Of a DNA stretch of 64,000 bases, positions 1 to 64,000 are shown one piece after another. A model generated the notes under the pieces. It was given only the letters and a program-made list of their open reading frames with translations. It was not told where the DNA came from and did not search any database. The translations under genes and the position numbers were made by a program. Within the stretch, counting starts at the first letter, position 1, and every line of letters starts with the position of its first letter. Origin of the DNA: Candidatus Andersenbacteria bacterium RIFCSPHIGHO2_02_FULL_46_16. Lineage in GTDB: Bacteria > Patescibacteriota > Andersenbacteria > UBA10190. The stretch spans positions 1,017 through 65,016 of the forward strand of contig MHHQ01000015.1 of assembly GCA_001817065.1 (NCBI GenBank). Direction: 5' to 3'.

Positions 1-98
1 CGTTAAATGATCCACCCGTAGACGGATAACTGGACCATCGGACAGAACGATAGAACAATAGGAACACCTGTGTCGGAATTTGATCCGTAGTGTTAGGT

Positions 99-137
99 AG
101 CGTCATACAATTATAAAAATTAATGACGCTTTTTTAT
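99..137 (+). terminator. Rho-independent terminator hairpin (agcgtcat...atgacgct) followed by T-run
   Basis: 8-bp perfect inverted repeat 99-106/123-130 then TTTTTT; paralogous to the hairpin at 577-616. Confidence 0.5.
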
Positions 138-343
138 TACACCTACGCAAAACTACGGGCGTGCGCCCGTAGAGTTTCACTGTTGGCAAGATATGTATGG
201 CTTGAATTGAGAAGCGTTGGGGGTCATTAAGCGTTTGATGAACGTGATCTTGATTTGACATTAAGGGGAGAATCGTATATAAATTTTACGGTTGCGTTCT
301 TTTTATATCCGACCTTGTAGGAACAATTACGGAGGATGAGGCT

Positions 344-550
344 ATGTTAGTACTCTCGAGGAAAAAAAACGAGTCGATCATAATTAATGACGATATCGTG
401 ATTGTGGTAGTTGAGATTCGGGGTGATAAGGTGAGGCTGGGAGTTGAAGCACCGAAGGAGGTTCCTGTACACCGACGTGAGGTATACGATGCGATTCAAC
501 GTCAAAACAGGAAGGTCCAGAATTCGGAGGAGGAAGGTCAAATAGAATAA
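344..550 (+). CDS. csrA: Carbon storage regulator CsrA (RNA-binding global regulator)
   Basis: 68-aa product [48 protein letters not shown] matches the canonical CsrA fold signature; GGAGG 10 nt upstream of ATG. Confidence 0.85.
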
Positions 551-576
551 TATCATCATTCTTCTCTGTGTTATCC

Positions 577-616
577 GCGTCAGTAGATTTTACAAAAATT
601 TACTGACGCTTTTTTA
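577..616 (+). terminator. Rho-independent terminator after csrA
   Basis: 9-bp perfect inverted repeat gcgtcagta/tactgacgc with 15-nt loop, followed by TTTTTT. Confidence 0.6.
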
Positions 617-774
617 TATTAATTATTTTATGCGTGGTGGCGCGCATGCTTGCACTCTGTTGTTCCTGTATCATAGTAATGTGCTTGGCTTATCGTGTAG
701 CATATCAGAGGAATAACTCGATTTTCTGCTTTTGGAATATCCAGTATAAACTGCAGATAAAGGAGGTGAGTTTT

Positions 775-1395
775 ATGAAGATGAATAATTTTTTCCTAGG
801 TGCAGCAGCGGTGATGATGGTTGTTCCAGCACTAGTGGTTAGTGGAGCGTCTGCAGCCAATGACAGCAAGTTATCCGCAGGAGAGAAAATAACTCCAGCA
901 AGGTGTGATGAAGCAGGGAAGTTGGTGGTTAATGTTAAAGAAAATATCGTTAATACTGTGGATTCGGGCGAGGGTGGTAATTATTGGGCATTTGATGCTA
1001 TGAATCGCCAAATCCAAGTAAGGGACAATGGCGATGGAACATTTTGTGTGGTGATGCGCAATGAGGGAAAGTTTGATGCTCAAGCTGGTCAAACCAGTCC
1101 TGGTGTTGGCGGTATACTGGATGGTGATGAGGACGGTACATATCGTGGCGGGTACCGCGCGACAATTACCGGAACGTTGAGGGCGACGCCGGATTGGCGA
1201 ACTAATGGTTCAGTGGGCACAACCGATTACGAATGCGATATCTCCGGCGCTTGTCCGGGTTATGTAAACTGGGCAGGTCAGTATTTTGAACCTGGTTATG
1301 GTTTTACCTATGACTGGTGGGGCTGGATTTATTCCGCAGGTAAAAACGGAAAATGGCTTAATTCCTCTGATGGAAATTCAGGCGACATCTTATAA
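775..1395 (+). CDS. Secreted hypothetical protein (signal peptide, Gly/Trp/Tyr-rich)
   Basis: Strong SD AAAGGAGG 7 nt upstream of ATG 775; N-terminal MKMNNFFLGAAAVMMVVPALVVSGASA signal-peptide-like; ORF track frame 634-1395. Confidence 0.6.
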   Translation: MKMNNFFLGAAAVMMVVPALVVSGASAANDSKLSAGEKITPARCDEAGKLVVNVKENIVNTVDSGEGGNYWAFDAMNRQIQVRDNGDGTFCVVMRNEGKFDAQAGQTSPGVGGILDGDEDGTYRGGYRATITGTLRATPDWRTNGSVGTTDYECDISGACPGYVNWAGQYFEPGYGFTYDWWGWIYSAGKNGKWLNSSDGNSGDIL

Positions 1396-1440
1396 AGATT
1401 ATTAGTTTGGGCGTTTTTGCCTGAATTATTAGGGAGTAAA

Positions 1441-1478
1441 AAACACGAAAGTACAGATGTACTCTCGTGTTTTTTTGG
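1441..1478 (+). terminator. Rho-independent terminator
   Basis: acacgaaagtac...gtactctcgtgt imperfect hairpin followed by TTTTTTT. Confidence 0.5.
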
Positions 1479-1578
1479 AGGAAAGGGGGTGATTAAGGAT
1501 ATGCAAATGATGAATTGTTTGATAAAAAAGGTGATATTTCTGTTGACGTGCTAGGGCTATTTTTGCTAGGTTAGAAAT

Positions 1579-1677
1579 ATGAATTTGGCACTAGCACAAA
1601 TGGGTTGGTTTATTCTGTTTATGATTATGCTGTTCGTGATGAGCGAACGCGTGCTAGGTATTGATGTAAGAGCCTGA
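1579..1677 (+). CDS. Possible 32-aa hydrophobic peptide (MNLALAQMGWFILFMIMLFVMSERVLGIDVRA)
   Basis: Short ORF predicted to form a single TM helix, followed 30 nt later by a strong terminator (1707-1744); weak RBS; not in the supplied ORF track (<60 aa). Confidence 0.2.
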   Translation: MNLALAQMGWFILFMIMLFVMSERVLGIDVRA

Positions 1678-1706
1678 AGAATTAACATAAATAGACCTTT
1701 ACATGA

Positions 1707-1744
1707 GCCCCTAGCACACAGCTAGGGGCTTTTCGTTCTTTTCA
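1707..1744 (+). terminator. Rho-independent terminator
   Basis: cccctagc acac gctagggg hairpin followed by cttttcgttctttt. Confidence 0.6.
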
Positions 1745-1775
1745 CTTTCAAGATCTGTATTACGGAGATAATGAG

Positions 1776-2822
1776 ATGTACGTTAGAACAAGATCTGTAT
1801 TACGGAGAGAAATTTCCGAGCGTCGTCAGCAGCAACGAGAAATTGCGGAAAAGCGTGACGGATATATCTGTACGAAGTACGGCATAGCAAGTTTCTCGCG
1901 ATTGGTTGATGAGTATCTAGGCACTCTGCGCAGGGAGGACAAATGCACTGCATTGTTGTGTCGGCACATTGCTTCACCGACAATGGAGGCGCTGGCTTGC
2001 TACTTCGTGTGCAACAACGTCGGGATGTCTCCAGCCGCTGTGGAGTTAGTTTGTGATGGATTTCAGCTGGGAAAGAATCCGGAGAAACTGGCGTTGGTCA
2101 AGCAGCTATGGGTGCGTCGGTCGGCTAAGGGCAACATTGTGAGACAGTACAAAAAACCGTGCCAAAAACGGCAGCCCCTAACATCCTTGGAGCATCGACC
2201 ATTTAAGGACATTGTCACGGATGATGGATCTTCATTGGTTGGCCTTCACCATCAATACCATCAGCAAGTTTTCGGCGATTATCTGGTTCCCCGGCTGGAT
2301 GCATCTAAATTTTTTCAGGCATGCCTGAAACAAGCGACGGGTAAGCCGGAAACAGTTTTCGTACAATGTACTGATGGTTTGGAGTCGGAGGTAAATTATT
2401 GTCGGTTACGGCAAGCCCAAGCGGAGGCGACGTGTGACAAGTTTACTGTCCTTAATGTTAAGAATCAGCCGAAGACTGTTGACCAGGTTTTGGATGGAAA
2501 GATTCGACCTCCGGCCAAGTGGTATTACCCGTTGTACTTGTGTTTGTTTCTGGACGGCACGTTTGCCTTGCTCGAGAGCTTTGACGATCCCAGTTTGGAT
2601 GACAAAGTGCCCAGCATTTGGCGTCATGCGATGGAGGAGATTAAGCGATCGACTGGTGTCTGGTCTTTGATTGTCGAGGTGCCTTGTACGACGGAGATGA
2701 ACCATTATCCGCAAAGAATAATTGACAACGGGATTGACAGTGCCGCCGTGTCTATTAACGGAGAAGAGGACCTGAATGTACTTTTTAGACAGACAACGAC
2801 TGCTTTAGGCGAAAATTTATAA
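1776..2822 (+). CDS. Hypothetical Cys-rich protein (348 aa)
   Basis: Long ORF in track; no recognisable family; start codon lies within a 20-bp direct repeat. Confidence 0.45.
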   Translation: MYVRTRSVLRREISERRQQQREIAEKRDGYICTKYGIASFSRLVDEYLGTLRREDKCTALLCRHIASPTMEALACYFVCNNVGMSPAAVELVCDGFQLGKNPEKLALVKQLWVRRSAKGNIVRQYKKPCQKRQPLTSLEHRPFKDIVTDDGSSLVGLHHQYHQQVFGDYLVPRLDASKFFQACLKQATGKPETVFVQCTDGLESEVNYCRLRQAQAEATCDKFTVLNVKNQPKTVDQVLDGKIRPPAKWYYPLYLCLFLDGTFALLESFDDPSLDDKVPSIWRHAMEEIKRSTGVWSLIVEVPCTTEMNHYPQRIIDNGIDSAAVSINGEEDLNVLFRQTTTALGENL

Positions 2823-2872
2823 TCGCTCGAGAGTTGTTTGCCACAGGGTGTCATTTATGACATCCTTTTTTT

Positions 2873-3835
2873 ATGTCTAAACAAACCATCAGAACTAAGC
2901 AAATACTACTTTTAATTAAGAAGCTAGTGTCTTTTTCGCCGCGGCAGGAGGAAAATGAGACCGCGTGCGCTGAGTTTATTAAAAGCTGGCTTAGTGAACA
3001 GAATTTGTCATTCTCAGTACAAAAATTTACGACGCTTATTCCGCATATTGAGCAGGCATCCCTATTGGCTGATGGCCAGGAGCTTGAGTGTGCGGGCTGT
3101 TCTTTTGTCAGCGGGGAAATAAATAATGCGAATAACATTATTAGCTCGCTGGCTGATATTCCTTCAGATTGGATAGAACCAAATATAAATTTCAATCCTC
3201 GCTGTCCTGCCCTATCGCGCAGCTATTATTACTGGGCGCCAGCATTGGCTGTTCGGCCGCGGGATCTAAATAAGATTATTAAAGCCAAGCAAATAAAAGG
3301 AATAGTTCAGGTGAGACCGGTAAACCGGCCGGCGGAAAATATTCTGGTGGGTAATATGGTGGCACCGCAGCAGATAGTGATTGCCCATTATGATTCCATT
3401 GCAGTGGGGGCGACAGACAATGCTTCAGGTACGGCAGTGGTGATGACGTTGATTCAGGAACATCCGGAACTGGCCAAAGATAATTTGTTTGTCTTGTCAG
3501 CAGACGAAGAGCTGTCCTACGACAAGCCTTATTATTGGGGTCATGGCTTTCGGATGTTCGAGGGGAATTATGGAGAAGTGATGGAGAAGTGTCAGCAAAT
3601 AATTGTGGTTGATAGCGTGGGCAATACGACAAATACCATGAAGCGAGATGAGTATCTCACAAAACTGGCTTTCCCGATCAAGAATCTTGATAAGTGGATG
3701 AATAAAATATCCCTCTGCTGTGGAGATATAGATAAATTATTGAGTGTTTATCACTCCGAGCTTGATTTAGATGGTCAACTTAAGGAAAAACAATTACAAC
3801 AGGCAGTGAAATTATTGCGTTCCTCGTTAAATTAA
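2873..3835 (+). CDS. M28/M20-type metallopeptidase-like protein
   Basis: Motif IAHYDSIAVGATDNASGTAVVM resembles the HxD...G-x-DN-SG zinc-aminopeptidase signature. Confidence 0.55.
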   Translation: MSKQTIRTKQILLLIKKLVSFSPRQEENETACAEFIKSWLSEQNLSFSVQKFTTLIPHIEQASLLADGQELECAGCSFVSGEINNANNIISSLADIPSDWIEPNINFNPRCPALSRSYYYWAPALAVRPRDLNKIIKAKQIKGIVQVRPVNRPAENILVGNMVAPQQIVIAHYDSIAVGATDNASGTAVVMTLIQEHPELAKDNLFVLSADEELSYDKPYYWGHGFRMFEGNYGEVMEKCQQIIVVDSVGNTTNTMKRDEYLTKLAFPIKNLDKWMNKISLCCGDIDKLLSVYHSELDLDGQLKEKQLQQAVKLLRSSLN

Positions 3836-4238
3836 TATTTGTTGGTCAGGGAGAGTGATTCTGGAAGGACAGTGAGGAGGAAACTGTGTACGGGGCATAA
3901 GCTTTGTCTTTTGGCCGAACTGCCCAATGCTAATTTTTAGAGCCATCGGGGCTGATGTATGCTAAAGGGACTAGTGTTCAGCGATGGAGGATGGTGAAAA
4001 TGGGATGCTGGGGGAGACGGCTTTACTACCTATTGGGAAGATTATCAGGTGGTTAATCAGGGAGGCGGCGCTGGTGGGAATGGCATGGAGAGGACTCTTG
4101 ATAACTGCCGGAATGCTTCGTTAGGGGAACGGAGCTTTTTTATTAAACGAATGTACGGGTAAGCGTGTTTTATTATTGCCGAAACTAATTCTAGCTGGGG
4201 ATTGGTTAATGAATAAAAGAATTAGTTTTTGATCTATT

Positions 4239-4601
4239 TTATTCTTCCTTGTCTGTCAGTTTCTGTAATAGTTCACGCTTGGCTGCGTCGGCTTCCGCGC
4301 CGTCCACTGAGTCGGATGAATCTTGTTTGAATTCCCGAGCTACTTCGATAACATCTCGCTCTGTGATGCCACCGCCGCTGCGTTGTCGCAGACGCTTCAT
4401 GATGGCTTTTTTATCCTCGCCACTAAGAATGCCAATGTTGTTTAAAGCATGTTTAATATCCAGGCGTGATAGTTTGTCTTTATTGGAAGTAAAAAATAAT
4501 CCCATATTATTAATATAATTTAAGCATACAAATTTTTGCGATGGGGTGCTAGGGCATGTGTCTATGGAGAGTAATAGTATAAATGCACTATGCTTGGCCA
4601 A
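4239..4601 (-). CDS. Hypothetical protein with SHOCT-like C-terminal segment
   Basis: ORF track; apparent TTG start at 4601 or ATG at 4505; no SD seen; GILSGEDKKAIMKRLRQRSGGGITERDVIEVAREF resembles a SHOCT short C-terminal domain. Confidence 0.3.
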   Translation of the reverse strand: MAKHSAFILLLSIDTCPSTPSQKFVCLNYINNMGLFFTSNKDKLSRLDIKHALNNIGILSGEDKKAIMKRLRQRSGGGITERDVIEVAREFKQDSSDSVDGAEADAAKRELLQKLTDKEE

Positions 4602-4700
4602 AGGTTGAGAGAAAAGGGAAAATTTAAATATAGGGCGTTGAAGAATGCTTGTTGGGTAATACCTGTTTGGTTATGCGAATGGGTCAAGTTAGGATAAAAC

Positions 4701-7544
4701 ATGATGAGTGACGATGAGCTGAAGCAAACCTGGTGGGAAAGGGAAGGGATTGGTCTGGTGGCGATGCTTATAACCTGGCTAGGATTTTTTTGGCGGCAAA
4801 TATTTAACGGACAGGCTTATTGGCAGGGTGATATCGGTGTAGTCTTTTATCCGCTGGAATTTGTGTATGGAGTGTTTCAGAAAGCACGGCAGCTGCCGGT
4901 TTGGAGTACGGAGTTTGGTTTTGGTCATCCGTTATTAAGTTGGGGACAGTTAGGTTTTTTTACCCCTTTGCATGTGATGCTGCGAGAGATGGGTTTGCAT
5001 GCGCTGACTCTAATACAAGTGTCGATGATGGTGCATTTTGCGGCAGGACTGCTGGGGATGTACTGGTGGCTACGGTGGCGCAGCTGCCGATCGTTGGCAG
5101 CGGCGTTGGGGGCGATCGTGTTTGTTTTTAATGGTTACAATGTTAGTCACATCCTGCATTTAAATTTTTTTATTGGCGTCATGTTGTTGCCTTGGGGATT
5201 GGTGGCGCTGGAGGCCTTGATGAGAAAAGTGACAATAGTACGGGTAATAAATTTAGGAGTGATAACGGCGGTGATAGTGTTGAGTGCGCATGCACAGATC
5301 GCTCTATATTGTCTGCTGCTTATAATGTTGGTTGGTGTGATGTTGGTCGAACGCTGGTCTGTAAAATTACTGCTGGGCTTAGCTACTGCGGCGTTGTTGG
5401 GTGCTATGTTGTCCTCGTTGGCATGGTTGCCATTGCTGGAATTCTTGCCATATCAGGACAGGACAGGAGGCATAACAACACAGGAACTATATAATTTTAG
5501 TTATCCGCCCTGGCAGGCAATTACCTTAATCTTGCCGACTTATTTTGGGGACTTAGGAAGTCACTGGGGGGCAAACAGTTATTTGGAACTGGGATCCTAC
5601 GTTGGAATAATACCATTGCTGCTGGCAGGGGCGGGTTTAGCCTGGAGTAGAGCGCGAGGTAAGAGAGATTATGTAGCTGCGGTAACAATGTTGGTGATAG
5701 GGGCAGTGTTAATATTAGGCCGTTACTCGATTGTTTATCGTTTGTTAGTAGAAAAAGGCTTCTGGCCGCCATTTACTGCACCCAGCCGGTGGCTTTTGTT
5801 GGTGGAGTTTGCGTTGGCGTGGTTAAGCGCTCTTGGACTGAGTAAGTTCAATGGGTTGTTGATTAAAATGGAAAGGCTAGTCGGAATCATTGGTGGATTG
5901 CTGCTTGTGGGGCTGCTGCTGGCGCCATTTGTTTATAGCCAGCACTTAACTAATTGGCAGAGTGTAAAAGGGTGGGAAGTGGGATTGTCGGCAGGCGGTA
6001 TAGGTGTTTTTGTTCTGGGTGGGTTGATTGCAAGAAGACCACTATCAGTAAAGTTTTGGTCATTAATGATAGTGGGGATTGTAGCTCTGACTTTAGTATC
6101 TTTTGGTTGGCAGCTATACCCGATGGTGAACCGGAAAGAGGCTATTAAGCAAACCTCGATAACGCAAGTGCTCCTTGACTATAATAAGCAGCATGTGGTG
6201 CCGGCACGTATATACAGCGATAAAGTATTATTACGCAAAGGAGGAGAAGAAGGGGACGGGCAAGAGTTAGAAACCAAGCGGACCGGTGTATTAAGCAGTG
6301 AGCTTTGGGTGCAACAAGCTGTCCTGGCAGAAGAGAATGACTGGTCGTGCGTGAACTTGGCGATTGAGTCGGACCGCACTGGTGGCGGTATGATCGAGAT
6401 GGCGATAAGGGAGATGGACGGGCAAATGATGGTGCGGCAAGTACAGATATCATCAGGCGAAGTGACGGATGCGGGCCGACAAACGTTTTGTTTTGAGCCG
6501 ATAAAAGATAGTGGCGGGAAGCAGTACTGGATATCGTTTCAGGCAATCCATAACGGGGGGAACATCCAATTGTTTTATTGGCTGGAGGAAAGTGAGCAGA
6601 CTGGGTTGTATTTAGTGAGAGTCGCCAAGCCGACCAAGCAACAAATGGCACAATCAAAGAAGAATGCGCGACTGGCGATGCAGCTACAATATGGCCTGGA
6701 TGTGAATGATGAACAGATGCTGCTGATCAGGCATTTGAATGCGACAGTGGGAGCCAGCGGAGCGAGATGGATTGGTTCAATTTCAATTAGGCGATATCGG
6801 GATTTTGTGAAGGAGCTATTCGCTAATGATCGGGATACGGTTGATGGCGACGGTCAGCATGTGCTGATGAAGAATAGAAAGTTATTTGATTTAGCTGGGG
6901 TGACCCATTTCTCCCAGCGGTTAGAAGAAGGGGTAACGGATGCGATGTTAGATAATGGTTTTCGCTTAGTAAAACAAGAACGGGTACGCGGAGTAAATTA
7001 TCGTTTGTATGAAAATGAGCAGGCGCTGCCCCGGGCATTTATAGTGCCGCGGGCGATTATTGAGTCTAGTGAGCAAGCGACTTTAGCGGCTATGACCCGA
7101 AATGATTTTAATCCTCGTGAGATGGTGTATTTGGAAGATCCGCAGGGAAAGCTAACGACGCATGATCTGCCAGTGGTTGATAAAGTAACGGGGTCAGTAG
7201 AGGTGGTTAAACATGAACCGTCCAGAGTAGACGTGCAGGTGGATATTAATGAAGCAGGGTGGTTGGTGCTAACTGATTCCTATACTCCCTTGTGGCAGGT
7301 GTTGGTGGATGGTCAGCCAGCGGCATTGCTGATTGCTGATCAACTGTTTCGAGCGACTCGTGTGCCGGCTGGTGAGCATGTGGTTTCGTTCCAATATGAG
7401 TCATCCGCAGTGGCGCAAGCACAGCGATTGACCGGGGCTGGTTTATTATTCGGATTAGTTTTGTTTGCATTGAACGGTTTGAATATGAGAAACTTGCTGC
7501 ATGCAGGAAGTACACTTTCAGACAAAAACAAAAGAGAAAATTAG
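4701..7544 (+). CDS. Large polytopic membrane protein, YfhO-like (putative envelope glycosyltransferase)
   Basis: 947 aa with many N-terminal TM helices and a large C-terminal soluble domain; architecture typical of the YfhO family. Confidence 0.45.
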   Translation: MMSDDELKQTWWEREGIGLVAMLITWLGFFWRQIFNGQAYWQGDIGVVFYPLEFVYGVFQKARQLPVWSTEFGFGHPLLSWGQLGFFTPLHVMLREMGLHALTLIQVSMMVHFAAGLLGMYWWLRWRSCRSLAAALGAIVFVFNGYNVSHILHLNFFIGVMLLPWGLVALEALMRKVTIVRVINLGVITAVIVLSAHAQIALYCLLLIMLVGVMLVERWSVKLLLGLATAALLGAMLSSLAWLPLLEFLPYQDRTGGITTQELYNFSYPPWQAITLILPTYFGDLGSHWGANSYLELGSYVGIIPLLLAGAGLAWSRARGKRDYVAAVTMLVIGAVLILGRYSIVYRLLVEKGFWPPFTAPSRWLLLVEFALAWLSALGLSKFNGLLIKMERLVGIIGGLLLVGLLLAPFVYSQHLTNWQSVKGWEVGLSAGGIGVFVLGGLIARRPLSVKFWSLMIVGIVALTLVSFGWQLYPMVNRKEAIKQTSITQVLLDYNKQHVVPARIYSDKVLLRKGGEEGDGQELETKRTGVLSSELWVQQAVLAEENDWSCVNLAIESDRTGGGMIEMAIREMDGQMMVRQVQISSGEVTDAGRQTFCFEPIKDSGGKQYWISFQAIHNGGNIQLFYWLEESEQTGLYLVRVAKPTKQQMAQSKKNARLAMQLQYGLDVNDEQMLLIRHLNATVGASGARWIGSISIRRYRDFVKELFANDRDTVDGDGQHVLMKNRKLFDLAGVTHFSQRLEEGVTDAMLDNGFRLVKQERVRGVNYRLYENEQALPRAFIVPRAIIESSEQATLAAMTRNDFNPREMVYLEDPQGKLTTHDLPVVDKVTGSVEVVKHEPSRVDVQVDINEAGWLVLTDSYTPLWQVLVDGQPAALLIADQLFRATRVPAGEHVVSFQYESSAVAQAQRLTGAGLLFGLVLFALNGLNMRNLLHAGSTLSDKNKREN

Positions 7545-8793
7545 TACCCGGGAAAATTGTCGGGTGTGCGGGCGTGGTAGTTTGCGGTCTGTTTTATCTT
7601 TGGGGGAGCATAGTGTGTCAAATTTTGTCGCGACGAGTGAGGAGGAAGTAGTCAAAGCGCCATTGGAGCTCGTGTTATGCGATGGCGGGACTGGCGGCTG
7701 CGGATTGTTGCAATTGAAGCATACGGTTGATAGCGAAGTGATGTATCGCAATTATTGGTATCGATCGGGTGTGAATCAAACCATGATTGAAGCCTTGGGG
7801 GATGTCGCGCGCAAGGCGGAGTCGTTAGTGCAGCTCAAACCGGGTGACGTGGTGATTGATATTGGCAGCAATGACAATACGCTGCTTAAGTCTTATACGG
7901 TGAATGATTTACAGCTGATCGGTTTTGAGCCAGCGCGATCAATTCTACCCTATGCCACGGAAGGGGCAACCAGGGTAGTGAATGATTATTTTTCGCAAGA
8001 AGGCGTGGTAACGCTGCAACTATCAGGCCGGATCAGAGTAATTACGGCTATTGCCATGTTTTATGACTTGGAGGATCCGAATAAGTTTGTAGCTGATATG
8101 AAAACTTGTCTGGCTGAAGACGGATTGATCGTGATACAACAAGCTTATCTGCCGGTGATGCTAACAGATAATATTTTTGACAATATCTGTCATGAACATT
8201 TGGAGTACTATTCGTTATTGTCCATAGAGGCGTTGCTGGAGCGGCATGGTCTGGAGGTTGTAGATGTCGAGTTGAATGATGTGAATGGCGGCAGTTTTCG
8301 TACTTATATAATGCATAGGGGTGGTCAATTACAGGGCTTGAATCCAGGGGCAAAAGAGAGACTAGAGACAATGCGTCAAAAGGAAAGAGAGATGCAGTTG
8401 GATAGCGAGCAAGTCTATTTAGACTTTGCTAACCGAGTAGAGAGTATTAAGCAGCAAGTGGTTGATTTTATTAGCGGCGAGGTGGCAGCAGGCAAGAAGG
8501 TGTATGTTTATGGGGCTTCAACCAAAGGCAATACGCTCTTACAATATTTTGGATTGGATCATAATTTAATTACAGCCGCGGCGGAGCGGAATCCGGATAA
8601 GTGGGGTAGGCGGACAGTAGGCACAAACATTCCTATCGTTTCGGAAGCAGAAGCGCGAGCAGCTAATCCTGATTATTTTTTGGTGTTGCCGTGGCATTTT
8701 ATGAATGAGTTTAGGCAAAGGGAACGGGCCTGGTTAGCACAGGGGGGTAAATTTATTGTGCCTTTGCCACACTTTGAAATTATTGGTCGGTGA
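7501..8793 (+). CDS. SAM-dependent C-methyltransferase (TylCIII/NDP-hexose C-methyltransferase-like) with N-terminal Zn-ribbon
   Basis: CRVCGRGSL...LCDGGTGGCGLLQL N-terminal Cys cluster followed by YRNYWYRSGVNQTM, as in Methyltransf_13/14 C-methyltransferases; overlaps the upstream gene by 44 nt. Confidence 0.6.
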   Translation: MQEVHFQTKTKEKISTRENCRVCGRGSLRSVLSLGEHSVSNFVATSEEEVVKAPLELVLCDGGTGGCGLLQLKHTVDSEVMYRNYWYRSGVNQTMIEALGDVARKAESLVQLKPGDVVIDIGSNDNTLLKSYTVNDLQLIGFEPARSILPYATEGATRVVNDYFSQEGVVTLQLSGRIRVITAIAMFYDLEDPNKFVADMKTCLAEDGLIVIQQAYLPVMLTDNIFDNICHEHLEYYSLLSIEALLERHGLEVVDVELNDVNGGSFRTYIMHRGGQLQGLNPGAKERLETMRQKEREMQLDSEQVYLDFANRVESIKQQVVDFISGEVAAGKKVYVYGASTKGNTLLQYFGLDHNLITAAAERNPDKWGRRTVGTNIPIVSEAEARAANPDYFLVLPWHFMNEFRQRERAWLAQGGKFIVPLPHFEIIGR

Positions 8794-8842
8794 TGACAGG
8801 TGGTGGTAGTTGCAGGCAGGCGAAAAAACCTGATGTGTCTTA

Positions 8843-9547
8843 CTAGCTAAACTTTATTTTCCAGGGGAGCAAGACGGAGTCGAGGATAATTTTATTGGTC
8901 ATCTTCGATTTGCCTTGATGACGTTTAGGCCATTTGACAGGGTGTTCTCGCAGCTTAAAGCCTTGCTGAGTCAGTTTGAACTTGAGTTCAAAAAGGAAGC
9001 CATAACCGTCGGAGCGAAACTGATTAAGGCCGATGGCACGAAGGACATTAATGGGTATGGCCAGGTAGCCGGTCGTACAGTCCTGGATATGTAAACCGAG
9101 AATGGTCTGAACATAGCGTTGAGCAAATCGGCTGAGCAGCTGTCGCCAGAGGGAGATGCCTGGGAAGGTGGCACGGGTGGTGTGCCGGGAACCGAGACTG
9201 ACATCAGCGCCGGAATCTAAAAGTTTAATCAAATGAGGAATCTCTTGGGGATCGTGGGAAAAGTCAGCATCCATGGTGATAACCGTATCAAATTTATTAT
9301 CGGATATAACTTTATGGAAGCCAGCTAAATATGATTTAGCGAAGCCGCGTTGTTGGTAACGGACTAGCAGGTCCAGGTTGGGAAAGTTAGGTTGCATGGA
9401 GCGGACGATGTTAGCCGTACTGTCAGGTGAGTTGTCATCAATTACCAGGATGGATAGAGAGGGATCGACGGAAAACGTTCGCTCAATTATCGGTTGGATG
9501 TTCTGGGCTTCATTATAGGTGGGAATCAAAACGATAATTTTTCTCAT
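8843..9547 (-). CDS. GT2 family glycosyltransferase (polyprenyl-phosphate sugar synthase-like)
   Basis: MRKIIVLIPTYNEAQNI...VIDDNSPDST...TMDADFSHDP matches the GT2 DXD-type fold signature. Confidence 0.75.
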   Translation of the reverse strand: MRKIIVLIPTYNEAQNIQPIIERTFSVDPSLSILVIDDNSPDSTANIVRSMQPNFPNLDLLVRYQQRGFAKSYLAGFHKVISDNKFDTVITMDADFSHDPQEIPHLIKLLDSGADVSLGSRHTTRATFPGISLWRQLLSRFAQRYVQTILGLHIQDCTTGYLAIPINVLRAIGLNQFRSDGYGFLFELKFKLTQQGFKLREHPVKWPKRHQGKSKMTNKIILDSVLLPWKIKFS

Positions 9548-9693
9548 ATCGTTACGTTAGCAAACAATAACGGAAAAACATATAATACGTCTTCCTTAAA
9601 AGAAAGGTAAAGGAAGATTAAAAACGTTTTTTAGGGCTAGGCAGAGAGCGGATAAATTGGACGGGGTAGTGGGGTAGTTACATACTAAAGATA

Positions 9694-10254
9694 ATGAGTC
9701 ACTATAGACATCAGAAGTATTGGCAGCGTTTTTTGTTGCCGGGAGAATCAATTGTTTTTTGTTTTGGGGTGAGCGGAGCATATCTGATACTGTTTTGGAT
9801 GATACCGGCGATGGTGATGACAGCACTGGCTATATATTCGGTTTTTATAAACGTGATCCTAGGCTTCTTACTGGGGATAGTGGCTGTGAGCGTGTATTTG
9901 CCTATCTTGTACCGGAGATATTTTGTACACTATGCTATAACTGACCGTCGGGTGATGACTAGGGAGGGTCTGTTACACAAAACATTTGTGACGGCTGATT
10001 TACCGTCGGTTACGGATGTAACTATCGATGAATCTTTTCTGGAGAGGGTTTTAACGGGCACCGGGATTGTGGGTATCAATACTGCCGGTAGCAATCGTGT
10101 CGAGCTGCATTTTGATCATGTGAAAAGGCCGTTTGCGCTGAGAAAAGAGATTTATCGGAATCAATATAAGGTAATTGAAGAGCGTAAATTAATGTCGTTG
10201 CAGAAAAACGGATATAGTGAAGAACAAGTTCCGGTGCAGCCGCAAATTTTATAG
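9694..10254 (+). CDS. Membrane protein with bacterial PH domain (bPH_2/YdbS-like)
   Basis: Two TM helices followed by a YAITDRRVMTREGLLHKTFVTADLPSVTDV... PH-like segment. Confidence 0.55.
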   Translation: MSHYRHQKYWQRFLLPGESIVFCFGVSGAYLILFWMIPAMVMTALAIYSVFINVILGFLLGIVAVSVYLPILYRRYFVHYAITDRRVMTREGLLHKTFVTADLPSVTDVTIDESFLERVLTGTGIVGINTAGSNRVELHFDHVKRPFALRKEIYRNQYKVIEERKLMSLQKNGYSEEQVPVQPQIL

Positions 10255-10348
10255 GTTGGTTAGTGAACAGGCGATACGGGGTCGAGGAGTGGGCTAACTG
10301 CTTTTTTTAGTTAATTTATTCTTCTTTTTCAGGGAGAGAAACGGGCAT

Positions 10349-10483
10349 GTAACTGCTCACTGGTCTAGGAAGACTATTGGCTAAGATAAGACGTTATAAT
10401 TTTTCACTTTTAAGAAAACCTTCTTTTTCTGGCTCTAAATATGGCTTAACCTAGTAATCCACCCTTAACCTGTGAGCAGTTAC
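10349..10483. mobile_element. 135-bp MITE (copy 1) with 12-bp perfect TIRs gtaactgctcac/gtgagcagttac, flanked by 8-bp TSD ACGGGCAT
   Basis: Same 135-bp sequence (about 4 substitutions) recurs at 43384-43518; direct repeat acgggcat at 10341-10348 and 10484-10491. Confidence 0.75.
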
Positions 10484-10595
10484 ACGGGCATGGGTTGACA
10501 AAATGCTTGTGGTGTGATATATACTATACGTAGTGTTTTTAATGCTTGTTCGTTTCAATTTTGTTTCTTCGTACCTCAAGAAAGAGAGGGTCAAG

Positions 10596-11696
10596 ATGTC
10601 AGGCAAGAATTGGATTTTCGAAGTGCCGACGAACCATGGGAATGTATCGATTGCCGTCCATCCTGGGCCGCATACAGATGAGCTGCTAGCTATTATGATG
10701 ATTCAGAAAGCAGCAACGAGGCAGTTTGTGATGGATCATCAGGCAGAGACAATCGGATTGGGTGTGGAGGGTGGACCGTATGATGAACACCCGAACAACG
10801 GTAAGCCGAGAAAGGTCGGTGAATGCACGGCCACGTTAGTGGGTAAAGCGCTGGGAATTCATCAGGATCCGGTATGGGAGCGGATGCTCCGGTTCGCTTA
10901 CTGGGTAGACCAAGGTGAACCCATGCCTAGAGTGGATGACGGGGAAGGATCTTTTCCGGAGGAATGGAACCATCCCTTCGACATCAACAACTTGTTCAAG
11001 TGTCATTGGCGGCGTTTGAGCAAAGGGAAAAAGGAGGTGCCAGTAGAGAAGGGGCTTGAGTATGTGACGTGGGCGTTGGAAATTCTCGATAATTTCTGGG
11101 CACAGCAAAGGGACTTCATTGCAGCCGAGGAGGAGATTAGGAAGAATTCAGAAACGAGGACTATGATGCATAAAGGAAGACCTTTGGATGTCATGTTGAT
11201 TCGGTCTGATAACCCGGAAATCAACGCAGCAGCGCGATACTTCTTCAGGGCGGGGCTCGTGATAATTCGCCATAGCCTGGGGCATGTCCGCATTTTCCGC
11301 AACAAGCAGAACGGAGTCGGATTGGATGACCTGATGAAGCTAATTACGATCCGAGAGTGCGAATTACGGGGAGAGCCGTATACCGGGAGATGGGATGAAC
11401 TGAAGAATGAAGGAGAAGGACCGGGCGGGATCTGGTATTACTTTAGACAGCACGGAATGTTGTTGAATGGGTCTGAACAGCACGAGAAACCGTCAACGGT
11501 CATCAATGATGATGAGTTGCTGAGACTGGTAGCAACGGCGTTAGACACAGACTTGTTTCACCCGCCGTTAGAGGACACGTGTAAAAAAGGATCATGTCGT
11601 CATTCCCGAACAACGCCGTGCCCGTTGTACCAGTACGGATTGGGTCGTTGTCAGAAAGTGAGGTACGACGAAGCCAGGAACCGGATTTCTGGTTAA
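10596..11696 (+). CDS. Hypothetical protein, possible MYG1/UPF0160-like metal-dependent hydrolase (weak)
   Basis: RBS AAGAAAGAGAGGG before ATG 10596; N-terminal VHPGPHTDELLAI resembles the GTHxGxFHxDEALA motif of MYG1-family hydrolases; C-terminal Cys cluster; GC content higher than surroundings. Confidence 0.4.
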   Translation: MSGKNWIFEVPTNHGNVSIAVHPGPHTDELLAIMMIQKAATRQFVMDHQAETIGLGVEGGPYDEHPNNGKPRKVGECTATLVGKALGIHQDPVWERMLRFAYWVDQGEPMPRVDDGEGSFPEEWNHPFDINNLFKCHWRRLSKGKKEVPVEKGLEYVTWALEILDNFWAQQRDFIAAEEEIRKNSETRTMMHKGRPLDVMLIRSDNPEINAAARYFFRAGLVIIRHSLGHVRIFRNKQNGVGLDDLMKLITIRECELRGEPYTGRWDELKNEGEGPGGIWYYFRQHGMLLNGSEQHEKPSTVINDDELLRLVATALDTDLFHPPLEDTCKKGSCRHSRTTPCPLYQYGLGRCQKVRYDEARNRISG

Positions 11697-11715
11697 GTAA
11701 ATGAAAACGACTACA

Positions 11716-11760
11716 CCCCTTGGGAAAAAGTACGAAGCTTTTCCTAGGGGGTTTTTCTTT
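11716..11760 (+). terminator. Rho-independent terminator
   Basis: ccccttgggaaaa...ttttcctagggg hairpin followed by gtttttcttt. Confidence 0.6.
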
Positions 11761-11792
11761 AGGCGGAGGTATAATACAGTAGAATATTGAGT

Positions 11793-13526
11793 ATGTTGAA
11801 TTTAAATAAAGAAATTCGGAGCGACATTGAGGAAGGCATAAAGACAGCCATTGCAGCTGGTGCTTTGGCGTCGACGGCTGATAAGACGAACGTAGTGGTG
11901 GAAGCCTCTTCGGAAAAAGGAGGAGGAAAGCTACAAGAGGCAGAAACTCATCGGGGAGACTATGCGTCGGCGGTGGCTCTGGCGATGACTAAGCAGGTAG
12001 GAAAGCCGCCGATGGAGATTGTAAAAATAATTGCCGAGCATATGCCGAAGAAGGAATACATCGGACGGATGAAAGCGGCTGCACCTGGATATTTAAATAT
12101 TTGGCTTAATCCGGGATGGATGACAGCGCGATTAAATAATTTAATTCAGGATAACGTATGCGATACGGTTAAGGCGGGAGAGGGGAAGAGTGTTAACTTG
12201 GAGTTTATTTCTGCCAACCCGACCGGACCGCTGACTTTGGGCAACGTACGTTCGGCCTTTAGTGTGGATACTTTAGGTAAAGTGCTTGAATGTGCCGGAT
12301 TTAATGTGACGCGGGAGTATTATTTTAATGACACGGGTGCACAAGTAAAGAAACTGGGTGAGTCGGTGGTCCGAAGGGTACTGCAACAAAAGGGCGAGAC
12401 GGTTGATTATGGAGACGAGTTATATCAGGGCGATTATATTAATGAATTAGGGCGGGAAATAGCGGAGGGGCTGAAGGAAAATGAAAACAAGGAACTATTT
12501 CAAGCAGACCTAGTGGACAGCCAGATGATCGAGCGCGTGGGGGGACTTGCTGCTACGCGGCTGACGGCCGATATAAAAAAGATGATAGCGGAGGACATGA
12601 GAATTGAGTTTGATGTTTGGACGTCCGAAGATGATTTGCGGCAGAAAGGGAAAGTAGCTGCGGTGATTGAAAAACTGAAGGCAAGCGACAAAGTATATAA
12701 GAAAGATGGCGCTTGGTACTTGAAAACTACTGCTTACGGTGACAGTGAGGATCGGGTGGTGATAAAAAGTGACGGTGAGTATGCATATATCGCGCCAGAT
12801 ATTGCTTATCATCAAGATAAATACGATCGGGGATTTGATGAGATTTTTACCTTCGTCGGGGCAGACCATCAAGGGCATCTGCCAAAGGTAAAAGCGGCGA
12901 TGGAGGCATTAGGCAATGACGTGACTAAGCTACACCAAATAACTTGCCAGTGGATGAGGATGACCAAGGACGGCCAACAGGTGAAATTGTCGAAGAGATT
13001 AGGACAAATTGTGACACCCAAAGACCTGATTGACGAAGTGGGCTACGATGCGATGCGTTTTTTTATGGTTCAGCATGCGTTGAACACGCATATGGATTTT
13101 GATATTGGCATTGCCAAGGAAAGAAGTGAAAGAAATCCGGTGTATTACGTCCAATATGCCTATGTGAGATTGCAGTCAATTTTGCGGCAGGCAAAAGAGA
13201 GGGGCGTCATTAATGAAGTAGGCGAGGTGTTTGAATTATCCAATAGTCCGGCCTTAACTCACGTGCAGGAGCTGAACTTGATACGGCAACTATATCGATT
13301 GCCGGAGGTTATCGCGGGGGTAGCAGAGCGGTTTGAGGTACATGATTTGCCTTACTTTGCCATGGAGTTAGCGAAGGCCATACATGTATTTTATAAACAC
13401 GTGCCGGTATTGGCGGGAGAAAACCAGGAGTTGATTAAGAATCGATTACAGTTGGTGTTGGCTGCTCGAGAAGTAATGGGAAAGACATTGGATTTGATTG
13501 GGGTTAGCAAGCCGGATGTGATGTAG
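11793..13526 (+). CDS. argS: Arginyl-tRNA synthetase
   Basis: ANPTGPL..., DIAYHQDKYDRGFDEIFTFVGADHQGH and the C-terminal anticodon-binding region are ArgRS-typical; TATAAT at 11770 (near-leaderless); ORF track frame from 11787 (TTG). Confidence 0.9.
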   Translation: MLNLNKEIRSDIEEGIKTAIAAGALASTADKTNVVVEASSEKGGGKLQEAETHRGDYASAVALAMTKQVGKPPMEIVKIIAEHMPKKEYIGRMKAAAPGYLNIWLNPGWMTARLNNLIQDNVCDTVKAGEGKSVNLEFISANPTGPLTLGNVRSAFSVDTLGKVLECAGFNVTREYYFNDTGAQVKKLGESVVRRVLQQKGETVDYGDELYQGDYINELGREIAEGLKENENKELFQADLVDSQMIERVGGLAATRLTADIKKMIAEDMRIEFDVWTSEDDLRQKGKVAAVIEKLKASDKVYKKDGAWYLKTTAYGDSEDRVVIKSDGEYAYIAPDIAYHQDKYDRGFDEIFTFVGADHQGHLPKVKAAMEALGNDVTKLHQITCQWMRMTKDGQQVKLSKRLGQIVTPKDLIDEVGYDAMRFFMVQHALNTHMDFDIGIAKERSERNPVYYVQYAYVRLQSILRQAKERGVINEVGEVFELSNSPALTHVQELNLIRQLYRLPEVIAGVAERFEVHDLPYFAMELAKAIHVFYKHVPVLAGENQELIKNRLQLVLAAREVMGKTLDLIGVSKPDVM

Positions 13527-13994
13527 TCTGGTGGGGAATAATGAAGTCAATATACTTGTAGCTAGCGATATAAATGAGGTTTTTGTAAGTAAATTTATGA
13601 AGATAGAACAAGTTAGGCAAAGTCGTGAAACGACGAGCAGAACAAGGTGAAGCTATGCTAAGCGAGGTGAAGCCAACGATATTAGGTAATAGAGCGAAGC
13701 AAGTGGATTTCGTCTAACGTATCGCTATATCCGAAGTTCTGCGGAGCGTAGCGGAGCAAAATATGGGTGGAGGCTTTTGTATAAAAGCCGTAACCGGATA
13801 CTTGTTGTTAGCTGATGTATATGTTTTTCTCTAATTTAAGAGTTGGGCGATAGCCCAAAAAAGAAAAGGAATATTTCAGCTAACGTTTACGCATCATCTG
13901 AAGTTTTCATCCCGACTTAGCAGGATAAACTTTTTATTTCAGACTACGCTTTATTTAATTATCTCCGCCTAAATCTTCATCTAAACTAAGGGGT

Positions 13995-14065
13995 GAAAAT
14001 TTGGGTCGAGAAAAGTTTTCACTCCTTGTTAATTCTAATAATGAAAAATTTTGGAGCCAGATATG
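13995..14065. repeat. Island repeat module A (AAATTTGGG + covarying hairpin + CCAGATATG)
   Basis: Homologous to modules at 14816-14890 and 17204-17280; interrupted at its 3' end by the 172-bp GC-rich element. Confidence 0.6.
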
Positions 14066-14233
14066 GAAGTCACATTATGAAATGCCACAAATATAGTGAC
14101 GGGCCCTGTCGGCGCTGCACCCCCACCCGACGGCTTCGGCCTGCCAGGCGGGCAGCCTGCAGGCGCTCGGTGGGGGTCCCCCGCGCCGCCACCCGTTTAT
14201 TTAAGAGTGGCATTTCATAATGTGACATCTATA
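14062..14233. repeat. 172-bp GC-rich palindromic element, copy 1
   Basis: Identical except 1 nt to copies at 41665-41836 and 45464-45635; 20-bp perfect TIR gtcacattatgaaatgccac / gtggcatttcataatgtgac; ~75% GC core. Confidence 0.8.
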
Positions 14234-14274
14234 GTTGGTGTTGGGCGATGTTGGATTTCATTTTCCATTCCTTA

Positions 14275-14688
14275 TTATTGTATTTTAAATAAATCGCCGT
14301 TTAGTATAACTGGTTGCATTGCAAGAAGTTCGTCAGTATAAATCATCTCTGGAATATCATTTAATATGAAAATTGTTTTATTCAAACAGTGCGCAAAACC
14401 CATTTCCAAAAAAGAATTGCCCCCGATATAATTACGAATACCCTTTTTATCAATATTAACTATCAATACAGCATCAGCGTTTTTAATCTTCTCAAAATAA
14501 TCACGAATTAAATCATGTTCAATCTTGTTTTTGGTAGATTCGTGAGAAGATTCCTCGGCCAATACTTTTTCGGCATATTTCTTGGTGTGTTTCGGTAATA
14601 CAACTTCGTGATTATTTTGAAGCAATTCTTTTTTAGCGGCTAACATTTGAACAGCTGACGACATGCTTCCGCAAATAACAATTTTCAT
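14275..14688 (-). CDS. Nucleoside 2-deoxyribosyltransferase-like (NDT/SLOG-fold) protein
   Basis: MKIVICGSMS N-terminus and GGNSFLEMGFAHCLNKTIFILN resemble the NDT-family Gly-rich start and catalytic Glu segment. Confidence 0.5.
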   Translation of the reverse strand: MKIVICGSMSSAVQMLAAKKELLQNNHEVVLPKHTKKYAEKVLAEESSHESTKNKIEHDLIRDYFEKIKNADAVLIVNIDKKGIRNYIGGNSFLEMGFAHCLNKTIFILNDIPEMIYTDELLAMQPVILNGDLFKIQ

Positions 14689-14815
14689 ATTTTTCTGTGG
14701 CTAGGTGATTTATTTAAAATATTTTTATAAAGGGAAAATGGAAGCCAATTTCGCACAATGTTTCGGGATATCTGATGTTTCTGGCTCGATTCAATATAAA
14801 TGTAGAAAAGAGCCT

Positions 14816-14890
14816 GAAATATGGGTCGAAGAAATTTGACATACCTTATTTATTAAATGCGTCAAATTTCTGAGCTAGATATCCCGTGTT
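14816..14890. repeat. Island repeat module B
   Basis: AAATATGGGTCGAAGAAATTTGAC...GTCAAATTTCTGAGCTAGATATCCCGTGTT; hairpin stem AAATTTGAC/GTCAAATTT. Confidence 0.6.
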
Positions 14891-14938
14891 CTGCGACCCG
14901 AAGGGCTTGAGTCGCAAAAAAATTTATAATCGGCTTGG

Positions 14939-15481
14939 TCACTTCTTAATTTTAGTTTCAGGATACCTTACGATAACAGAAAAAATATCCCCTTTATCGT
15001 CCAGCTCATCAAGTCTAGTAAAAAGGTCCAAAACTATGTCATCAGTAATATCTTCTTTAAGCCGTATAATGAGCGCGCGATTGATTCCGAGTTGTTTATA
15101 TAAACTTTCCATCGCTTGAAATTTTCTCTCTTTATTTTTAACAACGGTATGCTTTCCGCTGGTTACATCCACTGCGTAGTTTTTGCCATGGAAGGTAAAC
15201 ATCATGTCAATGCCGAGCATACGATCCAATAAAATATCTTTCGGTAAATCAGATAGCTTTAGGCCTTCATCGCGCAACTTTTGCACCACCAGTTCATATC
15301 TCTGCGGAAAGCCCTGTTTGACCTGCTCTAAGATTTTTCCCTCGCCATCTTCAAGAGAGAAAATTTCAACGCCAAGATCGCGCGCGGCTTCAATCAGTTT
15401 GTGCATTCTTTGCTCTGCCAACATTGAAACTTCGTTTACATAGTTTGGGGATATTTTTTCTTGTTTTGGTGATTCAAACAT
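14939..15481 (-). CDS. Hypothetical protein (180 aa)
   Basis: ORF track; same orientation as the other island genes; no recognisable family. Confidence 0.45.
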   Translation of the reverse strand: MFESPKQEKISPNYVNEVSMLAEQRMHKLIEAARDLGVEIFSLEDGEGKILEQVKQGFPQRYELVVQKLRDEGLKLSDLPKDILLDRMLGIDMMFTFHGKNYAVDVTSGKHTVVKNKERKFQAMESLYKQLGINRALIIRLKEDITDDIVLDLFTRLDELDDKGDIFSVIVRYPETKIKK

Positions 15482-15855
15482 AGATTATAAATTTTTTGCT
15501 ATTTCCGATAAAGTCGTCGGTATATCTGAAGTTTACGACTAAAACTTTAGTTTTAGGAAGTAAATTTAAGATATACCGTGCTAGGCAAAGTCGCGAAACG
15601 ACGAGCAGAACACGGCGCAGCCGACGACTTTATGCAAAAGAGCGAAGCGATTTTGCATAACGTTTCAGAATATGCGATATTTGCCAGCGGTACAATATGC
15701 CCGAAGGGCGACCGCTGGCAAATATGGGTGTAGCGACCAGCGGGAGCGGAACCGCATATTCTGTGTTATACGCGCCGAAGGCCGAGCCAGAGTGCAACGT
15801 CCCGTAGCGAAGCGGAGGGCTGGCGAAGAGTCCGTCCCGCCCGACACTTCATCAC

Positions 15856-16350
15856 TTACTTTGTTTGCAAAAGGGCAGAAATTTTGTTTTCCAGATGGTC
15901 AATCCCGCCAAATTCTTTGACCGGAATTGATTTTATTTTGGCTCTCGTTTCAGGATTAACATGTGTAATTGTCATTTCTTCTGTTCCGCCGATACTTTCG
16001 CAATCATCTTCTATGAGTACATCTGGCATGACTCTCTCAGCTACATTTTTGTATTCTTCATCTCCGAGGCGGAATAGAAGTTGACCGTCTGGAAAATTGA
16101 ACTGTTTCAAAACCGCACGAACAGCTTCTATTTCATCTGACTTTCGACGTGATGTGAGATACAAAATTTCTGCCCCTTGGTTTTTCCACGAAGTCAATTT
16201 TTTCACTGCGCCACCGATTGGCACATATGAAGTATATTCCTTCACAGAAGGCTCTTTGGCTTTAACCTGTTGCACAATTTTCTCATGTGAATGCCCTACT
16301 GCGTTTTTGTGCATCGTTATTGTGCCTTCTGTGAATACCATGATTTTCAT
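15856..16350 (-). CDS. Hypothetical protein (about 164 aa, start MKIMVFTEGTI)
   Basis: ORF track 15856-16449; internal ATG at 16350 preferred; no recognisable family. Confidence 0.4.
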   Translation of the reverse strand: MKIMVFTEGTITMHKNAVGHSHEKIVQQVKAKEPSVKEYTSYVPIGGAVKKLTSWKNQGAEILYLTSRRKSDEIEAVRAVLKQFNFPDGQLLFRLGDEEYKNVAERVMPDVLIEDDCESIGGTEEMTITHVNPETRAKIKSIPVKEFGGIDHLENKISALLQTK

Positions 16351-16723
16351 AATAGCAGTGAAAAATTGATGTCCTTTATAAATTGTACCAATTAAGGGCG
16401 GGACGGATTGCGTATAACGTTCACCGATAAGCGAAGTTTTATTGAGCAAAGCGAAATAAAATTTGGGAAAATGCCGAGCCGAGGCATTTTCCGCTTATCG
16501 CGTTGTTAAACGACCCGAGCCCGCCTTTCCTTATTATAATATAAAATAATAAGGCGGGCAGAGCGCAGCGGGGCTTGAGTTTTGTTCAAAAATATATTCC
16601 TTATTAAATAAGCCCTTCTGAAATTTTTCGTCCGCGCTTGATTGACTTTTTGGTCACGATATGCTTAAGTGTACTATCCAGTCAACTTCGACTGGCAACG
16701 ACAATTAAAAGGAGGATAATGAT

Positions 16724-16972
16724 ATGCCATACGATCCGAGACCAGTAAGTGAGGGTGGCAACAGCGGTATCGACGAACGGTTTTCGCGAAAGGCTCCATC
16801 TGGAAAGTTCCGCGTCGTCATGGTTGACACATTTGACGGCACGGACTCTGTTGTCGGCGACTACACGCGCCGAGGCGCACAGAGGGTCGCCAAGAAAAAG
16901 GGTGGCGAAATGACCAAGATGTACGTTTACAACGACGAGGGTAAGTGCGTTGGGGAAACCGGAACTTTCTAG
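16724..16972 (+). CDS. Small hypothetical protein (82 aa), high-GC
   Basis: Perfect SD AAGGAGG 8 nt upstream of ATG; terminator hairpin 17005-17043 downstream; opposite strand to neighbouring island genes. Confidence 0.6.
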   Translation: MPYDPRPVSEGGNSGIDERFSRKAPSGKFRVVMVDTFDGTDSVVGDYTRRGAQRVAKKKGGEMTKMYVYNDEGKCVGETGTF

Positions 16973-17004
16973 TCGCAACTCATCATCAAGCCCAGTCGGC
17001 CATG

Positions 17005-17043
17005 GCCTGCTTGCATATGAATAATGTGGGCAGGTCTTTTTTT
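17005..17043 (+). terminator. Rho-independent terminator
   Basis: gcctgc...gcaggt stem followed by TTTTTTT. Confidence 0.5.
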
Positions 17044-17203
17044 GTAAAAATTTCAAAAGGGCTTAAATTTAAAATGAAAAAATATTTTTGAACAAAATTT
17101 CGTTTAACGTATCGGCATCATCTGAAGTTGCGCCCATTTTCAAAGGCTAAAACTTCAAATTTCCACCTATCATTATTATATCACCAAACTTTTATGTCAC
17201 GGC

Positions 17204-17280
17204 GCAATTTGGGAGAAGAAATTTTGCATGCCTTGATTTATAATTGTGCAAAATTTCTGAACCAGATATGCCGTGTTAGC
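17204..17280. repeat. Island repeat module C
   Basis: CAATTTGGGAGAAGAAATTTTGCA...TGCAAAATTTCTGAACCAGATATGCCGTGTT; 10-bp stem AAATTTTGCA/TGCAAAATTT. Confidence 0.6.
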
Positions 17281-17297
17281 TGATGTAAATTTAAAAA

Positions 17298-17585
17298 TTA
17301 TTTTTGAAACTTCCTTTGACAATCTATTGCAACTTTTATACATTCTTCCGGATCATACCCAAGGTCTTCACACCATCTTATCGTCGAAAATATAATATTA
17401 CCCAGTTCTTTTTTAAGTTCATCATCGGTATGCACACTTTTATCTTTTACAGCGTCACGTTCCCAGCGACAAATATCACCAAACACCTTGCCCATACGGA
17501 CAATGATTTGACTGAGGCTTAATTTCTGGTCGCCCCAAATATCGCGGCTTTGTTGCAATAGATTTTTTATTTCCATAGATTTCAA
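17298..17585 (-). CDS. MazG-like nucleotide pyrophosphohydrolase (small all-alpha NTP-PPase)
   Basis: 95 aa; ELKKELGNIIFSTIRWCEDLGYDPEECIKVAI resembles the MazG EXXE...ELGDxL...LgiD helix signature. Confidence 0.55.
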   Translation of the reverse strand: MKSMEIKNLLQQSRDIWGDQKLSLSQIIVRMGKVFGDICRWERDAVKDKSVHTDDELKKELGNIIFSTIRWCEDLGYDPEECIKVAIDCQRKFQK

Positions 17586-17673
17586 AAATAATTTTTAAAT
17601 TTATTTCAGCTAACTGGTTATTAAATGAACTTACGGATGTACTTTAGCATAATTTAGTATGTTATGCATACTT

Positions 17674-17682
17674 TTGATATAA
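17674..17682 (+). promoter_or_regulatory. Extended -10 element TGATATAAT for the recombinase gene
   Basis: TGaTATAAT lies 8 nt upstream of the GTG start at 17690, which would make the mRNA leaderless. Confidence 0.4.
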
Positions 17683-17689
17683 TAGTGAT

Positions 17690-18502
17690 GTGGAAAATGT
17701 TTTGGATAAAACCGAACGGATATTGCGATTGCGTAACTATAGTTCAAAGACTCGTAAAGCGTATTTGCTATATATAAAGGATTTTATCACGTTTTCCAAG
17801 AGAGTAGGTATTAGAAATAAACAAAAAGCAATTGAAGAGTTTTTACTTGATAAACATAAGCGAGGACAATCGCCGCAGACAATTAATCTTGCGTTGAATG
17901 CAGTGAAGTTTTTTTACCGCGAAGTATTAAAAGATCCGCAAAAAATAGATTTGAAAATGGCCAAGAGAAGTAAGAAATTGCCGGTTGTACTTTCACGCGC
18001 GGAAATTAAGAAGATTATTGATGGTACCAAGAACACAAAATATCGGTTAATGATTGCGCTGGGTTATGCCTGCGGTTTGCGAGTGAGCGAAGCGGTCAGT
18101 CTAAAAGTGCAGGATTTGGATATTGATGAATTGGTTGTCCACATAAAAAAAGGAAAGGGAAAAAAAGACAGAATTAGCGTATTACCGGAAAAATTGCAAA
18201 ACAATCTACGCAATTTAATAGCTGGTAAGAATAAAGGAGAATATGTTTTTAGTTCCAACCGTGGCGGACTCCTGACCACAACATCTTTACAAAAGATGTT
18301 TCGTCAAAGTTTGGCAAACGCGAGGATTAACAAGTTGGCAACTTTCCATTCATTGCGTCATTCTTTCGCGACGCACTTGCTGGAAAATGGCATCGATGTG
18401 CGCTACGTCCAAGAATTGCTTGGGCACGCCAATATCAGAACGACGCAAATATATACACGGGTGACAAATCCCGGGTTAAAGAAGATAAAAAGCCCGCTAT
18501 GA
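17690..18502 (+). CDS. Tyrosine site-specific recombinase (XerC/XerD-like integrase, 270 aa)
   Basis: C-terminal HSLRHSFATHLLENGIDVRYVQELLGHANIRTTQIYTRV carries the R..H..R..Y catalytic signature; N-terminal SAM-like core-binding domain; GTG start. Confidence 0.85.
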   Translation: MENVLDKTERILRLRNYSSKTRKAYLLYIKDFITFSKRVGIRNKQKAIEEFLLDKHKRGQSPQTINLALNAVKFFYREVLKDPQKIDLKMAKRSKKLPVVLSRAEIKKIIDGTKNTKYRLMIALGYACGLRVSEAVSLKVQDLDIDELVVHIKKGKGKKDRISVLPEKLQNNLRNLIAGKNKGEYVFSSNRGGLLTTTSLQKMFRQSLANARINKLATFHSLRHSFATHLLENGIDVRYVQELLGHANIRTTQIYTRVTNPGLKKIKSPL

Positions 18503-18589
18503 GCGAGTGGGTAAAATAATACAGTAACATAACCATATTAAATTTAGGTTTTTTACATTATGCTTGATATAAAGTAAGATAAAGTACTT

Positions 18590-19270
18590 ATGAGAATTGG
18601 TATCGATGCACATATAATATTGTCAAAGCATAAACGGTATGATCCGAAGATTGCTAGATATACCGAGAACCTGATAAAGAATTTGATTGCCGCAGATAAG
18701 AAATTAGAGCACGCCTGGGTATTATTTTTTGACGCGCGCATGAAGGGATCGAAGAAATTGAAGAAATTTGAACAGCCGAACGTGGAAATCAAGCATTTTC
18801 CGTTTGTACAATATCGGAAGTACTTACCGGTGCTGTATTCCCACATGCTGGTGTCGTCTTACTTGACGGCGGCTAGATTGGACGTTTTTCATTCGCCGGA
18901 AGGACTGATCCCCTACCTGTATCTAGGCCGAATTGTCACGACATTTCATTACGTGCCTACAGGAGAAAGCGAAAGTAACATCTTTGTCAGAACATTTATG
19001 TTAGGAGCCCGCGCGGCATTTGCCCAGTTGTGCAAGCGAGCGAAAAAGATCGTGGTGAATAATGGATCAGACAAAGCCTTGCTATTGGACAAGCACGGTT
19101 GTGATAACAAACAGGTGATAGTGATGGCAACGGAAGACATAGCGCAGGTGGAATGGTCCAAACGTGTAAAAGAGCTCATGGGCTTATACCGAGAGGTGGC
19201 CAAGAAAAAAACTAAAACGAAAGAAGCCGGGAAAAAAGGAATAAAAAAAGAGCCTAAAGGAAAAAAGTAG
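18590..19270 (+). CDS. Hypothetical protein, GT4-like N-terminal region with Lys-rich C-terminal tail
   Basis: MRIGIDAHIIL start typical of GT4 glycosyltransferases, but only 226 aa, ending KKKTKTKEAGKKGIKKEPKGKK. Confidence 0.35.
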   Translation: MRIGIDAHIILSKHKRYDPKIARYTENLIKNLIAADKKLEHAWVLFFDARMKGSKKLKKFEQPNVEIKHFPFVQYRKYLPVLYSHMLVSSYLTAARLDVFHSPEGLIPYLYLGRIVTTFHYVPTGESESNIFVRTFMLGARAAFAQLCKRAKKIVVNNGSDKALLLDKHGCDNKQVIVMATEDIAQVEWSKRVKELMGLYREVAKKKTKTKEAGKKGIKKEPKGKK

Positions 19271-19327
19271 AATAATAGAGAGCTGTAGTGGCAGACAGCG
19301 TAAGACTTACTTGGCATAAGAGCGCTG

Positions 19328-22300
19328 ATGTGGTTTCTTAATGATATGGTAAAGAAGAAACAAAAATTTGAGGATGTTCCGTCGAGGGTGAATGTTAGTG
19401 AGTTGGAGCAGGGAATTTTGCAGTATTGGGAGAAGGAAAATATTTTTAAAAAATCGTTGGATAACAATAAAGATAACCAACAGTTTACCTTCTATGATGG
19501 CCCGCCATACGCGACGGGCAAGCCGCACTATGGTCATATATTGCAGTCAACGATAAAGGACACTGTTTTGAGATACAAGACAATGAGGGGTTACTTTGTG
19601 CCAAGACGGGTCGGTTGGGACTGTCACGGTTTGCCGGTGGAGACCTTAGTGGAAAAGGAGATGGGGATCAAGTCTAAGAGGGATATTGAAGACAAAGTAG
19701 GGATTGAGCAGTTTAACAAAAGATGCCGCGATACAGTTTTTCGTTACATTGAGGATTTTACCAGTACTTTAAAGAGGATGGGCCGTTGGGCTGATTACGA
19801 CAATGCCTATGCGACATTGAACCGTGATTACATGGAAACGGAGTGGTGGGTGTTTAATAAACTGTGGGAACAAGGTTTGGTGTATCAGGCGTTTCGGTCG
19901 ACGCCATATTGCATCCGGTGCGCGACACCGTTATCGAATTTTGAAGTGACAATAAATTATCGAGACACCAGAGACACGGCAGTTTATATTATGTTGCCGG
20001 TGGTAAATGAAGATAATTTGTTTTTGTTAGTTTGGACCACCACACCATGGACGTTGCCGGGTAATGTGGCGGTCGCATTTAATCCGGATCCAAGTTTCAA
20101 ATATGTGATTGTCCGGGATGGGGAAAGGCAGTTGATTTTAGAGAAAAGCCGGGCAGTGGTGCTGTTTGGTGAGCAAGTTGAGGTGGTAAAGGAATTAACA
20201 GCGGCGGACATGGCAGATTTAGAGGGATATGAACCATTATATCCGGAGGTTTTGGAGAAAATGGAAAACTTGGATCGGGTGAAGATGTATAGACTAGTGA
20301 AGTCCGGTCATGTTGTTACAGACGAAGGTACAGGCTTAGTGCATATTGCTCCAGCTTTTGGGGAAGAAGATGCTGAGATTGGCAAAAAGCAAGGGCTGCC
20401 GACATTAAGGACGGTGGATACGGGCGGAAAGTTCACCGCGGATGTTGCCAAGTGGGCGGGCGAGAATATTTTTCAGGCGAATGAAAAAATTGTCACGGAC
20501 TTAGAAGAAAGACGGTTGTTGCTGAAGAGTGAGAAGTACCAGCACAGTTATCCTTTTTGTTGGCGCTGCGATACGCCGCTGATTTATTACGCCTTGGATA
20601 GCTGGTTTGTGAAAATTAATGGCAGCGGATTAAAGGAGCGAATGCTATCAGCAGCGGAGAAAATTGATTGGACACCGGAGCATATTAAGAAAGGCAGATT
20701 TTGGAAAGGGATTGAATCGGCGCCGGACTGGGCAGTGTCCCGTAACCGATACTGGAGTGTCCCAATGCCGGTGTGGCAGTGCGATCAATGCAATGAAAAA
20801 GTTTGCGTATCGAGTATTGAGCAGCTGAAGGATCTGTCGGGGGCGACGGAAGAACAAGTGGCTGATATCCATCGGCCATATGTTGATGACATTACGTGGT
20901 CTTGTTCGTGTCAGGGGACGTTGAAGCGCGTTGAAGAAGTGTTAGATGTTTGGTTTGATGCCGGATCAATGCCTTATGCCCAGCTGCATTTCCCGTTTGA
21001 AAATGAGCAGCAAGTGAAGAAGAGCTTTCCGGCTGACTTTATCGTTGAGGCGGTGGAGCAGACCAGGCTGTGGTTTTATGTTATGCACGTACTTGCGTTG
21101 GCACTGACGGATAAAAAAGTGAGCGGGCAGGTTGGTTTAGGGGAAGATAGTCCAGCCTTTTTGAGTGCGATTGGATCTGGTCTGATATTTGCGGAGGATG
21201 GGAGAAAGCTTTCTAAGAAGCTGAAGAATTATCCGGAGCCGGAACCAACGATAGAAAAATATGGGGCTGATGTGCTGAGATTGTATCTGTTGAGCAGTGC
21301 CAGTCTGGGGGAACCTTATCGATTCGCCGAGAAAGATTTAAGGCGAGTGCAAAGCAATACATATATGACGCTCTGGAATGTGTATAGCTTTTTTGTGCGG
21401 TATGCCAATACGCATAATTGGCAACCGAGCACGAAGGCTGGCGTATCAGCTAATGTTTTAGATGTCTGGATAACAACTCGGCTGAAGGAATTTAAAAGTG
21501 AAGTGATTGAGGCTACGGAGAAGTATCAGGTGGATAAGGCGGCGCGGAAGTTCATCCCATTCATTGATGACTTAAGTAATTGGTATGTACGCCGGTCACG
21601 GAATAGATTCCAAAGGCCGATTGATGCCAAGGAGAGAGATGAAACATTTGGGACTTTGTATGCAGTATTAGTTGAGGTAACCAAGATAATGGCACCTTAT
21701 ATGCCCTTTGTGTCAGAAGCGATGTATCGGAATTTAGTTAAGGCCGGTGAATCGGTTCATCTGGAAAAAATCGAGACGATTGGGGAACTGGGTGAGGCAG
21801 AGCAAAAAATACTGCTAGAAATGGCCAAGGCGCGGGAGGCGGTGGCTGTAGGCTTGGCTTTGCGAGCGAAGAAGGGGATTAAGGTACGACAACCTCTGCG
21901 CGCGTTGTTAGTGAAGGGGGAAGAAATGAAGGCTGATCTTCAAATAATGGTGTGTGATGAAATAAATGTTAAGGAAGTAAGGTTTGTTAAGGAGTTTGTT
22001 GATCATGAAGCATATGTTAAATCTGAGGAAGGTGGTGGCGTAGAAGCTATGCTGGATACGGAGATTACAGAAGATCTGAAATCGGAAGGCTTGGCTCGGG
22101 AAGTAGTCAGGCATGGTCAGGTGCTACGACGGGAGGCGGCTTATGCTTTGGATGATCGAATTGAGCTGATTTATGTGACTGATGATCGTGAACTGGACAA
22201 AGTGCTAGAAGATAATAGTGCCTATATTTTAGAAGCCTTACAGGCAGAAGAAGTAATACGAGAAAAAGCAGAAGCTGATGCAGGAAAAGATATTGAGATA

Positions 22301-22336
22301 AACGGGAAAAAGTTGTATTTGGGTGTGAGAAAATGA
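19328..22336 (+). CDS. ileS: Isoleucyl-tRNA synthetase
   Basis: PPYATGKPHYGHIL (HIGH motif), KLSKKLKN (KMSKS-like motif) and class I editing and anticodon-binding regions; true start may be ATG 19346 (MVKKKQKFEDV). Confidence 0.9.
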   Translation: MWFLNDMVKKKQKFEDVPSRVNVSELEQGILQYWEKENIFKKSLDNNKDNQQFTFYDGPPYATGKPHYGHILQSTIKDTVLRYKTMRGYFVPRRVGWDCHGLPVETLVEKEMGIKSKRDIEDKVGIEQFNKRCRDTVFRYIEDFTSTLKRMGRWADYDNAYATLNRDYMETEWWVFNKLWEQGLVYQAFRSTPYCIRCATPLSNFEVTINYRDTRDTAVYIMLPVVNEDNLFLLVWTTTPWTLPGNVAVAFNPDPSFKYVIVRDGERQLILEKSRAVVLFGEQVEVVKELTAADMADLEGYEPLYPEVLEKMENLDRVKMYRLVKSGHVVTDEGTGLVHIAPAFGEEDAEIGKKQGLPTLRTVDTGGKFTADVAKWAGENIFQANEKIVTDLEERRLLLKSEKYQHSYPFCWRCDTPLIYYALDSWFVKINGSGLKERMLSAAEKIDWTPEHIKKGRFWKGIESAPDWAVSRNRYWSVPMPVWQCDQCNEKVCVSSIEQLKDLSGATEEQVADIHRPYVDDITWSCSCQGTLKRVEEVLDVWFDAGSMPYAQLHFPFENEQQVKKSFPADFIVEAVEQTRLWFYVMHVLALALTDKKVSGQVGLGEDSPAFLSAIGSGLIFAEDGRKLSKKLKNYPEPEPTIEKYGADVLRLYLLSSASLGEPYRFAEKDLRRVQSNTYMTLWNVYSFFVRYANTHNWQPSTKAGVSANVLDVWITTRLKEFKSEVIEATEKYQVDKAARKFIPFIDDLSNWYVRRSRNRFQRPIDAKERDETFGTLYAVLVEVTKIMAPYMPFVSEAMYRNLVKAGESVHLEKIETIGELGEAEQKILLEMAKAREAVAVGLALRAKKGIKVRQPLRALLVKGEEMKADLQIMVCDEINVKEVRFVKEFVDHEAYVKSEEGGGVEAMLDTEITEDLKSEGLAREVVRHGQVLRREAAYALDDRIELIYVTDDRELDKVLEDNSAYILEALQAEEVIREKAEADAGKDIEINGKKLYLGVRK

Positions 22337-22530
22337 TCAATAGATAAGTCACCATCCGTAAATAACTTAACCATTTCTCGCCCACTATGCGCCAATCTAC
22401 GACTTTTCTTCAATCACGAACCACTCACCGTAGCTTGGCTACGGCTCCTGGTTCGCTCAATTGGAAAAGCCGTATCTCGACGCATATTGAACGAGATCTG
22501 GCCAAGTTATTTTTGGATGGCGCCTTAGTA

Positions 22531-22566
22531 AATAAAAACTCTACCCAGTCAAGGTAGAGTTTTTAT
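22531..22566. terminator. Bidirectional terminator between convergent ileS and the surface-protein gene
   Basis: 11-bp perfect stem aaaactctacc/ggtagagtttt preceded by an A-run and followed by a T-run. Confidence 0.6.
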
Positions 22567-22609
22567 GTTTGTCTTTACTTTGCTAACCGTGGGTCAAGAT
22601 GGGAGGAAT

Positions 22610-23650
22610 TTAGATTAGGTATTTCTTGATAGAGATAGCTAATCCAAGCGAACCCATAACGATTGAGGCAACACTGGTTGCACCGGCGCCGGTGGCAGCT
22701 GTCACCGGAACTGGGATGGGTGAAGTGGGTTGGGTCGTAGTTACTGCTTTGACACCACCTGGTATAGACACGATAGTGGTGTCTGTGTCGGTGTCGGAGA
22801 GACCCTTGTTTTCACTACGGGCTTTAACGGAATTGACTAGAGATTTGCCGTCTGAGGCATCTTTATCAACTTTAACTTCGACAAAGAAGGTTAATGTTTC
22901 GCCGCCACTGATAGCGATATCAGACCAGGTAATTGTGCGGCCTTCGATGAATCCGCCGCTAGATACTCGAGTGATAGCGACTAAACTAGGAATGGTATCG
23001 GTTACTACTAGATCATCAACAGTTCCTTCCCCATCATTTTTGACAGTGATTTCGTAGGTTAGGACATGGCCGGGACGAGTGATAGCGCGATGATCCGTTT
23101 TAGTCACTGTTAAGCTAGCTGCCTTATCGTTATCGTCTTCTGGTTCAGGGGAAGGACTAGGACTGGGTGATGGAGATGGCGAGGGACTGGGTGATGGTGA
23201 AGGACTGGGACTTGGACTAGGACTGGGTGATGGAGATGGACTTGGAGACGGAGATGGTGAAGGACTGGGACTTGGACTAGGACTGGGTGATGGAGATGGA
23301 CTTGGTGATGGAGATGGTGAAGGACTTGGACTTGGAGACGGAGATGGTGAAGGACTTGGACTGGGTGATGGAGATGGCGAGGGACTTGGACTGGGTGATG
23401 GAGATGGACTAGGACTGGGTGATGGAGATGGGCTTGGAGACGGAGATGGTGAAGGACTTGGACTGGGTGATGGAGATGGGCAAGGGGAGGGGCTGGGTGA
23501 GGGAGAAGGTGTTGGAGAGTCACAGTAACATGCAGCGTCCGTGCTTTTTGGATTTATAAACGCTGATGCAGTTCCTGCTATCGCTACGATCAAAGTTATC
23601 GCAAGGAGGCGATTGATCCATTTGATTTTGTTTTGATTATCGCCGGTCAT
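22610..23650 (-). CDS. Cell-surface protein: signal peptide, long (Ser-Pro)n linker, DUF11-like conserved repeat domain, C-terminal TM anchor
   Basis: About 75 SP dipeptides; [42 protein letters not shown] is DUF11-like; C-terminal hydrophobic [12 protein letters not shown]. Confidence 0.7.
23150..23520. repeat. Tandem hexanucleotide repeat (SP codons) with nested 60-bp higher-order period
   Basis: 60-bp units at 23198-23257 and 23258-23317 are identical; ggagatgg/ggtgatgg units throughout. Confidence 0.8.
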
Positions 23651-23907
23651 ATATTTGGGGTAAATAATAAAAACTAATTAATATTGATGGGAATTAGCGA
23701 AACATGTGATTGTCTTCTAATTACTGCCTTTTGTCAATAGAAGAGACAGGATCTGGGAATATCCAAATTTAGTTTTTGTGAGCAGTTTAAAGAGGTTAGT
23801 TTTTTAATAGTGGCAGGTATCAGATAGCTAGTTAATATCAATGAGGGAGTGGTAAATGATGGCGAATTGATCGGGCATACCTTAAGAAACCGCGATATAA
23901 TAAGAAG

Positions 23908-24654
23908 ATGATCAAAAGAGAGAAAATTGAAGGGCTGGTGTTGTCTCGAAGAAATATTGGTGAAGCAGATCGGATATTAACGTTATTTACGGCTAACCGA
24001 GGACTGATAACAGTTATGGCTAAGGGGGTCAGAGTCGTCCCATCGAGGAGAGGGAGTCACGTTGAACCTTTTACAGAAATATTAACTATCGTGAATGGCA
24101 CTAATGGCAGGTATTGGTTAACGGCTGCAGAAACTAAGGAGTATTTTCAGGAATTGCATCAGGACCAAAATGGATTAATGAGGGCACACTTTTTAGCTAG
24201 GGCCGTAACCGGACTATTCCATCAGGAAGAACCCCAGCCGCAGATTTATGAGGCGGTCAGGGATAGTTGGAAGATTTGGCCTAGTTGTAAGGACGGGCAA
24301 GGATCGATGTTGGAGATATCGTTATATCTGATGATTCTGAAAGCGGCTGGCTATCAACCCCAGCTGAAAAGTTGTCGGGTGTGTGGTCTACGAGTTGGAG
24401 AAACGATAGTGCTAGATGAAAATTTAGGTGGCTGGGCTTGTATCTCTTGTCGTTCGTCTTTGGCAGAGGCGATAGATTCAATCACGATGGATGGTTTAAG
24501 GGTTATTAAATATTTGGCAGAAAAGCCAAATTTGGCTCTGCGGCTGTCGATAGATATCGGATTAGGTCAGCAATTGGAAGAAGCAATGCGAAAGTATGTC
24601 AGCGGGGTAGTGGATGCACAATGGCGCGGTGCGCTGGTTAAAGATTTACGGTAG
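23908..24654 (+). CDS. recO: DNA repair protein RecO
   Basis: N-terminal OB-fold region IEGLVLSRRNIGEADRILTLFT and C-terminal Cys4 zinc motif CRVCG...WACISC. Confidence 0.8.
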   Translation: MIKREKIEGLVLSRRNIGEADRILTLFTANRGLITVMAKGVRVVPSRRGSHVEPFTEILTIVNGTNGRYWLTAAETKEYFQELHQDQNGLMRAHFLARAVTGLFHQEEPQPQIYEAVRDSWKIWPSCKDGQGSMLEISLYLMILKAAGYQPQLKSCRVCGLRVGETIVLDENLGGWACISCRSSLAEAIDSITMDGLRVIKYLAEKPNLALRLSIDIGLGQQLEEAMRKYVSGVVDAQWRGALVKDLR

Positions 24655-24664
24655 ACTGCTAATT

Positions 24665-26683
24665 ATGGAAGAGAGAGCAAATAAGAATGGGGAGAATAAG
24701 AAAGAAAAGAATAGAGCGGATAATGGTATGCCCAATGGAGAAGAAGGCGGTATCCAGATGACGCAGCGAGGTTTATATGTGCGGGATGAACCAGTGGAGT
24801 TAAAAGCGAGACAGCAAGAGTTACATCGACTAGGCATTACCCGTCATCCGCGCGGCGATTTAGAGCAAACTGGCGATACGTTGGCTTCGACACGATATAA
24901 AAATTTAGTACTACAAAGAGCGAAACAATGGGGGAAGGTAATCCGTTTCAGTGGATCGTTATTGTTGGTGATTTTTCTGGTTGTTTGGGCTATAGTGGCA
25001 CTATTATGGTACCGCTCCCGGGTAACTGTGACGGAAGAGCAGGTTAATGTGAGAATCGAGGCACCGCAAGAATTTACGGCTGGTGAAGAGATTATTTATA
25101 AGATTATCTATCAAAACGATAGCCGGGTAGATTGGCAGAACGTGGAGTTAGTCGTGACACCGCCGCGGGGATTTATTTACCGAGGAAGTAATCAAGCGGT
25201 GGAAGTATCAGGAAAAAATGTGGTGTGGCGGCAGGGAGATTTGGTTAGCGGTCAGACAGGGGAATTACATGTCAGAGGCCAGTTAATTGGAGAGCAGAAT
25301 GAAACAGCCACAGTTAAGACAGATATTATTGTCACGCCGATTAATTTTCCCAGCGGACGATTTGTGAAATCTGCGGCTACGGCGACGATAATTACTGCTT
25401 TGCCCTTGGAAGTAGCGTTGGATATACCAAAAGATGCAGCGACTGGTGAGCGAGTTAGAGCTAGTATGCATGTGAGGAATTTGAGTAAAAATGTGTTGGG
25501 AGATATCTATTTAAAATTAAAACTTGCGGAGAATGTTGAATTGGATCCAGAGGACGTTGATTTTACCGCGGGTTATTTTGCGGTTCCGGGAGAGTGGCGG
25601 ATTACAACACTTAATCCTCTAGAAAGCCGAGAGTTTGATTTTGTTTTTTATGTGACGGGACAGCCGGGGGAGACAAAGGTAGTTGACGTAGAGGCTGGGA
25701 TTAGGCAAAACGGGGATGAGTTTACGCAAAGGAAGCTGACGCATGTAGTGACGGTGTCTGCCAGTGAAGTATTGGTGGAACAGAGATATAATGGTAAAGA
25801 TGGCCCAATCGTCATTACCGCGGGGCAAACGATAGACGGCGAGGTTAAATATAGTAACGTGGGTACGGTTGGCTTAAAGGGTGTAATTGTTAAAGTGCGT
25901 TTTGAGGGAATTGCTTTTGATCCATCATCGCTAAGGTTGACTGGAGGAGCCTATAGCTCAACTGATCAGACAATTACCTGGTCAGCAGCTACGGTACCGG
26001 AATTAGCGGTATTACAACCTAATCAAGAGGGAATCATAAAATATAGTTTTACAGTTTTACCAACACCGCGATATCTAGCAACTGGGATCGGAGTAAAAAA
26101 TAATGTAATTGTCAGTGTAGCGACGGTTGATAGTCCTGATATCCCAACTCCAGTGGGTGGAGAAAAGAAAGTGGTGTCGAGTCGGTCGGTCTTATCGTTG
26201 CGGACAGATTTAAGTTTAGGAGTCGACGCATTCTATGATGATGGCAGGTTGGGTATTAAAAGCGCCGGACCGACGCCGCCCCAGGTCGGACAAACCACGA
26301 CTTATACAGTGCGATTCCGAGTGGGCAGCAGTTTGAACGACGTGTCGGATATGAGGCTGGTGGCAGTTTTACCTGATGGTGTCAGTTATACTGGGGAATC
26401 TTTTAAGACGAGTGGCGAGATGACTTTCAGTGATAGGACAGGTGAGCTGATGTGGTCATTGCCTTTAGTTGAAGGAGGGGTAGGTCGGACAAAACCACCG
26501 CAGGAATTACATATTCAGGTGTCAGTGACGCCTGGCGAAGACTTGCGGGGGGCAGTAATTGCTTTCCTTAACCGTGTGACATTGGACGCCACTGACCAGT
26601 TTGTCGATGAGAGTATAACGGAGACGACGAAAGATTTTCCGACCACAGAAACAGCGGTGGTAGGCAGGGGAACGGTTGAATAA
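24665..26683 (+). CDS. Large membrane-anchored hypothetical protein with repeated beta-sandwich (DUF11-like) domains
   Basis: ORF track 24614-26683; TM helix LLLVIFLVVWAIVALLWY then about 550 aa of repetitive extracellular-type sequence. Confidence 0.5.
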   Translation: MEERANKNGENKKEKNRADNGMPNGEEGGIQMTQRGLYVRDEPVELKARQQELHRLGITRHPRGDLEQTGDTLASTRYKNLVLQRAKQWGKVIRFSGSLLLVIFLVVWAIVALLWYRSRVTVTEEQVNVRIEAPQEFTAGEEIIYKIIYQNDSRVDWQNVELVVTPPRGFIYRGSNQAVEVSGKNVVWRQGDLVSGQTGELHVRGQLIGEQNETATVKTDIIVTPINFPSGRFVKSAATATIITALPLEVALDIPKDAATGERVRASMHVRNLSKNVLGDIYLKLKLAENVELDPEDVDFTAGYFAVPGEWRITTLNPLESREFDFVFYVTGQPGETKVVDVEAGIRQNGDEFTQRKLTHVVTVSASEVLVEQRYNGKDGPIVITAGQTIDGEVKYSNVGTVGLKGVIVKVRFEGIAFDPSSLRLTGGAYSSTDQTITWSAATVPELAVLQPNQEGIIKYSFTVLPTPRYLATGIGVKNNVIVSVATVDSPDIPTPVGGEKKVVSSRSVLSLRTDLSLGVDAFYDDGRLGIKSAGPTPPQVGQTTTYTVRFRVGSSLNDVSDMRLVAVLPDGVSYTGESFKTSGEMTFSDRTGELMWSLPLVEGGVGRTKPPQELHIQVSVTPGEDLRGAVIAFLNRVTLDATDQFVDESITETTKDFPTTETAVVGRGTVE

Positions 26684-26770
26684 GAGTGATGGGTTTCGAT
26701 TATGAGGTTAAGGGATTTGGTAGATGCTAGGAATCGCCAGAATTGATTTTAGGCTATTGATAGAAATGTT

Positions 26771-27310
26771 ATGGACAGACCAATTTTCGCACAGTTGTTT
26801 TCTAAGCCTGGTCAGGGGGCTGGGAACAATGAGGAGAAACGCCGAAGACTGGAAAGAGCGGCGGATAGAGCCGGGCAAGGGGGACTTGGGAATAAACTGG
26901 GCCTATTTAAGACGGATGAATGGAGTGTGGAGAGGCAGCACAGACAACAGTCGGTAAGGGACAAATATTTTAAAGACAAGCAAAGAATGCATGTGCAGGA
27001 GCGGCGGGCAGAGGAACAGCTTAAAAGGCAGACAGAATCAAGAAAGCGAGAAATTGAAAATTATTATAGAGTTGGCGAGTTGGGGCAGACGGATCCGCGA
27101 TTAGAGACCGCGAAACAAAAAGCAAAACGTAAATATGGTCGCTACGAACAAAAAGAACAGAGGCGACATCATCGACAATGGCTGCAATCATTTAGAAAAA
27201 TGAGAAGACAGCGAGACAAGGGTTATCGCCAGATTACGAAAAGCATGAAGAAAGAGCACCGGCGCAGTCGTGGTTTGCCCGATGAACTACAGGCGCCATG
27301 GAAGATATAA
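26771..27310 (+). CDS. Highly charged (Arg/Lys/Glu-rich) hypothetical protein
   Basis: ORF track; strongly biased charged composition; no recognisable family. Confidence 0.35.
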   Translation: MDRPIFAQLFSKPGQGAGNNEEKRRRLERAADRAGQGGLGNKLGLFKTDEWSVERQHRQQSVRDKYFKDKQRMHVQERRAEEQLKRQTESRKREIENYYRVGELGQTDPRLETAKQKAKRKYGRYEQKEQRRHHRQWLQSFRKMRRQRDKGYRQITKSMKKEHRRSRGLPDELQAPWKI

Positions 27311-27431
27311 TGAGGAGACAAAATTAATTCGGTGAGGATGATAAAAGGTGAAATAGTAAATAGGTCTGGACAGGGGCGTGCTGTAGACTTACTGTACGAG
27401 GGTTAACCGACAAATATTTTAAGCAATTGAG

Positions 27432-28742
27432 ATGGAAAAGATTATTAATTTAGCGAAAAATCGAGGGTTTATATTTCCTGATTCGGAAATCTACGGTGGC
27501 TGGGCAAACTCATGGGACTTTGGGCCGTTAGGAGTGGAGCTAAAAAACAATATAAAACAAGCTTGGTGGAAGAGATTCGTGCAGGGGCGGCTAGATATGG
27601 TTGGTTTGGAAACAGCGATAATTATGAATCCAAAGGTATGGGAAGCCAGTGGGCACGTGGATGAATTTACTGATCCGTTAGTGGAGTGTAAGAAGTGTCA
27701 TCGCCGGTCGCGGGCGGATGAATTGGAGAAGGGTAACATGTGTCCGGACTGCGGTGAAAAGGACAGCTTGACTGTGCCGGCCAATTTTAATCTTTTATTT
27801 AAAACATTTGTTGGGCCAAAAGAGAATGATGCGGCTGTCGCCTACTTGCGGCCGGAAACTGCGCAGGGAATGTTTGTGGATTGGCCAGCGGTATTAGCAT
27901 CGACGCGAAAACGGTTGCCGTTTGGTATCGCACAAATTGGTAAAGCGTTTCGCAATGAAATTACGCCTGGTAATTATGTGTTTCGGACGCGTGAATTTGA
28001 ACAGATGGAGATTGAATATTTTATTGAACCGACCAACTGGGAAACAGAATTCGATAAATGGTTGAATGAGATGCGAAATTGGTTAACGTATTGCGGGATT
28101 GATAGCAAGCTAGTTCATGAAGTGGAAGTGGCGGAGGAGGACAGGGCTTTTTATTCCAAGCGGACAGTGGATATTGAGCTGGATTGGCCGTTTGGCCAGA
28201 AGGAGTTGTATGGTTTGGCTTATCGAGGCGATTGGGATTTGAGTATGCATGCGAAGCAGTCAGGTCGGGAAATGAATTATGCTGATACAAAAACTGGGCA
28301 AAAATTTATTCCGCACGTGATTGAGCCGACCTTTGGGGTAGAACGGACGGTATTGGCCATGCTGTTATCGGCTTACCGGGAGGAAGACGTGAGAGGTGAG
28401 AAGAGAGTGGTTTTAGGATTGCCGGCTTGGGCGGCACCCTATCAAGTGGCAGTTTTGCCACTATCCAGCAAACCAGAATTGATAGAAAAGTCACGTCGGT
28501 TAGCAGAAAGCCTGACGCAGAATAACCATTGCGATTTTGATACCACGCAGTCAATTGGCAAGCGTTACCGCAGACAAGATGAAATTGGAACTCCGTTTTG
28601 TGTAACGGTGGACTTTGACTCATTGGAGGATCATGCGGTAACTATTAGAGACCGCGATACGATGCAGCAGGAAAGAGTGGTGATGACAAGAGTAGAGGGT
28701 GTTTTGCGTGAGAGACTAAAGAACAAGGGCGGATTGAAATAA
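27432..28742 (+). CDS. glyQS: Glycyl-tRNA synthetase, alpha2 (archaeal/eukaryotic-like) type
   Basis: MEKIINLAKNRGFIFPDSEIYGGWANSWDFGPLGVELKNNIKQAWW is the hallmark N-terminus of class II alpha2 GlyRS; anticodon-binding C-terminal domain. Confidence 0.85.
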   Translation: MEKIINLAKNRGFIFPDSEIYGGWANSWDFGPLGVELKNNIKQAWWKRFVQGRLDMVGLETAIIMNPKVWEASGHVDEFTDPLVECKKCHRRSRADELEKGNMCPDCGEKDSLTVPANFNLLFKTFVGPKENDAAVAYLRPETAQGMFVDWPAVLASTRKRLPFGIAQIGKAFRNEITPGNYVFRTREFEQMEIEYFIEPTNWETEFDKWLNEMRNWLTYCGIDSKLVHEVEVAEEDRAFYSKRTVDIELDWPFGQKELYGLAYRGDWDLSMHAKQSGREMNYADTKTGQKFIPHVIEPTFGVERTVLAMLLSAYREEDVRGEKRVVLGLPAWAAPYQVAVLPLSSKPELIEKSRRLAESLTQNNHCDFDTTQSIGKRYRRQDEIGTPFCVTVDFDSLEDHAVTIRDRDTMQQERVVMTRVEGVLRERLKNKGGLK

Positions 28743-28784
28743 CGCTAGGATTTATAATTTACCGATTAATTTTTCATTTGTGAT

Positions 28785-30062
28785 ATGTCCTCATTTGTGG
28801 TGAAGGAAAAAGAATTACAGGAGGGATTAAAAGTCGTGCTGATACCGCGGCAAGAAGTGTTAACAGCGACGCTGTTGGTGCTAATTGGGGCAGGATCGCG
28901 TTATGAAACAGATAGACAGGCCGGTTTGTCTCATTTCCTGGAGCACATGTTTTTTAAAGGGACAAAAAATCGTCCGACAACGAAGGAAATTGCCGAGGCA
29001 ATTGATAACATCGGCGGGGAATTTAATGCCTTCACGGGTGAAGAATATACGGGCTTTTATGTTAAAGTGGCAGCCTCGCAATTATTGACGGGCATGGATG
29101 TGGTGGCTGACATTTTATTGAATCCATTATTCCCGGCAGAAGAGATTGAGCGAGAAAGAGGAGTAATTATTGAAGAGATAAGGATGTACACTGATGCACC
29201 GATGCATCATATTAGTCATTTGTGGCAGCAGGTGTTATTTGGCCGGCATCCATTAGGCCGAAGAATTGATGGATCGATTGAGACGGTATCAAAATTTAAG
29301 CGCAATGATTTTATTAAATACACAAAACAACATTACCATACGAGGAATGCTGTGGTGGCAGTGGCTGGTAATTATGATGAAGCAAAAGTAGTTGGGTTAT
29401 TACAGGGTATGTTTGCTAAGCTGCCCGGCGGGAAGGAAACTGTGCCAAGACGAGCACCAGGAGTTTTACCGCAACATAAATTCATTAAAGAAGTACGGGA
29501 TAATATTGACCAAACTCATATGATTGTTGGCGTGCCGGGAGTACGGCTGGATGATGACAGGAGATTCGCGGCTAATCTGTTGGCTATAATTTTAGGCGGC
29601 GGGATGAGCAGTCGCTTATTCATATCGATACGAGAAAGACATGGGCTAGCGTACGCTGTGCATACGGGGGTGCAGGCGTATGTCGATGCAGGTGGGTTTG
29701 CTACCCAACTGGGTGTAAGAAGTGAAAAATCTGACCAGGCACTAATATTGGTTTTTGAGGAGTATGATCGCGTAATGAATGAGGCGGTACTGGAAAGTGA
29801 ACTTAAAAAGGCGAAAGAGATGATTAAAGGACGCTTGTTATTGGACCTAGAGGAGACTAATGCGTTAGCGCAGTTTGCCGGGGTGCAGGCATTGCTGCAA
29901 AAGAAAATTGAAACACCGGAGCAACTAATGAAAAATTATAATACAGTAAGTGCGGAGGAGATAAAGAAGCTGGCACAGGAGTTGTTAGTGCCTAGTAAGC
30001 GAGCGGTGGCTGTGCTTGGTCCAAACAAGTCTATCGAACGAGTGCAAAAAGTGTGGCACTAG
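28785..30062 (+). CDS. M16 family (insulinase/pitrilysin-like) zinc peptidase
   Basis: Inverted zinc-binding motif HFLEHMFFKGT (HxxEH) near the N-terminus. Confidence 0.8.
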   Translation: MSSFVVKEKELQEGLKVVLIPRQEVLTATLLVLIGAGSRYETDRQAGLSHFLEHMFFKGTKNRPTTKEIAEAIDNIGGEFNAFTGEEYTGFYVKVAASQLLTGMDVVADILLNPLFPAEEIERERGVIIEEIRMYTDAPMHHISHLWQQVLFGRHPLGRRIDGSIETVSKFKRNDFIKYTKQHYHTRNAVVAVAGNYDEAKVVGLLQGMFAKLPGGKETVPRRAPGVLPQHKFIKEVRDNIDQTHMIVGVPGVRLDDDRRFAANLLAIILGGGMSSRLFISIRERHGLAYAVHTGVQAYVDAGGFATQLGVRSEKSDQALILVFEEYDRVMNEAVLESELKKAKEMIKGRLLLDLEETNALAQFAGVQALLQKKIETPEQLMKNYNTVSAEEIKKLAQELLVPSKRAVAVLGPNKSIERVQKVWH

Positions 30063-30090
30063 CTAACCAATCAGCCATTAACGAAGGACA

Positions 30091-31173
30091 ATGTCGCGTC
30101 AAGTAAAGAGAGTAGGGTATAATAAAACTATGAGATTAAGTGCGATAAAAAAAATTGATATTACCTCCAGCACTATATTTAGAGTGTTGTTGATACTGTT
30201 AGGTTTCTGGTTCATCTATCGAATATTTGACATTGTTATTATGTTGTTTGCGGCTTTTATTGTTGCCTCGTTGGTGGAACCGATTGCTCGATATCTAGAC
30301 CGATGGAAAATACCGCGAGCGTTATCGGTCATCGTCTTTTATGTGCTGGTTTTGTTGATTTTGGCAGGATTAATCACATTGATTGTTGAGCCAGTGGTCA
30401 TCCAATCGCGTCAATTAGCGACAGTGGTACCGAGCGTCATTAACAGCCTAAATGAATTAACTCCCTTGATACCAAGGATTGAACATGCGGCATTGATTGA
30501 TTCCATTCAGTCTGGACTACTTAATTTTGGGGATAATATTGCTAATCTCAGTTGGAATGTCTTTACTGGGACCAGGTCAGTGATTGCTGGTTTTGTTAGT
30601 TTCCTGTTTGTGTTTGTGATAGCCTTGTATCTGGTGGTAGAACGGGATGCTCTGAAAAAAATGGCGAAATTGTTGACCCCAACTGAGCACTATTCGTATG
30701 TGGCGCGCATGATAGAGCGAGCGCAGAAAAGCGTGGGGCGGTGGGTAGTGGGGCAGATTGTGTTAGGCTTGATGGTTGGATTATTAGTGGGTGTTAGTAT
30801 GTGGCTGATTGGTGTGCCATATGCGTTATTGCTGGGAATTTTAGCTGGTGTGCTGGAGATTGTGCCTGCCATTGGTCCATTGATTGCGGCAACACCAGGC
30901 GTGCTAGTCGCTTTAACTCAAGGTTGGGCGATGGGTTTAACCGCATTTGTCGTATATGTCATTATTGGGCAAGTAGAAAGTCATGTCTTAATACCTAATG
31001 TGATGCGCCGGGCGGTTGGTTTGCCTCCCCTGGTGACAATTATTGCCGTAATCATCGGGGCGAGACTATTGGGTGTATTAGGTATAATTCTGGCGGTACC
31101 AGCAGCGACAATTATTGCGATTTTTTTGTCTGATATTGCCCGAGCAGATGGTGCGGAAGAGTTGAGTGGATAA
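30091..31173 (+). CDS. AI-2E family (PerM/UPF0118) membrane transporter
   Basis: About 350 aa with about 8 TM helices; ARYLDRWKIPRALSVIV segment typical of AI-2E proteins. Confidence 0.5.
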   Translation: MSRQVKRVGYNKTMRLSAIKKIDITSSTIFRVLLILLGFWFIYRIFDIVIMLFAAFIVASLVEPIARYLDRWKIPRALSVIVFYVLVLLILAGLITLIVEPVVIQSRQLATVVPSVINSLNELTPLIPRIEHAALIDSIQSGLLNFGDNIANLSWNVFTGTRSVIAGFVSFLFVFVIALYLVVERDALKKMAKLLTPTEHYSYVARMIERAQKSVGRWVVGQIVLGLMVGLLVGVSMWLIGVPYALLLGILAGVLEIVPAIGPLIAATPGVLVALTQGWAMGLTAFVVYVIIGQVESHVLIPNVMRRAVGLPPLVTIIAVIIGARLLGVLGIILAVPAATIIAIFLSDIARADGAEELSG

Positions 31174-31220
31174 AGAGGCAGAGCAATTTTAGCTGTTTCG
31201 GGGGAAAGGATTAACGCGTT

Positions 31221-31661
31221 TTAGATAATATTGGTGATTACGATAGAAATCAGAATGATTTGGGAGACAAGACCTAGGGGTATATTGGTTGTTTCCCACT
31301 GAATTTTGTCATGGAAGTGAAAAAGAGGGTAAATGTAGCGCCACCAGCCTTTAGTAGGTTTGCCGGTAAACGACCAGAAACTTTGCAGGATGTCTGGTAT
31401 ATTACCACCAAGGATGGCAGACAGAACGGGGAGAGTGAAGAATTGGTCACCGAGCAGGATAAAAGAGGCTAACAGACCGAGAGTGATATCTAAGCCAATC
31501 AGAAAGAAGGGGAAACGGTTATGCTGCGGCGGATAAATATTCCAATGCAATAAGCCGTCTAGGACAAGATGAAACAAAAAGGCCAGGAGAAAGATCAACC
31601 AGGGATTTTGAGGTAATAGACCGAAGGGAAGACTGATAATTGTATGGGCAAGTGAAAGCAT
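31221..31661 (-). CDS. Small polytopic membrane protein with several conserved His, possible DUF457-like membrane hydrolase
   Basis: ORF track; 4 predicted TM helices. Confidence 0.35.
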   Translation of the reverse strand: MLSLAHTIISLPFGLLPQNPWLIFLLAFLFHLVLDGLLHWNIYPPQHNRFPFFLIGLDITLGLLASFILLGDQFFTLPVLSAILGGNIPDILQSFWSFTGKPTKGWWRYIYPLFHFHDKIQWETTNIPLGLVSQIILISIVITNII

Positions 31662-31758
31662 AATAAATACTTAGCTATAAACAGAGTAATAATTTGATGG
31701 TTGAAATGACCATATATGATTTTAACAGGACTTTATAATTTTTGTATAGTAATGTCTG

Positions 31759-32559
31759 ATGGTGAAAATACCTATGTTTGATTCTCATGCACATGTAGCG
31801 TCTGGGCAGTTTGATCTGGACCGGCCAGCTGTTATAGAACGGGCGCGGGTAGCTGGTGTGGATGGTTGGTTAGAAGTGGCGAGTACTGCAGCTGGGAGTC
31901 GACGAGCAGTGGAGTTAGCAGAGCAGTTGGAAGGAACATTAGCTACGGTGGGGGTGCATCCGGAAGAGATTAATGCGATGCAAGAGGAGGATTGGCAGTT
32001 ATTAGACGAATTAGCGGGGAGTGAAAAAGTAGTGGCTATTGGCGAGGTTGGTTTAGATTTTCATCGCGAGGGAACTTATGAGAAACAAATCGAGTACGTG
32101 AAGAAATTTGTTGATTTAGCGATTAAACATAACAAGCCTATCATCTGGCACATCAGGAGCAGCCAGCAGCTAGATGCTAACGAATTATTACTTGATTACT
32201 TGCGGCATTGCCCATTGCCTGGCCGCCTGCGCGGAATTGCGCATACTTTCAGCGGGACGGTAGAGCAAGCGCAACGATACGTGGAGTTGGGGATGTATCT
32301 TGGTATATCGGGTGTGGTGACTTTTAAGAACGCGGGAGTTTTATTGGATGTAGTAAAAGCAATTGACTTAGAGTATTTATTAATTGAGACGGATAGCCCT
32401 TACTTAGCGCCTGATCCGTATCGAGGACAGCGGAATGAGCCAGCGTATGTGAGGTTTGTTGCGCAAAAGGTTGCACAGCTAAAAGAAGTAACTATTAAAG
32501 AAGTGGAAAAAGTCACATACTGCAATTGGCAAAAATTGATAGTTAGTCAAAAGGTTTAA
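31759..32559 (+). CDS. tatD: TatD family metal-dependent deoxyribonuclease/hydrolase
   Basis: MFDSHAHV start and GEVGLDFHR motif. Confidence 0.85.
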   Translation: MVKIPMFDSHAHVASGQFDLDRPAVIERARVAGVDGWLEVASTAAGSRRAVELAEQLEGTLATVGVHPEEINAMQEEDWQLLDELAGSEKVVAIGEVGLDFHREGTYEKQIEYVKKFVDLAIKHNKPIIWHIRSSQQLDANELLLDYLRHCPLPGRLRGIAHTFSGTVEQAQRYVELGMYLGISGVVTFKNAGVLLDVVKAIDLEYLLIETDSPYLAPDPYRGQRNEPAYVRFVAQKVAQLKEVTIKEVEKVTYCNWQKLIVSQKV

Positions 32560-32666
32560 TTGGGTGAACTTTTGAGAAGATGGGTTTTCAGATGAGATAA
32601 ATCTGCTAAGGGTAGGCTGTGTTTAAGTCAGTAGCCGAAGAATTTGGGGTATAGTATAGTAGAGGA

Positions 32667-34004
32667 ATGAAGCGAACAAGATTAGAACGCAAGGAAGGCA
32701 ATGAATTGCGGACGACATGGTTAAGACAGGATGGACAAAAAACAATGCGTCCCTTGGCAGCCAGGAGCCGACCGAATGATTGGGACGGTTTTATTGGACA
32801 TAACCATATAATTGGTCAGGGAACTGGTTTGCGACAAGCAATTATACAAGGGACAGCAGGATCATTGATACTATGGGGTCCTCCCGGTATTGGTAAAACT
32901 ACTTTGGCGTATATTATCGCAAAGTATATGCAAGCTAAGGTGGAACGGATAAGTGCGGTGGCGGCGGGGGTTAAAGACTTGCGAGCGGTGATTGATCGGG
33001 CTAGCCAGTGGCAAAAGATTGGGCAGCGGACAGTTTTGTTGGTGGATGAAATACATCGTTTTAATAAAGCACAGCAAGATGTTTTATTGCCATATGTGGA
33101 AGAAGGCTTGCTCACGCTAATTGGCGCAACGACAGAAAATCCCTACTTTGAAGTCATCGCTGCTTTGGTGTCGCGAGCGGAAGTGGTGCGGTTAGAGCGA
33201 TTAACAGATGAAGATATTGGTCAAGTGATTGATCGGGTAATGAAAGGGGAAAAAGGTGCTAGGAAAATGAGAATTAGCACTAAAGCTAAACAGGCGCTGG
33301 TGATGATGGCTGGGGGAGACGCGAGGCGGGCACTGAATATTCTTGAACGTGCGGTGCTCAGTGGACGAGGGGCGTCCATTAGCCAAAAGGATATTGAGTC
33401 AGCCGCTCAACAGTCGGTAGTGCAATATGATAAGGCTGGTGAGACACACTACGATACAATATCCGCTTTCATAAAGAGCATGCGCGGATCAGATGTAGAC
33501 GCAGTTTTATTTTATTTATTTCGCATGATTATGGCGGGAGAAGATCCGAAATTTATTATGAGGCGCATGTTTATTTTTGCCTCGGAGGACATTGGCAATG
33601 CTGATCCGCATGCATTAATGGTAGTGGCTAGTGCGGCGCAGGCACTGCAGTGGGTGGGTTTACCGGAGGCCGAATATTCGTTAGCGCATGCAGCTTGTTA
33701 TTTAGCAGCAGCACCGAAAAGCAATAAAGTTAAAATTGCCATAGAAAGGGTTAAAGAAGACGTGATGCGTTATGGCAACGCAACACCGCCCGGACATATC
33801 ACTAACGCGCCTGTGGAGGGAATGAAGCAGCATGGCAAAGGTGTTGGTTATTTATATCCACATGATTGGTCGGAGGGATTAGTGAAGCAGCAGTATCGGC
33901 CTGACATGATACAAGGACACGTGTATTATGAGCCAGGAACAAATGGATTTGAGAAAGAAGTGAAGAGGAGAGTGGAGAAGGCGAGGGGGATAATTTTTGG
34001 CTAA
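32667..34004 (+). CDS. rarA: Replication-associated recombination protein A (AAA+ ATPase RarA/MgsA)
   Basis: Walker A LILWGPPGIGKTTLA, DEIHRFNKAQQD, and C-terminal MgsA-specific HYDTISAFIKSMRGSDVDAVLFYL. Confidence 0.85.
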   Translation: MKRTRLERKEGNELRTTWLRQDGQKTMRPLAARSRPNDWDGFIGHNHIIGQGTGLRQAIIQGTAGSLILWGPPGIGKTTLAYIIAKYMQAKVERISAVAAGVKDLRAVIDRASQWQKIGQRTVLLVDEIHRFNKAQQDVLLPYVEEGLLTLIGATTENPYFEVIAALVSRAEVVRLERLTDEDIGQVIDRVMKGEKGARKMRISTKAKQALVMMAGGDARRALNILERAVLSGRGASISQKDIESAAQQSVVQYDKAGETHYDTISAFIKSMRGSDVDAVLFYLFRMIMAGEDPKFIMRRMFIFASEDIGNADPHALMVVASAAQALQWVGLPEAEYSLAHAACYLAAAPKSNKVKIAIERVKEDVMRYGNATPPGHITNAPVEGMKQHGKGVGYLYPHDWSEGLVKQQYRPDMIQGHVYYEPGTNGFEKEVKRRVEKARGIIFG

Positions 34005-34029
34005 ACATGCCAAAACACAAATTACAAAA

Positions 34030-34460
34030 CACAAATAAAGCACAGTACATAAAATACAAACAAAACAACGAATGACCAAATCCTAAATCCTAAAAGAGTG
34101 AAGTGTTAAGAAATCCAAATGTCAAAATCCAAATGTCAATTCAATGGCAAATGTCAAATTTTTACAATTTACAATTTTTCCCTAAGGGATCCTTTCGGGA
34201 CAACTTTCAAATAAATATCAATGCTTCAATTTTCAAACAGCGAAATATGAAATCCTAAATCCTAAACTGGAGAAATCCGAAACAAATAGAATTGTTAAAA
34301 AATCCAAATGCCAAAATCCAAATGCCAATTCAATGACAAATGTCAAAATTATAAATAAATCCTAAAACCTTAAATCCTAAACAAATCAGAATAACGAAAA
34401 ACTAAAAACGAAGAACGTAAAACAACAATGCAAAATTGAAAACCCCCTGCTACGTTCTAA
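34030..34460. repeat. A-rich low-complexity mosaic repeat region (AAATCCNAAAT / CAAATGTC units) with an internal ~170-bp duplication
   Basis: 34079-34145 and 34248-34340 are imperfect duplicates; related blocks at 41464-41620, 42655-42900, 45690-45810, 52930-53170 and 55890-56010. Confidence 0.7.
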
Positions 34461-34526
34461 GGAAACCGGGAGGTTTGTTTTAGCATTTATTATATAATAG
34501 GGTTAACTAAGCTTTTTATTTTATGA

Positions 34527-34555
34527 TTGACAGAAGAGGTTATTGGTGCTAGGAT
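34527..34555 (+). promoter_or_regulatory. Sigma70-like promoter TTGACA-17-TAGGAT
   Basis: Consensus -35 hexamer and acceptable -10 hexamer about 115 nt upstream of ATG 34673. Confidence 0.4.
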
Positions 34556-34672
34556 ATTTTGTTCAGTTAGCTCGGTTTGTACGTTTTAGTTAAATCCTCA
34601 TTAACGAGGAAACCCTTGATCCTTGGGTTTAGGGATGAGTTTTTGGGTGAAACAAGCCTAAAGGAGAGTGTG

Positions 34673-35152
34673 ATGTCTGCTGTATGTAAATTAGTTCTCG
34701 ACTGCACCAAACCGTTTGATCCCGTTTCTTTTATGGGCAAAGGTTGGAAGGAATTGGAGAGAGACGAGCGCGCGTATGCCATGACCCAGGTCGACTTCTC
34801 CAAGTGTCAGTTCCTGACCTGTCTTAAAGAAGGAGAGGATTACTTCGCAGGAGAAGAGAAGCTGCGCCGGCTCAAGGATGATTATCCCCAACTCATCCGC
34901 CACGGCGGTAACCAGTTTCTAGCCTTGTGGGAGGACTATAAACAGAACGGCGACAACAGCGTGTTGGAGCATTTACGTCTGACCCAAGGTATTACCTATG
35001 TGGACTTCCCCGGCCTGATTCTGCAGAGCCCGTTCGGCGGTCGGGATGTGTTGTGTTTGTACTGGGATGGCGATCACTGGCATTGGGATTACTACTGGCT
35101 TGGTAGCGGGTGGGATGGCCGGGGTCGGTCGTCTGTTTCTTCCGCAAGTTAG
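34673..35152 (+). CDS. Hypothetical protein (160 aa, Trp/Asp-rich C-terminus)
   Basis: SD AAAGGAGAG before ATG 34673; ORF track frame 34577-35152; terminator at 35278-35310. Confidence 0.5.
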   Translation: MSAVCKLVLDCTKPFDPVSFMGKGWKELERDERAYAMTQVDFSKCQFLTCLKEGEDYFAGEEKLRRLKDDYPQLIRHGGNQFLALWEDYKQNGDNSVLEHLRLTQGITYVDFPGLILQSPFGGRDVLCLYWDGDHWHWDYYWLGSGWDGRGRSSVSSAS

Positions 35153-35277
35153 TCTTTGGTACTGGATCCTTAAGCTCTGTCCCTGGGAAATTTTGTTCTT
35201 CGTCCTTCGATAAACTCAGGATAAACCCTTCGAGTTCGCTCAGCTCTTCGACTCGGCTCAGAGTTTCGCTGCGGCTC

Positions 35278-35310
35278 AGCCCTTCGCAATGCGTTGGGCT
35301 TTTTTCTTTT
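35278..35310 (+). terminator. Rho-independent terminator
   Basis: agccc...gggct hairpin followed by tttttctttt. Confidence 0.55.
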
Positions 35311-35429
35311 ATGATCTTTGATTATCTCAAATAACATGTTTTAAGAGACGCAAGAAATTACTTCAGTAAGGGGTTTTGTGGGTTATTATGGCTTTAGTAT
35401 ATAGTGGAGTGGTAGTTATTATGTGATAT

Positions 35430-37958
35430 ATGAATGAATACGATAGCCAGAGTGTTGAAGCTAAATGGCAAAAACGGTGGGAAGAGGAGAGGTTATTTGC
35501 GCCACGGGAGGAAACAACGGGGCGGAAGATGTATGTGTTGGACATGTTTCCATATCCGTCGGGGGATGGATTGCACGTCGGGCACGTGAAGATTTATACG
35601 GCAGCTGATGTCGTATCGAGATATTTGCGTATGAAAGGCATGAATGTTCTGCATCCGACAGGCTGGGACGCATTTGGGTTACCGACAGAAAACACAGCCA
35701 TAAAAAAGAAAGTTCATCCGGCTGATTTAACCAAACAAAATATTGAGCGGTTTAAAAAGCAGATGCAAGCGGTGGGTTACTCATATGACTGGGATCGTGA
35801 GATCAATACTTCGGATCCTGATTACTATCGTTGGACGCAATGGATTTTCATCAAATTGTTCAATATGGGTTTGGCTTACGAGGCGACTATACCGATAAAC
35901 TGGTGCCCGAGCTGCAAAACAGGACTGGCTAATGAAGAGGTGGAGGATGGTAATTGTGAGCGATGCGGGACAGTGGTAGTAAAGAAACCGATCAGACAGT
36001 GGATGTTGAAAATTACAAAATATGCCGATCGTTTATTACAGGGTCTGGATGGATTGGATTGGCCGAAGGCTGTGCCGGAGATGCAACGGAATTGGATTGG
36101 GCGGAGCGAGGGAGCAGAAGTTGATTTTAAAGTTGAAGGCACCAGAGAAGCGATCAAAGTGTTTACGACGCGCCTGGATACTATTTATGGCACAACTTAT
36201 TTGGTTTTAGCGCCAGAGCATGAATTAGTACTGAAGCTAGTGAATGGTCAAATGGACGGGGTGGTATTGGGTAACAAAGATGAGGTACAAGCTTATGTAA
36301 TGCAGGTTAAAGATAGAAGCGATCGAGACAGGGTGGCAGATAGCGAGATAAAGTCGGGGGTGGAAATGAAAGGTTTGATGGTAAGTAATCCAGTTAATCG
36401 CCAGCTCATACCAGTGTGGGTCGCTGATTATGTGTTGGGTAGTTATGGGACGGGAGCGGTAATGGCGGTGCCAGCGCATGACGAACGGGACTTTATGTTT
36501 GCGAAACAGCATCAGTTGCCGATATTACAGGTAATACAACCTAAAATCGCCAAGGGTAATGCCCAACTGCCTTATACTGGTGAAGGAGTGTTGATAAACG
36601 CGGACGAACAGAGCGGGTTGAAAAGCGAGGTGGCGAGAGAAACACTCGTAAAAGTACTGCAACTGAAGGGTGAGGGGAGGAAGAAGGTTAATTATTTCCT
36701 CCGTGATTGGGTTTTTTCTCGTCAGAGATATTGGGGAGAACCAATTCCCATTATTCATTGTGAAGAATGCGGAGCGGTGCCGGTACCGGAGGAAGATTTA
36801 CCAGTGAGGCTGCCAGATATCAAAGAGTATGAACCGACGGGAACAGGAGAGTCTCCTTTGGCTTCCGCGGCAGATTGGATTGAAGTTAAATGTCCAAATT
36901 GCCCGCGCATAGGTAAAAGAGAAACAAATACTATGCCCCAATGGGCGGGATCTAGCTGGTATTGGTTGCGGTACTTGGACCCAACGAATCGAGAAGAGTT
37001 AGCTAGTCGGGAGATTATGGACAAATGGTTGCCGGTTGACTTGTATGTGGGGGGTGCAGAGCATGCGGTTTTGCATTTGTTGTATGCTCGTTTTTGGAAT
37101 ATGGCTTTGTTTGATCAGGGGGTCGTGGCGCACGAGGAGCCGTTCACCCGTTTTCGAGCCGTCGGTTTATTACTAGGTGAAGATGGACAGAAGATGAGCA
37201 AGTCGCGGGGGAATGTTATCAATCCTGATACTGTGATTAGCCGGGTGGGGGCGGATGCGCTGCGAGTTTATGTCATGTTTATGGGTCCGTTTAGCAACGC
37301 TATGCCATGGAGCGAAACAAGTTTAATTGGAGTAAGCCGGTTTTTGCGGCGTGTGTGGAAAAGAGTTGGTTCATTGATTGATAAATTGTCAGAACAGGAT
37401 TCCGCTGACATGAGTTATGTGTTGCACGACACGATAAAGCGGGTATCAGAAGGCATTGAGCAGTTTAAATTTAATACTGCGGTGGCGGCATTAATGGAGA
37501 TGTTGAATAAACTTGAGGAGGGAGAAGGGGTATCGCGCAGTACGCTTGAAGCTTTTGTTTTGATGTTAGCGCCACTGGCACCGCATATGGCGGAGGAGCT
37601 TTGGGAGCAGCTGGGACATCCCGAGTCTTTAATATATCGCGCTTGGCCAAAGTTGAATCAAAGTATTCTGGCAGCAGCGGTTAAGCGTATAGCAGTGCAA
37701 GTGAATGGCAAAGTGAGAGGGGAGATTGATATGGTGCCAGGGATGGCGCAAAGCAAAGCAGAAGAGTTGGCCCGGTTGGAGAAAAACGTCGCCAAATATT
37801 TAGGGGCCAGCATCGTGAAGAAGGTTGTTTATGTGGAAGGGCGCATGTTGAATTTTGTAGTCGAAAATGGAGAAAATCCGAAAGACGAAACTAAAGAAGT
37901 CCCTGCCTACCGGCAGGCAGGCGAAACAAATCCGAAATCTGAAATTTCTAAATTCTGA
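35430..37958 (+). CDS. leuS: Leucyl-tRNA synthetase
   Basis: YPSGDGLHVGHV (HIGH motif), KMSKSRGN (KMSKS motif) and a CP1 editing domain; the last ~30 codons are supplied by an intergenic-type repeat. Confidence 0.9.
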   Translation: MNEYDSQSVEAKWQKRWEEERLFAPREETTGRKMYVLDMFPYPSGDGLHVGHVKIYTAADVVSRYLRMKGMNVLHPTGWDAFGLPTENTAIKKKVHPADLTKQNIERFKKQMQAVGYSYDWDREINTSDPDYYRWTQWIFIKLFNMGLAYEATIPINWCPSCKTGLANEEVEDGNCERCGTVVVKKPIRQWMLKITKYADRLLQGLDGLDWPKAVPEMQRNWIGRSEGAEVDFKVEGTREAIKVFTTRLDTIYGTTYLVLAPEHELVLKLVNGQMDGVVLGNKDEVQAYVMQVKDRSDRDRVADSEIKSGVEMKGLMVSNPVNRQLIPVWVADYVLGSYGTGAVMAVPAHDERDFMFAKQHQLPILQVIQPKIAKGNAQLPYTGEGVLINADEQSGLKSEVARETLVKVLQLKGEGRKKVNYFLRDWVFSRQRYWGEPIPIIHCEECGAVPVPEEDLPVRLPDIKEYEPTGTGESPLASAADWIEVKCPNCPRIGKRETNTMPQWAGSSWYWLRYLDPTNREELASREIMDKWLPVDLYVGGAEHAVLHLLYARFWNMALFDQGVVAHEEPFTRFRAVGLLLGEDGQKMSKSRGNVINPDTVISRVGADALRVYVMFMGPFSNAMPWSETSLIGVSRFLRRVWKRVGSLIDKLSEQDSADMSYVLHDTIKRVSEGIEQFKFNTAVAALMEMLNKLEEGEGVSRSTLEAFVLMLAPLAPHMAEELWEQLGHPESLIYRAWPKLNQSILAAAVKRIAVQVNGKVRGEIDMVPGMAQSKAEELARLEKNVAKYLGASIVKKVVYVEGRMLNFVVENGENPKDETKEVPAYRQAGETNPKSEISKF
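37873..37957. repeat. A-rich mosaic repeat containing palindrome cctgcctaccggcaggcagg, copy 1 (forms the leuS 3' end)
   Basis: About 45 bp (gaaactaaagaagtccctgcctaccggcaggcaggc) shared with 41502-41544. Confidence 0.7.
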
Positions 37959-38087
37959 TACCGACTGTAGGCGAGGCTTACAGCAGCGAGGTTCGCTGGA
38001 GCGTGTGAACGTCAGAAAATACTTTGGTGGAATGAAAGAGGGGGATGAATGGGGTACACTGGTAATATGTCCGTGCACAAGGCCAGG

Positions 38088-41000
38088 ATGAAAATAAAAT
38101 ACGATCCCCCGACCAGATACGTCCGGTCGTCATTGCACTGGGGTACTATTTGTGTTTTGCTTGGTCTATTAGTAGCGGGGGGAATTAGGTATTTAACAAC
38201 CAGCCAACGGGCCGGGGCTTTAGATTTTACGACGCATTTATTAAGCGGCGATACTTCGGCAGTTGGTGTTTTGAGCGTCGAAGCGACAGATATTGATGAC
38301 GATGGGGATATTGATGCTATCACTTGCGGCAAAGATGGTTTGAAAGTATACAAGCAATTGACGGGCGTGACGTTCGAGGCGAAGCTGATTGACGACAAAG
38401 CTTGTGAACGGGTTATTGTGGCCGATTTAGACAAAGATGGAGCCAGTGATTTATTGCTCACTATGTGGGGCAGACAACCGAGCGTGCGATGGTACCGCAA
38501 CACGGGTAATGTGGAGTTTTCGGGAACTAATATCGGGACGGGGTCTGACGGCAAGGCGGCAGTGGGAGATGTGGACGGGGATGGAGCGCTGGACGTGGTA
38601 ACGGCCACAACGCAGGGATCGCTTGTTGTGCTGGAGCGATGGATGAATAATGGCAGTGGGAGCTTCACGTCAACCCAACTATCGGCGGATAGTGGAATAC
38701 AAGCTATAGCTATTGGTGATGTGGATGGTAATGGTTTTCGGGATGTTGTGACGAGTGGATCACAAGGGTTACAACGATGGCATACGTCGGATGGACTTGC
38801 TTTTTCCAGGATAGATTTGGATGACTCCCATACCGGACAAAGACATTTAGCGATTGGGGATATTAATAATGATAACAAGACAGACATAGTCGCTGCGGAG
38901 CCGGGAGGTAATCAGGTAATTTACTATCGCAATATAGATAAGTGGGCGTTTCAGCGGATAGACATCGGTTCGGATATCGATGCCACAACAGTACAAATTG
39001 TTGATTTAGACGAGGATGGTGATATGGATGTCCTGGCGGCGGCGCAGGATAATAATCTGATTGCCTGGTTTGATAATGACGGTAGTGATTCATTTACTAA
39101 ACGGACATTAGCAGAGGGGCTACAAAGTATTTTTGGCGTCAAGGCGGTTGATGTTGATAATGACAATGATTTTGATGTGATTGGCGGTAATCACATGCGC
39201 GGGACGGTGTATTGGTTTGAAAGGGTAGCAGCCAAACCGGTGGCTACCGAACCGGGCAGCATTACGCAAAGCACGGACGGAAAAGGAATAATCACTTTTA
39301 CTACAACAGTTTCTGACGGAGACTATGATGCGACGCGTATTAGGGTGCAATACTCGCTGGACGGCGTAAACTGGTATAAACCTTGGTTAACATCAGCTAG
39401 TCCGTCAGCTGGGGCAGTGAATTTAAAGAACAGCCATGGTTATCAAGTGGGTACGACCAATGCGATTGATACAAACGGCAATAGTGAAGTCACGGTGACG
39501 ATGAAATGGGATACTAAGTCGGCAGAAAATACCGGCGGACCGGTGACCGGTGAACAAGAATCAGTGCGTCTTAGAATTATCCCGCGTGATGCGGTGGGCA
39601 ATGGGGAAACGGTGGATAGTGATGTCTTTGAAATAGATAACCGGGGACCACTGACAACGGGAATGACAGTGAAGCAGCTGGCAAGCGATTTGGCAGATTT
39701 GGAATGGGGGAAGATAACTGATAATAGTGGAGCCGAATTCCAAATTTATTATGGAAGTGATGCGGCGAAAGTATTATCTAAAGATTCGGAGGTATGGGAT
39801 GGCAGTGATGATACGGCTCTAAGTGAGATGAGTGCTACTGGCACAACTATTACCGACTTAGCTGCTGACACGCTTTATACTTTTAAGCTGGTGCTGAAAG
39901 ATGCGTTTGGGAATGAGGCAAGCTTATCAAGTGTGACGGGTCGAACAACGAAGGATGGAACAAGTTTAGTCGTTACTCCCGGAGTTTCACCAAACACAAC
40001 ACCAGCAGCGACAGTTTCCGCAGAACCGTTACCAGAGACTACGATCTTACCTAGCACGGAACCGACTTTAATGCCAACGGCTACTTTGACAGCTTCTCCG
40101 GTGGTGACAATCAGGCCGACAGTATCACTGACACCAGAGATAGAAGAAACGAACTTACCGCCCCAGGCTGACGCAGGTGATGATTTAGTAGTAAATAATG
40201 GGGAATTAGTGATATTGGATGGTACGGCGTCTAGGGATCCGGAAGGGGCATCATTGATTTATAACTGGCGCCAAGTGGTGGGTAAGCCAGTTAGTTTATC
40301 GTCGAGCAATACTGCGACGCCTTCTTTTACGGCAAAACATGATGATGATTCGTACGTGTTTGCGTTGACAGTAAGAGATTTGGGCGGGAGGGTGGCGACA
40401 GACTCAGTTACTATTGTTACGAGACTACCATTAGTGCAAACAATCAAAAAACAAAATGTTGAACCAACTCAAACAACTAATAATATTCCCTTTATAGTAA
40501 GTGGGTTATTAGCGCCGGCTAATTATTTACTATTGTTTCTTGCCTTCTGTGTCACTGGAGTTGCTATTCAGGGCAGAATTCCCCACGTGCTGAAATTTAA
40601 TATTAAGCAATTGATAAGAAGAAAAACAGTACAGAAGACGATGAGCGAAATGCATGTCTTACGCGTCCTGGATTCCCAGAATGGTCGTCGGTTAGCCAAT
40701 GTGAAACTGCAAGTGAAGGGTATGGACGACAAGGTTTGGGGTAAGGCAGAAACGACGGAAAATGGCGAGGCGGCGTTACAATTGCCCGTTGGTCGGTATA
40801 GGGTGGAATTGCGAGGCGGTGCTTATTCATTTGCACAAGCTGGTTTGCAAATACCAGTGCAATCAGGGGAGGTTGTTTATACTGGAGGTAGTTTGCAAGT
40901 GAATCGACAAGATGAACCTATGACAATACTAGTACCACTAAAACGAGTGGTCGATGAAGTATTGTCATGGCGTATGAAACTATTAAAAAGTTGGCAATTC

Positions 41001-41459
41001 ATTCAGCGACGAAGCCATTTTTTGGCATGGCCTGTTTATATTGGTGGAGCAGGCTTGAATACAACATTGCTGTTATGGGTAGCGCAGCTGCAGTTTTTGA
41101 TAATTGAGGTGATTTACATAGCACTCGTGTTTATCAAGGTGTGGATAGAGATGAGACAGACGCCATCGTATGGGGTTGTCCGTGATGCGATATCACGTGT
41201 ACCGCTTGATTTAGCAGTAGTGCGTCTTTATGAAGAAAAGACAGGTAAACTTGTACTGACTAGAGCAACTAATGGGCAAGGCAAGTTTTTTGCTTTGCCT
41301 CCATCGGGAACATACACAGTGACGGTGACAAAGCCTGGGTATGCTACTTTTACTAGACATGATGTGATGGTAAATCGTGAGCAAAGCGGAGCATTACAGA
41401 TCCAGACTGATCTAATGCCGGTGGTACCTATAGCTAGACCTTTCATGGCAGCAGCATGA
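38088..41459 (+). CDS. Giant surface protein: FG-GAP/VCBS beta-propeller repeats, FN3/PKD-like domains, TM helices, C-terminal carboxypeptidase-regulatory-like domains
   Basis: Seven DxDxDGxxD calcium-binding-type loops (DIDDDGDID, DLDKDGASD, DVDGDGALD, ...); C-terminal RVLDSQNGRRLANVKLQVKG and VVRLYEEKTGKLVLTRATNGQGKF CarboxypepD_reg-like; ORF track 38049-41459. Confidence 0.65.
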   Translation: MKIKYDPPTRYVRSSLHWGTICVLLGLLVAGGIRYLTTSQRAGALDFTTHLLSGDTSAVGVLSVEATDIDDDGDIDAITCGKDGLKVYKQLTGVTFEAKLIDDKACERVIVADLDKDGASDLLLTMWGRQPSVRWYRNTGNVEFSGTNIGTGSDGKAAVGDVDGDGALDVVTATTQGSLVVLERWMNNGSGSFTSTQLSADSGIQAIAIGDVDGNGFRDVVTSGSQGLQRWHTSDGLAFSRIDLDDSHTGQRHLAIGDINNDNKTDIVAAEPGGNQVIYYRNIDKWAFQRIDIGSDIDATTVQIVDLDEDGDMDVLAAAQDNNLIAWFDNDGSDSFTKRTLAEGLQSIFGVKAVDVDNDNDFDVIGGNHMRGTVYWFERVAAKPVATEPGSITQSTDGKGIITFTTTVSDGDYDATRIRVQYSLDGVNWYKPWLTSASPSAGAVNLKNSHGYQVGTTNAIDTNGNSEVTVTMKWDTKSAENTGGPVTGEQESVRLRIIPRDAVGNGETVDSDVFEIDNRGPLTTGMTVKQLASDLADLEWGKITDNSGAEFQIYYGSDAAKVLSKDSEVWDGSDDTALSEMSATGTTITDLAADTLYTFKLVLKDAFGNEASLSSVTGRTTKDGTSLVVTPGVSPNTTPAATVSAEPLPETTILPSTEPTLMPTATLTASPVVTIRPTVSLTPEIEETNLPPQADAGDDLVVNNGELVILDGTASRDPEGASLIYNWRQVVGKPVSLSSSNTATPSFTAKHDDDSYVFALTVRDLGGRVATDSVTIVTRLPLVQTIKKQNVEPTQTTNNIPFIVSGLLAPANYLLLFLAFCVTGVAIQGRIPHVLKFNIKQLIRRKTVQKTMSEMHVLRVLDSQNGRRLANVKLQVKGMDDKVWGKAETTENGEAALQLPVGRYRVELRGGAYSFAQAGLQIPVQSGEVVYTGGSLQVNRQDEPMTILVPLKRVVDEVLSWRMKLLKSWQFIQRRSHFLAWPVYIGGAGLNTTLLLWVAQLQFLIIEVIYIALVFIKVWIEMRQTPSYGVVRDAISRVPLDLAVVRLYEEKTGKLVLTRATNGQGKFFALPPSGTYTVTVTKPGYATFTRHDVMVNREQSGALQIQTDLMPVVPIARPFMAAA

Positions 41460-41463
41460 GAAT

Positions 41464-41545
41464 CGAAAATCCGAAATCTACCTGAATGGATGTCTTCGGG
41501 AGAAACTAAAGAAATCCCTACCTACGGCAGGCAGGCCCAACAAAT
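41464..41545. repeat. A-rich mosaic repeat, copy 2 of the block seen at the leuS 3' end
   Basis: Sequence similarity to 37873-37957. Confidence 0.7.
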
Positions 41546-41664
41546 AAGAAGTCTATAAATCCAAATGTCCCTCCTTCGCATAAAGTTTTGGGTGACAAGT
41601 CGGAAGCGTAGGCAAAACACAAAACTATAAAACTTTATCCCAAAGGAACCCCCTAGGGGCAAAC

Positions 41665-41836
41665 TATGGAAGTCACATTATGAAATGCCACAAATATAGT
41701 GACGGGCCCTGTCGGCGCTGCCCCCCCACCCGACGGCTTCGGCCTGCCAGGCGGGCAGCCTGCAGGCGCTCGGTGGGGGTCCCCCGCGCCGCCACCCGTT
41801 TATTTAAGAGTGGCATTTCATAATGTGACATCTATA
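41665..41836. repeat. 172-bp GC-rich palindromic element, copy 2
   Basis: Differs from copies 1 and 3 by a single A to C change (gctgcccccccacc). Confidence 0.8.
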
Positions 41837-41946
41837 TAACAAATCGGTAACAAACTTTATAAACACTGGAATTATAATAATCAGCAGTTGCTTTATGGGG
41901 CAAAGATGTTTAAAAAGGTAATAACTAGTATTAATTACAAATATTT

Positions 41947-42654
41947 ATGAAAGCAGTTGTATTGGTGGCGGGGAAGGGGACGAGAATGGCTAAATATTAT
42001 GAGGGGCCTAAACATTTGTTGCCGGTGGCGGGCAAGACGGTAATCGAACACGCTTTAGATAACTTACCGGCAGAGATTGATGGGTTGGTGATGGTGGTAG
42101 GTGGCCCTCATGAGAATAAAATAAGGGATTTCTTTTCAGCGGGAGAGTATCAAGGGAGGCCAATCGAGTTTGTGGTACAGAAGGATCAGTTGGGTTTAGC
42201 GCATGCGTTTAAGTGCGCCGCACATCTCGTGGAAGGTCGCTGGCTTGGCATGGTGGGTGATGATATTTTTGGTCCCAAAGGGATGCAAGGACTGGTTGAT
42301 AATGACTTGGCCGTATTGGCCTCGCGGGTGGACCATCCGGAAAATTTTGGTGTTTTAGTAGGAGACGAGGAGGGGTTTTTGGTCAGGTCCTTGGAGAAAC
42401 CTAAGGAATTCATCTCCGACTTAGTATGGAATGGCGCGATGGTAATGGATCAATCTTTTTTTGAGATGGATATTGCGCCCTCCGCACGGGGAGAATATGA
42501 AACGCCGGATGTGTGGATGGAGTTGATAAAACGGGGAAGGAAAATAAAGATTGTCGAAGCAGATTTCTGGCTGCCGATTAACGACAAAGATCAGTTGGAA
42601 GAAGCGGAGAAAATAATAGAAGAAATCCGAAAGCTGAATAGAAATAAATCCTAA
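41947..42654 (+). CDS. Sugar-phosphate nucleotidyltransferase (NTP_transferase family)
   Basis: MKAVVLVAGKGTRM... N-terminal G-x-G-T-R nucleotide-binding signature. Confidence 0.7.
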   Translation: MKAVVLVAGKGTRMAKYYEGPKHLLPVAGKTVIEHALDNLPAEIDGLVMVVGGPHENKIRDFFSAGEYQGRPIEFVVQKDQLGLAHAFKCAAHLVEGRWLGMVGDDIFGPKGMQGLVDNDLAVLASRVDHPENFGVLVGDEEGFLVRSLEKPKEFISDLVWNGAMVMDQSFFEMDIAPSARGEYETPDVWMELIKRGRKIKIVEADFWLPINDKDQLEEAEKIIEEIRKLNRNKS

Positions 42655-42900
42655 ATACTTTGATTAAATGACCAATGTCCAATGACCAATGTCCAATCAA
42701 ATCCTAAATCCCAATGTCCAAAAACGCGTAAATTAATAGCACAAATTTCAAAGTCCAAACAAAACATAATGCTACAAACTCTACAAACCATAATAAATCG
42801 GTAACAAACCATAACACGCGGGAATCAAGGATGAAGAATAATGAATCAAGGAAGTGAAAAACGTAAAGCAAAAAGTGTAAAGCAACAGTGCAAAGTTTAA
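42655..42900. repeat. A-rich low-complexity mosaic repeat region
   Basis: aatgaccaatgtccaatgaccaatgtccaatcaaatcctaaatcccaatgtcc; related to 34030-34460 and 45690-45810. Confidence 0.65.
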
Positions 42901-43235
42901 AAATAGCGACGATACTGGTTTTCAGTAATAAGTTAATTTGTGAATTGAGCATAGTTTTTTCTTTCTGTCTTGGGTGGTACTACACTGCGATAAAATAATA
43001 ATTGTCTTTGATGCTGATCGGTTGGGCATGGTTTTGGCGCATAATTAACAGGTAGTTGGCCTATATCAGCCATTTATAAAAAGAGGGTTTCCAAAATATA
43101 GACCTATTTAAGTCTCAATTTTAAGTCATGCAACAAAGAAAAACTTGACATTATTGAGGTATTAAGGTAAGGTAATAGTTCTTGTTATTTGACAAACGAA
43201 TGGTGTTGTTGGCCATAGGGAAAAGGGAGGTCTAT

Positions 43236-43810
43236 ATGCTGAAAGTGTTTTTAAGGTTTCGCGGGATTTCGGATGATGTCAAAACGATATTTGATAAGGA
43301 GGCACCCTTTAAGAAGATTATTGCAGAAATGCAAGGGATCAGCATGCCAACTATCACTTCTTCTGTTCGTATGGCTACTAAGGGTAACTGCTCACTGGTC
43401 GAGGAGGACTATTGGCTAAGATAAGACGTTATAATTTTTCACTTTTAAGAAAACCTTCTTTTTCTGGCTCTAAATATGGCTTAACCTAGTAATCCACCCT
43501 TAACCGGTGAGCAGTTACTACTAAGGAATGCTCTGAAAATATCCAGAGACTTGTAGCAGCGGAGGGTGAAGCTAAAGATGTTGAAATTGAAATTGATGAT
43601 GTATCAATGAATCTTTATGGAGACAGCGATTTTTCCTTTGAAGTCGTTGGTGATGGGATCTGGTTGACAATTGGGGGTGGTCTTAAGCTATTCTTTCAAG
43701 GTAAAAGTGCGGGTTATTTTACGGAGGCAATGACTGGAATCCTAGGAACCTTGAGTCGACTAAATCATGTCATTAGCGATTTCCCTTTTAATCCTAAGGA
43801 AGATGATTAG
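43236..43810 (+). pseudogene. Gene for an approx. 144-aa hypothetical protein split by a MITE insertion
   Basis: Strong SD AAGGGAGG before ATG 43236; removing the element (43384-43518) plus one copy of the TSD joins ORF 43236-43424 in frame to ORF 43607-43810. Confidence 0.7.
43384..43518. mobile_element. 135-bp MITE (copy 2), TIRs gtaactgctcac/gtgagcagttac, 8-bp TSD TACTAAGG
   Basis: TACTAAGG at 43376-43383 and 43519-43526; element is about 97% identical to copy 1 at 10349-10483. Confidence 0.8.
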
Positions 43811-44008
43811 CCAGACGATGATAACGATGATGACCCGTTGTGAAAGCATTATGGCCATTCAGTTTAGACTGAGTGGCTTTTTATTTATTTAATACGAGAT
43901 TTACAGACGGAGCGGTAGACCCTCCTTCGTCTGTCAAATGGGCGGACTTCGGAAGGGTGGAAGGTACTCAATTCTCGTTGGTATATTTTGTTAAGTAATA
44001 CTGACAGG

Positions 44009-45349
44009 TCAACCTCTGCCTACGGAATGATAGACAAGGCCTTTGGCGGACATGTCGGATGGACTAAATAGATTGCGGCCATCGATTATGATTGGGTTCT
44101 TGAGGAGTTTGGATACTTTGTCCCAATTGGGTTCTTTAAATTCATCCCAATCGGTGAGAATCACCAGGGCGTCGGCATTCTTGAGCGGCTCATACATGTT
44201 TTTGCAGTAAGTTAGTTTGTTACCCAATTCGATTTTAGCAGTTGCGGTAGCTTCCGGGTCATATGCATGGACAGTGGCACCATCAGCGTGCAGATGTTCG
44301 ATAATTGGTACGGACGGAGCATTGCGCATGTCGTCAGTGTTGGGTTTAAAGGCAAGTCCCCAGACAGCGATTTTTTTACCTTTAATAACCCAGAGAGCTT
44401 GTTCTACTTTGAGCAGGAATGATTCACGTGCTTGTTGGTTGATCTTCTCCACTTCTTCTAATAGACCAAACTTATAACCTAGCTCCTCCGCGATGGTTAT
44501 AAAGGCCGAGACGTCTTTGGGGAAGCAAGAGCCGCCATAGCCGATGCCGGCGTTTAAAAAGTGGGTATTAATACGCGAGTCCATGCCCATACCCTGGGCG
44601 ACGCGGTCAATATTGGCGCCAGAGAGTTCACAAATTTTCGCTAAGGCGTTGGCAAAGGAGATTTTTAAGGCCAGGAATGAGTTACTGGCATGTTTAATAA
44701 GTTCAGCACTCTTAACGTCTGTGACGACGAAGGGGGCATCGATAGGGGCATAAATTTCCCGCATGATTTTTTCGGCGCGCTGGTTAGATACACCAACGAC
44801 AATTCGGTCAGGTTCCAGAAAATCTTTAATGGCCGATCCTTCTCGTAGAAATTCCGGGTTGCTGACAATGTCAAAGTCAATTTTAGCGCCTTTGTTATGG
44901 AGGCCACGTTTAGTATATTGCGTAATGGTTTGGGCAACCCTTTCTCCGGTCTGCACTGGGACGGTACTCTTATCTACGACAACTTTATAGCTGGTGGCGA
45001 CTTCGGCAATCTCGCGGGCGGCCGCGGCGACGTACGACAGGTCAGCTTTGCCAGTCGGCAGCGGTGGGGTGTTAACGGCAATAAAAATAACATCAGAATC
45101 ATTGACAGCATCTTTTAGACTGCTAGTGAAAGATAAGCGTTTAGCTTTGACGTTTTTAGCGACTAATTTGTCCAAGCCGGGCTCATAGATTGGCATGACA
45201 CCCTTTTTCAACTTAGCGATTTTTTCTTTGTTGTTGTCGACGAGAATTACTTGATGACCAATTTCAGCTAAGGCGGTACCGGAGACCAGACCAACATAGC
45301 CTGCGCCGATAAATGCTAGCTGATGTTTTTTAAATTTAGTTTTGGGCAT
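44009..45349 (-). CDS. Nucleotide-sugar dehydrogenase (UDP-glucose/GDP-mannose dehydrogenase family)
   Basis: N-terminal Rossmann segment AFIGAGYVGLVSGTALAEIGHQV, catalytic GGSCFPKD, and C-terminal UDP-binding domain. Confidence 0.85.
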   Translation of the reverse strand: MPKTKFKKHQLAFIGAGYVGLVSGTALAEIGHQVILVDNNKEKIAKLKKGVMPIYEPGLDKLVAKNVKAKRLSFTSSLKDAVNDSDVIFIAVNTPPLPTGKADLSYVAAAAREIAEVATSYKVVVDKSTVPVQTGERVAQTITQYTKRGLHNKGAKIDFDIVSNPEFLREGSAIKDFLEPDRIVVGVSNQRAEKIMREIYAPIDAPFVVTDVKSAELIKHASNSFLALKISFANALAKICELSGANIDRVAQGMGMDSRINTHFLNAGIGYGGSCFPKDVSAFITIAEELGYKFGLLEEVEKINQQARESFLLKVEQALWVIKGKKIAVWGLAFKPNTDDMRNAPSVPIIEHLHADGATVHAYDPEATATAKIELGNKLTYCKNMYEPLKNADALVILTDWDEFKEPNWDKVSKLLKNPIIIDGRNLFSPSDMSAKGLVYHSVGRG

Positions 45350-45463
45350 AGGATGCTTAAAATTGATAAAATCTTGATGGAAGGTGCTAGATAAGGTCGG
45401 ATTAGCCTAGTGCTAAACGACCAATAAGGGGCTTAAAATGTAAGGAAGCGCAATATAGAGAAC

Positions 45464-45635
45464 TATGGAAGTCACATTATGAAATGCCACAAATATAGTG
45501 ACGGGCCCTGTCGGCGCTGCACCCCCACCCGACGGCTTCGGCCTGCCAGGCGGGCAGCCTGCAGGCGCTCGGTGGGGGTCCCCCGCGCCGCCACCCGTTT
45601 ATTTAAGAGTGGCATTTCATAATGTGACATCTATA
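45464..45635. repeat. 172-bp GC-rich palindromic element, copy 3
   Basis: Identical to copy 1. Confidence 0.8.
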
Positions 45636-45689
45636 GGTCTTCTGACATGCGTCAAAGTTAGCAGAAGAAGGGGGAGGGGGCAAGAGGAA

Positions 45690-45810
45690 GGGGAATGAAT
45701 CAGAATGACCAATGATCAATGACCAATGCCCAATCAATGACAATGGTTAAAATTTTCAATTTCCAATTTTCAAATAAGTATCAAGGTATCAATTCTCAAA
45801 CAGTGAGGAA
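45690..45810. repeat. A-rich low-complexity mosaic repeat
   Basis: gaatgaccaatgatcaatgaccaatgcccaatcaatgac...caaataagtatcaaggtatcaattctcaaacagtga; 45761-45808 is similar to 34204-34248. Confidence 0.65.
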
Positions 45811-45900
45811 AGAGGGTTAGTAATATAAGGTTATCAGGAATGTTTGGTTCGATGAGCCTGAATAACATAGGAGCGGAGGGCGCCTGATGTTATACTGCAC

Positions 45901-47052
45901 ATGATGGGGTTGCGATATCTATTTGCGCTAAAGCCCAAGAAGGAACTGGTCGAACTATATTGGTTCTCTTTATTGTATTCCTTTGCGGCTTCGCTGATTC
46001 TAATTTTTGAACCAGTATTTTTCTACGTAGAAAATTTTTCTCTTGCCTGGATAGCTAGTTATTATGCGGCGCATTACATTTTATACCTGATTTTGTTGCC
46101 CTGGGGTGCGACTTTAACCGGTCGTTTTGGTCTAGAAAGGTCTCTGGCGATATCGATGCCCCTGTTCGTGGTTTATTTTTTAACTTTGGCTGCGATACCA
46201 ACCTTACCCGGGCTTTTTTATGTCTCTTGGATACTGTTAGCGCTATTTAAAACTTTTTATTGGCCGGCTTACCATGCAGAAATAAGCAAGTTTGGCGACA
46301 AGGGTAATTTGGGGACGGAAATATCTTGGCTGATGGCCATTAATAGCGGAATTGGTGTGCTAGGTCCTTTGATCGGCGGGCTGGTGGTGACGATGTTTGG
46401 TTTTCCGGTTTTATTTGTTATTGCAGCAGGCCTAGCCTTGTTTGCGGGATTTCCGCTGCTAAAGACTAAGGAACGATTTAATCCAGTAACACTTAAGTAC
46501 AATAAACCGTGGCAAATCTTGAACCAGGATGGCCAGCGGATGGTACGATGGGGCATGGCGGGATGGGGAGCGGATTTAGTTTATTTAGTTTTTTGGCCAA
46601 TCATGATGTTTACGGTTTTGGGTACGGCCGGGACGCTCGGTTTGATCTCATCCATCAATGCGATGATCATGACCGGGCTTGGTTTTTTTGTAGGTGAAGC
46701 GAGCGATCGGATGTCGAGGCGGAAAATTTTGCGTTTCCATTTGCCCTTCATGGCTATCGGTTATCTGCTGGGTCCTTTAGCGGGCGGGGCATTGCGGGTG
46801 TTTCTAACGGATACTTTGATGAAAGCATCGTATGTCGGGGTGCAACTACCGATGTGGCACAGGCTGTATCGGCGGGCAAGGCGGGTTGATCCACTGTTAT
46901 ACGCCACGGTACTGGAGATGCTGATTTGTATCTACAAGATACTGATTGCGTTAACATTGGTGGCTGTGTTCTCAATGACAACGCCGACCATTGGTCTTGG
47001 CGTTACGTTTATTATTGCCGCGGTGATGAGTCTTTTCTTCGTGTTTATATAA
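45901..47052 (+). CDS. Polytopic membrane protein (possible MFS-type transporter)
   Basis: ORF track; 10-12 hydrophobic segments. Confidence 0.35.
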   Translation: MMGLRYLFALKPKKELVELYWFSLLYSFAASLILIFEPVFFYVENFSLAWIASYYAAHYILYLILLPWGATLTGRFGLERSLAISMPLFVVYFLTLAAIPTLPGLFYVSWILLALFKTFYWPAYHAEISKFGDKGNLGTEISWLMAINSGIGVLGPLIGGLVVTMFGFPVLFVIAAGLALFAGFPLLKTKERFNPVTLKYNKPWQILNQDGQRMVRWGMAGWGADLVYLVFWPIMMFTVLGTAGTLGLISSINAMIMTGLGFFVGEASDRMSRRKILRFHLPFMAIGYLLGPLAGGALRVFLTDTLMKASYVGVQLPMWHRLYRRARRVDPLLYATVLEMLICIYKILIALTLVAVFSMTTPTIGLGVTFIIAAVMSLFFVFI

Positions 47053-47206
47053 AGAGGCTTAAGTAAAACGGGTTTAAGTGAAGAGGCAAAAAATAAGGAA
47101 TATTTTAGCAGGTCGCTAAAAGATTGGAAATTATTATTAGTGGAATGGAAGCAATAAAAAAGCAGCTTCGTCCGTGATGACCTGGTGCTGCTGGACCAGT
47201 GGTTGA

Positions 47207-47956
47207 CTATTTCGTTTGCTGGCGGGCGAGATATTCCAGGCCTTTGCCGACGTCCGTGTTGATGGGGACGCCTTTGGCACAGAGGGGGCACGTTGCTTCA
47301 TCCCACGCGTCGAGCTTGACGTTAACCAGAGCGAACAGTTCTTGTGGGTCAGCTACGTCGGCCGGGGTAACACTGCCGCGGTTGCAGAGGACACCGAGGC
47401 CGACGACCTTCCCGCCAAGTTGGCGAGTTACATTAATTACCTTCTTAGCGGAGCCGCCGGTGGTGAGAACGTCCTCAACGACTAAGACGTTTTTACCCAC
47501 ACAGTCCTTATCATAGCCCCGACGAATAACAAAGTTACCTGATGTTACCAGGAGTTCCTCACCGGGTTGGATGATAAACTTCATTGGAAAGAGTCTGGCA
47601 ACGTAGTTAATGGATACCTCACAAGGTTCTTCCCCGTCACACTTGAAGATGGATCGTTCATCCTTTTGGGCATAGATGCCTAGTATCTCGCGGCCGGTTA
47701 ATGCCGACAAATGATGGGCCGTCCATTGTGAGAGCATGATTCCGCCAAGGGCTGGGGCGACGACCACATCGATTGGATATTGGGCGAAGTGTTCGGCGAT
47801 AGCCTGGCACAAAGCTGATGTCTCTTTCCCGTGCGGATAAACGGCATCCTTGTTGACGTAGGCGGTGCCGTGTTTACCGGATGTATACACGATGTGGCTG
47901 TTGGTGATGACGGCGCCAACTTTCTCCAGGATTTCTAGGACTTTTTGCTCGGTCAT
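47207..47956 (-). CDS. pyrE: Orotate phosphoribosyltransferase-like (type I PRTase)
   Basis: PRPP-binding motif VLVVEDVLTTGGS; OPRTase-like N-terminal region; unusual Cys-containing C-terminal extension. Confidence 0.55.
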   Translation of the reverse strand: MTEQKVLEILEKVGAVITNSHIVYTSGKHGTAYVNKDAVYPHGKETSALCQAIAEHFAQYPIDVVVAPALGGIMLSQWTAHHLSALTGREILGIYAQKDERSIFKCDGEEPCEVSINYVARLFPMKFIIQPGEELLVTSGNFVIRRGYDKDCVGKNVLVVEDVLTTGGSAKKVINVTRQLGGKVVGLGVLCNRGSVTPADVADPQELFALVNVKLDAWDEATCPLCAKGVPINTDVGKGLEYLARQQTK

Positions 47957-47965
47957 GGGTTCACC

Positions 47966-48931
47966 TCATTTCGATAGGGATTGGTTAATCTGATCACGGA
48001 GTTTGAACGTGGCGCTGCGAGCTGCTTCGGCAAAGTTTGCGTCGTTAGAAGCGAAAATAATATCGCGCGCAGAGTTGACGATAATACCGGCGCCGCGGCT
48101 GTCCTTACCTGCTGTCACTGATTTCTTGACGTCGGCACCTTGTTTTCCTATGCCTGGTAAGAGAATTGGCATTGTATCACCGACGAGCATGCGAACTTCG
48201 CGAAGTTCATTGGGATAGGTTGCGCCGACGACTAAACCGCAGTTTAGGTGGCTATTCCAATGCTGGGATACCCGATGAGCGACGTATTTGTAGAATGGCA
48301 TGTAATTGCCAGGGACAACATCGCCGCAGACGTCTAGGTCTTGAAACTCACCGGCGCCCGGGTTGGATGTGCGGCAGAGCACAAAGATGCCTTTATCCGC
48401 TAGGGCCAGAAAAGGTTGCAGCGACTCAGCACCGAGATACGGGTGAACGGTGATAGCGTCCGCGTTCATAGAACGAAAAGCCGCATCTATGTAACCCAGA
48501 TTCGAGTTGCCTATGTCACCGCGCTTGGCATCATAAATCACCGGGACATTGGGTGCCATGTCGTGAATAAGGGCGATCGTGCGTTGCAGGGCATTGATGC
48601 CATTTACTCCATGAGGTTCGTAAAATGCGGCATTAGGTTTGTAGGCGCAGACAAGATCTCCTGTTGCCTCAACAATCGCCCTATTAAAGGCAAGAATTGT
48701 GTTTAAAACGTCAATAGGGCCTTCAGGGCTAAATCTTATACGACTGGACTCGGGGATCTTGTCTAGTTGGCTATCGAGGCCAACGCATACGAAGTTGTTA
48801 CGAGCCCACTGAGCCTCCAACAGTTCCCGAAAGTTGCGATGGTTCGTTGCCACGGTTACATCTCCTATAATAGTGTTCAGTTGACGAGGTACAAAGTGAG
48901 CCAAGCACACGCCGGACTCTACTCGAGGCAT
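47966..48931 (-). CDS. pyrF: Orotidine 5'-phosphate decarboxylase, type 2
   Basis: FVCVGLD...VIYDAKRGDIGNS motifs characteristic of type 2 OMP decarboxylase. Confidence 0.6.
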   Translation of the reverse strand: MPRVESGVCLAHFVPRQLNTIIGDVTVATNHRNFRELLEAQWARNNFVCVGLDSQLDKIPESSRIRFSPEGPIDVLNTILAFNRAIVEATGDLVCAYKPNAAFYEPHGVNGINALQRTIALIHDMAPNVPVIYDAKRGDIGNSNLGYIDAAFRSMNADAITVHPYLGAESLQPFLALADKGIFVLCRTSNPGAGEFQDLDVCGDVVPGNYMPFYKYVAHRVSQHWNSHLNCGLVVGATYPNELREVRMLVGDTMPILLPGIGKQGADVKKSVTAGKDSRGAGIIVNSARDIIFASNDANFAEAARSATFKLRDQINQSLSK

Positions 48932-49084
48932 ATTATATGAATATAAGAAAAGCGCAAGATTGGTAGACTTGGTGTAGCGGGCTTACTCGATCAATTAAAA
49001 AAACGGCTGGTGGGTTGATTCGCTGGTGACGAATTCCAAGAGCCGCTAAGGGGTAGCCGAGGTTTGGATACAATTAGACCAGGT

Positions 49085-49558
49085 CTATGCTGCTGCTGTA
49101 GGAGAAGCAGTGAAGAGATAGTTGTGTTCTCCGGTCCCGCCATCCTCCCTGTAGACTTCGATCGGTTTCCCGATAACTGATGCCAGCTGGTAAAACCGTA
49201 ATTCATCGAGTGGGAGCATGCCGAGCATATCATAGGTGTCGATGTGTTCAGGCAATTCCACTTGGACAGTCTTGTATCGATTCTTGTTTAATCCAAACCA
49301 TCGCAAGTTGAAAGGGAACTGACGCTTGACTAGTGCTGGTTGGGGATTGAACACTGGCCTTAAGTTTTGAGGCTGTATACCGATGAGAGGTAAAAGTCGC
49401 ACTAATGGTATCCACCAGCAGAGACTGTGGATAGAGACCGATCGCCATTCAATAAAGTTAAATGGCCTGGCTGAAAAGCTGATCGACGGGGCCTTGGCAA
49501 AAGCATCCTTTATCTCTTGATCGGTAATACTTTCGGGACTGGGATGTTTTTGTGTCAC
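49085..49558 (-). CDS. Hypothetical protein (157 aa)
   Basis: ORF track; no recognisable family. Confidence 0.35.
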   Translation of the reverse strand: MTQKHPSPESITDQEIKDAFAKAPSISFSARPFNFIEWRSVSIHSLCWWIPLVRLLPLIGIQPQNLRPVFNPQPALVKRQFPFNLRWFGLNKNRYKTVQVELPEHIDTYDMLGMLPLDELRFYQLASVIGKPIEVYREDGGTGEHNYLFTASPTAAA

Positions 49559-49692
49559 TGGGTTTATCCTTTCAAAGAACGGGTTGAAGATTATCTAGGC
49601 GCCGTGCCTAGATTCAAGACAGGGATAGCATGGGTGTACTAAAATGTCCAGCGCCTGAAGCTGGCTTAAAAGGCTAATTCTAACACCAGGTG

Positions 49693-50268
49693 CTAGGATT
49701 GTTTGTTTTCCATTCTGGATTTTATTTTTTTGTATAGAAGCTTGGTGTCAAAAAAAATATTTTTAACACCCCAAGGTGATAATTCGCAAAGTGAGCAGTT
49801 TAGTTGGGGGAGGTCAATGTTATCTTTAAAAGACAGGCTTACGTATGATTTATCTGCTACTAATATCTTCCAGTGAAAACTGATGTTAGTAATATCCTCA
49901 TAGGGCACCTTAATAAAACCTTCTTCGTTTATATTTAATATTTGTTCTTGGTCTGGACTGCTACCGGTGAGATTTTGCATGGCTTTGCTTAATTCAATAT
50001 CATCAAGAATTGGCGTGAACAGCTGCCGGTAATATTTATTGCCTCCTTTGGTAATGGTTTTTGTTGACCAGGCAATGCGTGTTTCATATAAGGATTTGTC
50101 ATCAGCAGCAACTTCATGCTTGGTGATTAAAACCGAGGCAGGCAATAGAATTAATAGCCGAACTTTTTGTGCTTTTGATGTACCACAATTAATTTGCCTA
50201 AGTTCGTTTAATTTGATCGTTATTGTTGGCATTTGATGATAGTATACACGATTTTCGGTAAGTCCCAT
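49693..50268 (-). CDS. Hypothetical protein (191 aa), AT-rich gene
   Basis: ORF track; lower GC than flanks; lies next to tRNA-Leu. Confidence 0.4.
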   Translation of the reverse strand: MGLTENRVYYHQMPTITIKLNELRQINCGTSKAQKVRLLILLPASVLITKHEVAADDKSLYETRIAWSTKTITKGGNKYYRQLFTPILDDIELSKAMQNLTGSSPDQEQILNINEEGFIKVPYEDITNISFHWKILVADKSYVSLSFKDNIDLPQLNCSLCELSPWGVKNIFFDTKLLYKKIKSRMENKQS

Positions 50269-50406
50269 GCCAAAATGAAGTTCTGAAGGGAGATTTGCAT
50301 ATTAACTCAGTGTCCGCTTGTCGGACTGGCGAGCTAATCCAATGTGCCCGGGTGGGAGTCGCCATGAACCACTTAGGGTTCTGGGTAAATAACCCGTAAT
50401 TAATTG

Positions 50407-50489
50407 TGCCGCGGGAGAGACTCGAACTCTCATGGGATTACTCCCACAGGTTTTTGAGACCTGAGCGTCTACCATTCCGCCACCGCGGC
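50407..50489 (-). tRNA. tRNA-Leu (anticodon CAA), type II with long variable arm
   Basis: Reverse complement gives the cloverleaf: acceptor GCCGCGG/CCGCGGC, D-arm GCG...CGC with GG, anticodon stem CAGGT/ACCTG with loop CTCAAAA, variable stem GGGA/TCCC, T-loop GTTCGAGT, discriminator A; CCA not encoded. Confidence 0.85.
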
Positions 50490-50765
50490 TAAATCAGCTA
50501 CTATAATGATGTGAAAGGGTCATGGCTGGCTGATGAATAGAGTACATGTTTTTGCTGGCTAATTCCAGCTAGGTTAAGCGTAAACCTGGTAAGATGTGCA
50601 GTGGGGGCATATTGGAGATATTATTATTGGTGTAGATGTGAGTAAATTGTGAGTAAGTAAGTTGTGCTTAATGACTGGATATGTCTACACTTAGGGTATA
50701 TTAAGTGTGGAATTTTTAAAATTTATAGTGTCCTTCTAATTTTAAGGGGCGGTAAATAAAGTCAT

Positions 50766-51530
50766 ATGAGTGAAGTATTGGCGGTGACTAATCAAAAAGG
50801 AGGAGTAGGCAAAACAACCACCAGTATAAATTTGGGCAGTTATTTAGCGGCAGCGGGCGCCAAGGTGGCGATTATTGATTTGGATCCACAAGCGAATGCT
50901 ACGTCCGGTTTGGGCGTGAAAGTGGGGGAGGATACGCCGACTTTATATGAAGTGCTGACTGGACAGGTAAGTGCCACAAAAGCTCTGCAAGCAACTGGTC
51001 ATGATAATTTGAATATAATACCATCTAGCACCAATTTAGCTGGAGCGGCGATAGAACTGATGGATAGGCCTTATCGGGAATATCGTTTACGACGAGAGAT
51101 TAAAGCGCTGAAAGATTATTATGATTTTATTATTATTGATTGTCCGCCGAGTTTGGGATTGCTGACAATCAATGGTCTGGTAGCGGCTGACCGCTTATTA
51201 ATACCAGTGCAATGTGAATTTTATGCCGTGGAAGGTCTGGGTCAGTTATTGGAGACGGTGGAATTGGTACGGGCTCATTTAAATCCGAGATTGCAGGTGC
51301 TGGGTGCGCTCCTAACTATGTATGACAAGCGAACGGCCATGGCACGAAAAATTGTCCGACAGGTACGGCAGACATTTCCTGGTCATGTTTTTGAAAGTGT
51401 CATACCGAGAAATACCGAGTTAGCGGAGGCGCCCAGTAAAGGCCGCTCTATTTTGGGTTATGCGAAGTATTCGCGAGGGGCTAAGGCTTATGAATTTTTA
51501 TCCGCTGAACTAATTAATCTATACAAATAA
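50766..51530 (+). CDS. parA: Chromosome partitioning ATPase ParA/Soj
   Basis: Deviant Walker A NQKGGVGKTTTSINLG. Confidence 0.9.
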   Translation: MSEVLAVTNQKGGVGKTTTSINLGSYLAAAGAKVAIIDLDPQANATSGLGVKVGEDTPTLYEVLTGQVSATKALQATGHDNLNIIPSSTNLAGAAIELMDRPYREYRLRREIKALKDYYDFIIIDCPPSLGLLTINGLVAADRLLIPVQCEFYAVEGLGQLLETVELVRAHLNPRLQVLGALLTMYDKRTAMARKIVRQVRQTFPGHVFESVIPRNTELAEAPSKGRSILGYAKYSRGAKAYEFLSAELINLYK

Positions 51531-52927
51531 TGAAAAATGTATTTAGAGGAGGGTTAAGATCGTTAATACCTAACCGTAATGTCCAAGACGCTGATGATGT
51601 ATTGGATGAGTTAGAAGATGACGAACTGGATCAGGAAGAGGAAACGGAAGAAATAAAGCCCGGACGTAAATTACCTATTGCGTTGGAAGAAGAGGAGGAA
51701 GAACCCGGTGGGGAAGTAAAGGGAGCAGAGGTAGAGGACATGATAGAAGAAGAGGAGGAAGAGGTATGGAAAGCGCCGGTGGCACCAAAAGTGACACCTC
51801 TACAGATTGATTTTGATGATGATGAGGGTCCTGATTTGAAATTGCAGCAAGCGAAGAAGCAAAAACCAAAAGAATCAGTAAAGGCGAGACTAAATGACCT
51901 GGAGGTAAAAATTGAGGAAAGACCAAGGCAGAAAAAATTAGTAGTGGCAGACAGTGAAAGCATCCCAGAACAGGCTGTGGTTAACGAGGGAACGGTTCAG
52001 CCCAAAGAAATTAAACCGGTTCGGGTAGCCGCGGGAAAACCCGCTAGCGGCAACATTTGGGATAAACACGAAGGGGATGTGCAGCATGTAAAGGTTGATG
52101 ATATAGGCATTAACCCGAATCAACCGCGGCGCAGATTTGATAAGGTAGACATGGAAGAATTAAAGAGTTCAATCGCTCAGCATGGCATTCTGCAGCCATT
52201 GGTGGTGCGACGAACGGATGATGGATTTGAGTTAGTGGCCGGTGAACGGAGACTGCGAGCAGCTAAAGATTTGGGTTGGGAAAAAGTGCCATGTGTGATC
52301 AGGAAGGATGTTACATCAGGTGCCTCGCGTCTCGAGCTCGCGTTAATTGAGAATATTCAGCGGGAGGATTTGAATCCGGTAGAAGAAGCGTTGGCTTATA
52401 AACAGCTCAATGAGGAATATGGCATGACCCATGAGGAAATTGGCGAGAGGGTGGGACGAAGCCGGGTGGGGATCACTAATATTATCCGAGTACTGCAATT
52501 GCCGGAAGAAATACAGCGTGGCTTGATAGATAATAAGATCTCGCCGGGACATGCTAAAGCGATCTTGATGATTCCGGATGAGGAGAAGCAATTACGATTC
52601 TATCGGCACTTAGTGGAAGAAGGATTGACGGTTAGAAAGGCCGAAACGCGCGCGCGCCGTATTCAGCGCACAATGCGGCTGGATGATCCGATGCGGCGAA
52701 AGCGAAAAGGCAGGACAGCGTTTGAGATGAAATATAGCGGCGTCCTCGAAGATCGATACGGATTTGATGCGAAGGTGAGGTTCGATGAACACAAAAATCG
52801 TTATGAGGTAGTGTTCCGATGTTTCAACAAAGAGGAAATTGACCAGCTGTTAGGTCGTTTAACGGGGACAGAATCACTGCCAGAGGAAAGCCAGGACAGG
52901 GACGTGATTGACGCGGATGAAGACTAG
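51530..52927 (+). CDS. parB: Chromosome partitioning protein ParB/Spo0J with long acidic N-terminal extension
   Basis: ParB box GERRLRAAKDLGW and an HTH; about 150-aa Glu/Asp-rich N-terminal extension; start overlaps the parA stop. Confidence 0.85.
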   Translation: MKNVFRGGLRSLIPNRNVQDADDVLDELEDDELDQEEETEEIKPGRKLPIALEEEEEEPGGEVKGAEVEDMIEEEEEEVWKAPVAPKVTPLQIDFDDDEGPDLKLQQAKKQKPKESVKARLNDLEVKIEERPRQKKLVVADSESIPEQAVVNEGTVQPKEIKPVRVAAGKPASGNIWDKHEGDVQHVKVDDIGINPNQPRRRFDKVDMEELKSSIAQHGILQPLVVRRTDDGFELVAGERRLRAAKDLGWEKVPCVIRKDVTSGASRLELALIENIQREDLNPVEEALAYKQLNEEYGMTHEEIGERVGRSRVGITNIIRVLQLPEEIQRGLIDNKISPGHAKAILMIPDEEKQLRFYRHLVEEGLTVRKAETRARRIQRTMRLDDPMRRKRKGRTAFEMKYSGVLEDRYGFDAKVRFDEHKNRYEVVFRCFNKEEIDQLLGRLTGTESLPEESQDRDVIDADED

Positions 52928-52929
52928 CG

Positions 52930-53170
52930 ATATAAATACTCAAATCCTAAATTCTTAAATCCGAAACAAATTTGAATATTTAAAACTGAAAACGTCCTGC
53001 TACGCTAATGCTTTATTTTTTGGATGAAGCCTCGGACGAAAGGTCTGAAGGAAAAGTAAGGCGTAAAATCAAAATGTCAAAGGCCAAATGTCTATTCAAA
53101 TCCAAATGTCAAAGAAGGCAAGAATAAAAGCTTAGTGTCCAAACCACAAAATCCCAATACCAAAAAAATC
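52930..53170. repeat. A-rich low-complexity mosaic repeat
   Basis: caaatcctaaattcttaaatccgaaacaaat...aaaatcaaaatgtcaaaggccaaatgtctattcaaatccaaatgtcaaag. Confidence 0.6.
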
Positions 53171-53219
53171 CCCTATATGCGATATAGGGGTGGGGTGAAA
53201 GGATGTGATCCAATGATCG

Positions 53220-53399
53220 TCATTTCGGTTCCACAAGGTCTTGTTCGATGATTATAGCGTACATGCCGCTCCTCATTGATATGTGCCTCCCGTTTGTGAG
53301 CCAGAGCTCGATTCCTGTATCGATCATCCATTTGTACTTCGTGACTTCATACACACGCTCGAACCCCGCACCGATAAGTGTCACTGTTGTAGGTTGCAT
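53220..53399 (-). CDS. Small hypothetical protein (59 aa) downstream of topA
   Basis: SD GGAGG 7 nt before ATG; near-consensus promoter about 135 nt upstream; not in the ORF track (<60 aa). Confidence 0.4.
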   Translation of the reverse strand: MQPTTVTLIGAGFERVYEVTKYKWMIDTGIELWLTNGRHISMRSGMYAIIIEQDLVEPK

Positions 53400-53537
53400 C
53401 GTTTAACCTCCAGTCCAAGACTTGCTTACGAAAAGGGCAGTCATTGCCATAACAATATTGCCTTTCTAGGCAAGGCTCTGAACTGGAAGAAGAATGAACA
53501 GCTCCGGTGACTTCACTCAATGTGCAAGTCGTTCGTT

Positions 53538-53565
53538 AGTATACGGATAAATACTACTTTGTCAA
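53538..53565 (-). promoter_or_regulatory. Near-consensus sigma70 promoter TTGACA-16-TATACT (minus strand)
   Basis: Read on the minus strand: TTGACAaagtagtatttatccgTATACT, immediately after the topA stop. Confidence 0.45.
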
Positions 53566-53591
53566 TCTAGGCGATTAAACAGGTGTTATTT

Positions 53592-55829
53592 TTAGTCAGG
53601 AGCTGGGGCGGTGTGGCCGCATTCTTTGTTGGAGCAGCGGACAGTGTTCTTGGCAGCAAATACTAATAAACTTTGACAGTCTGGACACTTGTCACCAGTA
53701 GGTTTGCTCCAGTAGGCGTTCTCGCATTTGGGATATTGATTGCAAGCGTAGAAAACTCGGCCGCGTTTAGACTTTTTCTCGACGATATCGCCTTCATTAC
53801 ATTTAGGACATTTTACACCGACGGTCTTTTCAATTTTCTTAATATATTTACAGTCGGGATAACCAGAACAACCCATGAATGGTCCGAACCGGCCGCGTTT
53901 AAGCGCTAATGGTTTACCACAGTCAGGACATTTTTCTTTGGCAGCTAGGTCCTCCAGCTCTTTATCCGGTCCGATATTCTCGGTGAACTTGCAATCGGGG
54001 TAATTGCTGCACGCTTTGAACTTACCGAAGCGACCAAGCTTGATGACGAGTTCGTTTTCGCATTTAGGACATTTCTCGCCGGTTTTTTCTTGAGTGAGTT
54101 CGTCTTTATTGAGTTCTTTTTGTTTCTGTTTGATAGTCTTATGAAATGGCCCATAAAATTCTTTGATAATCGGCTGCCACTTCTTTTTACCGGAGGCAAT
54201 TTGATCCAGGTCGGCTTCAACGAGAGCAGTAAATTCAGTATCAACAATGTTGGGGAAATGATCTTTGAGTAAGTTGGTGACCAGGATACCTATTTCCGTC
54301 GGTTCTAATCTTTTGGCGTCATTCTTTTGGACGTATTCTCTTTTTTGGACAGTATCGATCGTGGGAGCGTAGGTACTTGGGCGGCCAATACCAAAATGTT
54401 CTAAAGCTTTGACCAATGTAGCTTCAGAATAACGGGCTGGCGGCTCTGTAAAGTGTTGTTCTGGCGCAAGCTTGATAAAATCCAATGGATCGTTAGCAGC
54501 GAGCTCGGGCAATAGTGCCTCTTTGAAATAAGCTTTGTCCTGAGAATAAACGCGGGTATAGCCGGGGAAGGCGATAGTGGTGCCGATGGCTTTGAATTGA
54601 AATGATTTTTTAGCGGTGGGGGTCGATGGTGTTGCGTCGATGAGGGCGGTGACCATTTTTAGCTTGGCATCGGCCATTTGACTGGCAACCATTCTTTCCC
54701 AGATTAACCGATAAAGTTTTAACTGGTCGGGAGACAGATGCGCAGTGATTTGCTCTGGCAGGCGGGATGGTTTAGTTGGGCGGATAGCTTCATGGGCTTC
54801 CTGGGCACCCTTCGATTTATTTTTGAACTTACGAGGCTCAGACAGAGCAAAGTCAGGACCAAAATTCTTCGTAATTACATCATAGGCCTGTCTGGTAGCC
54901 TCATCAGCTAAGCTAACAGAGTCTGTACGCATATAGGTAATTAAACCAACGGGTCCTTTGGATCCCAGATCGATTCCTTCATATAACTGCTGCGCTAACA
55001 TCATGGTTTTTTTACTGGAAAAACCTAGTTTACTAAAAGCGGCTTGCTGCAAAGTACTGGTAGTAAATGGTGGTGGCGCAGAGCGTTTTTTATCGGTGGT
55101 GGATACTTGATTAATGGTATAGGCGGCTGAATCAAGAGCCTTTAAGATAGCATCGATTTCCGCTTTGGATTTAAGATCTTTTTTGGCTACTTTTTGACCA
55201 TTGTTTATAAATATTTCAGCTGTGAATGGAGAGTCATCCTTTGATAAGTGGGCAGTCAATGACCAGTATTCTTCTGGTTTAAACGCCTTAATTTCGTCTT
55301 CACGCTCGACGATCAATCGGACAGCGACGGATTGGACTCGTCCGGCGGAAAGGCCACGGCGAATTTTCTTCCATAACAAGGGAGATAGTTCATAACCGAC
55401 TAGGCGATCGAGGATACGGCGGGCTTGCTGCGCATCAACTAAATGCTGATCGATGGAGCGTGGACTGATTATGGCTTTTTGAATAGCAGATTTAGTGATT
55501 TCATCAAAGGTGATGCGTTGGCAGGTAGCCGGATCGGCACCAAGAATATTGGCCAAATGCCAGGCGATAGCTTCTCCCTCACGATCTTCGTCAGTGGCGA
55601 AGTAAATCTCTTCAGCGTGTTTCGCGGCTTTTTTTAACGCGGTGACATTTTTCTCGGCTTTAACCGGGATAACATAGTCGGGTTTAAAATTATGTTTGGT
55701 ATCAACGCCAAGCTTGCTCTTAGGCAAGTCGCGGATATGACCATAACTGCTGGTGACGTGATAGTCTGACCCAAGATATTTTTGAATGGTTTTAGCTTTG
55801 GCTGGCGACTCGACAATGACTAATTTCAT
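53592..55829 (-). CDS. topA: DNA topoisomerase I with C-terminal zinc-ribbon repeats
   Basis: MKLVIVESPAKAKTIQKYLG Toprim start, catalytic Tyr region, and four CxxC...CxxC ribbons at the C-terminus. Confidence 0.9.
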   Translation of the reverse strand: MKLVIVESPAKAKTIQKYLGSDYHVTSSYGHIRDLPKSKLGVDTKHNFKPDYVIPVKAEKNVTALKKAAKHAEEIYFATDEDREGEAIAWHLANILGADPATCQRITFDEITKSAIQKAIISPRSIDQHLVDAQQARRILDRLVGYELSPLLWKKIRRGLSAGRVQSVAVRLIVEREDEIKAFKPEEYWSLTAHLSKDDSPFTAEIFINNGQKVAKKDLKSKAEIDAILKALDSAAYTINQVSTTDKKRSAPPPFTTSTLQQAAFSKLGFSSKKTMMLAQQLYEGIDLGSKGPVGLITYMRTDSVSLADEATRQAYDVITKNFGPDFALSEPRKFKNKSKGAQEAHEAIRPTKPSRLPEQITAHLSPDQLKLYRLIWERMVASQMADAKLKMVTALIDATPSTPTAKKSFQFKAIGTTIAFPGYTRVYSQDKAYFKEALLPELAANDPLDFIKLAPEQHFTEPPARYSEATLVKALEHFGIGRPSTYAPTIDTVQKREYVQKNDAKRLEPTEIGILVTNLLKDHFPNIVDTEFTALVEADLDQIASGKKKWQPIIKEFYGPFHKTIKQKQKELNKDELTQEKTGEKCPKCENELVIKLGRFGKFKACSNYPDCKFTENIGPDKELEDLAAKEKCPDCGKPLALKRGRFGPFMGCSGYPDCKYIKKIEKTVGVKCPKCNEGDIVEKKSKRGRVFYACNQYPKCENAYWSKPTGDKCPDCQSLLVFAAKNTVRCSNKECGHTAPAPD

Positions 55830-56231
55830 AAATTAAAAAGATAATATAAAATAGAAGGGATCTGGTGAAGTGAAATAAAAAATATCAATATTTGAATAGT
55901 ATAGCGTATTGATATATGGAAACAGTAGGGAGTGTCAAACAGTAAAATACAAAACGTAAAACGAAACGCGGAAAATAACGATGAAAAATTAATAGCTTAC
56001 GGCCGGTAAATTGATAAAATTTAAAAGTAAAATATTCTTGCACGAAAACACGTAAAGCGTATATACATAAATGGTTCTTTTGGCATGTGTTGTTGACGTT
56101 GTCTTTGGTTGACGTGAGAGATAATGCATGCATTTGAGCAGGACGGATGAACTGTTGCTTTTGTGGCTTAAAGAGATCTGCCCTGCTTTTTTTATTGGTA
56201 AATGGCAGACACGAAGAAAGGCGAACAAAAT

Positions 56232-57107
56232 TTAGCCTTTTCTTGTATATCTCATACCACCGAGGTGCTCGATGACATCGAGCAATTCTAGTTCGGTTAA
56301 GGTGACGGAAAGAATGGGTGAGGGCAGGCTAGTGATAGACACTAACTGATCCACGTGAAGAGGGGTAGAGGACATTGCACCTAAGACAATTTTTTGCAGG
56401 TCGGTGAGAACGGCAGTGTTGTGGTTTGAAGCTGTGACGATAGGATCAATATTAAGCAATGCAAAAGCATCTTCTGGGGTGAGCAAAGGAGTGGCGCCTT
56501 GTTGAATAAGTTGGTTCGTGCCGGCCGATAATGTGTCAGTGATCGCGCCCGGAACGGCTGCTACGTCTCGGCCATACTCCAGAGCGAGACGCGCGGTGAT
56601 AAGCGAGCCTGAGCGAGCAGCCGCTTGAACGACTAGTGTCGCCATAGTCAAGCCGGCAATGATGCGGTTGCGAGCGGGGAAATGAAACTGCAACGGGGCA
56701 GTGCCGTTCGGGTATTCCGAGATAATGACACCGCCATCCTTAATAATAGCGTTGGCTAATTTGATATGAAGCCTGGGGTATATAGAAGCATCGTCAAGGC
56801 CGGAGCCTAGCACCGCGATAGTGGGAGTGTGATAAGACAGGCACAAGTTATGGGCAATAGAGTCAACACCATAGGCTAATCCAGAGACAAGAGGAACGCC
56901 GTTTTTAACTAAGGGAGTAAGCAGACGATCGATAGCTTGTTTGCCGTAGGCAGATGATTTTCGGCTGCCGACTACGGCCAACAAAGGAGAGAAGTTGAGC
57001 AGGTTTGCGTTGCCGCTAACGTATAGCGGATCGGGCGGATCGAAAATTTCTTTAAGAAGAGCAGGGTAGAGGGGATCGTTCAGCGCAATGGCGATAATAG
57101 TAGACAC
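56232..57107 (-). CDS. dprA: DNA processing protein DprA (Smf)
   Basis: Rossmann-like LAVVGSRKSSAYGKQAIDRLLTPLVKNGVPLVSGLAYGVDSIAH. Confidence 0.8.
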   Translation of the reverse strand: MSTIIAIALNDPLYPALLKEIFDPPDPLYVSGNANLLNFSPLLAVVGSRKSSAYGKQAIDRLLTPLVKNGVPLVSGLAYGVDSIAHNLCLSYHTPTIAVLGSGLDDASIYPRLHIKLANAIIKDGGVIISEYPNGTAPLQFHFPARNRIIAGLTMATLVVQAAARSGSLITARLALEYGRDVAAVPGAITDTLSAGTNQLIQQGATPLLTPEDAFALLNIDPIVTASNHNTAVLTDLQKIVLGAMSSTPLHVDQLVSITSLPSPILSVTLTELELLDVIEHLGGMRYTRKG

Positions 57108-57270
57108 AATTATATTTTATGTCCGGGAACAACTGGGCGCAAAATTTTATACGATCAGATTATGCATGGAGAAATCATCGCGAAAATAGCAAGCCTACTC
57201 CATCTTACTAGTTACAGCGAAATTTCTTGCTTCAACTAGATGATTCCCCGCGGTCTTGCCGCGTGGAGGT

Positions 57271-60171
57271 TCATGTACCCCCGAGAATATTTAACATGAT
57301 GATAATTTCTTGCAGGGTGTGAGGGGTGATGGCGGCGGTAGTTAGAACCAGCTGATTGTTATTAATCGACCAGTCTTCCGGCAAGCGAGCAGCCAGACTG
57401 TCGTTGAGCGGAAGGTGGTGAAAAGATAAAACAATCCGGTAGAAGGGCGGCTGGTGCGAGGGGGTTATCGAACGAGTGTCAATCAATAGAACCTGATGAA
57501 GAGCGGCTAAATGTTGGATTTGCAGCAAGTAATAAAGATTAGTTAGGGGGACAGGAGGAGGGCCGAATTGGTTGGTAATTTCGGCTATGGTGGCTGACAG
57601 GATATCTAAGGTACGTGAGCGAGAGAGTTTTTGGTAGTAGCTGGTGCGTTGAGATAATTCTGGCAGGTAAGAGGTGGGGATGTGAGCGGAGATGGGCAGA
57701 TTAATATTAATGTCATGCCGCATGGCCGGACTGCCGGTGGTTTGGTCAATGGCGTCATGCACCATATCCAAATACAGTTGGACGCCAACAGCGTTGACTG
57801 AGCCAGACTGCTGCTCACCAAGCAAATTACCTGCTCCTCTGATTTCCAGATCGCGTCGGGCTAAAGACCAACCGGATCCCAAGCGAGAGGCTTCGGTTAA
57901 AGCGGTTAGGCGCTGGCGTTGGATGGAGGTAAGTTCAGTTTGATTGTAGAGAAATAGAGCATAGCCTTGCTGCTTCCGGCGACCAATGCGGCCGCGGAGC
58001 TGATACAAATCAGATAGACCAAAGTGAGTGGCGTGCGTAACGATAATAGTATTGGCGCACGGCAAGTCCAGTCCGTTGGCGATGATAGTAGAGCTAATAA
58101 GAATGTCGATTTGCCGGTGATCAAACTGCTGCATGGTTGAAGCGATTTGTTGACTGGACATTTGGCCATGCAGCAGAGCGAGACGAGCGGTGGGTGAGCT
58201 GCTGGCAATACGGTGGGCAAGAGCGGAGAGCTGGCGAATTTTGGGGGCAATAACATAAATCTGTCCGTGGCGTTTAAGTTCACGATCAAGAGCTTGCTTG
58301 ATGATAATATCACTATCTCGTCCCACCCAAGTGAAAATACTTTTGCGGCCAGGGGGAGCGGTGTTTATGACAGACAGTTGTTTAAGATGAGATAAAGCCA
58401 TGGAAAGAGTGCGGGGAATCGGAGTGGCGGTGAGGGAAAGAATGTCGAGACGTGAGCGAAGTTTTTTAAAATGTTCCTTGTGGGCAACGCCAAAGCGTTG
58501 TTCTTCATCGATGACAACCAGTCCCAGATTGTGCCAGAGGGTACTTTTAGACAGGAGAGCGTGAGTGCCAATAACGATGCTGACTTGCCCCGTCGCGATT
58601 TTCTCTCTGACGGCTTGGCGGTCGGCAGCGGTGGAGAAACGCGAAAGAGTTGCTAGTTGTTTAGTTAAATGAGGCAGGCGGCTGGCAAATAAATCATAAT
58701 GTTGCTGGACGAGGATTGTGGTCGGAGCCAGAATGGCAACTTGCTGTTTATTGTTCATGGTATGGCAGGCAGCTCGAATGGCTAGTTCGGTTTTACCAAA
58801 ACCGACATCGCCGATCACTAAGCGGTCCATGGGCGTTGCTTGAGTCAAGTCGTGGCGGATATCCTGCCAGGCTGATGCCTGGTCTGGTGTCAGTTCGTAA
58901 GGGAATGATTTGTTTAGCCAGTCATCTAGGGATGGGTCGAGATGGTAATAAGGCCGAGTAGTCTGCTGGCGCAGAGCTTCGTTTTTTAGCAGTTCACGAG
59001 CGAAAGCGGCGGCATCGCGCTGGGCGTGACGGCGGCTTTTTTGCCAAAGTTGACTGCCCAAGCGATGGATAATGGGCGTGGTATTGCCCAGATAAGGAGA
59101 GACTTTATAAGCATACTCGACTGGAACCGAGAGTGTATCACCCGCTGCGTAACGCAGAATCAGGTAATCCTTAGTGTAATTATTGATAGTGCGTTGTTTC
59201 ATGCCCTCAAAGATTCCGATGCCGTGGTCGCTGTGAACGGCTGGTTTATTTTCTTGTAATTGAGTGAGCAATGCGAGACCGTTGGCATGGGAAATGGGAC
59301 GTGGCTGATTAGTGTTCGGCGGTTTGAGGGCAAGGGGTATGGTGATAGCAGGGAAGGGGATGGTGGGATGCAGAGCGTCATAGACGATGTTGCTTGAACC
59401 AAATAGTTGAACAAATGAGGGACGGATGATGGTGTAAGAACCAATTATTTTGTCCAAGCCGGTCGATGGCAAGTGAAACGATACAGGAGGGATGATTAAT
59501 TTATCAAGGGTTTGCCGGCGGAAATCGGAATCGTACTCAATCTTTTCTAGGTTGGGGCCATAAAGAGTGACCGTGTAGTGTCCTTGATGCAGGGGGTGTT
59601 TGATGACCAACTGTTCACCACGGATAAGGAATGTGCCTGGTTCGATTGAAGTGCGGTGACGACGGTAACCGAGAGTTGTTAAATCTTTTATTAGCACGGC
59701 GAGGGAGACTCTGACATTACGGTGCCAGACCAGTTGGCTGGCGTGGTATTCGTCTGGATGGGGAAGTGAAATGTTAATTAAAGAAAGAGGAACAACAAAG
59801 TTGTGATTCGGGGCACTGCTCAGCAGGTGGTGAACACCTATGCTTAAGGCGGAACAGATGTCGCCAGTAATCTCTTGTTCAGTTAATGCACCGGAAAGAA
59901 AATGCCAATCCTCATTGACATTAAGCAGGCGCCGTAAGTGGTTGAGATAAGCAGTAAATACTTGGGCATGGTGCATTGATTGATCAATCACGACTATTTT
60001 ATAAGGAGCAGGAAAAGTGGCTAAGAAAAGAGGCAAATTTTCTGAGGAAAGGCTGAGAAGAATATCTTGAGGGTGTGCCTTGGCCAGGTGGTCAACTTGG
60101 TGATTAAAACTACTAAGCTGATGCTGCAGCTTTTGCATATCTAACAGAGGATTGTCAGGCACCATATTCAT
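57271..60171 (-). CDS. mfd: Transcription-repair coupling factor Mfd
   Basis: RecG-like SF2 helicase core: Walker [20 protein letters not shown]; TRCF C-terminal domain; 966 aa, so the N-terminus is shorter than E. coli Mfd. Confidence 0.85.
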
Positions 60172-60212
60172 TGACGTTAGTGTAGGATAAGTGTAGATTA
60201 GTTTGTTATTCT

Positions 60213-60992
60213 ATGGTATTTGAAAAAGAACTCAATAGTCTGGGATTAAAAGAAAAAGAAGCAGCGGTTTATTTGACGTGTTTGCAACTGGGTCCGGCGC
60301 CGGTTCAGGCGATTGCTAGGAAAGCTCGTGTGGTTAGAGCGACGACGTATGTAGTGTTAGAGTCCTTGCAAAAGGCTGGATTGGTGACCCATTATAAGGA
60401 TGGCAAAAAAACTTTATATTCAGCGGAAGCTCCGCGGCAATTAATGCGATTATTAGAAAAGGAGAGGGAGGTTATTGATGAGAAGCAGCACGATTTAGAA
60501 CTTATTTTGCCGGAATTGCAGATATTGATGAAGGCGGCGGGAGGCCGGCCATCGGTTAGGTATTTTAGTGGTATTAATGGGTTGAGAGCTATCCGTCAAG
60601 AGATGGTTATGTATAGTAGATCAGGTGATGTGTGGTACAACTATACACCCACTGACCATTTAGAGGCGGTTTTTGGCAAAGGGGGAGAGCTTACTTATAC
60701 AGATCAACGGGTGGCTAAGGGTATTCACGCAAAAACACTATTTTCGACAAAATCTGAAACTTTGAAGAAAGAATTGTTAGCAATGAAGGATAAATATGTG
60801 GAGAGGCGTTATTTGCCGCCTGGACTGTATAAGAGCGCAAGCGGTATGACAGTATATAGAGATCGTGTGGCGATTGGTGTATTTATTGGTAAAATTGGCG
60901 GGGTAGTAATAGAAAGCCAAGTGATAGCGGACACTATGCGCAGTCTGTTTGATATGGCTTGGAAAAGTGCAGAAAAGATTGACAAAGAGTAA
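60213..60992 (+). CDS. TrmB-family transcriptional regulator (winged HTH)
   Basis: N-terminal LGLKEKEAAVYLTCLQLGPAPVQAIARKARVVRATTYVVLESLQKAGLV is typical of TrmB wHTH proteins. Confidence 0.7.
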   Translation: MVFEKELNSLGLKEKEAAVYLTCLQLGPAPVQAIARKARVVRATTYVVLESLQKAGLVTHYKDGKKTLYSAEAPRQLMRLLEKEREVIDEKQHDLELILPELQILMKAAGGRPSVRYFSGINGLRAIRQEMVMYSRSGDVWYNYTPTDHLEAVFGKGGELTYTDQRVAKGIHAKTLFSTKSETLKKELLAMKDKYVERRYLPPGLYKSASGMTVYRDRVAIGVFIGKIGGVVIESQVIADTMRSLFDMAWKSAEKIDKE

Positions 60993-61790
60993 ATTGATGT
61001 TAAGTTTGAGGCATAGAAGTAAGGTGCTTCTATTCACATGACAATGGCGTGTGATTTGTTCTTAAGGAAGGATTCACAGGAGGAGGACAATGAGATGGTC
61101 CACTAACTCACTCCACTGTGGTCCTCGGCGAATTTGAGAACAGGAGGTTACTGTGTCCCCAAATGGAATTGGATGGTGGGAAGGGGCTTTCTGTTTGCCG
61201 CTTGGGTTCTGGACTGGAATTATTAGTTTTTGTCTTTCAGCTAACTTACTTCCAGAACCCAAAGCGGCTTTTTATATTGCCAATTTGCCTACATTTGGTA
61301 AACTATTTGTTGGTTGTTCTTATTTGTATTCGCCGAGGTATCACCTCGACTGGGTTCGCTGAGAAGTTCTTTTGTGCTTACAAAACCATCTGGTTAAAAA
61401 AGCATTTAAAAGGACACTATTAGCGAACCCTTTTTTCTTGGTGTTAGATGATTTTTCATAATGATTAAAACAAGAGAGAGCAGTAGCTACCGCAGCGGTA
61501 TTACAAAATAGCAAGCTAGAAGTTTTTAAAATTCTGCACCGTAATTTATTGGTTCAGTTGATCTTGGTCTAATTTTTTATGAGCTCTTCTATTGACTTGA
61601 AACAGTATTTTGTTATGATTTTATGTTCATTGAAATTAATAGTTTTTGTCCTGATAATCCCGCTTGGCGTAGTAACGCTTCAGAACAACCCCTCCTATAG
61701 TTCTGGGCGTTGCTCGTCAGTGGGATTGTCCGGATAAACAATAAGTAAATACTAGTGTCGCAAAGAAGCGGCAGGCTCTATGATAAGTGT

Positions 61791-62291
61791 ATGAAGATAC
61801 TTTTTGGATTAGGTAATATTGGGAAAGAGTTTAAAGGGACTAGACATAATTTGGGTGAAGCGATGTTGCGGGCATGGGAGGAACAGGCGACAACGGATGG
61901 GTTAGATGGGGTGAGGCTGATACATCCATTAGGACTGATGAATAATTCCGGAGATGATCTGGTAAGGGAAGTGGGGCGGCCACTATCTGAGGTGGATGAT
62001 TTAGTATTGATTCATGATGACATGGAGTTACCGTTAGGCGAGTGTAAGACAACTGTCGGCGGAAGTGCTAAAGGTCATAATGGTGTTAGGTCTGTACTTC
62101 AAGCATTGGGAGACAGAGAGATCACTCGTTTGCGCTTAGGTATTGGGCGTCCAACTTCTGGAATGACGGCAAGAGATTTTGTGTTAGCGCGATTTCGCCC
62201 AGAAGAAAAAGCCTTGTTGGGAGTTATGAGCGAGCGGGCAATATTACTGATCGACCAATTCTTATTCGGCGTCGAGACCAAGAACAATTAA
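61791..62291 (+). CDS. pth: Peptidyl-tRNA hydrolase
   Basis: MKILFGLGNIG...HNGVRS signature; ORF track frame begins at 61755, first plausible ATG is 61791. Confidence 0.85.
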   Translation: MKILFGLGNIGKEFKGTRHNLGEAMLRAWEEQATTDGLDGVRLIHPLGLMNNSGDDLVREVGRPLSEVDDLVLIHDDMELPLGECKTTVGGSAKGHNGVRSVLQALGDREITRLRLGIGRPTSGMTARDFVLARFRPEEKALLGVMSERAILLIDQFLFGVETKNN

Positions 62292-63926
62292 TAAGTTTGC
62301 TGCCGTGGATTTTTCTGAGTCTGGCAGGGGGCTGCTTGTCTTAGCATTGATGATAGCTGCGACTTTGGCCGCTGCGTCGGATTGGTCTGGTGAGGTATAG
62401 TAAACAATGGTTTGTGGAGCTGTTTTGATGGCGGCATTTCCGATAGCGGTGACTTGGTAATCCTCGGCGGTGAGTTTGTCGCTGGTTCGTTTAGCTAAAC
62501 CGGTAATAGTTGTGCCGTTGCGTACCTCAATAGTGGGCAAGGAGATGGATGTGACGACGGGTGATGGAGTGGGGGAGGCACTAGGGCTAGGACTGGGAGA
62601 ATGGCTTGGTGAAACAACGGGAGGGATGGACTCTTTAATGGGTTCCGCTGTTTGATCTAGGATACTCGAGGCTATGGCTTGCAGTTCAGAATAATCGCCA
62701 GTGCGAGTGCGAAGAATTGAGGCTGGTACGCCGCCGAGTATTTCTGTTCCGCCAACCAGTATCCCTTTGGTGCCAGAGGTTAAAACAACCGAGTGGACTT
62801 GGGAGGGTTCGACGGCGCGGACTATTTCATAGAGACGCTTCATTTCCCAAAGCTGCATGTCGGTTCTGATATTATCGGAAACAGAATTAAGGATGGCGTT
62901 GAGTTTAGTAAAATCAAGGGCTGTCTGGACCGAAAAGACTTTGTCGCGAGCGGCGAGCAGAACTTGTTGCTGTCTGGCGGCGCGTTTGAAGTCCCCACCT
63001 TCGGGACCTTCAATGTAGCGGGCTCGAACATAAGCCAGAGCACGCTCGCCGTTCATTTTTTCCGTACCAGCCGGAAAAGATATTTTATGCCAATAATCAA
63101 AGAATGAATTATCGATGGTGATATTGATGCCCCCAATAGCATCAACAATGCTTTTAAAAGCAGTAAAGTCGACGCGGGCATAATAGTGAATAGGCTGGCC
63201 GGTAATGTTTTCCACTAATTTACTTAAAAGGATGGGACCATCGTCGACCTTTTGTGATTCGCCATAGGCGTGAACGGCGTTGATCTTACTGTAAAAATCG
63301 CGTCCCGGTACTTGGACATAAAGATCGCGGGGGATGGACATCAAAGAAGCGCGGTTAGTATACGGGTCCAGGCTGGCTATCATAATGGTGTCAGCTAATG
63401 CTTCTCCTTTATGCCCGTCACCGCCGACAGCAATTAACATGATATTGATTCGTCCTTCACTCTCACCCTCTAGCATGGAGCCTTGTTTAAGCAATAAGTC
63501 TTTTAACTGTCCGAGGATTGATCGGTCGGTCACGGTTATTTTATCCCCGGCGGCAATGATCTTATAACCAAAAATACCGACGCCGATGATAATCAATATC
63601 GTAATTAGGATAGCTGATCGCTTGAACCAAGAGTGTTTTTTGGGGCTGCGTCGGACGTGGTTTTGTCGACGGTCAGAGTGGATGGTGGACGTATTCTGGT
63701 GGGCCAGGTTGGTATGTCTAGTTATGTTAGATGGATGGGTTGGTGGTAAGCTAGGCTGGTCAAGTCCATAGCGGCGTTTAATGACCCCAAAGGCTCGTTT
63801 GTGCGGATTAGGTGACGGTTGTCTAATCATGTGAATAAAGTTGAAGCGTGGGGTTCTTTTACGAATTATATCTGCAGCTATGCTAGGCCAAAGAGAAGGA
63901 TTGAGCAAGGTTAGTAAATTATGCAT
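62262..63926 (-). CDS. LCP family (LytR-CpsA-Psr) cell-envelope phosphotransferase with SP-rich linker and LytR_C domain
   Basis: N-terminal TM helix; LCP core MLIAVGGDGHKGEALADTIMIASL...SIPRDLYV; SPSPSPSASPTPSP linker; C-terminal LytR_C-like region; 3' end overlaps pth by 30 nt. Confidence 0.8.
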   Translation of the reverse strand: MHNLLTLLNPSLWPSIAADIIRKRTPRFNFIHMIRQPSPNPHKRAFGVIKRRYGLDQPSLPPTHPSNITRHTNLAHQNTSTIHSDRRQNHVRRSPKKHSWFKRSAILITILIIIGVGIFGYKIIAAGDKITVTDRSILGQLKDLLLKQGSMLEGESEGRINIMLIAVGGDGHKGEALADTIMIASLDPYTNRASLMSIPRDLYVQVPGRDFYSKINAVHAYGESQKVDDGPILLSKLVENITGQPIHYYARVDFTAFKSIVDAIGGINITIDNSFFDYWHKISFPAGTEKMNGERALAYVRARYIEGPEGGDFKRAARQQQVLLAARDKVFSVQTALDFTKLNAILNSVSDNIRTDMQLWEMKRLYEIVRAVEPSQVHSVVLTSGTKGILVGGTEILGGVPASILRTRTGDYSELQAIASSILDQTAEPIKESIPPVVSPSHSPSPSPSASPTPSPVVTSISLPTIEVRNGTTITGLAKRTSDKLTAEDYQVTAIGNAAIKTAPQTIVYYTSPDQSDAAAKVAAIINAKTSSPLPDSEKSTAANLLIVLGLDAE

Positions 63927-64000
63927 TCACATTACCATTTTTAGGGTGCCGAAGTATACATGAGGCAGCGGATGAGATATAATAAATATTTATAGGTGGT

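What the first reader, a model, noticed from the sequence alone, without database searches (positions are those of the whole stretch)
13601..15760. Two paralogous ~160-bp intergenic units sharing a 31-bp core that begins with an integron-like GTTAGGC/CTAGGC heptamer
13613-13648 (GTTAGGCAAAGTCGTGAAACGACGAGCAGAACAAGG) and 15583-15618 (GCTAGGCAAAGTCGCGAAACGACGAGCAGAACACGG) are nearly identical and include the small hairpin GTCG-YGAAA-CGAC. Both are followed about 60-90 bp later by a conserved AGAGCGAAGC...YTAACGTWTC block and then the AAATATGGGTG motif. The second unit also has the inverted repeat aaagtcgtcgg (15512) ... ccgacgacttt (15628), which brackets about 105 bp. The YTAACG element recurs at 13716, 13865, 15656 and 17101, and also at 17624 in the recombinase upstream region. 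These look like the recombination-site portions of cassettes in the proposed array, one of which (13601-13990) carries no gene.
Basis: seen in the sequence. Interest (0 to 1): 0.55.

Follow-up and report, generated by a model that had tools for sequence, protein, structure and literature searches.

The report
Empty cassettes of integron-like array
The two repeated ~160-bp stretches are gene-less "empty cassettes", made only of folded recombination-site DNA, inside a gene-capture array that looks like an integron but is paired with a recombinase lacking the domain that defines integron integrases; this points to an undescribed integron variant in candidate-phyla (CPR) bacteria.

Summary
The two units align over about 170 nt at 77% identity (score 50 against 2±1.5 for shuffles), and the 30-nt core is 29/30 identical and occurs only twice in the window.

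The units lie in an island (13.5-17.7 kb) between ArgRS and IleRS. The island behaves like an integron: a divergent 270-aa tyrosine recombinase, an attI-like site, and eight cassettes on the minus strand separated by attC-like imperfect palindromes. Comparing strains puts cassette junctions exactly at G|TT boxes. A covariance model finds these sites only in the island here, and upstream of related recombinases in CPR and DPANN contigs.

Each unit is a cassette with almost no cargo. It has a hairpin A with loop GCTTCGCTC, then a three-way junction of stem B, hairpin X (the 31-mer) and hairpin C. The same architecture, kept by compensatory changes, occurs in at least five other lineages. Unit 2 is intact; unit 1, at the far end of the array, has decayed.

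The GTTAGGC heptamer is an internal inverse-core box, not the crossover point. The system fails two integron criteria: the recombinase lacks the IntI-specific domain, and the sites lack canonical extrahelical bases. I rate it a new variant of a known kind.

The parts
17690..18502 (+). 270-aa tyrosine recombinase, divergent from the cassettes. It is IntI-like but lacks the IntI-specific insertion.
   Evidence: Pfam Phage_int_SAM_4 plus Phage_integrase. The best NCBIfam model is TIGR02249 integron integrase at 229 bits, below the 265 cut-off, in two stretches. The closest solved structure is VchIntIA 2A3V (E 2e-48), with IntI residues ~212-241 missing; XerA follows. Thousands of ~80% identical homologues occur in CPR lineages.
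17602..17689 (-). attI-like region. The crossover box GTTAGCT is at 17614-17608, and a conserved TGCATAACATAC box is at 17668-17657.
   Evidence: Homologous positions in other lineages read GCATAnAAACnA|GTTA. In ten contigs with an identical recombinase (P0037), the sequence is identical up to CCAGTT and is then followed by six different first cassettes.
17096..17281 (-). Regular attC-like site s6, ending cassette C1 (MazG-like ORF 17585-17298).
   Evidence: CM R1 59.5 bits. A 35-nt inverted repeat, I2, links the cassette's 5' end to its own R'' region.
16406..16511 (-). Regular attC-like site s5b, ending cassette C2. Its R' box GTTATAC is at 16418-16412.
   Evidence: CM R1 76.9 bits. Contigs L051 and L057 share the window sequence up to exactly this box and carry different upstream attC-like sites.
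15649..15771 (-). Regular attC-like site s5, ending cassette C3 (ORF 16449-15856). Its R' box GTTATGC is at 15661-15655.
   Evidence: CM R1 81 bits. It folds end to end.
15513..15660 (-). Unit 2 = cassette C4, an intact cargo-less cassette. Hairpin A has arms 15660-15651 and 15639-15630 with loop TCGCTTCGCTC at 15650-15640. Stem B is 15629-15621 paired with 15520-15512. Hairpin X (the 31-mer) is 15615-15576. Hairpin C is 15575-15521. The 3' box CTTTATC is at 15513-15507.
   Evidence: MFE -32.5 (top) and -35.4 (bottom) kcal/mol, z -6.2 and -6.8 against dinucleotide shuffles. The same architecture occurs in L016, L074/L075 and L114/L115 with compensatory changes. There is no conserved ORF, no promoter-like site and no Rfam family.
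14747..14894 (-). Regular attC-like site s3, ending cassette C5 (180-aa ORF 15481-14939).
   Evidence: CM R1 68.8 bits.
13872..14075 (-). attC-like site s2, ending cassette C6 (137-aa ORF 14688-14275 plus a GC-rich palindrome at 14057-14238). Its R' box GTTAGCT is at 13884-13878.
   Evidence: CM R1 31.1 bits, E 1e-4. This site was not in the training set.
13718..13883 (-). Cassette C7: ORF-less, with ~64 nt of cargo plus the regular attC-like site s1 (13706-13813).
   Evidence: CM R1 80 bits for s1. Inverted repeat I20 links the cassette's 5' end to its own R'' region. No ORF of 40 aa or more.
13537..13717 (-). Unit 1 = cassette C8, a decayed paralogue of unit 2 at the distal end of the array, abutting the ArgRS stop codon (13526). 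It keeps the GCTTCGCTC motif (13700-13692) and the 31-mer (13612-13648) but has lost stems A, B and C.
   Evidence: 77% identity to unit 2. MFE z only -0.9 / -1.2. Not detected by CM R1.

Best explanation
The two units are paralogous copies of a cargo-less, structure-only cassette in an integron-like gene-cassette array of a CPR (Patescibacteria-type) chromosome.

Read on the minus strand, the array is: attI (crossover G|TT at 17614), C1, C2, C3, unit 2, C5, C6, C7, unit 1, then the ArgRS stop codon.

Regular cassettes end in 95-190-nt imperfect palindromes. Their layout is R''(nnATAAC)-1 nt-L''...two inner hairpins joined by CCCAWATTT...L'-4 nt-R'(GTTAnnC).

A unit starts at such a G|TT box.
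- Its first 10 nt pair with its own R'' box across an 11-22-nt loop (consensus CGCTTCGCTC). This is hairpin A, and the loop is all the 'cargo' it has.
- The rest is a compound attC-type site. An 8-14-bp stem B closes a three-way junction.

Inferred mechanism: the divergently encoded 270-aa tyrosine recombinase exchanges strands at the G|TT of these boxes on folded single strands. The bottom strand (the window's plus strand) is the likely substrate. Units can therefore be excised, re-inserted and duplicated like any cassette, much as a MITE rides on a transposase.

Unit 2 is structurally intact. Unit 1, the oldest and most distal element, has decayed.

Shown: the repeats, the folds, the covariation, the junction positions in natural variants, and the absence of the IntI domain. 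Inferred: single-strand recombination, mobility of the units themselves, and any benefit to the host.
For: System:
- GC skew drops from ~0.3 to ~0 across 14-18 kb.
- The recombinase is closest to IntI.
- The 15-site alignment A1 shows the L helix 89% paired, with 8 of 11 pairs changed on both sides. Overall pairing is 84.5%, against 21-41% when the partners are slid.
- CM R1, run over the whole window with filters off, hits only 13706-17281, all on the minus strand.
- R1 gives 41 + 11 hits in related loci. Nearly all are on the strand opposite the recombinase, including DPANN loci L026 and L082.

Junctions at G|TT in natural variants:
- Six different first cassettes follow an identical attI.
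- L051 and L057 break against the window at ACGTT|ATAC.
- L114 and L115 break exactly after the unit's 3' box, CGCGCGCGTTAT|.

Strand bias: the bottom strand is more stable in 15 of 15 sites, by 3.1 kcal/mol on average, as in canonical attC sites (PMC5027507).

Units:
- The same hairpin A plus three-way junction occurs in the window, L016, L074/L075 and L114/L115, with z from -5 to -9.
- Stems are kept by compensatory changes. Hairpin A: TTATGCAAAA/TTTTGCATAA, TTATCCAAAAT/ATTTTGGATAA, TTATTCAAAAT/ATTTTGAATAA. Stem B: AGTCGTCGG/CCGACGACT, TCGGCGGCGG/CCGCCGCCGA, GCGCGCGC/GCGCGCGC.
- Partial copies occur in L017 and L079.
- Position varies: first in L016, L017, L074/75 and L114/115; internal in the window and probably in L079, where a contig end cuts the unit; distal in the window, L075, L016 and L015.
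- Two copies per array occur in the window, L075 and L016.
Against: - I found no direct presence/absence polymorphism of a unit. All contigs of this population carry C3-unit 2-C5.
- The unit's 3' box is non-consensus in three of four intact copies: T|TT in the window and A|TT in L016 and L074, instead of G|TT.
- Cassette C5 starts at a box that is not complementary to its own R''.
- Regular-site model R1 scores unit 2 only weakly (13 bits, E 1.2) and misses unit 1.
- The conserved loop motif, the persistence over recombinases only 54-80% identical, and the frequent position next to attI or at the array end all suggest a function beyond passive hitch-hiking.
- No recombination has been demonstrated for this recombinase family.
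Confidence: 0.72

Rival explanations
1. The unit is not a free cassette but part of the integron platform. On this view it is the structured right-hand flank of attI, or a second attI-type landing site. Insertions at the first G|TT push it to the distal end of the array, or it stays next to attI when cassettes insert at its 3' box. Unit 1 would then be the original array terminus. Unit 2 would be the terminus or landing site of a second, later sub-array (attI-C1-C3 | unit 2-C5-C7 | unit 1).
For: - Units sit immediately after attI in four lineages: L016, L017, L074/L075 and L114/L115.
- Unit-type starts (GTTAnnCAAAAT-CGCTTCGC...) form the distal boundary in four arrays: window unit 1, L075 (cut by an IS remnant), L016 and L015.
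- L114 and L115 keep the unit next to attI while the cassettes after it differ, with the breakpoint exactly at the unit's 3' box.
- The architecture has persisted with compensatory changes, rather than showing the near-identity seen for shared mobile attC sites such as L014b and L016b.
Against: - Most arrays with a visible attI have an ordinary ORF cassette directly after G|TT and no unit: P0037, L110, L112, L013-15, L019, L034, L073 and L076-79.
- The L114/L115 array shows no unit at its distal end; a tRNA gene sits there instead. The L110 region I inspected shows none either, though I did not establish where that array ends.
- The L114/L115 difference can also be explained by ordinary attC x attC deletions.
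- Two copies in one array need a cassette-like duplication anyway.
Confidence: 0.2
2. The units are small structured RNA genes (a regulatory sRNA or cis-regulatory leader) carried as cassettes. The conserved hairpins would then be RNA structure.
For: The fold is strong and conserved, with compensatory changes. ORF-less integron cassettes with regulatory or promoter activity are known (PMC6557892). Unit 2 lies directly upstream of the 180-aa ORF.
Against: - No Rfam family matches, even at E <= 1.
- No promoter-like or terminator-like site lies in either unit.
- Both strands fold about equally well. The stems are built from the same R-box heptamers used as recombination boxes, which a DNA-level explanation predicts.
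- Unit 1 has lost the fold yet keeps sequence similarity.
Confidence: 0.05
3. The units are decayed remnants of a protein-coding cassette, keeping the 3' end of a lost gene plus its attC. Alternatively they are an unrelated repeat such as a MITE, an IS end or a tRNA fragment.
For: On the minus strand, unit 2 has a 25-codon ORF (ATG in GTTATGC to TAG in GCCTAGC). The two copies share the last 10 codons with two non-synonymous changes.
Against: - The ORF is interrupted in unit 1 and is absent from the homologous units of other lineages (own reading).
- There is no tRNA, no match in plasmids or phages, and no further copy in the window.
- The element has no terminal inverted repeats or target duplication. 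It occurs only inside arrays, bounded by R boxes.
Confidence: 0.03

Closest known systems
Sedentary chromosomal integrons (IntI / attI / attC cassette arrays, e.g. the Vibrio superintegron with VCR sites)
   Same: - A divergent tyrosine recombinase sits next to an insertion site whose junction is at G|TT.
- The array holds short, mostly co-oriented cassettes, each ending in an imperfect palindrome with RYYYAAC...GTTRRRY-type ends.
- The L arms covary.
- The R' outer bases belong to the next cassette.
- The attC family is homogeneous within the array.
- The bottom strand is more stable.
- Strains differ in cassette content.
   Different: - The recombinase is 270 aa and lacks the ~30-residue IntI-specific insertion that contacts the extrahelical bases.
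- The sites have no extrahelical bases on the L'' arm. Instead they have a fixed 1-nt versus 4-nt R/L spacer asymmetry on the other arm.
- The sites carry a conserved central CCCAWATTT motif between two inner hairpins.
- Hosts are CPR bacteria (and DPANN archaea). The recombinase is ~80% identical across CPR classes.
ORF-less integron gene cassettes (e.g. oral-metagenome ORF-less cassettes with promoter activity, PMC6557892)
   Same: A cassette bounded by recombination boxes, with its own attC-type site and no ORF. It occurs among ORF-bearing cassettes.
   Different: - The cargo is only an 11-22-nt conserved loop.
- The site is a compound three-way junction containing an extra inverted pair of core boxes (hairpin X).
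- No promoter-like sequence is present.
- The same architecture recurs in several lineages, often next to attI or at the array end.
XerA / 'Cand' Xer-related simple tyrosine recombinases, and Xer-dependent modules (dif, IMEX, pdif modules)
   Same: The recombinase has Xer-like length and domain layout and aligns full-length with XerA (4A8E, 5HXY). NCBIfam NF040815 names this family 'site-specific tyrosine recombinase/integron integrase'. Smyshlyaev et al. 2021 (PMC8138268) group CPR enzymes as Xer-related 'Cand'.
   Different: - The sites are not conserved 28-bp double-stranded dif-like sequences. They are 90-190-nt hairpins whose arms covary.
- The locus is not at a GC-skew switch.
- The modules are single-gene cassettes inserted next to the recombinase gene.
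Non-autonomous miniature elements (MITEs) relative to their autonomous transposons
   Same: By analogy only: an element reduced to the sequences recognised by the recombinase, carrying no gene, and duplicated within the array.
   Different: It depends on a tyrosine recombinase and site-specific exchange. It has no terminal inverted repeats or target-site duplication, and it is confined to cassette arrays.

Membership tests
Integron | Integrase of the IntI clade carrying the IntI-specific additional domain (the insertion around patch III that binds extrahelical bases) | tested here: not met
   TIGR02249 scores 229 bits, below the 265 cut-off, and matches in two stretches. The alignment to VchIntIA 2A3V skips its residues ~212-241. 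The protein is 270 aa, against 320-337 for IntI.
Integron | attI insertion site next to intI, with cassette junctions at G|TT | tested here: met
   Ten contigs with an identical recombinase diverge right after CCAGTT into six different cassettes. A conserved GCATAnAAACnA|GTTA lies 60-120 bp upstream of the gene in many lineages.
Integron | Cassettes ending in attC sites: imperfect palindromes with RYYYAAC / GTTRRRY ends, recognised by structure (covarying arms) | tested here: met
   Alignment A1: L helix 89% paired, with 8 of 11 pairs changed on both sides; the inner R pairs TAAC/GTTA are invariant. CM R1 hits cluster upstream of the recombinase. Junctions lie at the R' box.
Integron | Extrahelical bases on the L'' arm of the bottom strand and a 5-6-nt unpaired central spacer on both arms | tested here: not met
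   In 15 of 15 sites the spacer is 1 nt on the R''-L'' arm and 4 nt on the L'-R' arm. No bulged G or T is seen on the L'' arm. The canonical layout is taken from PMC5027507.
Integron | Bottom strand folds more stably than the top strand and is enriched in G | tested here: met
   The bottom strand is more stable in 15 of 15 sites (mean 3.1 kcal/mol). Top-strand GC skew is negative in 13 of 15.
Integron | Pc promoter driving promoterless cassettes; demonstrated recombination | not testable with these tools
   The consensus promoter scan is at chance level (14 found, 12 +/- 4 expected). No experimental data are available.
ORF-less gene cassette | Bounded by crossover boxes, with the cassette's 5' end complementary to its own R'' | tested here: met
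   Unit 2: 5' TTATGCAAAA pairs with TTTTGCATAA. The same holds in L016, L074 and L114. The L114/L115 breakpoint lies exactly at the unit's 3' box. The 3' box of unit 2 is non-consensus (CTTTATC).
ORF-less gene cassette | No conserved ORF | tested here: met
   The only ORF is 25 codons long in unit 2. It is interrupted in unit 1 and absent in other lineages.
ORF-less gene cassette | Moves as a unit (presence/absence or different neighbours) | tested here: inconclusive
   Across lineages the position is first, internal or distal, and three arrays hold two copies. Within this population every contig has the same neighbours.
Xer/dif-type modules (IMEX, pdif) | Conserved ~28-bp double-stranded site (two 11-bp arms plus a 6-8-bp centre), at the replication terminus for dif | tested here: not met
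   The sites are 90-190-nt hairpins with covarying arms. GC skew has the same sign on both sides of the island.
Known structured RNA family (Rfam) | Match to a curated covariance model | tested here: not met
   The only hit at gathering threshold is a tRNA at 50.4 kb. At E <= 1 the island gives only a chance miRNA hairpin match.

The most novel reading that the evidence does not exclude
CPR bacteria and DPANN archaea carry a distinct, undescribed class of integron. It would be run by a compact, highly conserved IntI/XerA-like recombinase that has no extrahelical-base-binding domain. It would act on attC sites with an inverted spacer asymmetry. In this class the 'units' would not be junk cassettes but a dedicated self-folding double core site: hairpin A plus stem B would form one R/L pair, and hairpin X plus hairpin C a second. 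That site would serve as landing pad, array terminus or pre-formed synapse. This could also explain why archaeal arrays show hundreds of attC sites but almost no recognisable IntI (6 IntI for 539 attC, PMC9668308).
Probability: 0.25. Interest if true: 0.85.

Novelty: new variant of a known kind. Interest (0 to 1): 0.62.

Why it matters
The IntI-specific domain and the extrahelical bases are treated as the defining, indispensable features of integron recombination, and integron-finding software requires them. Here a complete integron-like architecture works, judged by natural strain variation, with a recombinase that has neither the domain nor its DNA counterpart. It is widespread in the small-genome CPR/DPANN lineages, where such recombinases are currently filed as Xer-like.

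The two units add a second point. A cassette can be reduced to nothing but a folded recombination site and still persist for a long time, with compensatory evolution. That makes it a natural minimal substrate for working out what this recombinase recognises. It may also mark array ends or insertion points.

If confirmed, this would widen the definition of integrons. It would offer a simpler model for single-strand site recognition, and it would change how gene-capture capacity is annotated in uncultivated lineages.

Tried and rejected
- Exact search of the core (GCAAAGTCGNGAAACGACGAGCAGAA) in metagenome contigs: 0 hits. The core sequence is specific to this lineage; only the architecture is shared.
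- Apparent deletions in L004/L050 relative to the window turned out to be runs of N in a scaffold.
- Home-made hairpin and box scanners (in part, 73) gave counts at or near those of shuffled sequence. I used them only to pick seeds that were then checked by alignment and CM.
- MAFFT/RNAalifold on the four intact units recovers hairpin A and stem B but misaligns hairpins X and C. I therefore built no unit CM, and judged the architecture from individual folds.
- Coding hypothesis for the unit: rejected, because the 25-codon ORF is not conserved.
- Promoter cassette hypothesis: no consensus site in either unit.
- tRNA fragment, IS end, plasmid or phage element: none found.
- Group II intron (attC-targeting IIC) remnant: considered because of the GAAA-loop hairpin. 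There is no domain V-like sequence and no Rfam hit.
- Crossover at the central CCCAWATTT motif: two mosaic variants break there (L001 against the window at 16459; L060 at 15717). However, three independent comparisons place junctions at the R' box, and the mosaics can be allelic variants of the same site. I left this as unexplained.
- Xer/dif or IMEX reading of the island: rejected on site structure and GC skew.
Full report
**1. The observation**

The two stretches are real paralogues. The repeat finder reports colinear direct repeats:
- 13579-13600 / 15550-15571 (86%)
- 13600-13653 / 15568-15621 (83%)
- 13666-13700 / 15614-15648 (77%)

It also reports a four-copy AAATATGGGTG family and the inverted repeat 15495-15520 / 15621-15646.

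A global alignment of 13575-13780 with 15546-15741 gives 133/172 identical positions. Its score is 50.5, against 2.3 ± 1.5 for shuffles. The 30-nt core is 29/30 identical and has no third copy in the window, even with 8 mismatches allowed.

**2. The surroundings**

The units lie in an island between ArgRS (11787-13526, +) and IleRS (19328-22336, +). The otherwise strong GC skew (~0.3) drops to zero across the island.

At its right end is a 270-aa tyrosine recombinase (17690-18502, +). To the left are small ORFs, mostly on the minus strand: 17585-17298, 16449-15856, 15481-14939 and 14688-14275.

Evidence on the recombinase:
- It has the Phage_int_SAM_4 and Phage_integrase domains.
- Its best NCBIfam model is 'integron integrase' TIGR02249, but at 229 bits it is below the cut-off of 265, and the match is in two pieces.
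- Its closest solved relative is the Vibrio integron integrase 2A3V (E 2e-48). The alignment skips residues ~212-241 of that protein, which is the IntI-specific insertion. XerA structures come next and align full-length.
- Thousands of ~80% identical 270-aa homologues exist in contigs named Vogelbacteria, Paceibacterota, Kerfeldbacteria, Moraniibacteriota and others. Relatives at 37-43% identity occur in DPANN archaea.

**3. The island is a cassette array with junctions at G|TT**

Between the ORFs are 95-190-nt imperfect palindromes. Read on the minus strand, they share this layout: nnATAAC-A-L''(11 nt)-GGTTC-hairpin-CTCnCCCAWATTT-hairpin-AAACWT-L'-nAAC-GTTAnnCnAAAT.

An alignment of 15 such sites from nine lineages shows:
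- The L helix is 89% paired, with 8 of 11 pairs changed on both sides.
- The whole structure is 84.5% paired, against 21-41% when the partners are slid.
- The three outer pairs of the R helix are paired in only about half of the sites. This is what is expected if the last six bases of R' belong to the next cassette.

A covariance model built from this alignment was run over the whole 64-kb window without filters. It hits only 13706-17281, always on the minus strand. One hit is a site not used for training (13872-14075, E 1e-4). Unit 2's hairpin C region scores weakly (13 bits).

In related loci the model finds 41 + 11 sites. Nearly all lie on the strand opposite the recombinase and upstream of it, including in Nanoarchaeota-type loci.

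Natural variants give the junctions directly:
- Ten contigs with an identical recombinase (P0037) are identical up to ...AAAAACCAGTT. They then carry six different first cassettes.
- Contigs L051 and L057 share the window sequence up to the box ACGTT|ATAC at 16418-16412. Upstream of it they carry two other complete palindromes, each with its own matching arms.
- Genomes L114 and L115 differ by several cassettes near the recombinase and share the distal ones.

So the top strand is the window's minus strand. A cassette is [leader-ORF-palindrome], and the exchange point is the G|TT of the last box, as in integrons.

**4. What does not fit an integron**

- The recombinase lacks the additional domain. 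That domain is held to be necessary for integron function (Messier & Roy, cited in PMC9668308; PMC8138268).
[quoted passage not shown] Here all 15 sites have 1 nt between R'' and L'' and 4 nt between L' and R'. The extra bases are therefore on the arm that is cleaved, and there is no bulged G or T on the L'' arm.

Loss of the protein domain and loss of its DNA counterpart go together. One canonical property is kept: the bottom strand is more stable in 15 of 15 sites and is G-enriched.

I found no paper describing integrons or integron-like arrays in CPR bacteria. The archaeal integron paper reports canonical IntI domains, but only six IntI for 539 attC sites.

**5. What the two units are**

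On the minus strand the array reads:

| Element | Coordinates | Content |
|---|---|---|
| attI | G at 17614 | insertion site |
| C1 | to 17108 | MazG-like ORF |
| C2 | to 16418 | ORF on the opposite strand, with its own terminator |
| C3 | to 15661 | 197/152-aa ORF |
| C4 = unit 2 | 15660-15513 | cargo-less |
| C5 | – | 180-aa ORF |
| C6 | – | 137-aa ORF plus a GC-rich palindrome |
| C7 | 13883-13718 | ORF-less, 64-nt cargo |
| C8 = unit 1 | 13717-~13537 | cargo-less, decayed |

The ArgRS stop codon follows at 13526.

Unit 2 folds, on either strand, into two parts (z -6.2 and -6.8):
- Hairpin A: TTATGCAAAA / loop TCGCTTCGCTC / TTTTGCATAA.
- Directly after it, a three-way junction.

Hairpin X is the 31-mer. 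It is a small GTCG-loop-CGAC hairpin flanked by GTTCTGC and GCCTAGC.

Hairpin A is simply the cassette's own 5' end pairing with its own R'' box, as in C1 (35-nt repeat I2), C7 (I20), C2 and C3. The 'cargo' of the unit is therefore only the 11-nt loop.

- The AGAGCGAAGC block is this loop.
- The YTAACGTWTC block is the R' box of the neighbouring regular site.
- AAATATGGGTG is that site's central motif.
- The GTTAGGC heptamer is the inner R''-type box of hairpin X read on the other strand.

**6. The same element elsewhere**

Homologous units with the same architecture but different sequence occur in:
- L016 (9886-9726)
- L074 / L075 (7886-7700)
- L114 / L115 (8924-8754)

Their z scores range from -5 to -9. 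Cut or partial copies occur in L017, L079 and at L075 5754-5690. 25-30-nt starts of a unit occur at the distal ends of the L016 and L015 arrays.

The stems are kept by compensatory changes:

| Stem | Window | L016 | L114 |
|---|---|---|---|
| A | TTATGCAAAA/TTTTGCATAA | TTATCCAAAAT/ATTTTGGATAA | TTATTCAAAAT/ATTTTGAATAA |
| B | AGTCGTCGG/CCGACGACT | TCGGCGGCGG/CCGCCGCCGA | GCGCGCGC/GCGCGCGC |
| X | – | GTTATCC/GGATAAC | GTTATAC/GTATAAC |

For hairpin X, L074 has GTTAGGC/GCCTAAC. The loop keeps the motif CGCT(T/C)(C/G)C..CTC.

Position in the array varies:
- Units sit right after attI in four lineages.
- They are internal in the window and probably in L079, where a contig end cuts the unit.
- They are distal in the window, L075, L016 and L015.

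Three arrays hold two copies. L114 and L115 are identical through the unit and diverge exactly after its 3' box (CGCGCGCGTTAT|). That box therefore acts as a cassette junction in nature.

Unit 1 of the window has lost stems A, B and C (z about -1). It keeps 77% identity to unit 2, so it is a decaying copy at the oldest end of the array.

**7. Mechanism, and what is inferred**

Shown:
- the repeats
- the folds and their covariation
- the restriction of the sites to arrays next to this recombinase family
- junctions at G|TT in three independent natural comparisons
- absence of the IntI insertion and of canonical extrahelical bases

Inferred:
- The recombinase exchanges strands on folded bottom strands, as IntI does.
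- Units are excised and re-inserted like other cassettes.
- Units persist as minimal, 'selfish' substrates.

The main rival is that they are a platform element: the structured flank of attI, which ends up at the array terminus. The first/last-position pattern supports this. Against it, most arrays have no unit after attI, and the L114/L115 array shows none at its distal end.

I consider the other readings unlikely:
- RNA gene
- decayed coding cassette
- MITE, IS end or tRNA fragment

**8. Verdict**

The finding is real. Strict integron membership fails on two defining features.

- The units themselves are a new variant of the known ORF-less cassette.
- The system they belong to is a new variant of the integron.

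Its interest lies in showing a natural, apparently active integron-like architecture without the IntI domain, in CPR and DPANN lineages.

Noticed in passing
window 10349-10483 and 43384-43518: Two copies of a 135-bp element, 132/135 identical, with ~16-bp terminal inverted repeats (GTAACTGCTCACYGGT...ACCRGTGAGCAGTTAC). It is MITE-like and lies outside the island. The first copy sits just upstream of the 387-aa ORF 10533-11696, which has no Pfam match.
   Followed up: partly
window 14057-14238: A GC-rich (about 70%) long palindrome with AT-rich arms (GTCACATTATGAAATGCCAC...). It lies between the 137-aa ORF and attC-like site s2. Its outer arm overlaps the R''/L'' of s2, so it may be yet another ORF-less cassette fused to C6. 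Other assemblies of the same population (L043, L049, L053, L055, L058) lack 14159-14277.
   Followed up: partly
window 17463-17580: A 118-bp stretch inside the MazG-like first cassette is missing in some assemblies (L010, L043, L049, L053, L055). This removes the start of the ORF.
   Followed up: no
window 16466-16492 (minus strand) and the centre of every regular attC-like site: The first inner hairpin followed by CCCAWATTTT looks like an intrinsic terminator on the cassette strand. The terminator scan picks the copy at 16492-16466. The sites may therefore also terminate cassette transcripts.
   Followed up: no
window 16459 (against L001) and 15717 (against L060): Two strain variants share one half of an attC-like site with the window and differ in the other half. 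The break is at the central CCCAWATTT motif rather than at the R' box. This could reflect allelic variants, gene conversion or a second exchange point.
   Followed up: partly
window 16724-16972 (+) with terminator 17004-17036 (+): Cassette C2 carries its 82-aa ORF on the strand opposite to all other cassettes. The ORF is followed by a strong terminator-like hairpin (13-bp stem, T7).
   Followed up: no
window 15611-15605 and 14894-14888: The inner box GTTCTGC of the 31-mer is also present in unit 1 and in L017. It is the exact complement of the R'' box GCAGAAC of site s3, which ends the next cassette (C5). C5's nominal 5' end is not complementary to its own R''. The meaning is unclear.
   Followed up: no
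window 17100-17075; L014, L034, L063-L067, L076, L078: Many cassettes in different lineages, including marine and groundwater ones, begin with the same leader, GTTAnnCGMAATTCAAAAAATATTTTTC. This suggests a shared cassette pool or a conserved 5' signal.
   Followed up: no
L001 1-8800 against window 11000-16458: A contig with the identical recombinase and first two cassettes continues with an APH-type phosphotransferase cassette. It then has ThyX, thymidylate kinase, dCMP deaminase, NrdR and an intein-containing RNR instead of ArgRS. The array's distal flank therefore differs between strains, or the contig is chimeric.
   Followed up: no
window 17657-17668; the same box in P0037 loci, L072, L110, L114: A conserved TGCATAACATAC box lies about 45-55 nt upstream of the attI crossover in the ~80%-identity recombinase group. 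It contains an R''-type heptamer, so attI may itself be a degenerate attC-like site. In L016 the attI region is a clear 69-nt hairpin.
   Followed up: partly
loci: The recombinase gene very often lies within a few hundred bases of a contig end. This fits assembly breaks caused by strain-variable arrays.
   Followed up: no

What the first reader, a model, noticed from the sequence alone, without database searches (positions are those of the whole stretch)
14062..14233. 172-bp GC-rich palindromic element in three near-identical copies: a candidate structured RNA or non-autonomous mobile element
Copies at 14062-14233, 41665-41836 and 45464-45635 are identical apart from one substitution. The ends form a 27-bp terminal inverted repeat (tatggaagtcacattatgaaatgccac / gtggcatttcataatgtgacatctata) whose inner 20 bp pair perfectly. 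The ~100-bp core is about 75% GC in a genome of about 47% GC. It contains nested pairing potential: GGCTTCGGCC is a UUCG-tetraloop hairpin, GCCTGCAGGC is a perfect palindrome, and CCCCCACC can pair with GGTGGGGG. No target-site duplication is evident, which argues against a classical cut-and-paste MITE. The long terminal stem, GC-rich multi-hairpin core and near-identity between copies fit either a recently mobile IS200/IS605- or IS110-type derivative or a selfish or functional structured RNA. All copies are intergenic. Copy 1 interrupts island repeat module A right after its CCAGATATG motif.
Basis: seen in the sequence. Interest (0 to 1): 0.75.

Follow-up and report, generated by a model that had tools for sequence, protein, structure and literature searches.

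The report
TA-duplicating MITE in a CPR bacterium
The three repeats are copies of a small non-coding "jumping" DNA element (a MITE) that has recently spread to about 17 places in the tiny genome of a groundwater Candidatus Andersenbacteria bacterium, duplicating a TA at each insertion. It is an ordinary kind of element, unusual only for its very GC-rich hairpin core, its host lineage and the absence of any visible parent transposase.

Summary
There are three 172-bp copies differing by one substitution, with perfect 20-bp inner inverted repeats and an 82%-GC core in a 45%-GC window.

The outer TA on each side is a 2-bp target duplication around a 168-bp element (TGGAAG…CATCTA, 25-bp TIRs):
- One site, seen in two independent assemblies, carries TT…TT instead of TA…TA.
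- At another site, removing exactly 170 bp restores a 352-aa gene collinear with full-length homologues.
- Two paralogous uninterrupted sequences also fit a 170-bp insertion.
- The 28 flanks give a palindromic target consensus, A-W-C|TA|G-W-T.

The element occupies 17 distinct sites in one Candidatus Andersenbacteria (CPR/Patescibacteria) population from the Rifle aquifer. Copies lie in both orientations and in varied gene contexts. It is absent from syntenic loci of the closest relatives.

It has no Rfam match. The 20-nt TIR core found no other copies in the genome or viral contig collections, and the whole element matched nothing in phages or plasmids. No parent IS was found.

Verdict: a new family of a well-known kind, a TA-duplicating MITE that works like Correia or RUP and is most likely of IS630/Tc1-mariner type. 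It is currently an orphan. Interest is low to moderate.

The parts
14062..14063 (.). Copy 1, left target-site duplication (TA)
   Evidence: 2-bp TSD inferred from the TT/TT variant site, ORF restoration and module-A paralogue spacing
14064..14088 (+). Copy 1, left terminal inverted repeat TGGAAGTCACATTATGAAATGCCAC (25 nt)
14100..14195 (.). Copy 1, GC-rich (82%) imperfectly palindromic core that continues the TIR stem
14207..14231 (-). Copy 1, right terminal inverted repeat (reverse complement TAGATGTCACATTATGAAATGCCAC; 23/25 match to the left TIR)
14232..14233 (.). Copy 1, right target-site duplication (TA)
   Evidence: as for the left TSD
41665..41666 (.). Copy 2, left TSD (TA)
   Evidence: Paralogous uninterrupted sequence in L016 (…CCAAACCA|TAACAAATCGG…) matches copy 2 minus 170 bp
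41667..41834 (+). Copy 2, element proper (168 bp; TIRs 41667-41691 and 41810-41834; core 41703-41798; private A->C at 41722)
41835..41836 (.). Copy 2, right TSD (TA)
45464..45465 (.). Copy 3, left TSD (TA)
45466..45633 (+). Copy 3, element proper (168 bp; TIRs 45466-45490 and 45609-45633; core 45502-45597), in the divergent promoter region between the UDP-glucose dehydrogenase and MFS genes
   Evidence: absent from the syntenic intergenic region of relatives
45634..45635 (.). Copy 3, right TSD (TA)

Best explanation
[quoted passage not shown] It is a 168-bp non-coding DNA transposon remnant with 25-bp terminal inverted repeats. A DDE-type transposase supplied in trans moved it by cut-and-paste.

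The TA duplication and the CTAG-like symmetric target are the hallmark of the IS630/Tc1-mariner superfamily. The TA-duplicating IS5/IS427 subgroup is the alternative parent.

The family expanded recently to about 17 near-identical copies in one Candidatus Andersenbacteria (CPR) population. No autonomous partner is visible, so it is currently an orphan, like the Correia elements.

Shown: copy number, TIRs, the 2-bp TSD, the target preference, gene disruption at one site, and absence from sister species. Inferred: the DDE cut-and-paste chemistry, the parent family, and any effect of the GC-rich hairpin on neighbouring transcripts (termination, RNase processing).
For: - Dispersed copies: 17 distinct sites with unrelated flanks, in the window, 9 assemblies of the same population and 32 metagenome loci. 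Many contigs break inside the element.
- TSD, variant site: L034 (left end) and L033 (right end) are two sides of the same locus in two independent assemblies. They read …ACTAAC TT TGGAAG… and …CATCTA TT CTTACAGG…. This is a direct TT/TT repeat where every other copy has TA/TA.
- TSD, gene restoration: at site L017/L038, removing exactly 170 bp (one TA kept) restores a 374-codon open frame (352 aa from its first Met). Removing 168 or 172 bp truncates it after 10 or 20 codons. The restored protein is collinear across the junction with the 346-aa DUF7309/DUF6930 homologue P0121 (55% identity, E 1e-139). More than 200 homologues were found, and nearly all of the 120 listed are full-length.
- TSD, paralogues: a paralogue of the copy-2 flank (L016) and two paralogues of module A (14867-, 17254-) keep register only if 170 bp are removed.
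- Symmetric target: position -3 is A in 21/28 flanks (P = 2e-7) and position -1 is C in 16/28 (P = 8e-5) and never T.
- Orientation: both orientations occur relative to the very strong local GC skew (12 vs 5, P = 0.14). Gene contexts are convergent, tandem, divergent and intragenic.
- Absence in relatives: the element is missing from syntenic loci of relatives whose UDP-glucose dehydrogenase is 93-95% identical.
- Known-class fit: no Rfam match. Bacterial MITEs are described as <200 bp, with TIRs, terminal 5'-TA-3' and TSDs, and RUP is attributed to IS630-Spn1 because of its TA target (PMC2229807).
Against: - No autonomous element with these ends was found. The inner 20-nt TIR is absent from 185,579 species-representative genomes (one hit, of the order expected by chance by my estimate), from 2.9 M viral contigs, and from everything except MITE copies in 241 M metagenome records.
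- No diverged ends occur in 513 kb of fetched DNA.
- No IS-length repeat occurs in a mostly non-redundant 201 kb sample of this organism.
- No transposase domain is present among the window's ORFs of at least 150 aa, almost all of which were scanned.
- No exact orthologous empty site could be aligned, because the intergenic DNA of the nearest relatives is too diverged.
- The element is not A+T-rich as typical bacterial MITEs are. Its 82%-GC core is unexplained.
- Assignment to IS630 rather than IS5/IS427 rests on the TSD and target only.
Confidence: 0.88

Rival explanations
1. Same MITE biology, but the parent is a TA-duplicating member of the IS5 family (IS427/ISL2-type subgroups, YTAR/CTAG targets) rather than IS630/Tc1-mariner.
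For: The 2-bp TA duplication and C|TA|G context fit both families. The ends contain GGAAG, reminiscent of IS5-family termini (from my own knowledge of IS5 ends, not tested).
Against: No IS5-like transposase or matching IS end was found either. In prokaryotes, a strict 2-bp TA duplication is most typical of IS630.
Confidence: 0.2
2. A multi-copy structured non-coding RNA gene, or a cis-regulatory RNA such as a large bidirectional terminator or RNase III substrate. On this reading the repeats are maintained for function and mobility is secondary.
For: The predicted fold is very stable. The GC-rich stem is followed by TTTATTT on the + strand. Twelve of 17 copies are co-oriented with the local GC skew, taken here as a proxy for gene direction. 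Correia and ERIC elements are known to be exapted in this way (PMC10969869).
Against: There is no Rfam hit even at E<=10. Both strands fold equally well because the element is a palindrome. Copies sit in a divergent promoter region, between tandem genes, at a gene's 3' end and inside a gene. TSDs show that each copy arrived by transposition. The element is absent from sister species. The orientation bias is not significant (P = 0.14). The terminator scan finds nothing. The copies are too similar for covariation.
Confidence: 0.05
3. A derivative of an IS200/IS605 element (a PATE) or an IS110-type element, moved as single-stranded DNA or by a DEDD recombinase without target duplication.
For: Extensive hairpin potential. 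No TSD longer than 2 bp.
Against: The element has long perfect TIRs. A direct 2-bp duplication is demonstrated. The target consensus is symmetric on both sides, not a fixed 4-5-mer on the left only. Both orientations occur relative to strand skew. No TnpA, TnpB or IS110 ORF is present in the window.
Confidence: 0.02
4. Local segmental duplication or an assembly or contaminant artefact.
For: One public assembly (LCKH01/Ga0075963) has every copy mangled. Scaffolds carry Ns there.
Against: There are 17 sites with unrelated flanks. The element has identical boundaries in independent assemblies from NCBI, ENA and JGI.
Confidence: 0.01

Closest known systems
Correia repeat-enclosed elements (CREE/NEMIS) of Neisseria
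   Same: About 100-200 bp and non-coding, with ~26-bp TIRs and terminal TA duplication. Dozens of near-identical copies are mostly intergenic but sometimes disrupt genes. The whole element folds into a long hairpin. No cognate transposase is known (PMC2229807, PMC10969869).
   Different: The sequence is unrelated: the 20-nt TIR core is absent from all representative genomes. The core is 82% GC rather than A+T-rich. There are ~17 copies rather than more than 100. The host is a CPR bacterium. Promoter, IHF-site and RNase III roles are demonstrated for Correia but untested here.
RUP (repeat unit of pneumococcus) / IS630-Spn1
   Same: A small TIR element that inserts at TA. This is the textbook case of a bacterial MITE attributed to an IS630-family transposase (PMC2229807).
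   Different: RUP has an identified parent IS with matching TIRs in the same genome. No parent was found here.
Stowaway-type MITEs (Tc1/mariner-derived) of eukaryotes; ERIC/IRU of enterobacteria
   Same: TA target duplication, TIRs, and a strongly palindromic overall structure (from my own knowledge).
   Different: Different domains or lineages, with no sequence relationship tested or expected.
IS200/IS605-derived PATEs and REP/BIME elements
   Same: Small, hairpin-forming, GC-rich palindromic repeats in intergenic DNA.
   Different: Those lack TIRs and TSDs and are moved as ssDNA by Y1 transposases/RAYTs with strand bias. Here a TSD and a symmetric target are shown.

Membership tests
Prokaryotic MITE (non-autonomous class II element) | Small (<~300 bp) with no coding capacity | tested here: met
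   168 bp. ORFs overlapping the copies differ between copies and run into the flanks.
Prokaryotic MITE (non-autonomous class II element) | Terminal inverted repeats | tested here: met
   25-bp TIRs, 23/25 matching, inner 20 perfect.
Prokaryotic MITE (non-autonomous class II element) | Target-site duplication of fixed length | tested here: met
   2 bp. The TT/TT variant site, the ORF restored only by removing 170 bp, and paralogue spacing all agree.
Prokaryotic MITE (non-autonomous class II element) | Multiple dispersed copies with unrelated flanks and high identity | tested here: met
   17 sites. The copies differ from one another only by a few point substitutions; shorter versions in some assemblies look like assembly effects.
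Prokaryotic MITE (non-autonomous class II element) | Filled versus empty orthologous sites | tested here: inconclusive
   The element is absent from syntenic loci of 93-95%-identity relatives, but those intergenic regions are too diverged for base-level empty sites. No empty allele occurs among the fetched contigs of the same population.
IS630/Tc1-mariner-derived MITE | TA dinucleotide target, duplicated on insertion | tested here: met
   Nearly all of the 28 distinct ends examined carry TA; one site (two ends) carries TT. The context is A-W-C|TA|G-W-T.
IS630/Tc1-mariner-derived MITE | TIRs matching those of an IS630-family IS | tested here: not met
   No longer element carries the 20-nt TIR core in the genome, metagenome or viral collections. 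The whole element has no match in phages or plasmids. ISfinder was not available, so diverged parents are not excluded.
IS630/Tc1-mariner-derived MITE | Cognate DDE transposase in the host genome | tested here: inconclusive
   None among almost all window ORFs >=150 aa. No IS-length repeat in 201 kb of the genome. The rest of the ~1 Mb genome (size from my own knowledge of CPR genomes) was not examined.
IS200/IS605-derived PATE | No TIR and no TSD, insertion 3' of a fixed tetra/pentanucleotide, strand (replication) bias | tested here: not met
   TIRs and a TSD are present, the target is symmetric, and orientation is 12:5 relative to skew.
IS110-type derivative | No (or tiny) TIRs, no TSD, sequence-specific target | tested here: not met
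   25-bp TIRs, a 2-bp TSD and degenerate targets.
Any Rfam RNA family | Covariance-model match | tested here: not met
   No hit at gathering thresholds in the window. Only noise at E<=10 around copy 1.
Correia/NEMIS family | Sequence homology to the Neisseria element | tested here: not met
   The TIR 20-mer is absent from all 185,579 representative genomes except one hit in Eubacterium, of the order expected by chance. The resemblance is functional and architectural only.

The most novel reading that the evidence does not exclude
The element is an orphan MITE in a reduced, host-dependent CPR genome that appears to encode no matching transposase. Its recent burst would then have been driven by a transposase supplied from outside, by a phage, a plasmid or the bacterium's host organism. 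The compositionally foreign 82%-GC hairpin core would be a captured or selected functional module, such as a transcription or RNA-processing signal.
Probability: 0.07. Interest if true: 0.6.

Novelty: new member of a known kind. Interest (0 to 1): 0.27.

Why it matters
Scientific interest is modest.
- It documents active, or very recently active, cut-and-paste transposition in a Candidate Phyla Radiation bacterium with a small genome. My literature searches found no description of MITEs in this group.
- At least two MITE families coexist in this genome.
- One insertion has inactivated a conserved DUF7309/DUF6930 gene.

There is also a practical consequence. The element is a 170-bp near-perfect palindrome that breaks or corrupts metagenome assemblies. 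Many contigs end in it, and one public genome (LCKH01) has every copy truncated with flanking DNA lost. That matters for anyone using these MAGs.

Tried and rejected
- Rfam, at gathering thresholds on the whole window and at E<=10 around copy 1: nothing.
- blastn of the element against plasmids and phages: nothing.
- TIR 20-mer in genome contigs: a single hit inside Eubacterium hominis DNA, of the order expected by chance.
- TIR and core patterns in viral contigs: nothing, or one hit with no similarity beyond the 19-mer.
- Search for diverged TIRs (up to 5 substitutions) in 513 kb of fetched DNA: none.
- Search for an IS-length repeat in 201 kb: none.
- Orthologous empty sites in relatives: the element is absent, but the intergenic DNA is too diverged for base-level junctions.
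- Empty alleles among population contigs: none. The one odd hit turned out to be a useful paralogue.
- A replication or transcription strand-bias test for ssDNA transposition: not significant.
- Xer/dif-like recognition of the TIR by the nearby tyrosine recombinase (17690-18502): considered, because the TIR contains …TTCATAATGTGAC…. Rejected, because no second half-site exists and a staggered-cut TSD is demonstrated.
- The truncated copies in LCKH01/Ga0075963: considered as possible biological hairpin deletions. Rejected in favour of an assembly artefact, because every Ga0075963 copy is truncated 95-104 nt in from the same side in contig + orientation, whichever arm that is.
- Simple terminator scan: no hit.

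Full report
**Observation.** The only difference is A->C at 41722. Other assemblies of the same locus have A there, so the change is private to this strain. The 20-nt inner arm GTCACATTATGAAATGCCAC occurs six times against 0.01 expected. The 96-nt core (14100-14195) is 82% GC in a 45%-GC window and is the only non-coding stretch of that composition in the 64 kb. Either strand folds into one long imperfect hairpin (RNA dG -99.2 and -97.6 kcal/mol, z -8.9 and -7.2; DNA -56.9, z -8.9). Rfam has no match at gathering thresholds, and none at E<=10 around copy 1.

**Host and copy number.** The UDP-glucose dehydrogenase next to copy 3 is encoded, with identical sequence, on contigs of several Rifle-aquifer MAGs (GCA_001817135.1, GCA_001001305.1, GCA_001817175.1, GCA_003501005.1). 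It also occurs on ENA and JGI metagenome contigs. The sources name these 'Candidatus Andersenbacteria bacterium RIFCSPHIGHO2_12_FULL_46…' and 'Parcubacteria group bacterium GW2011_GWA2_45_14', which are CPR/Patescibacteria. The window carries ordinary chromosomal genes: argS, ileS, leuS, recO, parAB, topA, dprA and mfd.

A scan of 241 M metagenome records with the TIR 20-mer returned 32 loci. One is a chance hit and the rest are the same element. Clustering by flanks gives 17 distinct insertion sites. Many contigs terminate inside the element, as expected for a dispersed repeat. The 20-mer is absent from 185,579 species-representative genomes apart from one hit inside Eubacterium hominis DNA, of the order expected by chance. 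It is also absent from IMG/VR. The whole element has no match in phages or plasmids. One caveat: this species' own MAGs evidently are not in the representative set, so 'absent elsewhere' means absent as an exact 20-mer.

**The terminal TA is a target-site duplication.** Every copy begins TATGGAAG and ends ATCTATA, except at three sites. Four lines of evidence show that the outer dinucleotides come from the target.
- *Variant site.* L034 (left end, assembly Ga0075963) and L033 (right end, assembly Ga0209211) are the two sides of one locus, because the downstream flank of L034 is found 51 nt beyond the element in L033. They read …ACTAAC-TT-TGGAAG… and …CATCTA-TT-CTTACAGG…. A direct TT…TT repeat at one site, where all others have TA…TA, is what a 2-bp duplication of a non-canonical target predicts. 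A mutated inverted repeat would not give it.
- *Gene restoration.* At site L017/L038 the flanks are open reading frames. Deleting exactly 170 bp (one TA kept) yields a 374-codon open frame. Deleting 172 or 168 bp closes the frame after 20 or 10 codons. The restored 352-aa protein aligns across the junction (…NKWHD|TWQ… versus …NQWHN SWQ…) with a 346-aa homologue at 55% identity (E 1e-139). More than 200 two-domain DUF7309/DUF6930 homologues were found, nearly all of the 120 listed being full-length. Only a 194-aa N-terminal fragment is annotated in the host.
- *Copy-2 paralogue.* A paralogue of the copy-2 flank elsewhere in the genome (L016) reads …CCAAAC-CA-TAACAAATCGG…. It matches copy 2 minus 170 bp (…GGCAAAC-TA-TAACAAATCGG…) without a gap.
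Copy 1 matches that spacing only if 170 bp are removed.

The element proper is therefore 168 bp (TGGAAG…CATCTA) with 25-bp TIRs matching at 23 of 25 positions.

**Target and orientation.** I pooled 15 left flanks with 13 reverse-complemented right flanks. This gives A at -3 (21/28, P = 2e-7), A or T at -2 (23/28) and C at -1 (16/28, P = 8e-5; never T). The result is a palindromic A-W-C|TA|G-W-T target with a CTAG-like centre. A symmetric target is what a transposase dimer acting on double-stranded DNA would produce. Relative to the very strong local GC skew, copies lie 12:5, which is not significant (P = 0.14). The three window copies sit 42 bp from the 3' end of a minus-strand gene, between tandem genes, and between divergent gene starts. 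These facts rule out IS200/IS605-type ssDNA transposition (no TIR, no TSD, one-sided fixed target, strand bias). They also rule out IS110-type elements, and they argue against a strand-specific RNA gene.

**Phylogenetic distribution.** Contigs encoding the closest non-identical UDP-glucose dehydrogenases (93-95% identity) keep the gene order MFS, UDPGDH, NTP-transferase, FG-GAP protein, LeuRS. They contain no trace of the element. Their intergenic DNA is too diverged to give base-level empty sites. Within the population, all sampled contigs are filled at every site. With near-identity between copies, this points to a recent expansion that is now fixed in the sampled population.

**Parent element.** None was found. 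There were no diverged ends in 513 kb of fetched DNA and no IS-length repeat in 201 kb of mostly non-redundant sequence from this organism. No transposase domain appears among the window's ORFs of at least 150 aa, almost all of which were scanned. The only recombinase is a XerC/D-like tyrosine recombinase at 17690-18502. The family is therefore an orphan for now.

**Mechanism and classification.** The best-supported mechanism is trans-mobilisation by a DDE transposase that makes 2-nt staggered cuts at TA. This works like RUP/IS630-Spn1 and the Correia elements. Published descriptions of bacterial MITEs (<200 bp, TIRs, terminal 5'-TA-3', TSDs) fit, except that this one is not A+T-rich (PMC2229807; PMC10969869). 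Membership in the MITE class is met on every structural criterion. Membership in the IS630 lineage specifically rests on the TSD and target alone, and the TA-duplicating IS5/IS427 subgroup remains possible. The 82%-GC palindromic core is unexplained. It may reflect foreign origin, or selection for a stable stem. The + strand has TTTATTT directly after the stem, so a terminator-like effect is conceivable, but the simple terminator scan was negative and nothing here tests it.

**Verdict.** This is a real feature and a new family of a well-known kind of element. Interest is low to moderate. The points of note are the CPR host, the orphan status, the GC-rich core, and the damage this palindrome does to public assemblies.

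Noticed in passing
window 10349-10483 and 43384-43518; also L016 ~1155-1289, and L025/L041/L042: A second, unrelated MITE-like family. It is 135 bp, 98% identical between the window copies, with ~15-bp TIRs (GTAACTGCTCACTGG / CCGGTGAGCAGTTAC). The two window copies have clear 8-bp target duplications (ACGGGCAT and TACTAAGG). It occupies at least 4 sites in this genome. TSDs at the other two sites are absent or imperfect.
   Followed up: partly
L004 (GCA_001001305.1, LCKH01000011) and the Ga0075963 loci L012, L014, L021, L026-L030, L032, L034, L038, L039, L042: In this one public assembly every copy of the element is cut off 95-104 nt in, at the hairpin apex. The cut is always on the same side in contig + orientation, whichever arm that is. 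In the two L004 copies checked against complete assemblies, 40-60 bp of adjacent flank is also missing. This is a systematic assembly or curation artefact at a long palindrome. L002 has Ns at the same place.
   Followed up: partly
L017 485-656 / L038 (same site): One copy of the element interrupts a conserved DUF7309/DUF6930 gene. The host annotation keeps only a 194-aa fragment (UW94_C0018G0018). No intact allele was found in the protein collection.
   Followed up: yes
window 13527-17690: A low-GC (39-41%), zero-skew 'island' lies directly after argS. It contains repeated non-coding modules (13600-13653 ~ 15568-15621 at 83%; 'module A' at ~13989-14061, 14810-14890 and 17200-17285). It also holds small minus-strand ORFs, one weakly nucleoside 2-deoxyribosyltransferase-like. 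A tyrosine recombinase (17690-18502) bounds it. It may be an integrated element. The nature of the modules is unknown.
   Followed up: no
whole window: GC skew is exceptionally strong (about +0.3 in 2-kb windows), with nearly all genes on the + strand. It drops only in the 14-18 kb island and around 40-50 kb.
   Followed up: no
window 23088-23576: A degenerate tandem array with 6-nt (12/18/24) periodicity inside the minus-strand DUF11-domain ORF 22610-23650. It is probably a repetitive low-complexity protein segment.
   Followed up: no
L030 4970-5246 and L042 4143-4420: A 278-bp repeat, 93% identical and in inverted orientation, shared by two otherwise unrelated loci of the same genome. Not examined.
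   Followed up: no

What the first reader, a model, noticed from the sequence alone, without database searches (positions are those of the whole stretch)
43236..43810. A gene split by a MITE insertion with an 8-bp target-site duplication; precise in-silico excision restores one 144-codon ORF
The 135-bp element at 43384-43518 has TIRs gtaactgctcac/gtgagcagttac and is flanked by the direct repeat TACTAAGG (43376-43383 and 43519-43526). Deleting the element plus one TSD copy (143 bp) fuses ORF 43236-43424 to ORF 43607-43810 in frame. The join is seamless (...SSVRMATK|ECSENIQRLVAAEGEAKDVEIEIDDVSMNLYGDSDF...) and gives a 144-aa protein with a strong SD (AAGGGAGG) and a plausible promoter. The downstream half has no start signals of its own, which supports a recent insertion. 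This is base-level evidence that the MITE family is or was recently active, and 8-bp TSDs point to an IS256, ISL3, IS1595 or IS66-like mobilising transposase.
Basis: seen in the sequence. Interest (0 to 1): 0.8.

Follow-up and report, generated by a model that had tools for sequence, protein, structure and literature searches.

The report
MITE insertion splits a small gene
A 135-bp non-coding mobile element (a MITE) has jumped into a small, fast-evolving gene of unknown function in an uncultured groundwater bacterium (Candidatus Andersenbacteria) and cut it in two; relatives still have the gene whole, so this is a clean but ordinary case of gene disruption by a transposon.

Summary
The finding is supported. 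The 135-bp element (43384-43518) has perfect 12-bp terminal inverted repeats and is flanked by the 8-bp direct repeat TACTAAGG. A second copy (10349-10483, 98% identical) is flanked by a different 8-bp repeat, ACGGGCAT. A sister lineage has exactly one ACGGGCAC at that second site and no element, which is a true empty site. A third copy lies outside the window. Removing the element plus one repeat copy gives a 143-aa ORF (144 codons with the stop). Both halves have gene-typical codon usage. An exhaustive HMMER search found six intact homologs of 145-152 aa that align end to end. One of them sits in the same gene order (NTP-transferase, X, UDP-glucose dehydrogenase, MFS) in the sister lineage. 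The family motif SS(V/A)R(I/M)ATK ends exactly at the junction. "Recent" means only after the split from the sister lineage, because every sampled contig of this species carries the insertion. The mobilising transposase was not found; the GTAAC start and 8-bp duplication fit IS66 best, but this is untested. Unexplained: the first 22 nt of the element are identical to a conserved 23S rRNA segment. This is a known kind of event in a little-studied phylum.

The parts
43223..43230 (+). Shine-Dalgarno AAGGGAGG, 5 nt upstream of the ATG of the disrupted gene
   Evidence: Read directly. The start is supported by homologs that begin at the aligned Met (MLKVFLRFRG versus MLMLNLRFRG, MIRVFLKLED).
43236..43383 (+). 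5' part of the disrupted gene: codons 1-49 plus the first base of codon 50. It ends in the conserved family motif SSVRMATK.
   Evidence: Coding score is 0.258 bits per codon against a gene mean of 0.274, and no off-frame chunk reaches it. It aligns to residues 1-49 of six intact homologs.
43376..43383 (.). Left copy of the 8-bp target-site duplication TACTAAGG. It encodes (A)TK of the conserved motif.
   Evidence: Codon comparison with L051 (ACT AAG) and L052 (ACG AAG).
43384..43518 (+). MITE copy B, 135 bp. TIRs at 43384-43395 and 43507-43518. No coding capacity.
   Evidence: 98% identical to copy A. Stops in all six frames. Folds as a hairpin with a 16-position terminal stem, z = -4.05. No Rfam family.
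43384..43424 (+). Element-encoded tail (GNCSLVEEDYWLR plus TAA) that ends the truncated 62-aa product
   Evidence: ORF list. The same 62-, 74- and 80-aa products are annotated in several Andersenbacteria MAGs.
43519..43526 (.). Right copy of the target-site duplication TACTAAGG
43527..43810 (+). 3' part of the disrupted gene: the rest of codon 50 through codon 143, plus the stop. It has no start signal of its own before the SD-less ATG at 43607.
   Evidence: Coding score is 0.268 bits per codon, equal to the gene mean. It aligns to the C-terminal two thirds of the homologs. P(open for 94 codons by chance) is about 8e-4.
43853..43888 (+). Intrinsic-terminator-like hairpin plus T-tract, 43 nt after the stop codon
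   Evidence: 11-pair stem, 5 GC pairs, followed by TTTTTATTTAT.
10349..10483 (+). MITE copy A (intergenic), in the same orientation as copy B
   Evidence: The sister lineage (L055, L056) lacks it precisely.
10341..10348 (.). Left TSD of copy A, ACGGGCAT
   Evidence: The empty site has a single ACGGGCAC.
10484..10491 (.). Right TSD of copy A, ACGGGCAT

Best explanation
A 135-bp non-autonomous DNA transposon (MITE) inserted into codon 50 of a real 143-codon gene and duplicated 8 bp of target (TACTAAGG). Its 12-bp perfect terminal inverted repeats are GTAACTGCTCAC. The host is a Candidatus Andersenbacteria (Parcubacteria/CPR) genome. The gene belongs to a small, lineage-restricted, fast-evolving family of unknown function that lies between an NTP-transferase gene and a convergent UDP-glucose dehydrogenase gene. 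Shown: the element, its TIRs and TSDs; its mobility, from three copies at different sites and an orthologous empty site; the reality of the gene, from gene-like codon usage in both halves, six intact colinear homologs and one syntenic ortholog; and the exact position of the break inside a conserved motif. Inferred: translation now stops 13 codons into the element and yields a 62-aa fragment. The 3' two thirds are not translated because they lack a start signal, so the gene is inactivated. The element was mobilised in trans by a DDE transposase that makes 8-bp staggered cuts. An IS66-family enzyme fits best (8-bp TSD, ends starting GTAAC), but its gene was not found. The loss is probably tolerated because the gene is dispensable: another relative (L050) lacks it entirely.
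For: Element and footprint. Empty site for copy A: the sister lineage L055/L056 has ...GAGA-ACGGGCAC-GGGTTGAC... where the window has ACGGGCAT-[135 nt]-ACGGGCAT, and the intergenic length is 198 versus 341 nt, a difference of 143. Third copy: L060 has variant pattern G/A/T, left flank CCCGAGAA and right flank CCC. No coding capacity. Gene reality: coding scores of 0.258 and 0.268 bits per codon against a gene mean of 0.274, with none of the off-frame or antisense chunks as high; terminator; six intact homologs with E from 2.6e-23 to 7e-5, each matched in one stretch over roughly residues 1-140; alignment with the conserved SS(V/A)R(I/M)ATK ending at the junction. Syntenic ortholog: L052 has NTP-transferase (94.6% aa), X (152 aa, 43.7%), UGDH (95.1%) and MFS (88%). 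The AF2 model from the 7-sequence alignment is a single beta-rich domain with a strand at residues 46-52 across the junction (pLDDT 66.8). Not an assembly artefact: 43100-43900 is identical in 8 contigs from different assemblies. Organism: exact protein matches to Andersenbacteria/Parcubacteria MAGs.
Against: No intact allele of this same species was found. The nearest intact ortholog is only 44% identical in protein, so the pre-insertion sequence is inferred and not observed. No autonomous element with these ends was found in the window or in any fetched locus, so the mobilising enzyme and family are unknown. The protein family has no known domain or fold match, so a functional consequence cannot be stated. 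The structure model has only moderate confidence. Both halves are still free of further stops or frameshifts and the allele is invariant. That fits a young pseudogene but does not exclude some residual use.
Confidence: 0.93

Rival explanations
1. The interrupted gene is still expressed as a functional product. This could happen by removing or bypassing the 143-nt insert at the RNA or translation level (the duplicated ACTAAGG would supply matching take-off and landing codons around a strong hairpin), or as two separate polypeptides that associate.
For: Identical 8-bp sequences flank the insert. The element folds into a stable hairpin (z = -4.05). Both halves keep gene-typical codon usage with no extra stops. 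The allele is invariant across 8 assemblies.
Against: Known programmed bypassing spans about 50 nt (phage T4 gene 60, established knowledge), far less than 143 nt. The element has stops in all frames. There is no intron-like or ribozyme RNA family match. The 3' half has no SD or in-frame start before 43607. At a few percent divergence the absence of extra stops is expected anyway: my estimate is about 0.4 stops expected at 2% divergence. Other copies are intergenic, so the element is not gene-adapted.
Confidence: 0.03
2. There never was a single gene. The two ORFs (62 aa and 67 aa) are independent small genes or chance ORFs, and the element merely sits between them. The in-frame fusion is a one-in-three coincidence.
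For: In-frame fusion occurs for 32% of arbitrary deletions. MAG annotations list the two halves as separate hypothetical proteins. The word-indexed search found no intact homolog.
Against: Six intact 145-152-aa homologs align to the fused sequence in one stretch. A conserved motif abuts the junction. There is a syntenic intact ortholog. The 3' half lacks start signals.
Confidence: 0.01
3. The 135-bp repeat is not a transposase-mobilised MITE. It is another kind of dispersed repeat (REP/BIME-like, an rRNA-derived fragment, or a recombination-inserted palindrome) whose flanking 8-bp repeats arise by another mechanism.
For: No parent IS with matching ends was found. Only three copies are known. 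The terminal 22 nt are identical to a conserved 23S rRNA segment, which is unusual for a transposon end.
Against: Perfect TIRs, exact 8-bp duplications of unrelated sequence at each copy, and a precise empty site together are the classical footprint of DDE transposition. Similarity to 23S is limited to the terminus, and the interior scores no better than shuffles.
Confidence: 0.03

Closest known systems
Bacterial MITEs that disrupt or sit next to genes (for example Correia/NEMIS elements of Neisseria, RUP of Streptococcus pneumoniae, Nezha of cyanobacteria); named from general knowledge
   Same: Small (about 100-300 bp) and non-coding, with terminal inverted repeats, target-site duplication, several near-identical copies, a hairpin-forming transcript, and insertion both between and within genes.
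   Different: A different sequence family and host phylum (CPR/Parcubacteria). The known copy number is very low (3). No parent IS has been identified.
IS66-family insertion sequences as the candidate mobiliser
   Same: As I recall from ISfinder, the family makes 8-bp target duplications. The ends start with GTAA; GTAACCGTCCGGGCA and GTAAGCGTCCGG... are quoted for IS66 members in PMC12888890, against GTAACTGCTCAC here.
   Different: Only the first 5 nt and scattered positions match. No IS66 TnpA, TnpB or DDE transposase gene was found near any copy. IS256, ISL3, IS1595 and IS6 also make 8-bp duplications.
Rickettsia palindromic elements (RPE) inside protein-coding genes (from general knowledge)
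   Same: A palindromic repeat found inside an ORF of a reduced-genome bacterium.
   Different: RPEs are inserted in frame and translated as part of the host protein. This insert is 143 nt (not a multiple of 3), has stops in every frame and truncates the protein.
Short insertions in CPR rRNA genes (PMC11270868)
   Same: The same group of organisms. Many are short (250 bp or less), ORF-less insertions at recurrent sites. The element's terminus is identical to a 23S rRNA segment.
   Different: Those are insertions inside rRNA genes, and no TIRs or TSDs are reported for them in the passages read. This element lies in a protein gene and an intergenic spacer and carries the 23S-like sequence as its own end, not as flanking exon.

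Membership tests
MITE (non-autonomous derivative of a DDE transposon) | Small size (under about 500 bp) and no coding capacity | tested here: met
   135 bp, with stop codons in all six frames.
MITE (non-autonomous derivative of a DDE transposon) | Terminal inverted repeats | tested here: met
   12 of 12 perfect, extending to 16 positions with one mismatch. Identical in both window copies.
MITE (non-autonomous derivative of a DDE transposon) | Target-site duplication of fixed length with a different sequence at each copy | tested here: met
   TACTAAGG (copy B), ACGGGCAT (copy A), and CCCGAGAA with CCC... (copy C, right side cut by the contig end).
MITE (non-autonomous derivative of a DDE transposon) | Orthologous empty site with a single copy of the target | tested here: met
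   L055 and L056 have a single ACGGGCAC at the copy A site. For copy B, the intact syntenic ortholog in L052 has ACG AAG at the equivalent codons.
MITE (non-autonomous derivative of a DDE transposon) | Multiple dispersed, near-identical copies | tested here: met
   Two copies in the window (97.8% identical) and a third in L060. Contigs break inside the element (L047, L060). The whole-genome copy number is not known.
MITE (non-autonomous derivative of a DDE transposon) | A related autonomous IS with the same ends in the same or a related genome | tested here: inconclusive
   None in the 64-kb window or in 64 fetched loci. The multicopy IS next to copy C has unrelated ends, CTGTGAATTACGAAACTCC.
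IS66-family-derived element | 8-bp TSD and ends beginning GTAA | tested here: met
   8-bp TSDs. GTAAC start compared with the IS66 ends quoted in PMC12888890. These features are not exclusive to IS66.
IS66-family-derived element | A parent carrying TnpA, TnpB and a DDE transposase (DDE_Tnp_IS66) with matching TIRs | not testable with these tools
   No parent was found, and no further scan of the genome or metagenome collections was allowed.
In-frame palindromic insert (RPE-like) | Insert length is a multiple of 3 and it is translated through | tested here: not met
   143 nt inserted, with stops in all frames.
Self-splicing intron or other known structured RNA | Match to a group I or II intron or another Rfam model over the insert | tested here: not met
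   No Rfam match over 43384-43518 at gathering or E <= 1.

The most novel reading that the evidence does not exclude
The transposon's ends are not arbitrary. The terminal 22 nt (GTAACTGCTCACTGGTCGAGGA) are a copy of the universally conserved 23S rRNA segment at about E. coli positions 1093-1114, the 3' side of the L11/GTPase-associated centre. On this reading the MITE, or its unknown parent, was built from or targets rDNA-like sequence, making it an rRNA-derived or rDNA-mimicking mobile element in a phylum already known for unusual rRNA-gene insertions. By my rough estimate, a 22-nt exact match between a 135-nt element and any rRNA variant in the collection has a chance probability of about 1e-4 to 1e-2. 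Against this reading, the identical variants are Phycisphaerales-type and none of the rRNA hits was labelled as CPR.
Probability: 0.12. Interest if true: 0.55.

Novelty: new member of a known kind. Interest (0 to 1): 0.3.

Why it matters
It gives a fully documented case of transposon activity in a CPR/Parcubacteria genome: filled site, empty site, intact ortholog and three copies. These are organisms with roughly 1-Mb genomes that are usually described as streamlined, and I found no description of MITEs in them in the searchable literature. It also corrects the public annotation. The two 'hypothetical proteins' of 62-80 and 67 aa in several Andersenbacteria MAGs are halves of one pseudogene. 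Finally, it defines a small, previously unnoticed protein family (seven members including the rebuilt protein) that evolves far faster than its neighbours (44% versus 95% identity) at a conserved position next to nucleotide-sugar genes. None of this changes how MITEs are thought to work.

Tried and rejected
(1) The word-indexed homolog search with the rebuilt protein found only the truncated 80-aa fragment. The exhaustive HMMER search found the intact family, and a profile search added nothing new.
(2) The metagenome-contig scan with the protein found only the same contig, 100% identical to the window. Exact look-ups of the intact 143- and 161-aa versions were not in the collection.
(3) The genome-collection scan with an end pattern, meant to find the parent IS, returned 38 hits, and about 32 of them were one 23S rRNA site. 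The non-rRNA hits (for example L004) look like chance.
(4) The idea that the DDE_Tnp_1 IS in L049 is the parent was rejected. Its ends are unrelated, and the same IS occurs elsewhere without the element. L049 itself is a join of copy C (left) and copy B (right) through the repeat.
(5) BLAST of the element against plasmids and an exact scan of viral contigs found nothing.
(6) My first guess of an N-terminal helix-turn-helix was not borne out by the alignment-based model, which is beta-rich. The single-sequence model was useless (pLDDT 36).
(8) Searching for other copies through element-encoded peptides was abandoned because every frame is closed.
(9) The 23S similarity does not extend beyond the terminal 22-23 nt.
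(10) No degenerate copies or solo ends are present in the window.

Full report
**1. Observation.**
- A 135-bp segment at 43384-43518 begins with GTAACTGCTCAC and ends with its exact reverse complement.
- It is flanked on both sides by TACTAAGG (43376-43383 and 43519-43526).
- Deleting the element plus one repeat copy (143 bp) joins the ORF that starts at ATG 43236 to the frame that ends at the stop at 43808-43810.
- The result is a 143-aa product (144 codons with the stop) that reads ...SSVRMATK|ECSENIQRLVAAEGE....
- The SD AAGGGAGG is 5 nt upstream of the ATG.
- Between the element's in-frame stop and ATG 43607 there is no in-frame start codon, and 43607 has no SD.
- An in-frame fusion on its own is weak evidence, because 32% of arbitrary deletions across this interval also give an open frame.

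**2. The element is a mobile repeat.**
- A second copy lies at 10349-10483. It has 3 mismatches in 135 nt, the same orientation and the same perfect TIRs.
- It is flanked by a different 8-bp repeat, ACGGGCAT.
- The window holds no further copies or fragments.
- The element has stops in all six frames.
- It folds as a long hairpin, z = -4.05 against shuffles.
- It matches no Rfam family.

**3. Organism and population.**
- The flanking proteins are exact matches to proteins of Candidatus Andersenbacteria/Parcubacteria MAGs: GW2011_GWA2_45_14, the RIFCSP MAGs, GCA_001817135.1 and GCA_003501005.1.
- In those MAGs the two halves are annotated as separate hypothetical proteins of 62-80 and 67 aa.
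- Ten contigs from different samples and assemblers were fetched through the 67-aa product. All carry the element's right junction at this site.
- In eight of them, 43100-43900 is base-for-base identical to the window.
- The junctions are therefore not an assembly artefact, and no intact allele of this species is on record.
- One contig starts inside the element (L047). This is a typical assembly break at a repeat.

**4. A third copy.**
- L049 shows the element with the window's right flank but a different left flank (...CCCGAGAA|GTAAC), next to a tmRNA gene and an IS with a 268-aa DDE_Tnp_1 transposase.
- An independent assembly (L060) has the same left context. Its element reads G/A/T at the three sites where copy A reads T/A/T and copy B reads G/G/G. 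Its right flank begins CCC before the contig ends, which fits a TSD of CCCGAGAA.
- L049 reads G/A/G, so it is a join of copy C and copy B through the repeat.
- The neighbouring IS has unrelated ends (CTGTGAATTACGAAACTCC) and occurs at other sites without the element (L057, L058). It is not the parent.

**5. Empty site.**
- Cluster neighbours of the genes flanking copy A led to L055 and L056. These come from a sister lineage and from the same JGI sample as L052.
- There the spacer is 198 nt instead of 341 nt, a difference of exactly 143 nt.
- It reads ...GAGA-ACGGGCAC-GGGTTGACAAAATG.... That is one copy of the 8-bp target with no element.
- This is direct evidence that the element is an insertion that duplicates 8 bp. 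It also shows the insertion happened after the two lineages split.

**6. The split ORF is a real gene.**
- Codon usage: a model trained on 25 long ORFs of the window scores the 5' half at 0.258 and the 3' half at 0.268 bits per codon in the proposed frame. Real genes average 0.274, and no off-frame or antisense chunk of a real gene scores as high.
- Terminator: a terminator-like hairpin follows the stop.
CPR promoters may not fit the consensus.
- Homologs: an exhaustive HMMER search of 1.84 billion representatives found six intact proteins of 145-152 aa (30-45% identity, E down to 2.6e-23). Each aligns to the rebuilt protein in one stretch over essentially its whole length.
- Junction: in the alignment the conserved motif SS(V/A)R(I/M)ATK ends exactly at the junction. 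The homologs then continue into ...L(V/M)AAEG.A.DV, as the rebuilt protein does. The TSD is (GC)T ACT AAG G, which covers the T and K codons of that motif plus one base on each side. L051 has ACT AAG and L052 has ACG AAG there.
- Synteny: in L052 the intact 152-aa homolog sits in the same order as in the window, NTP-transferase, X, convergent UDP-glucose dehydrogenase, MFS transporter.
- Structure: an AlphaFold model from the 7-sequence alignment is moderate (pLDDT 66.8, pTM 0.49). It shows a single beta-rich domain with a long C-terminal helix, and a strand at residues 46-52 crosses the junction.

**7. What the gene is.**
- Its function is unknown. There is no Pfam, PHROGs or PADLOC match for any member.
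- The gene evolves unusually fast. Between the window and L052 the neighbours are 95%, 95% and 88% identical in protein, but X is 44% identical, and no DNA similarity is detectable across it.
- A more distant relative (L050, 83-85% DNA identity in the flanks) lacks the whole ~1.3-kb block. Only 161 bp separate the two flanking genes there.
- The gene is therefore dispensable and variable, which fits its loss being tolerated.

**8. Mechanism.**
- Shown: the insertion, the duplication, the frame break and the premature stop.
- Inferred: the product is now a 62-aa fragment (49 native and 13 element-encoded residues), and the 3' two thirds are silent.
- The mobiliser is unknown. An 8-bp TSD fits IS66, IS256, ISL3, IS1595 or IS6 (my recollection of ISfinder).
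- The GTAAC start resembles IS66 ends quoted in PMC12888890 (GTAACCGTCCGGGCA, GTAAGCGTCCGG...). This is a lead and not a membership test.

**9. How recent.**
- The insertion post-dates the split from the L052/L055/L056 lineage.
- The TIRs and TSDs are still perfect, and neither gene half has acquired a stop or frameshift.
- However, copies A and B differ by 2.2%, the allele is fixed and invariant in all samples, and at that divergence I estimate only about 0.4 new stops would be expected.
- 'Recently active' is reasonable on an evolutionary scale. Present activity is not shown.

**10. Unexplained.**
- The end pattern GTAACTGCTCACNGGTYNAGG hit 38 places in the genome collection. About 32 of them are one homologous site in 23S rRNA. 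L012 was confirmed as LSU rRNA, with the match about 1,060 nt into it.
- From my memory of the E. coli sequence, this corresponds to about positions 1093-1114, at the L11/GTPase-associated centre.
- Phycisphaerales-type 23S sequences are identical to element positions 1-22. The interior of the element shows no rRNA similarity.
- By my rough estimate such a match has a chance probability of about 1e-4 to 1e-2.
- None of the rRNA hits was labelled as CPR, and the host's own 23S could not be retrieved, so I cannot tell coincidence from descent.

**11. Verdict.**
This is a new member of a known kind: a MITE insertion that makes a pseudogene. It is well documented here, and it occurs in a phylum for which I found no description of MITEs in the searchable literature.

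Noticed in passing
window 43384-43405 and 10349-10371; L012 6637-6659 and other 23S loci L003-L039: The first 22-23 nt of the element (GTAACTGCTCACTGGTCGAGGA) are identical to a conserved 23S rRNA segment of Phycisphaerales-type sequences, at about E. coli positions 1093-1114 (L11/GTPase-associated centre; position from memory). The similarity stops at the terminus. None of the rRNA hits was labelled as CPR. It is unlikely to be chance by my rough estimate, but it remains unexplained.
   Followed up: partly
window 14053-14233, 41656-41836, 45455-45635: This is a second MITE-like family: 181 nt, 3 copies at 97-100% identity, about 45-nt imperfect inverted ends and a very GC-rich core in a 45% GC genome. 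Two copies bracket the NTP-transferase...UGDH block in direct orientation. Both are absent from the sister lineage L052. There is a clean empty site at the third copy (...GAGAAC|TGGGTCTT...), and the ends suggest a TA target.
   Followed up: partly
window 42655-43915 versus L052 1331-2090 and L050 1025-1185: The locus between the NTP-transferase and UGDH genes is hypervariable. The syntenic gene X is 44% identical in protein where the neighbours are 95% identical, with no detectable DNA similarity. The whole block is missing in a third relative (L050).
   Followed up: partly
window 43780-43886 (+): There is a sub-threshold, full-length Rfam match to the Vibrio Qrr sRNA model (43.1 bits against a gathering score of 50). 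It covers the 3' end of the split ORF and its terminator. It rests mostly on hairpins, the terminator and a few shared motifs (UAGCCA, GACG). The region shows no detectable DNA similarity to the sister-lineage locus L052. It is probably a false positive.
   Followed up: partly
L049 949-1982; L057 and L058 about 3915-4950: This is a roughly 1-kb IS with a 268-aa DDE_Tnp_1 transposase and 19-bp ends, CTGTGAATTACGAAACTCC. It is multicopy in this species: it appears in 26 index blocks, mostly on contigs under 2 kb. In L049 and L057 it lies beside the tmRNA and SmpB genes. It is not present in the window.
   Followed up: partly
window 34063-34381, 42615-42723, 45693-45757, 52940-53119: Short AT-rich motif arrays (CCAAATGTCAAA, AATGACCAATGTCC, AAATCCTAAATCC) recur just downstream of several genes. 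The 82-aa minus-strand ORF at 42704-42952 lies in one of them and is probably spurious.
   Followed up: no
window 23088-23576 (within the minus-strand ORF 22610-23650): This is a long array of 6/12/18-nt periodic repeats (GGTGATGGAGATGG / GGACTTGGACTGGG) inside a 346-aa ORF. A related stretch lies at 62559-62609. It would encode a highly repetitive, low-complexity protein segment.
   Followed up: no
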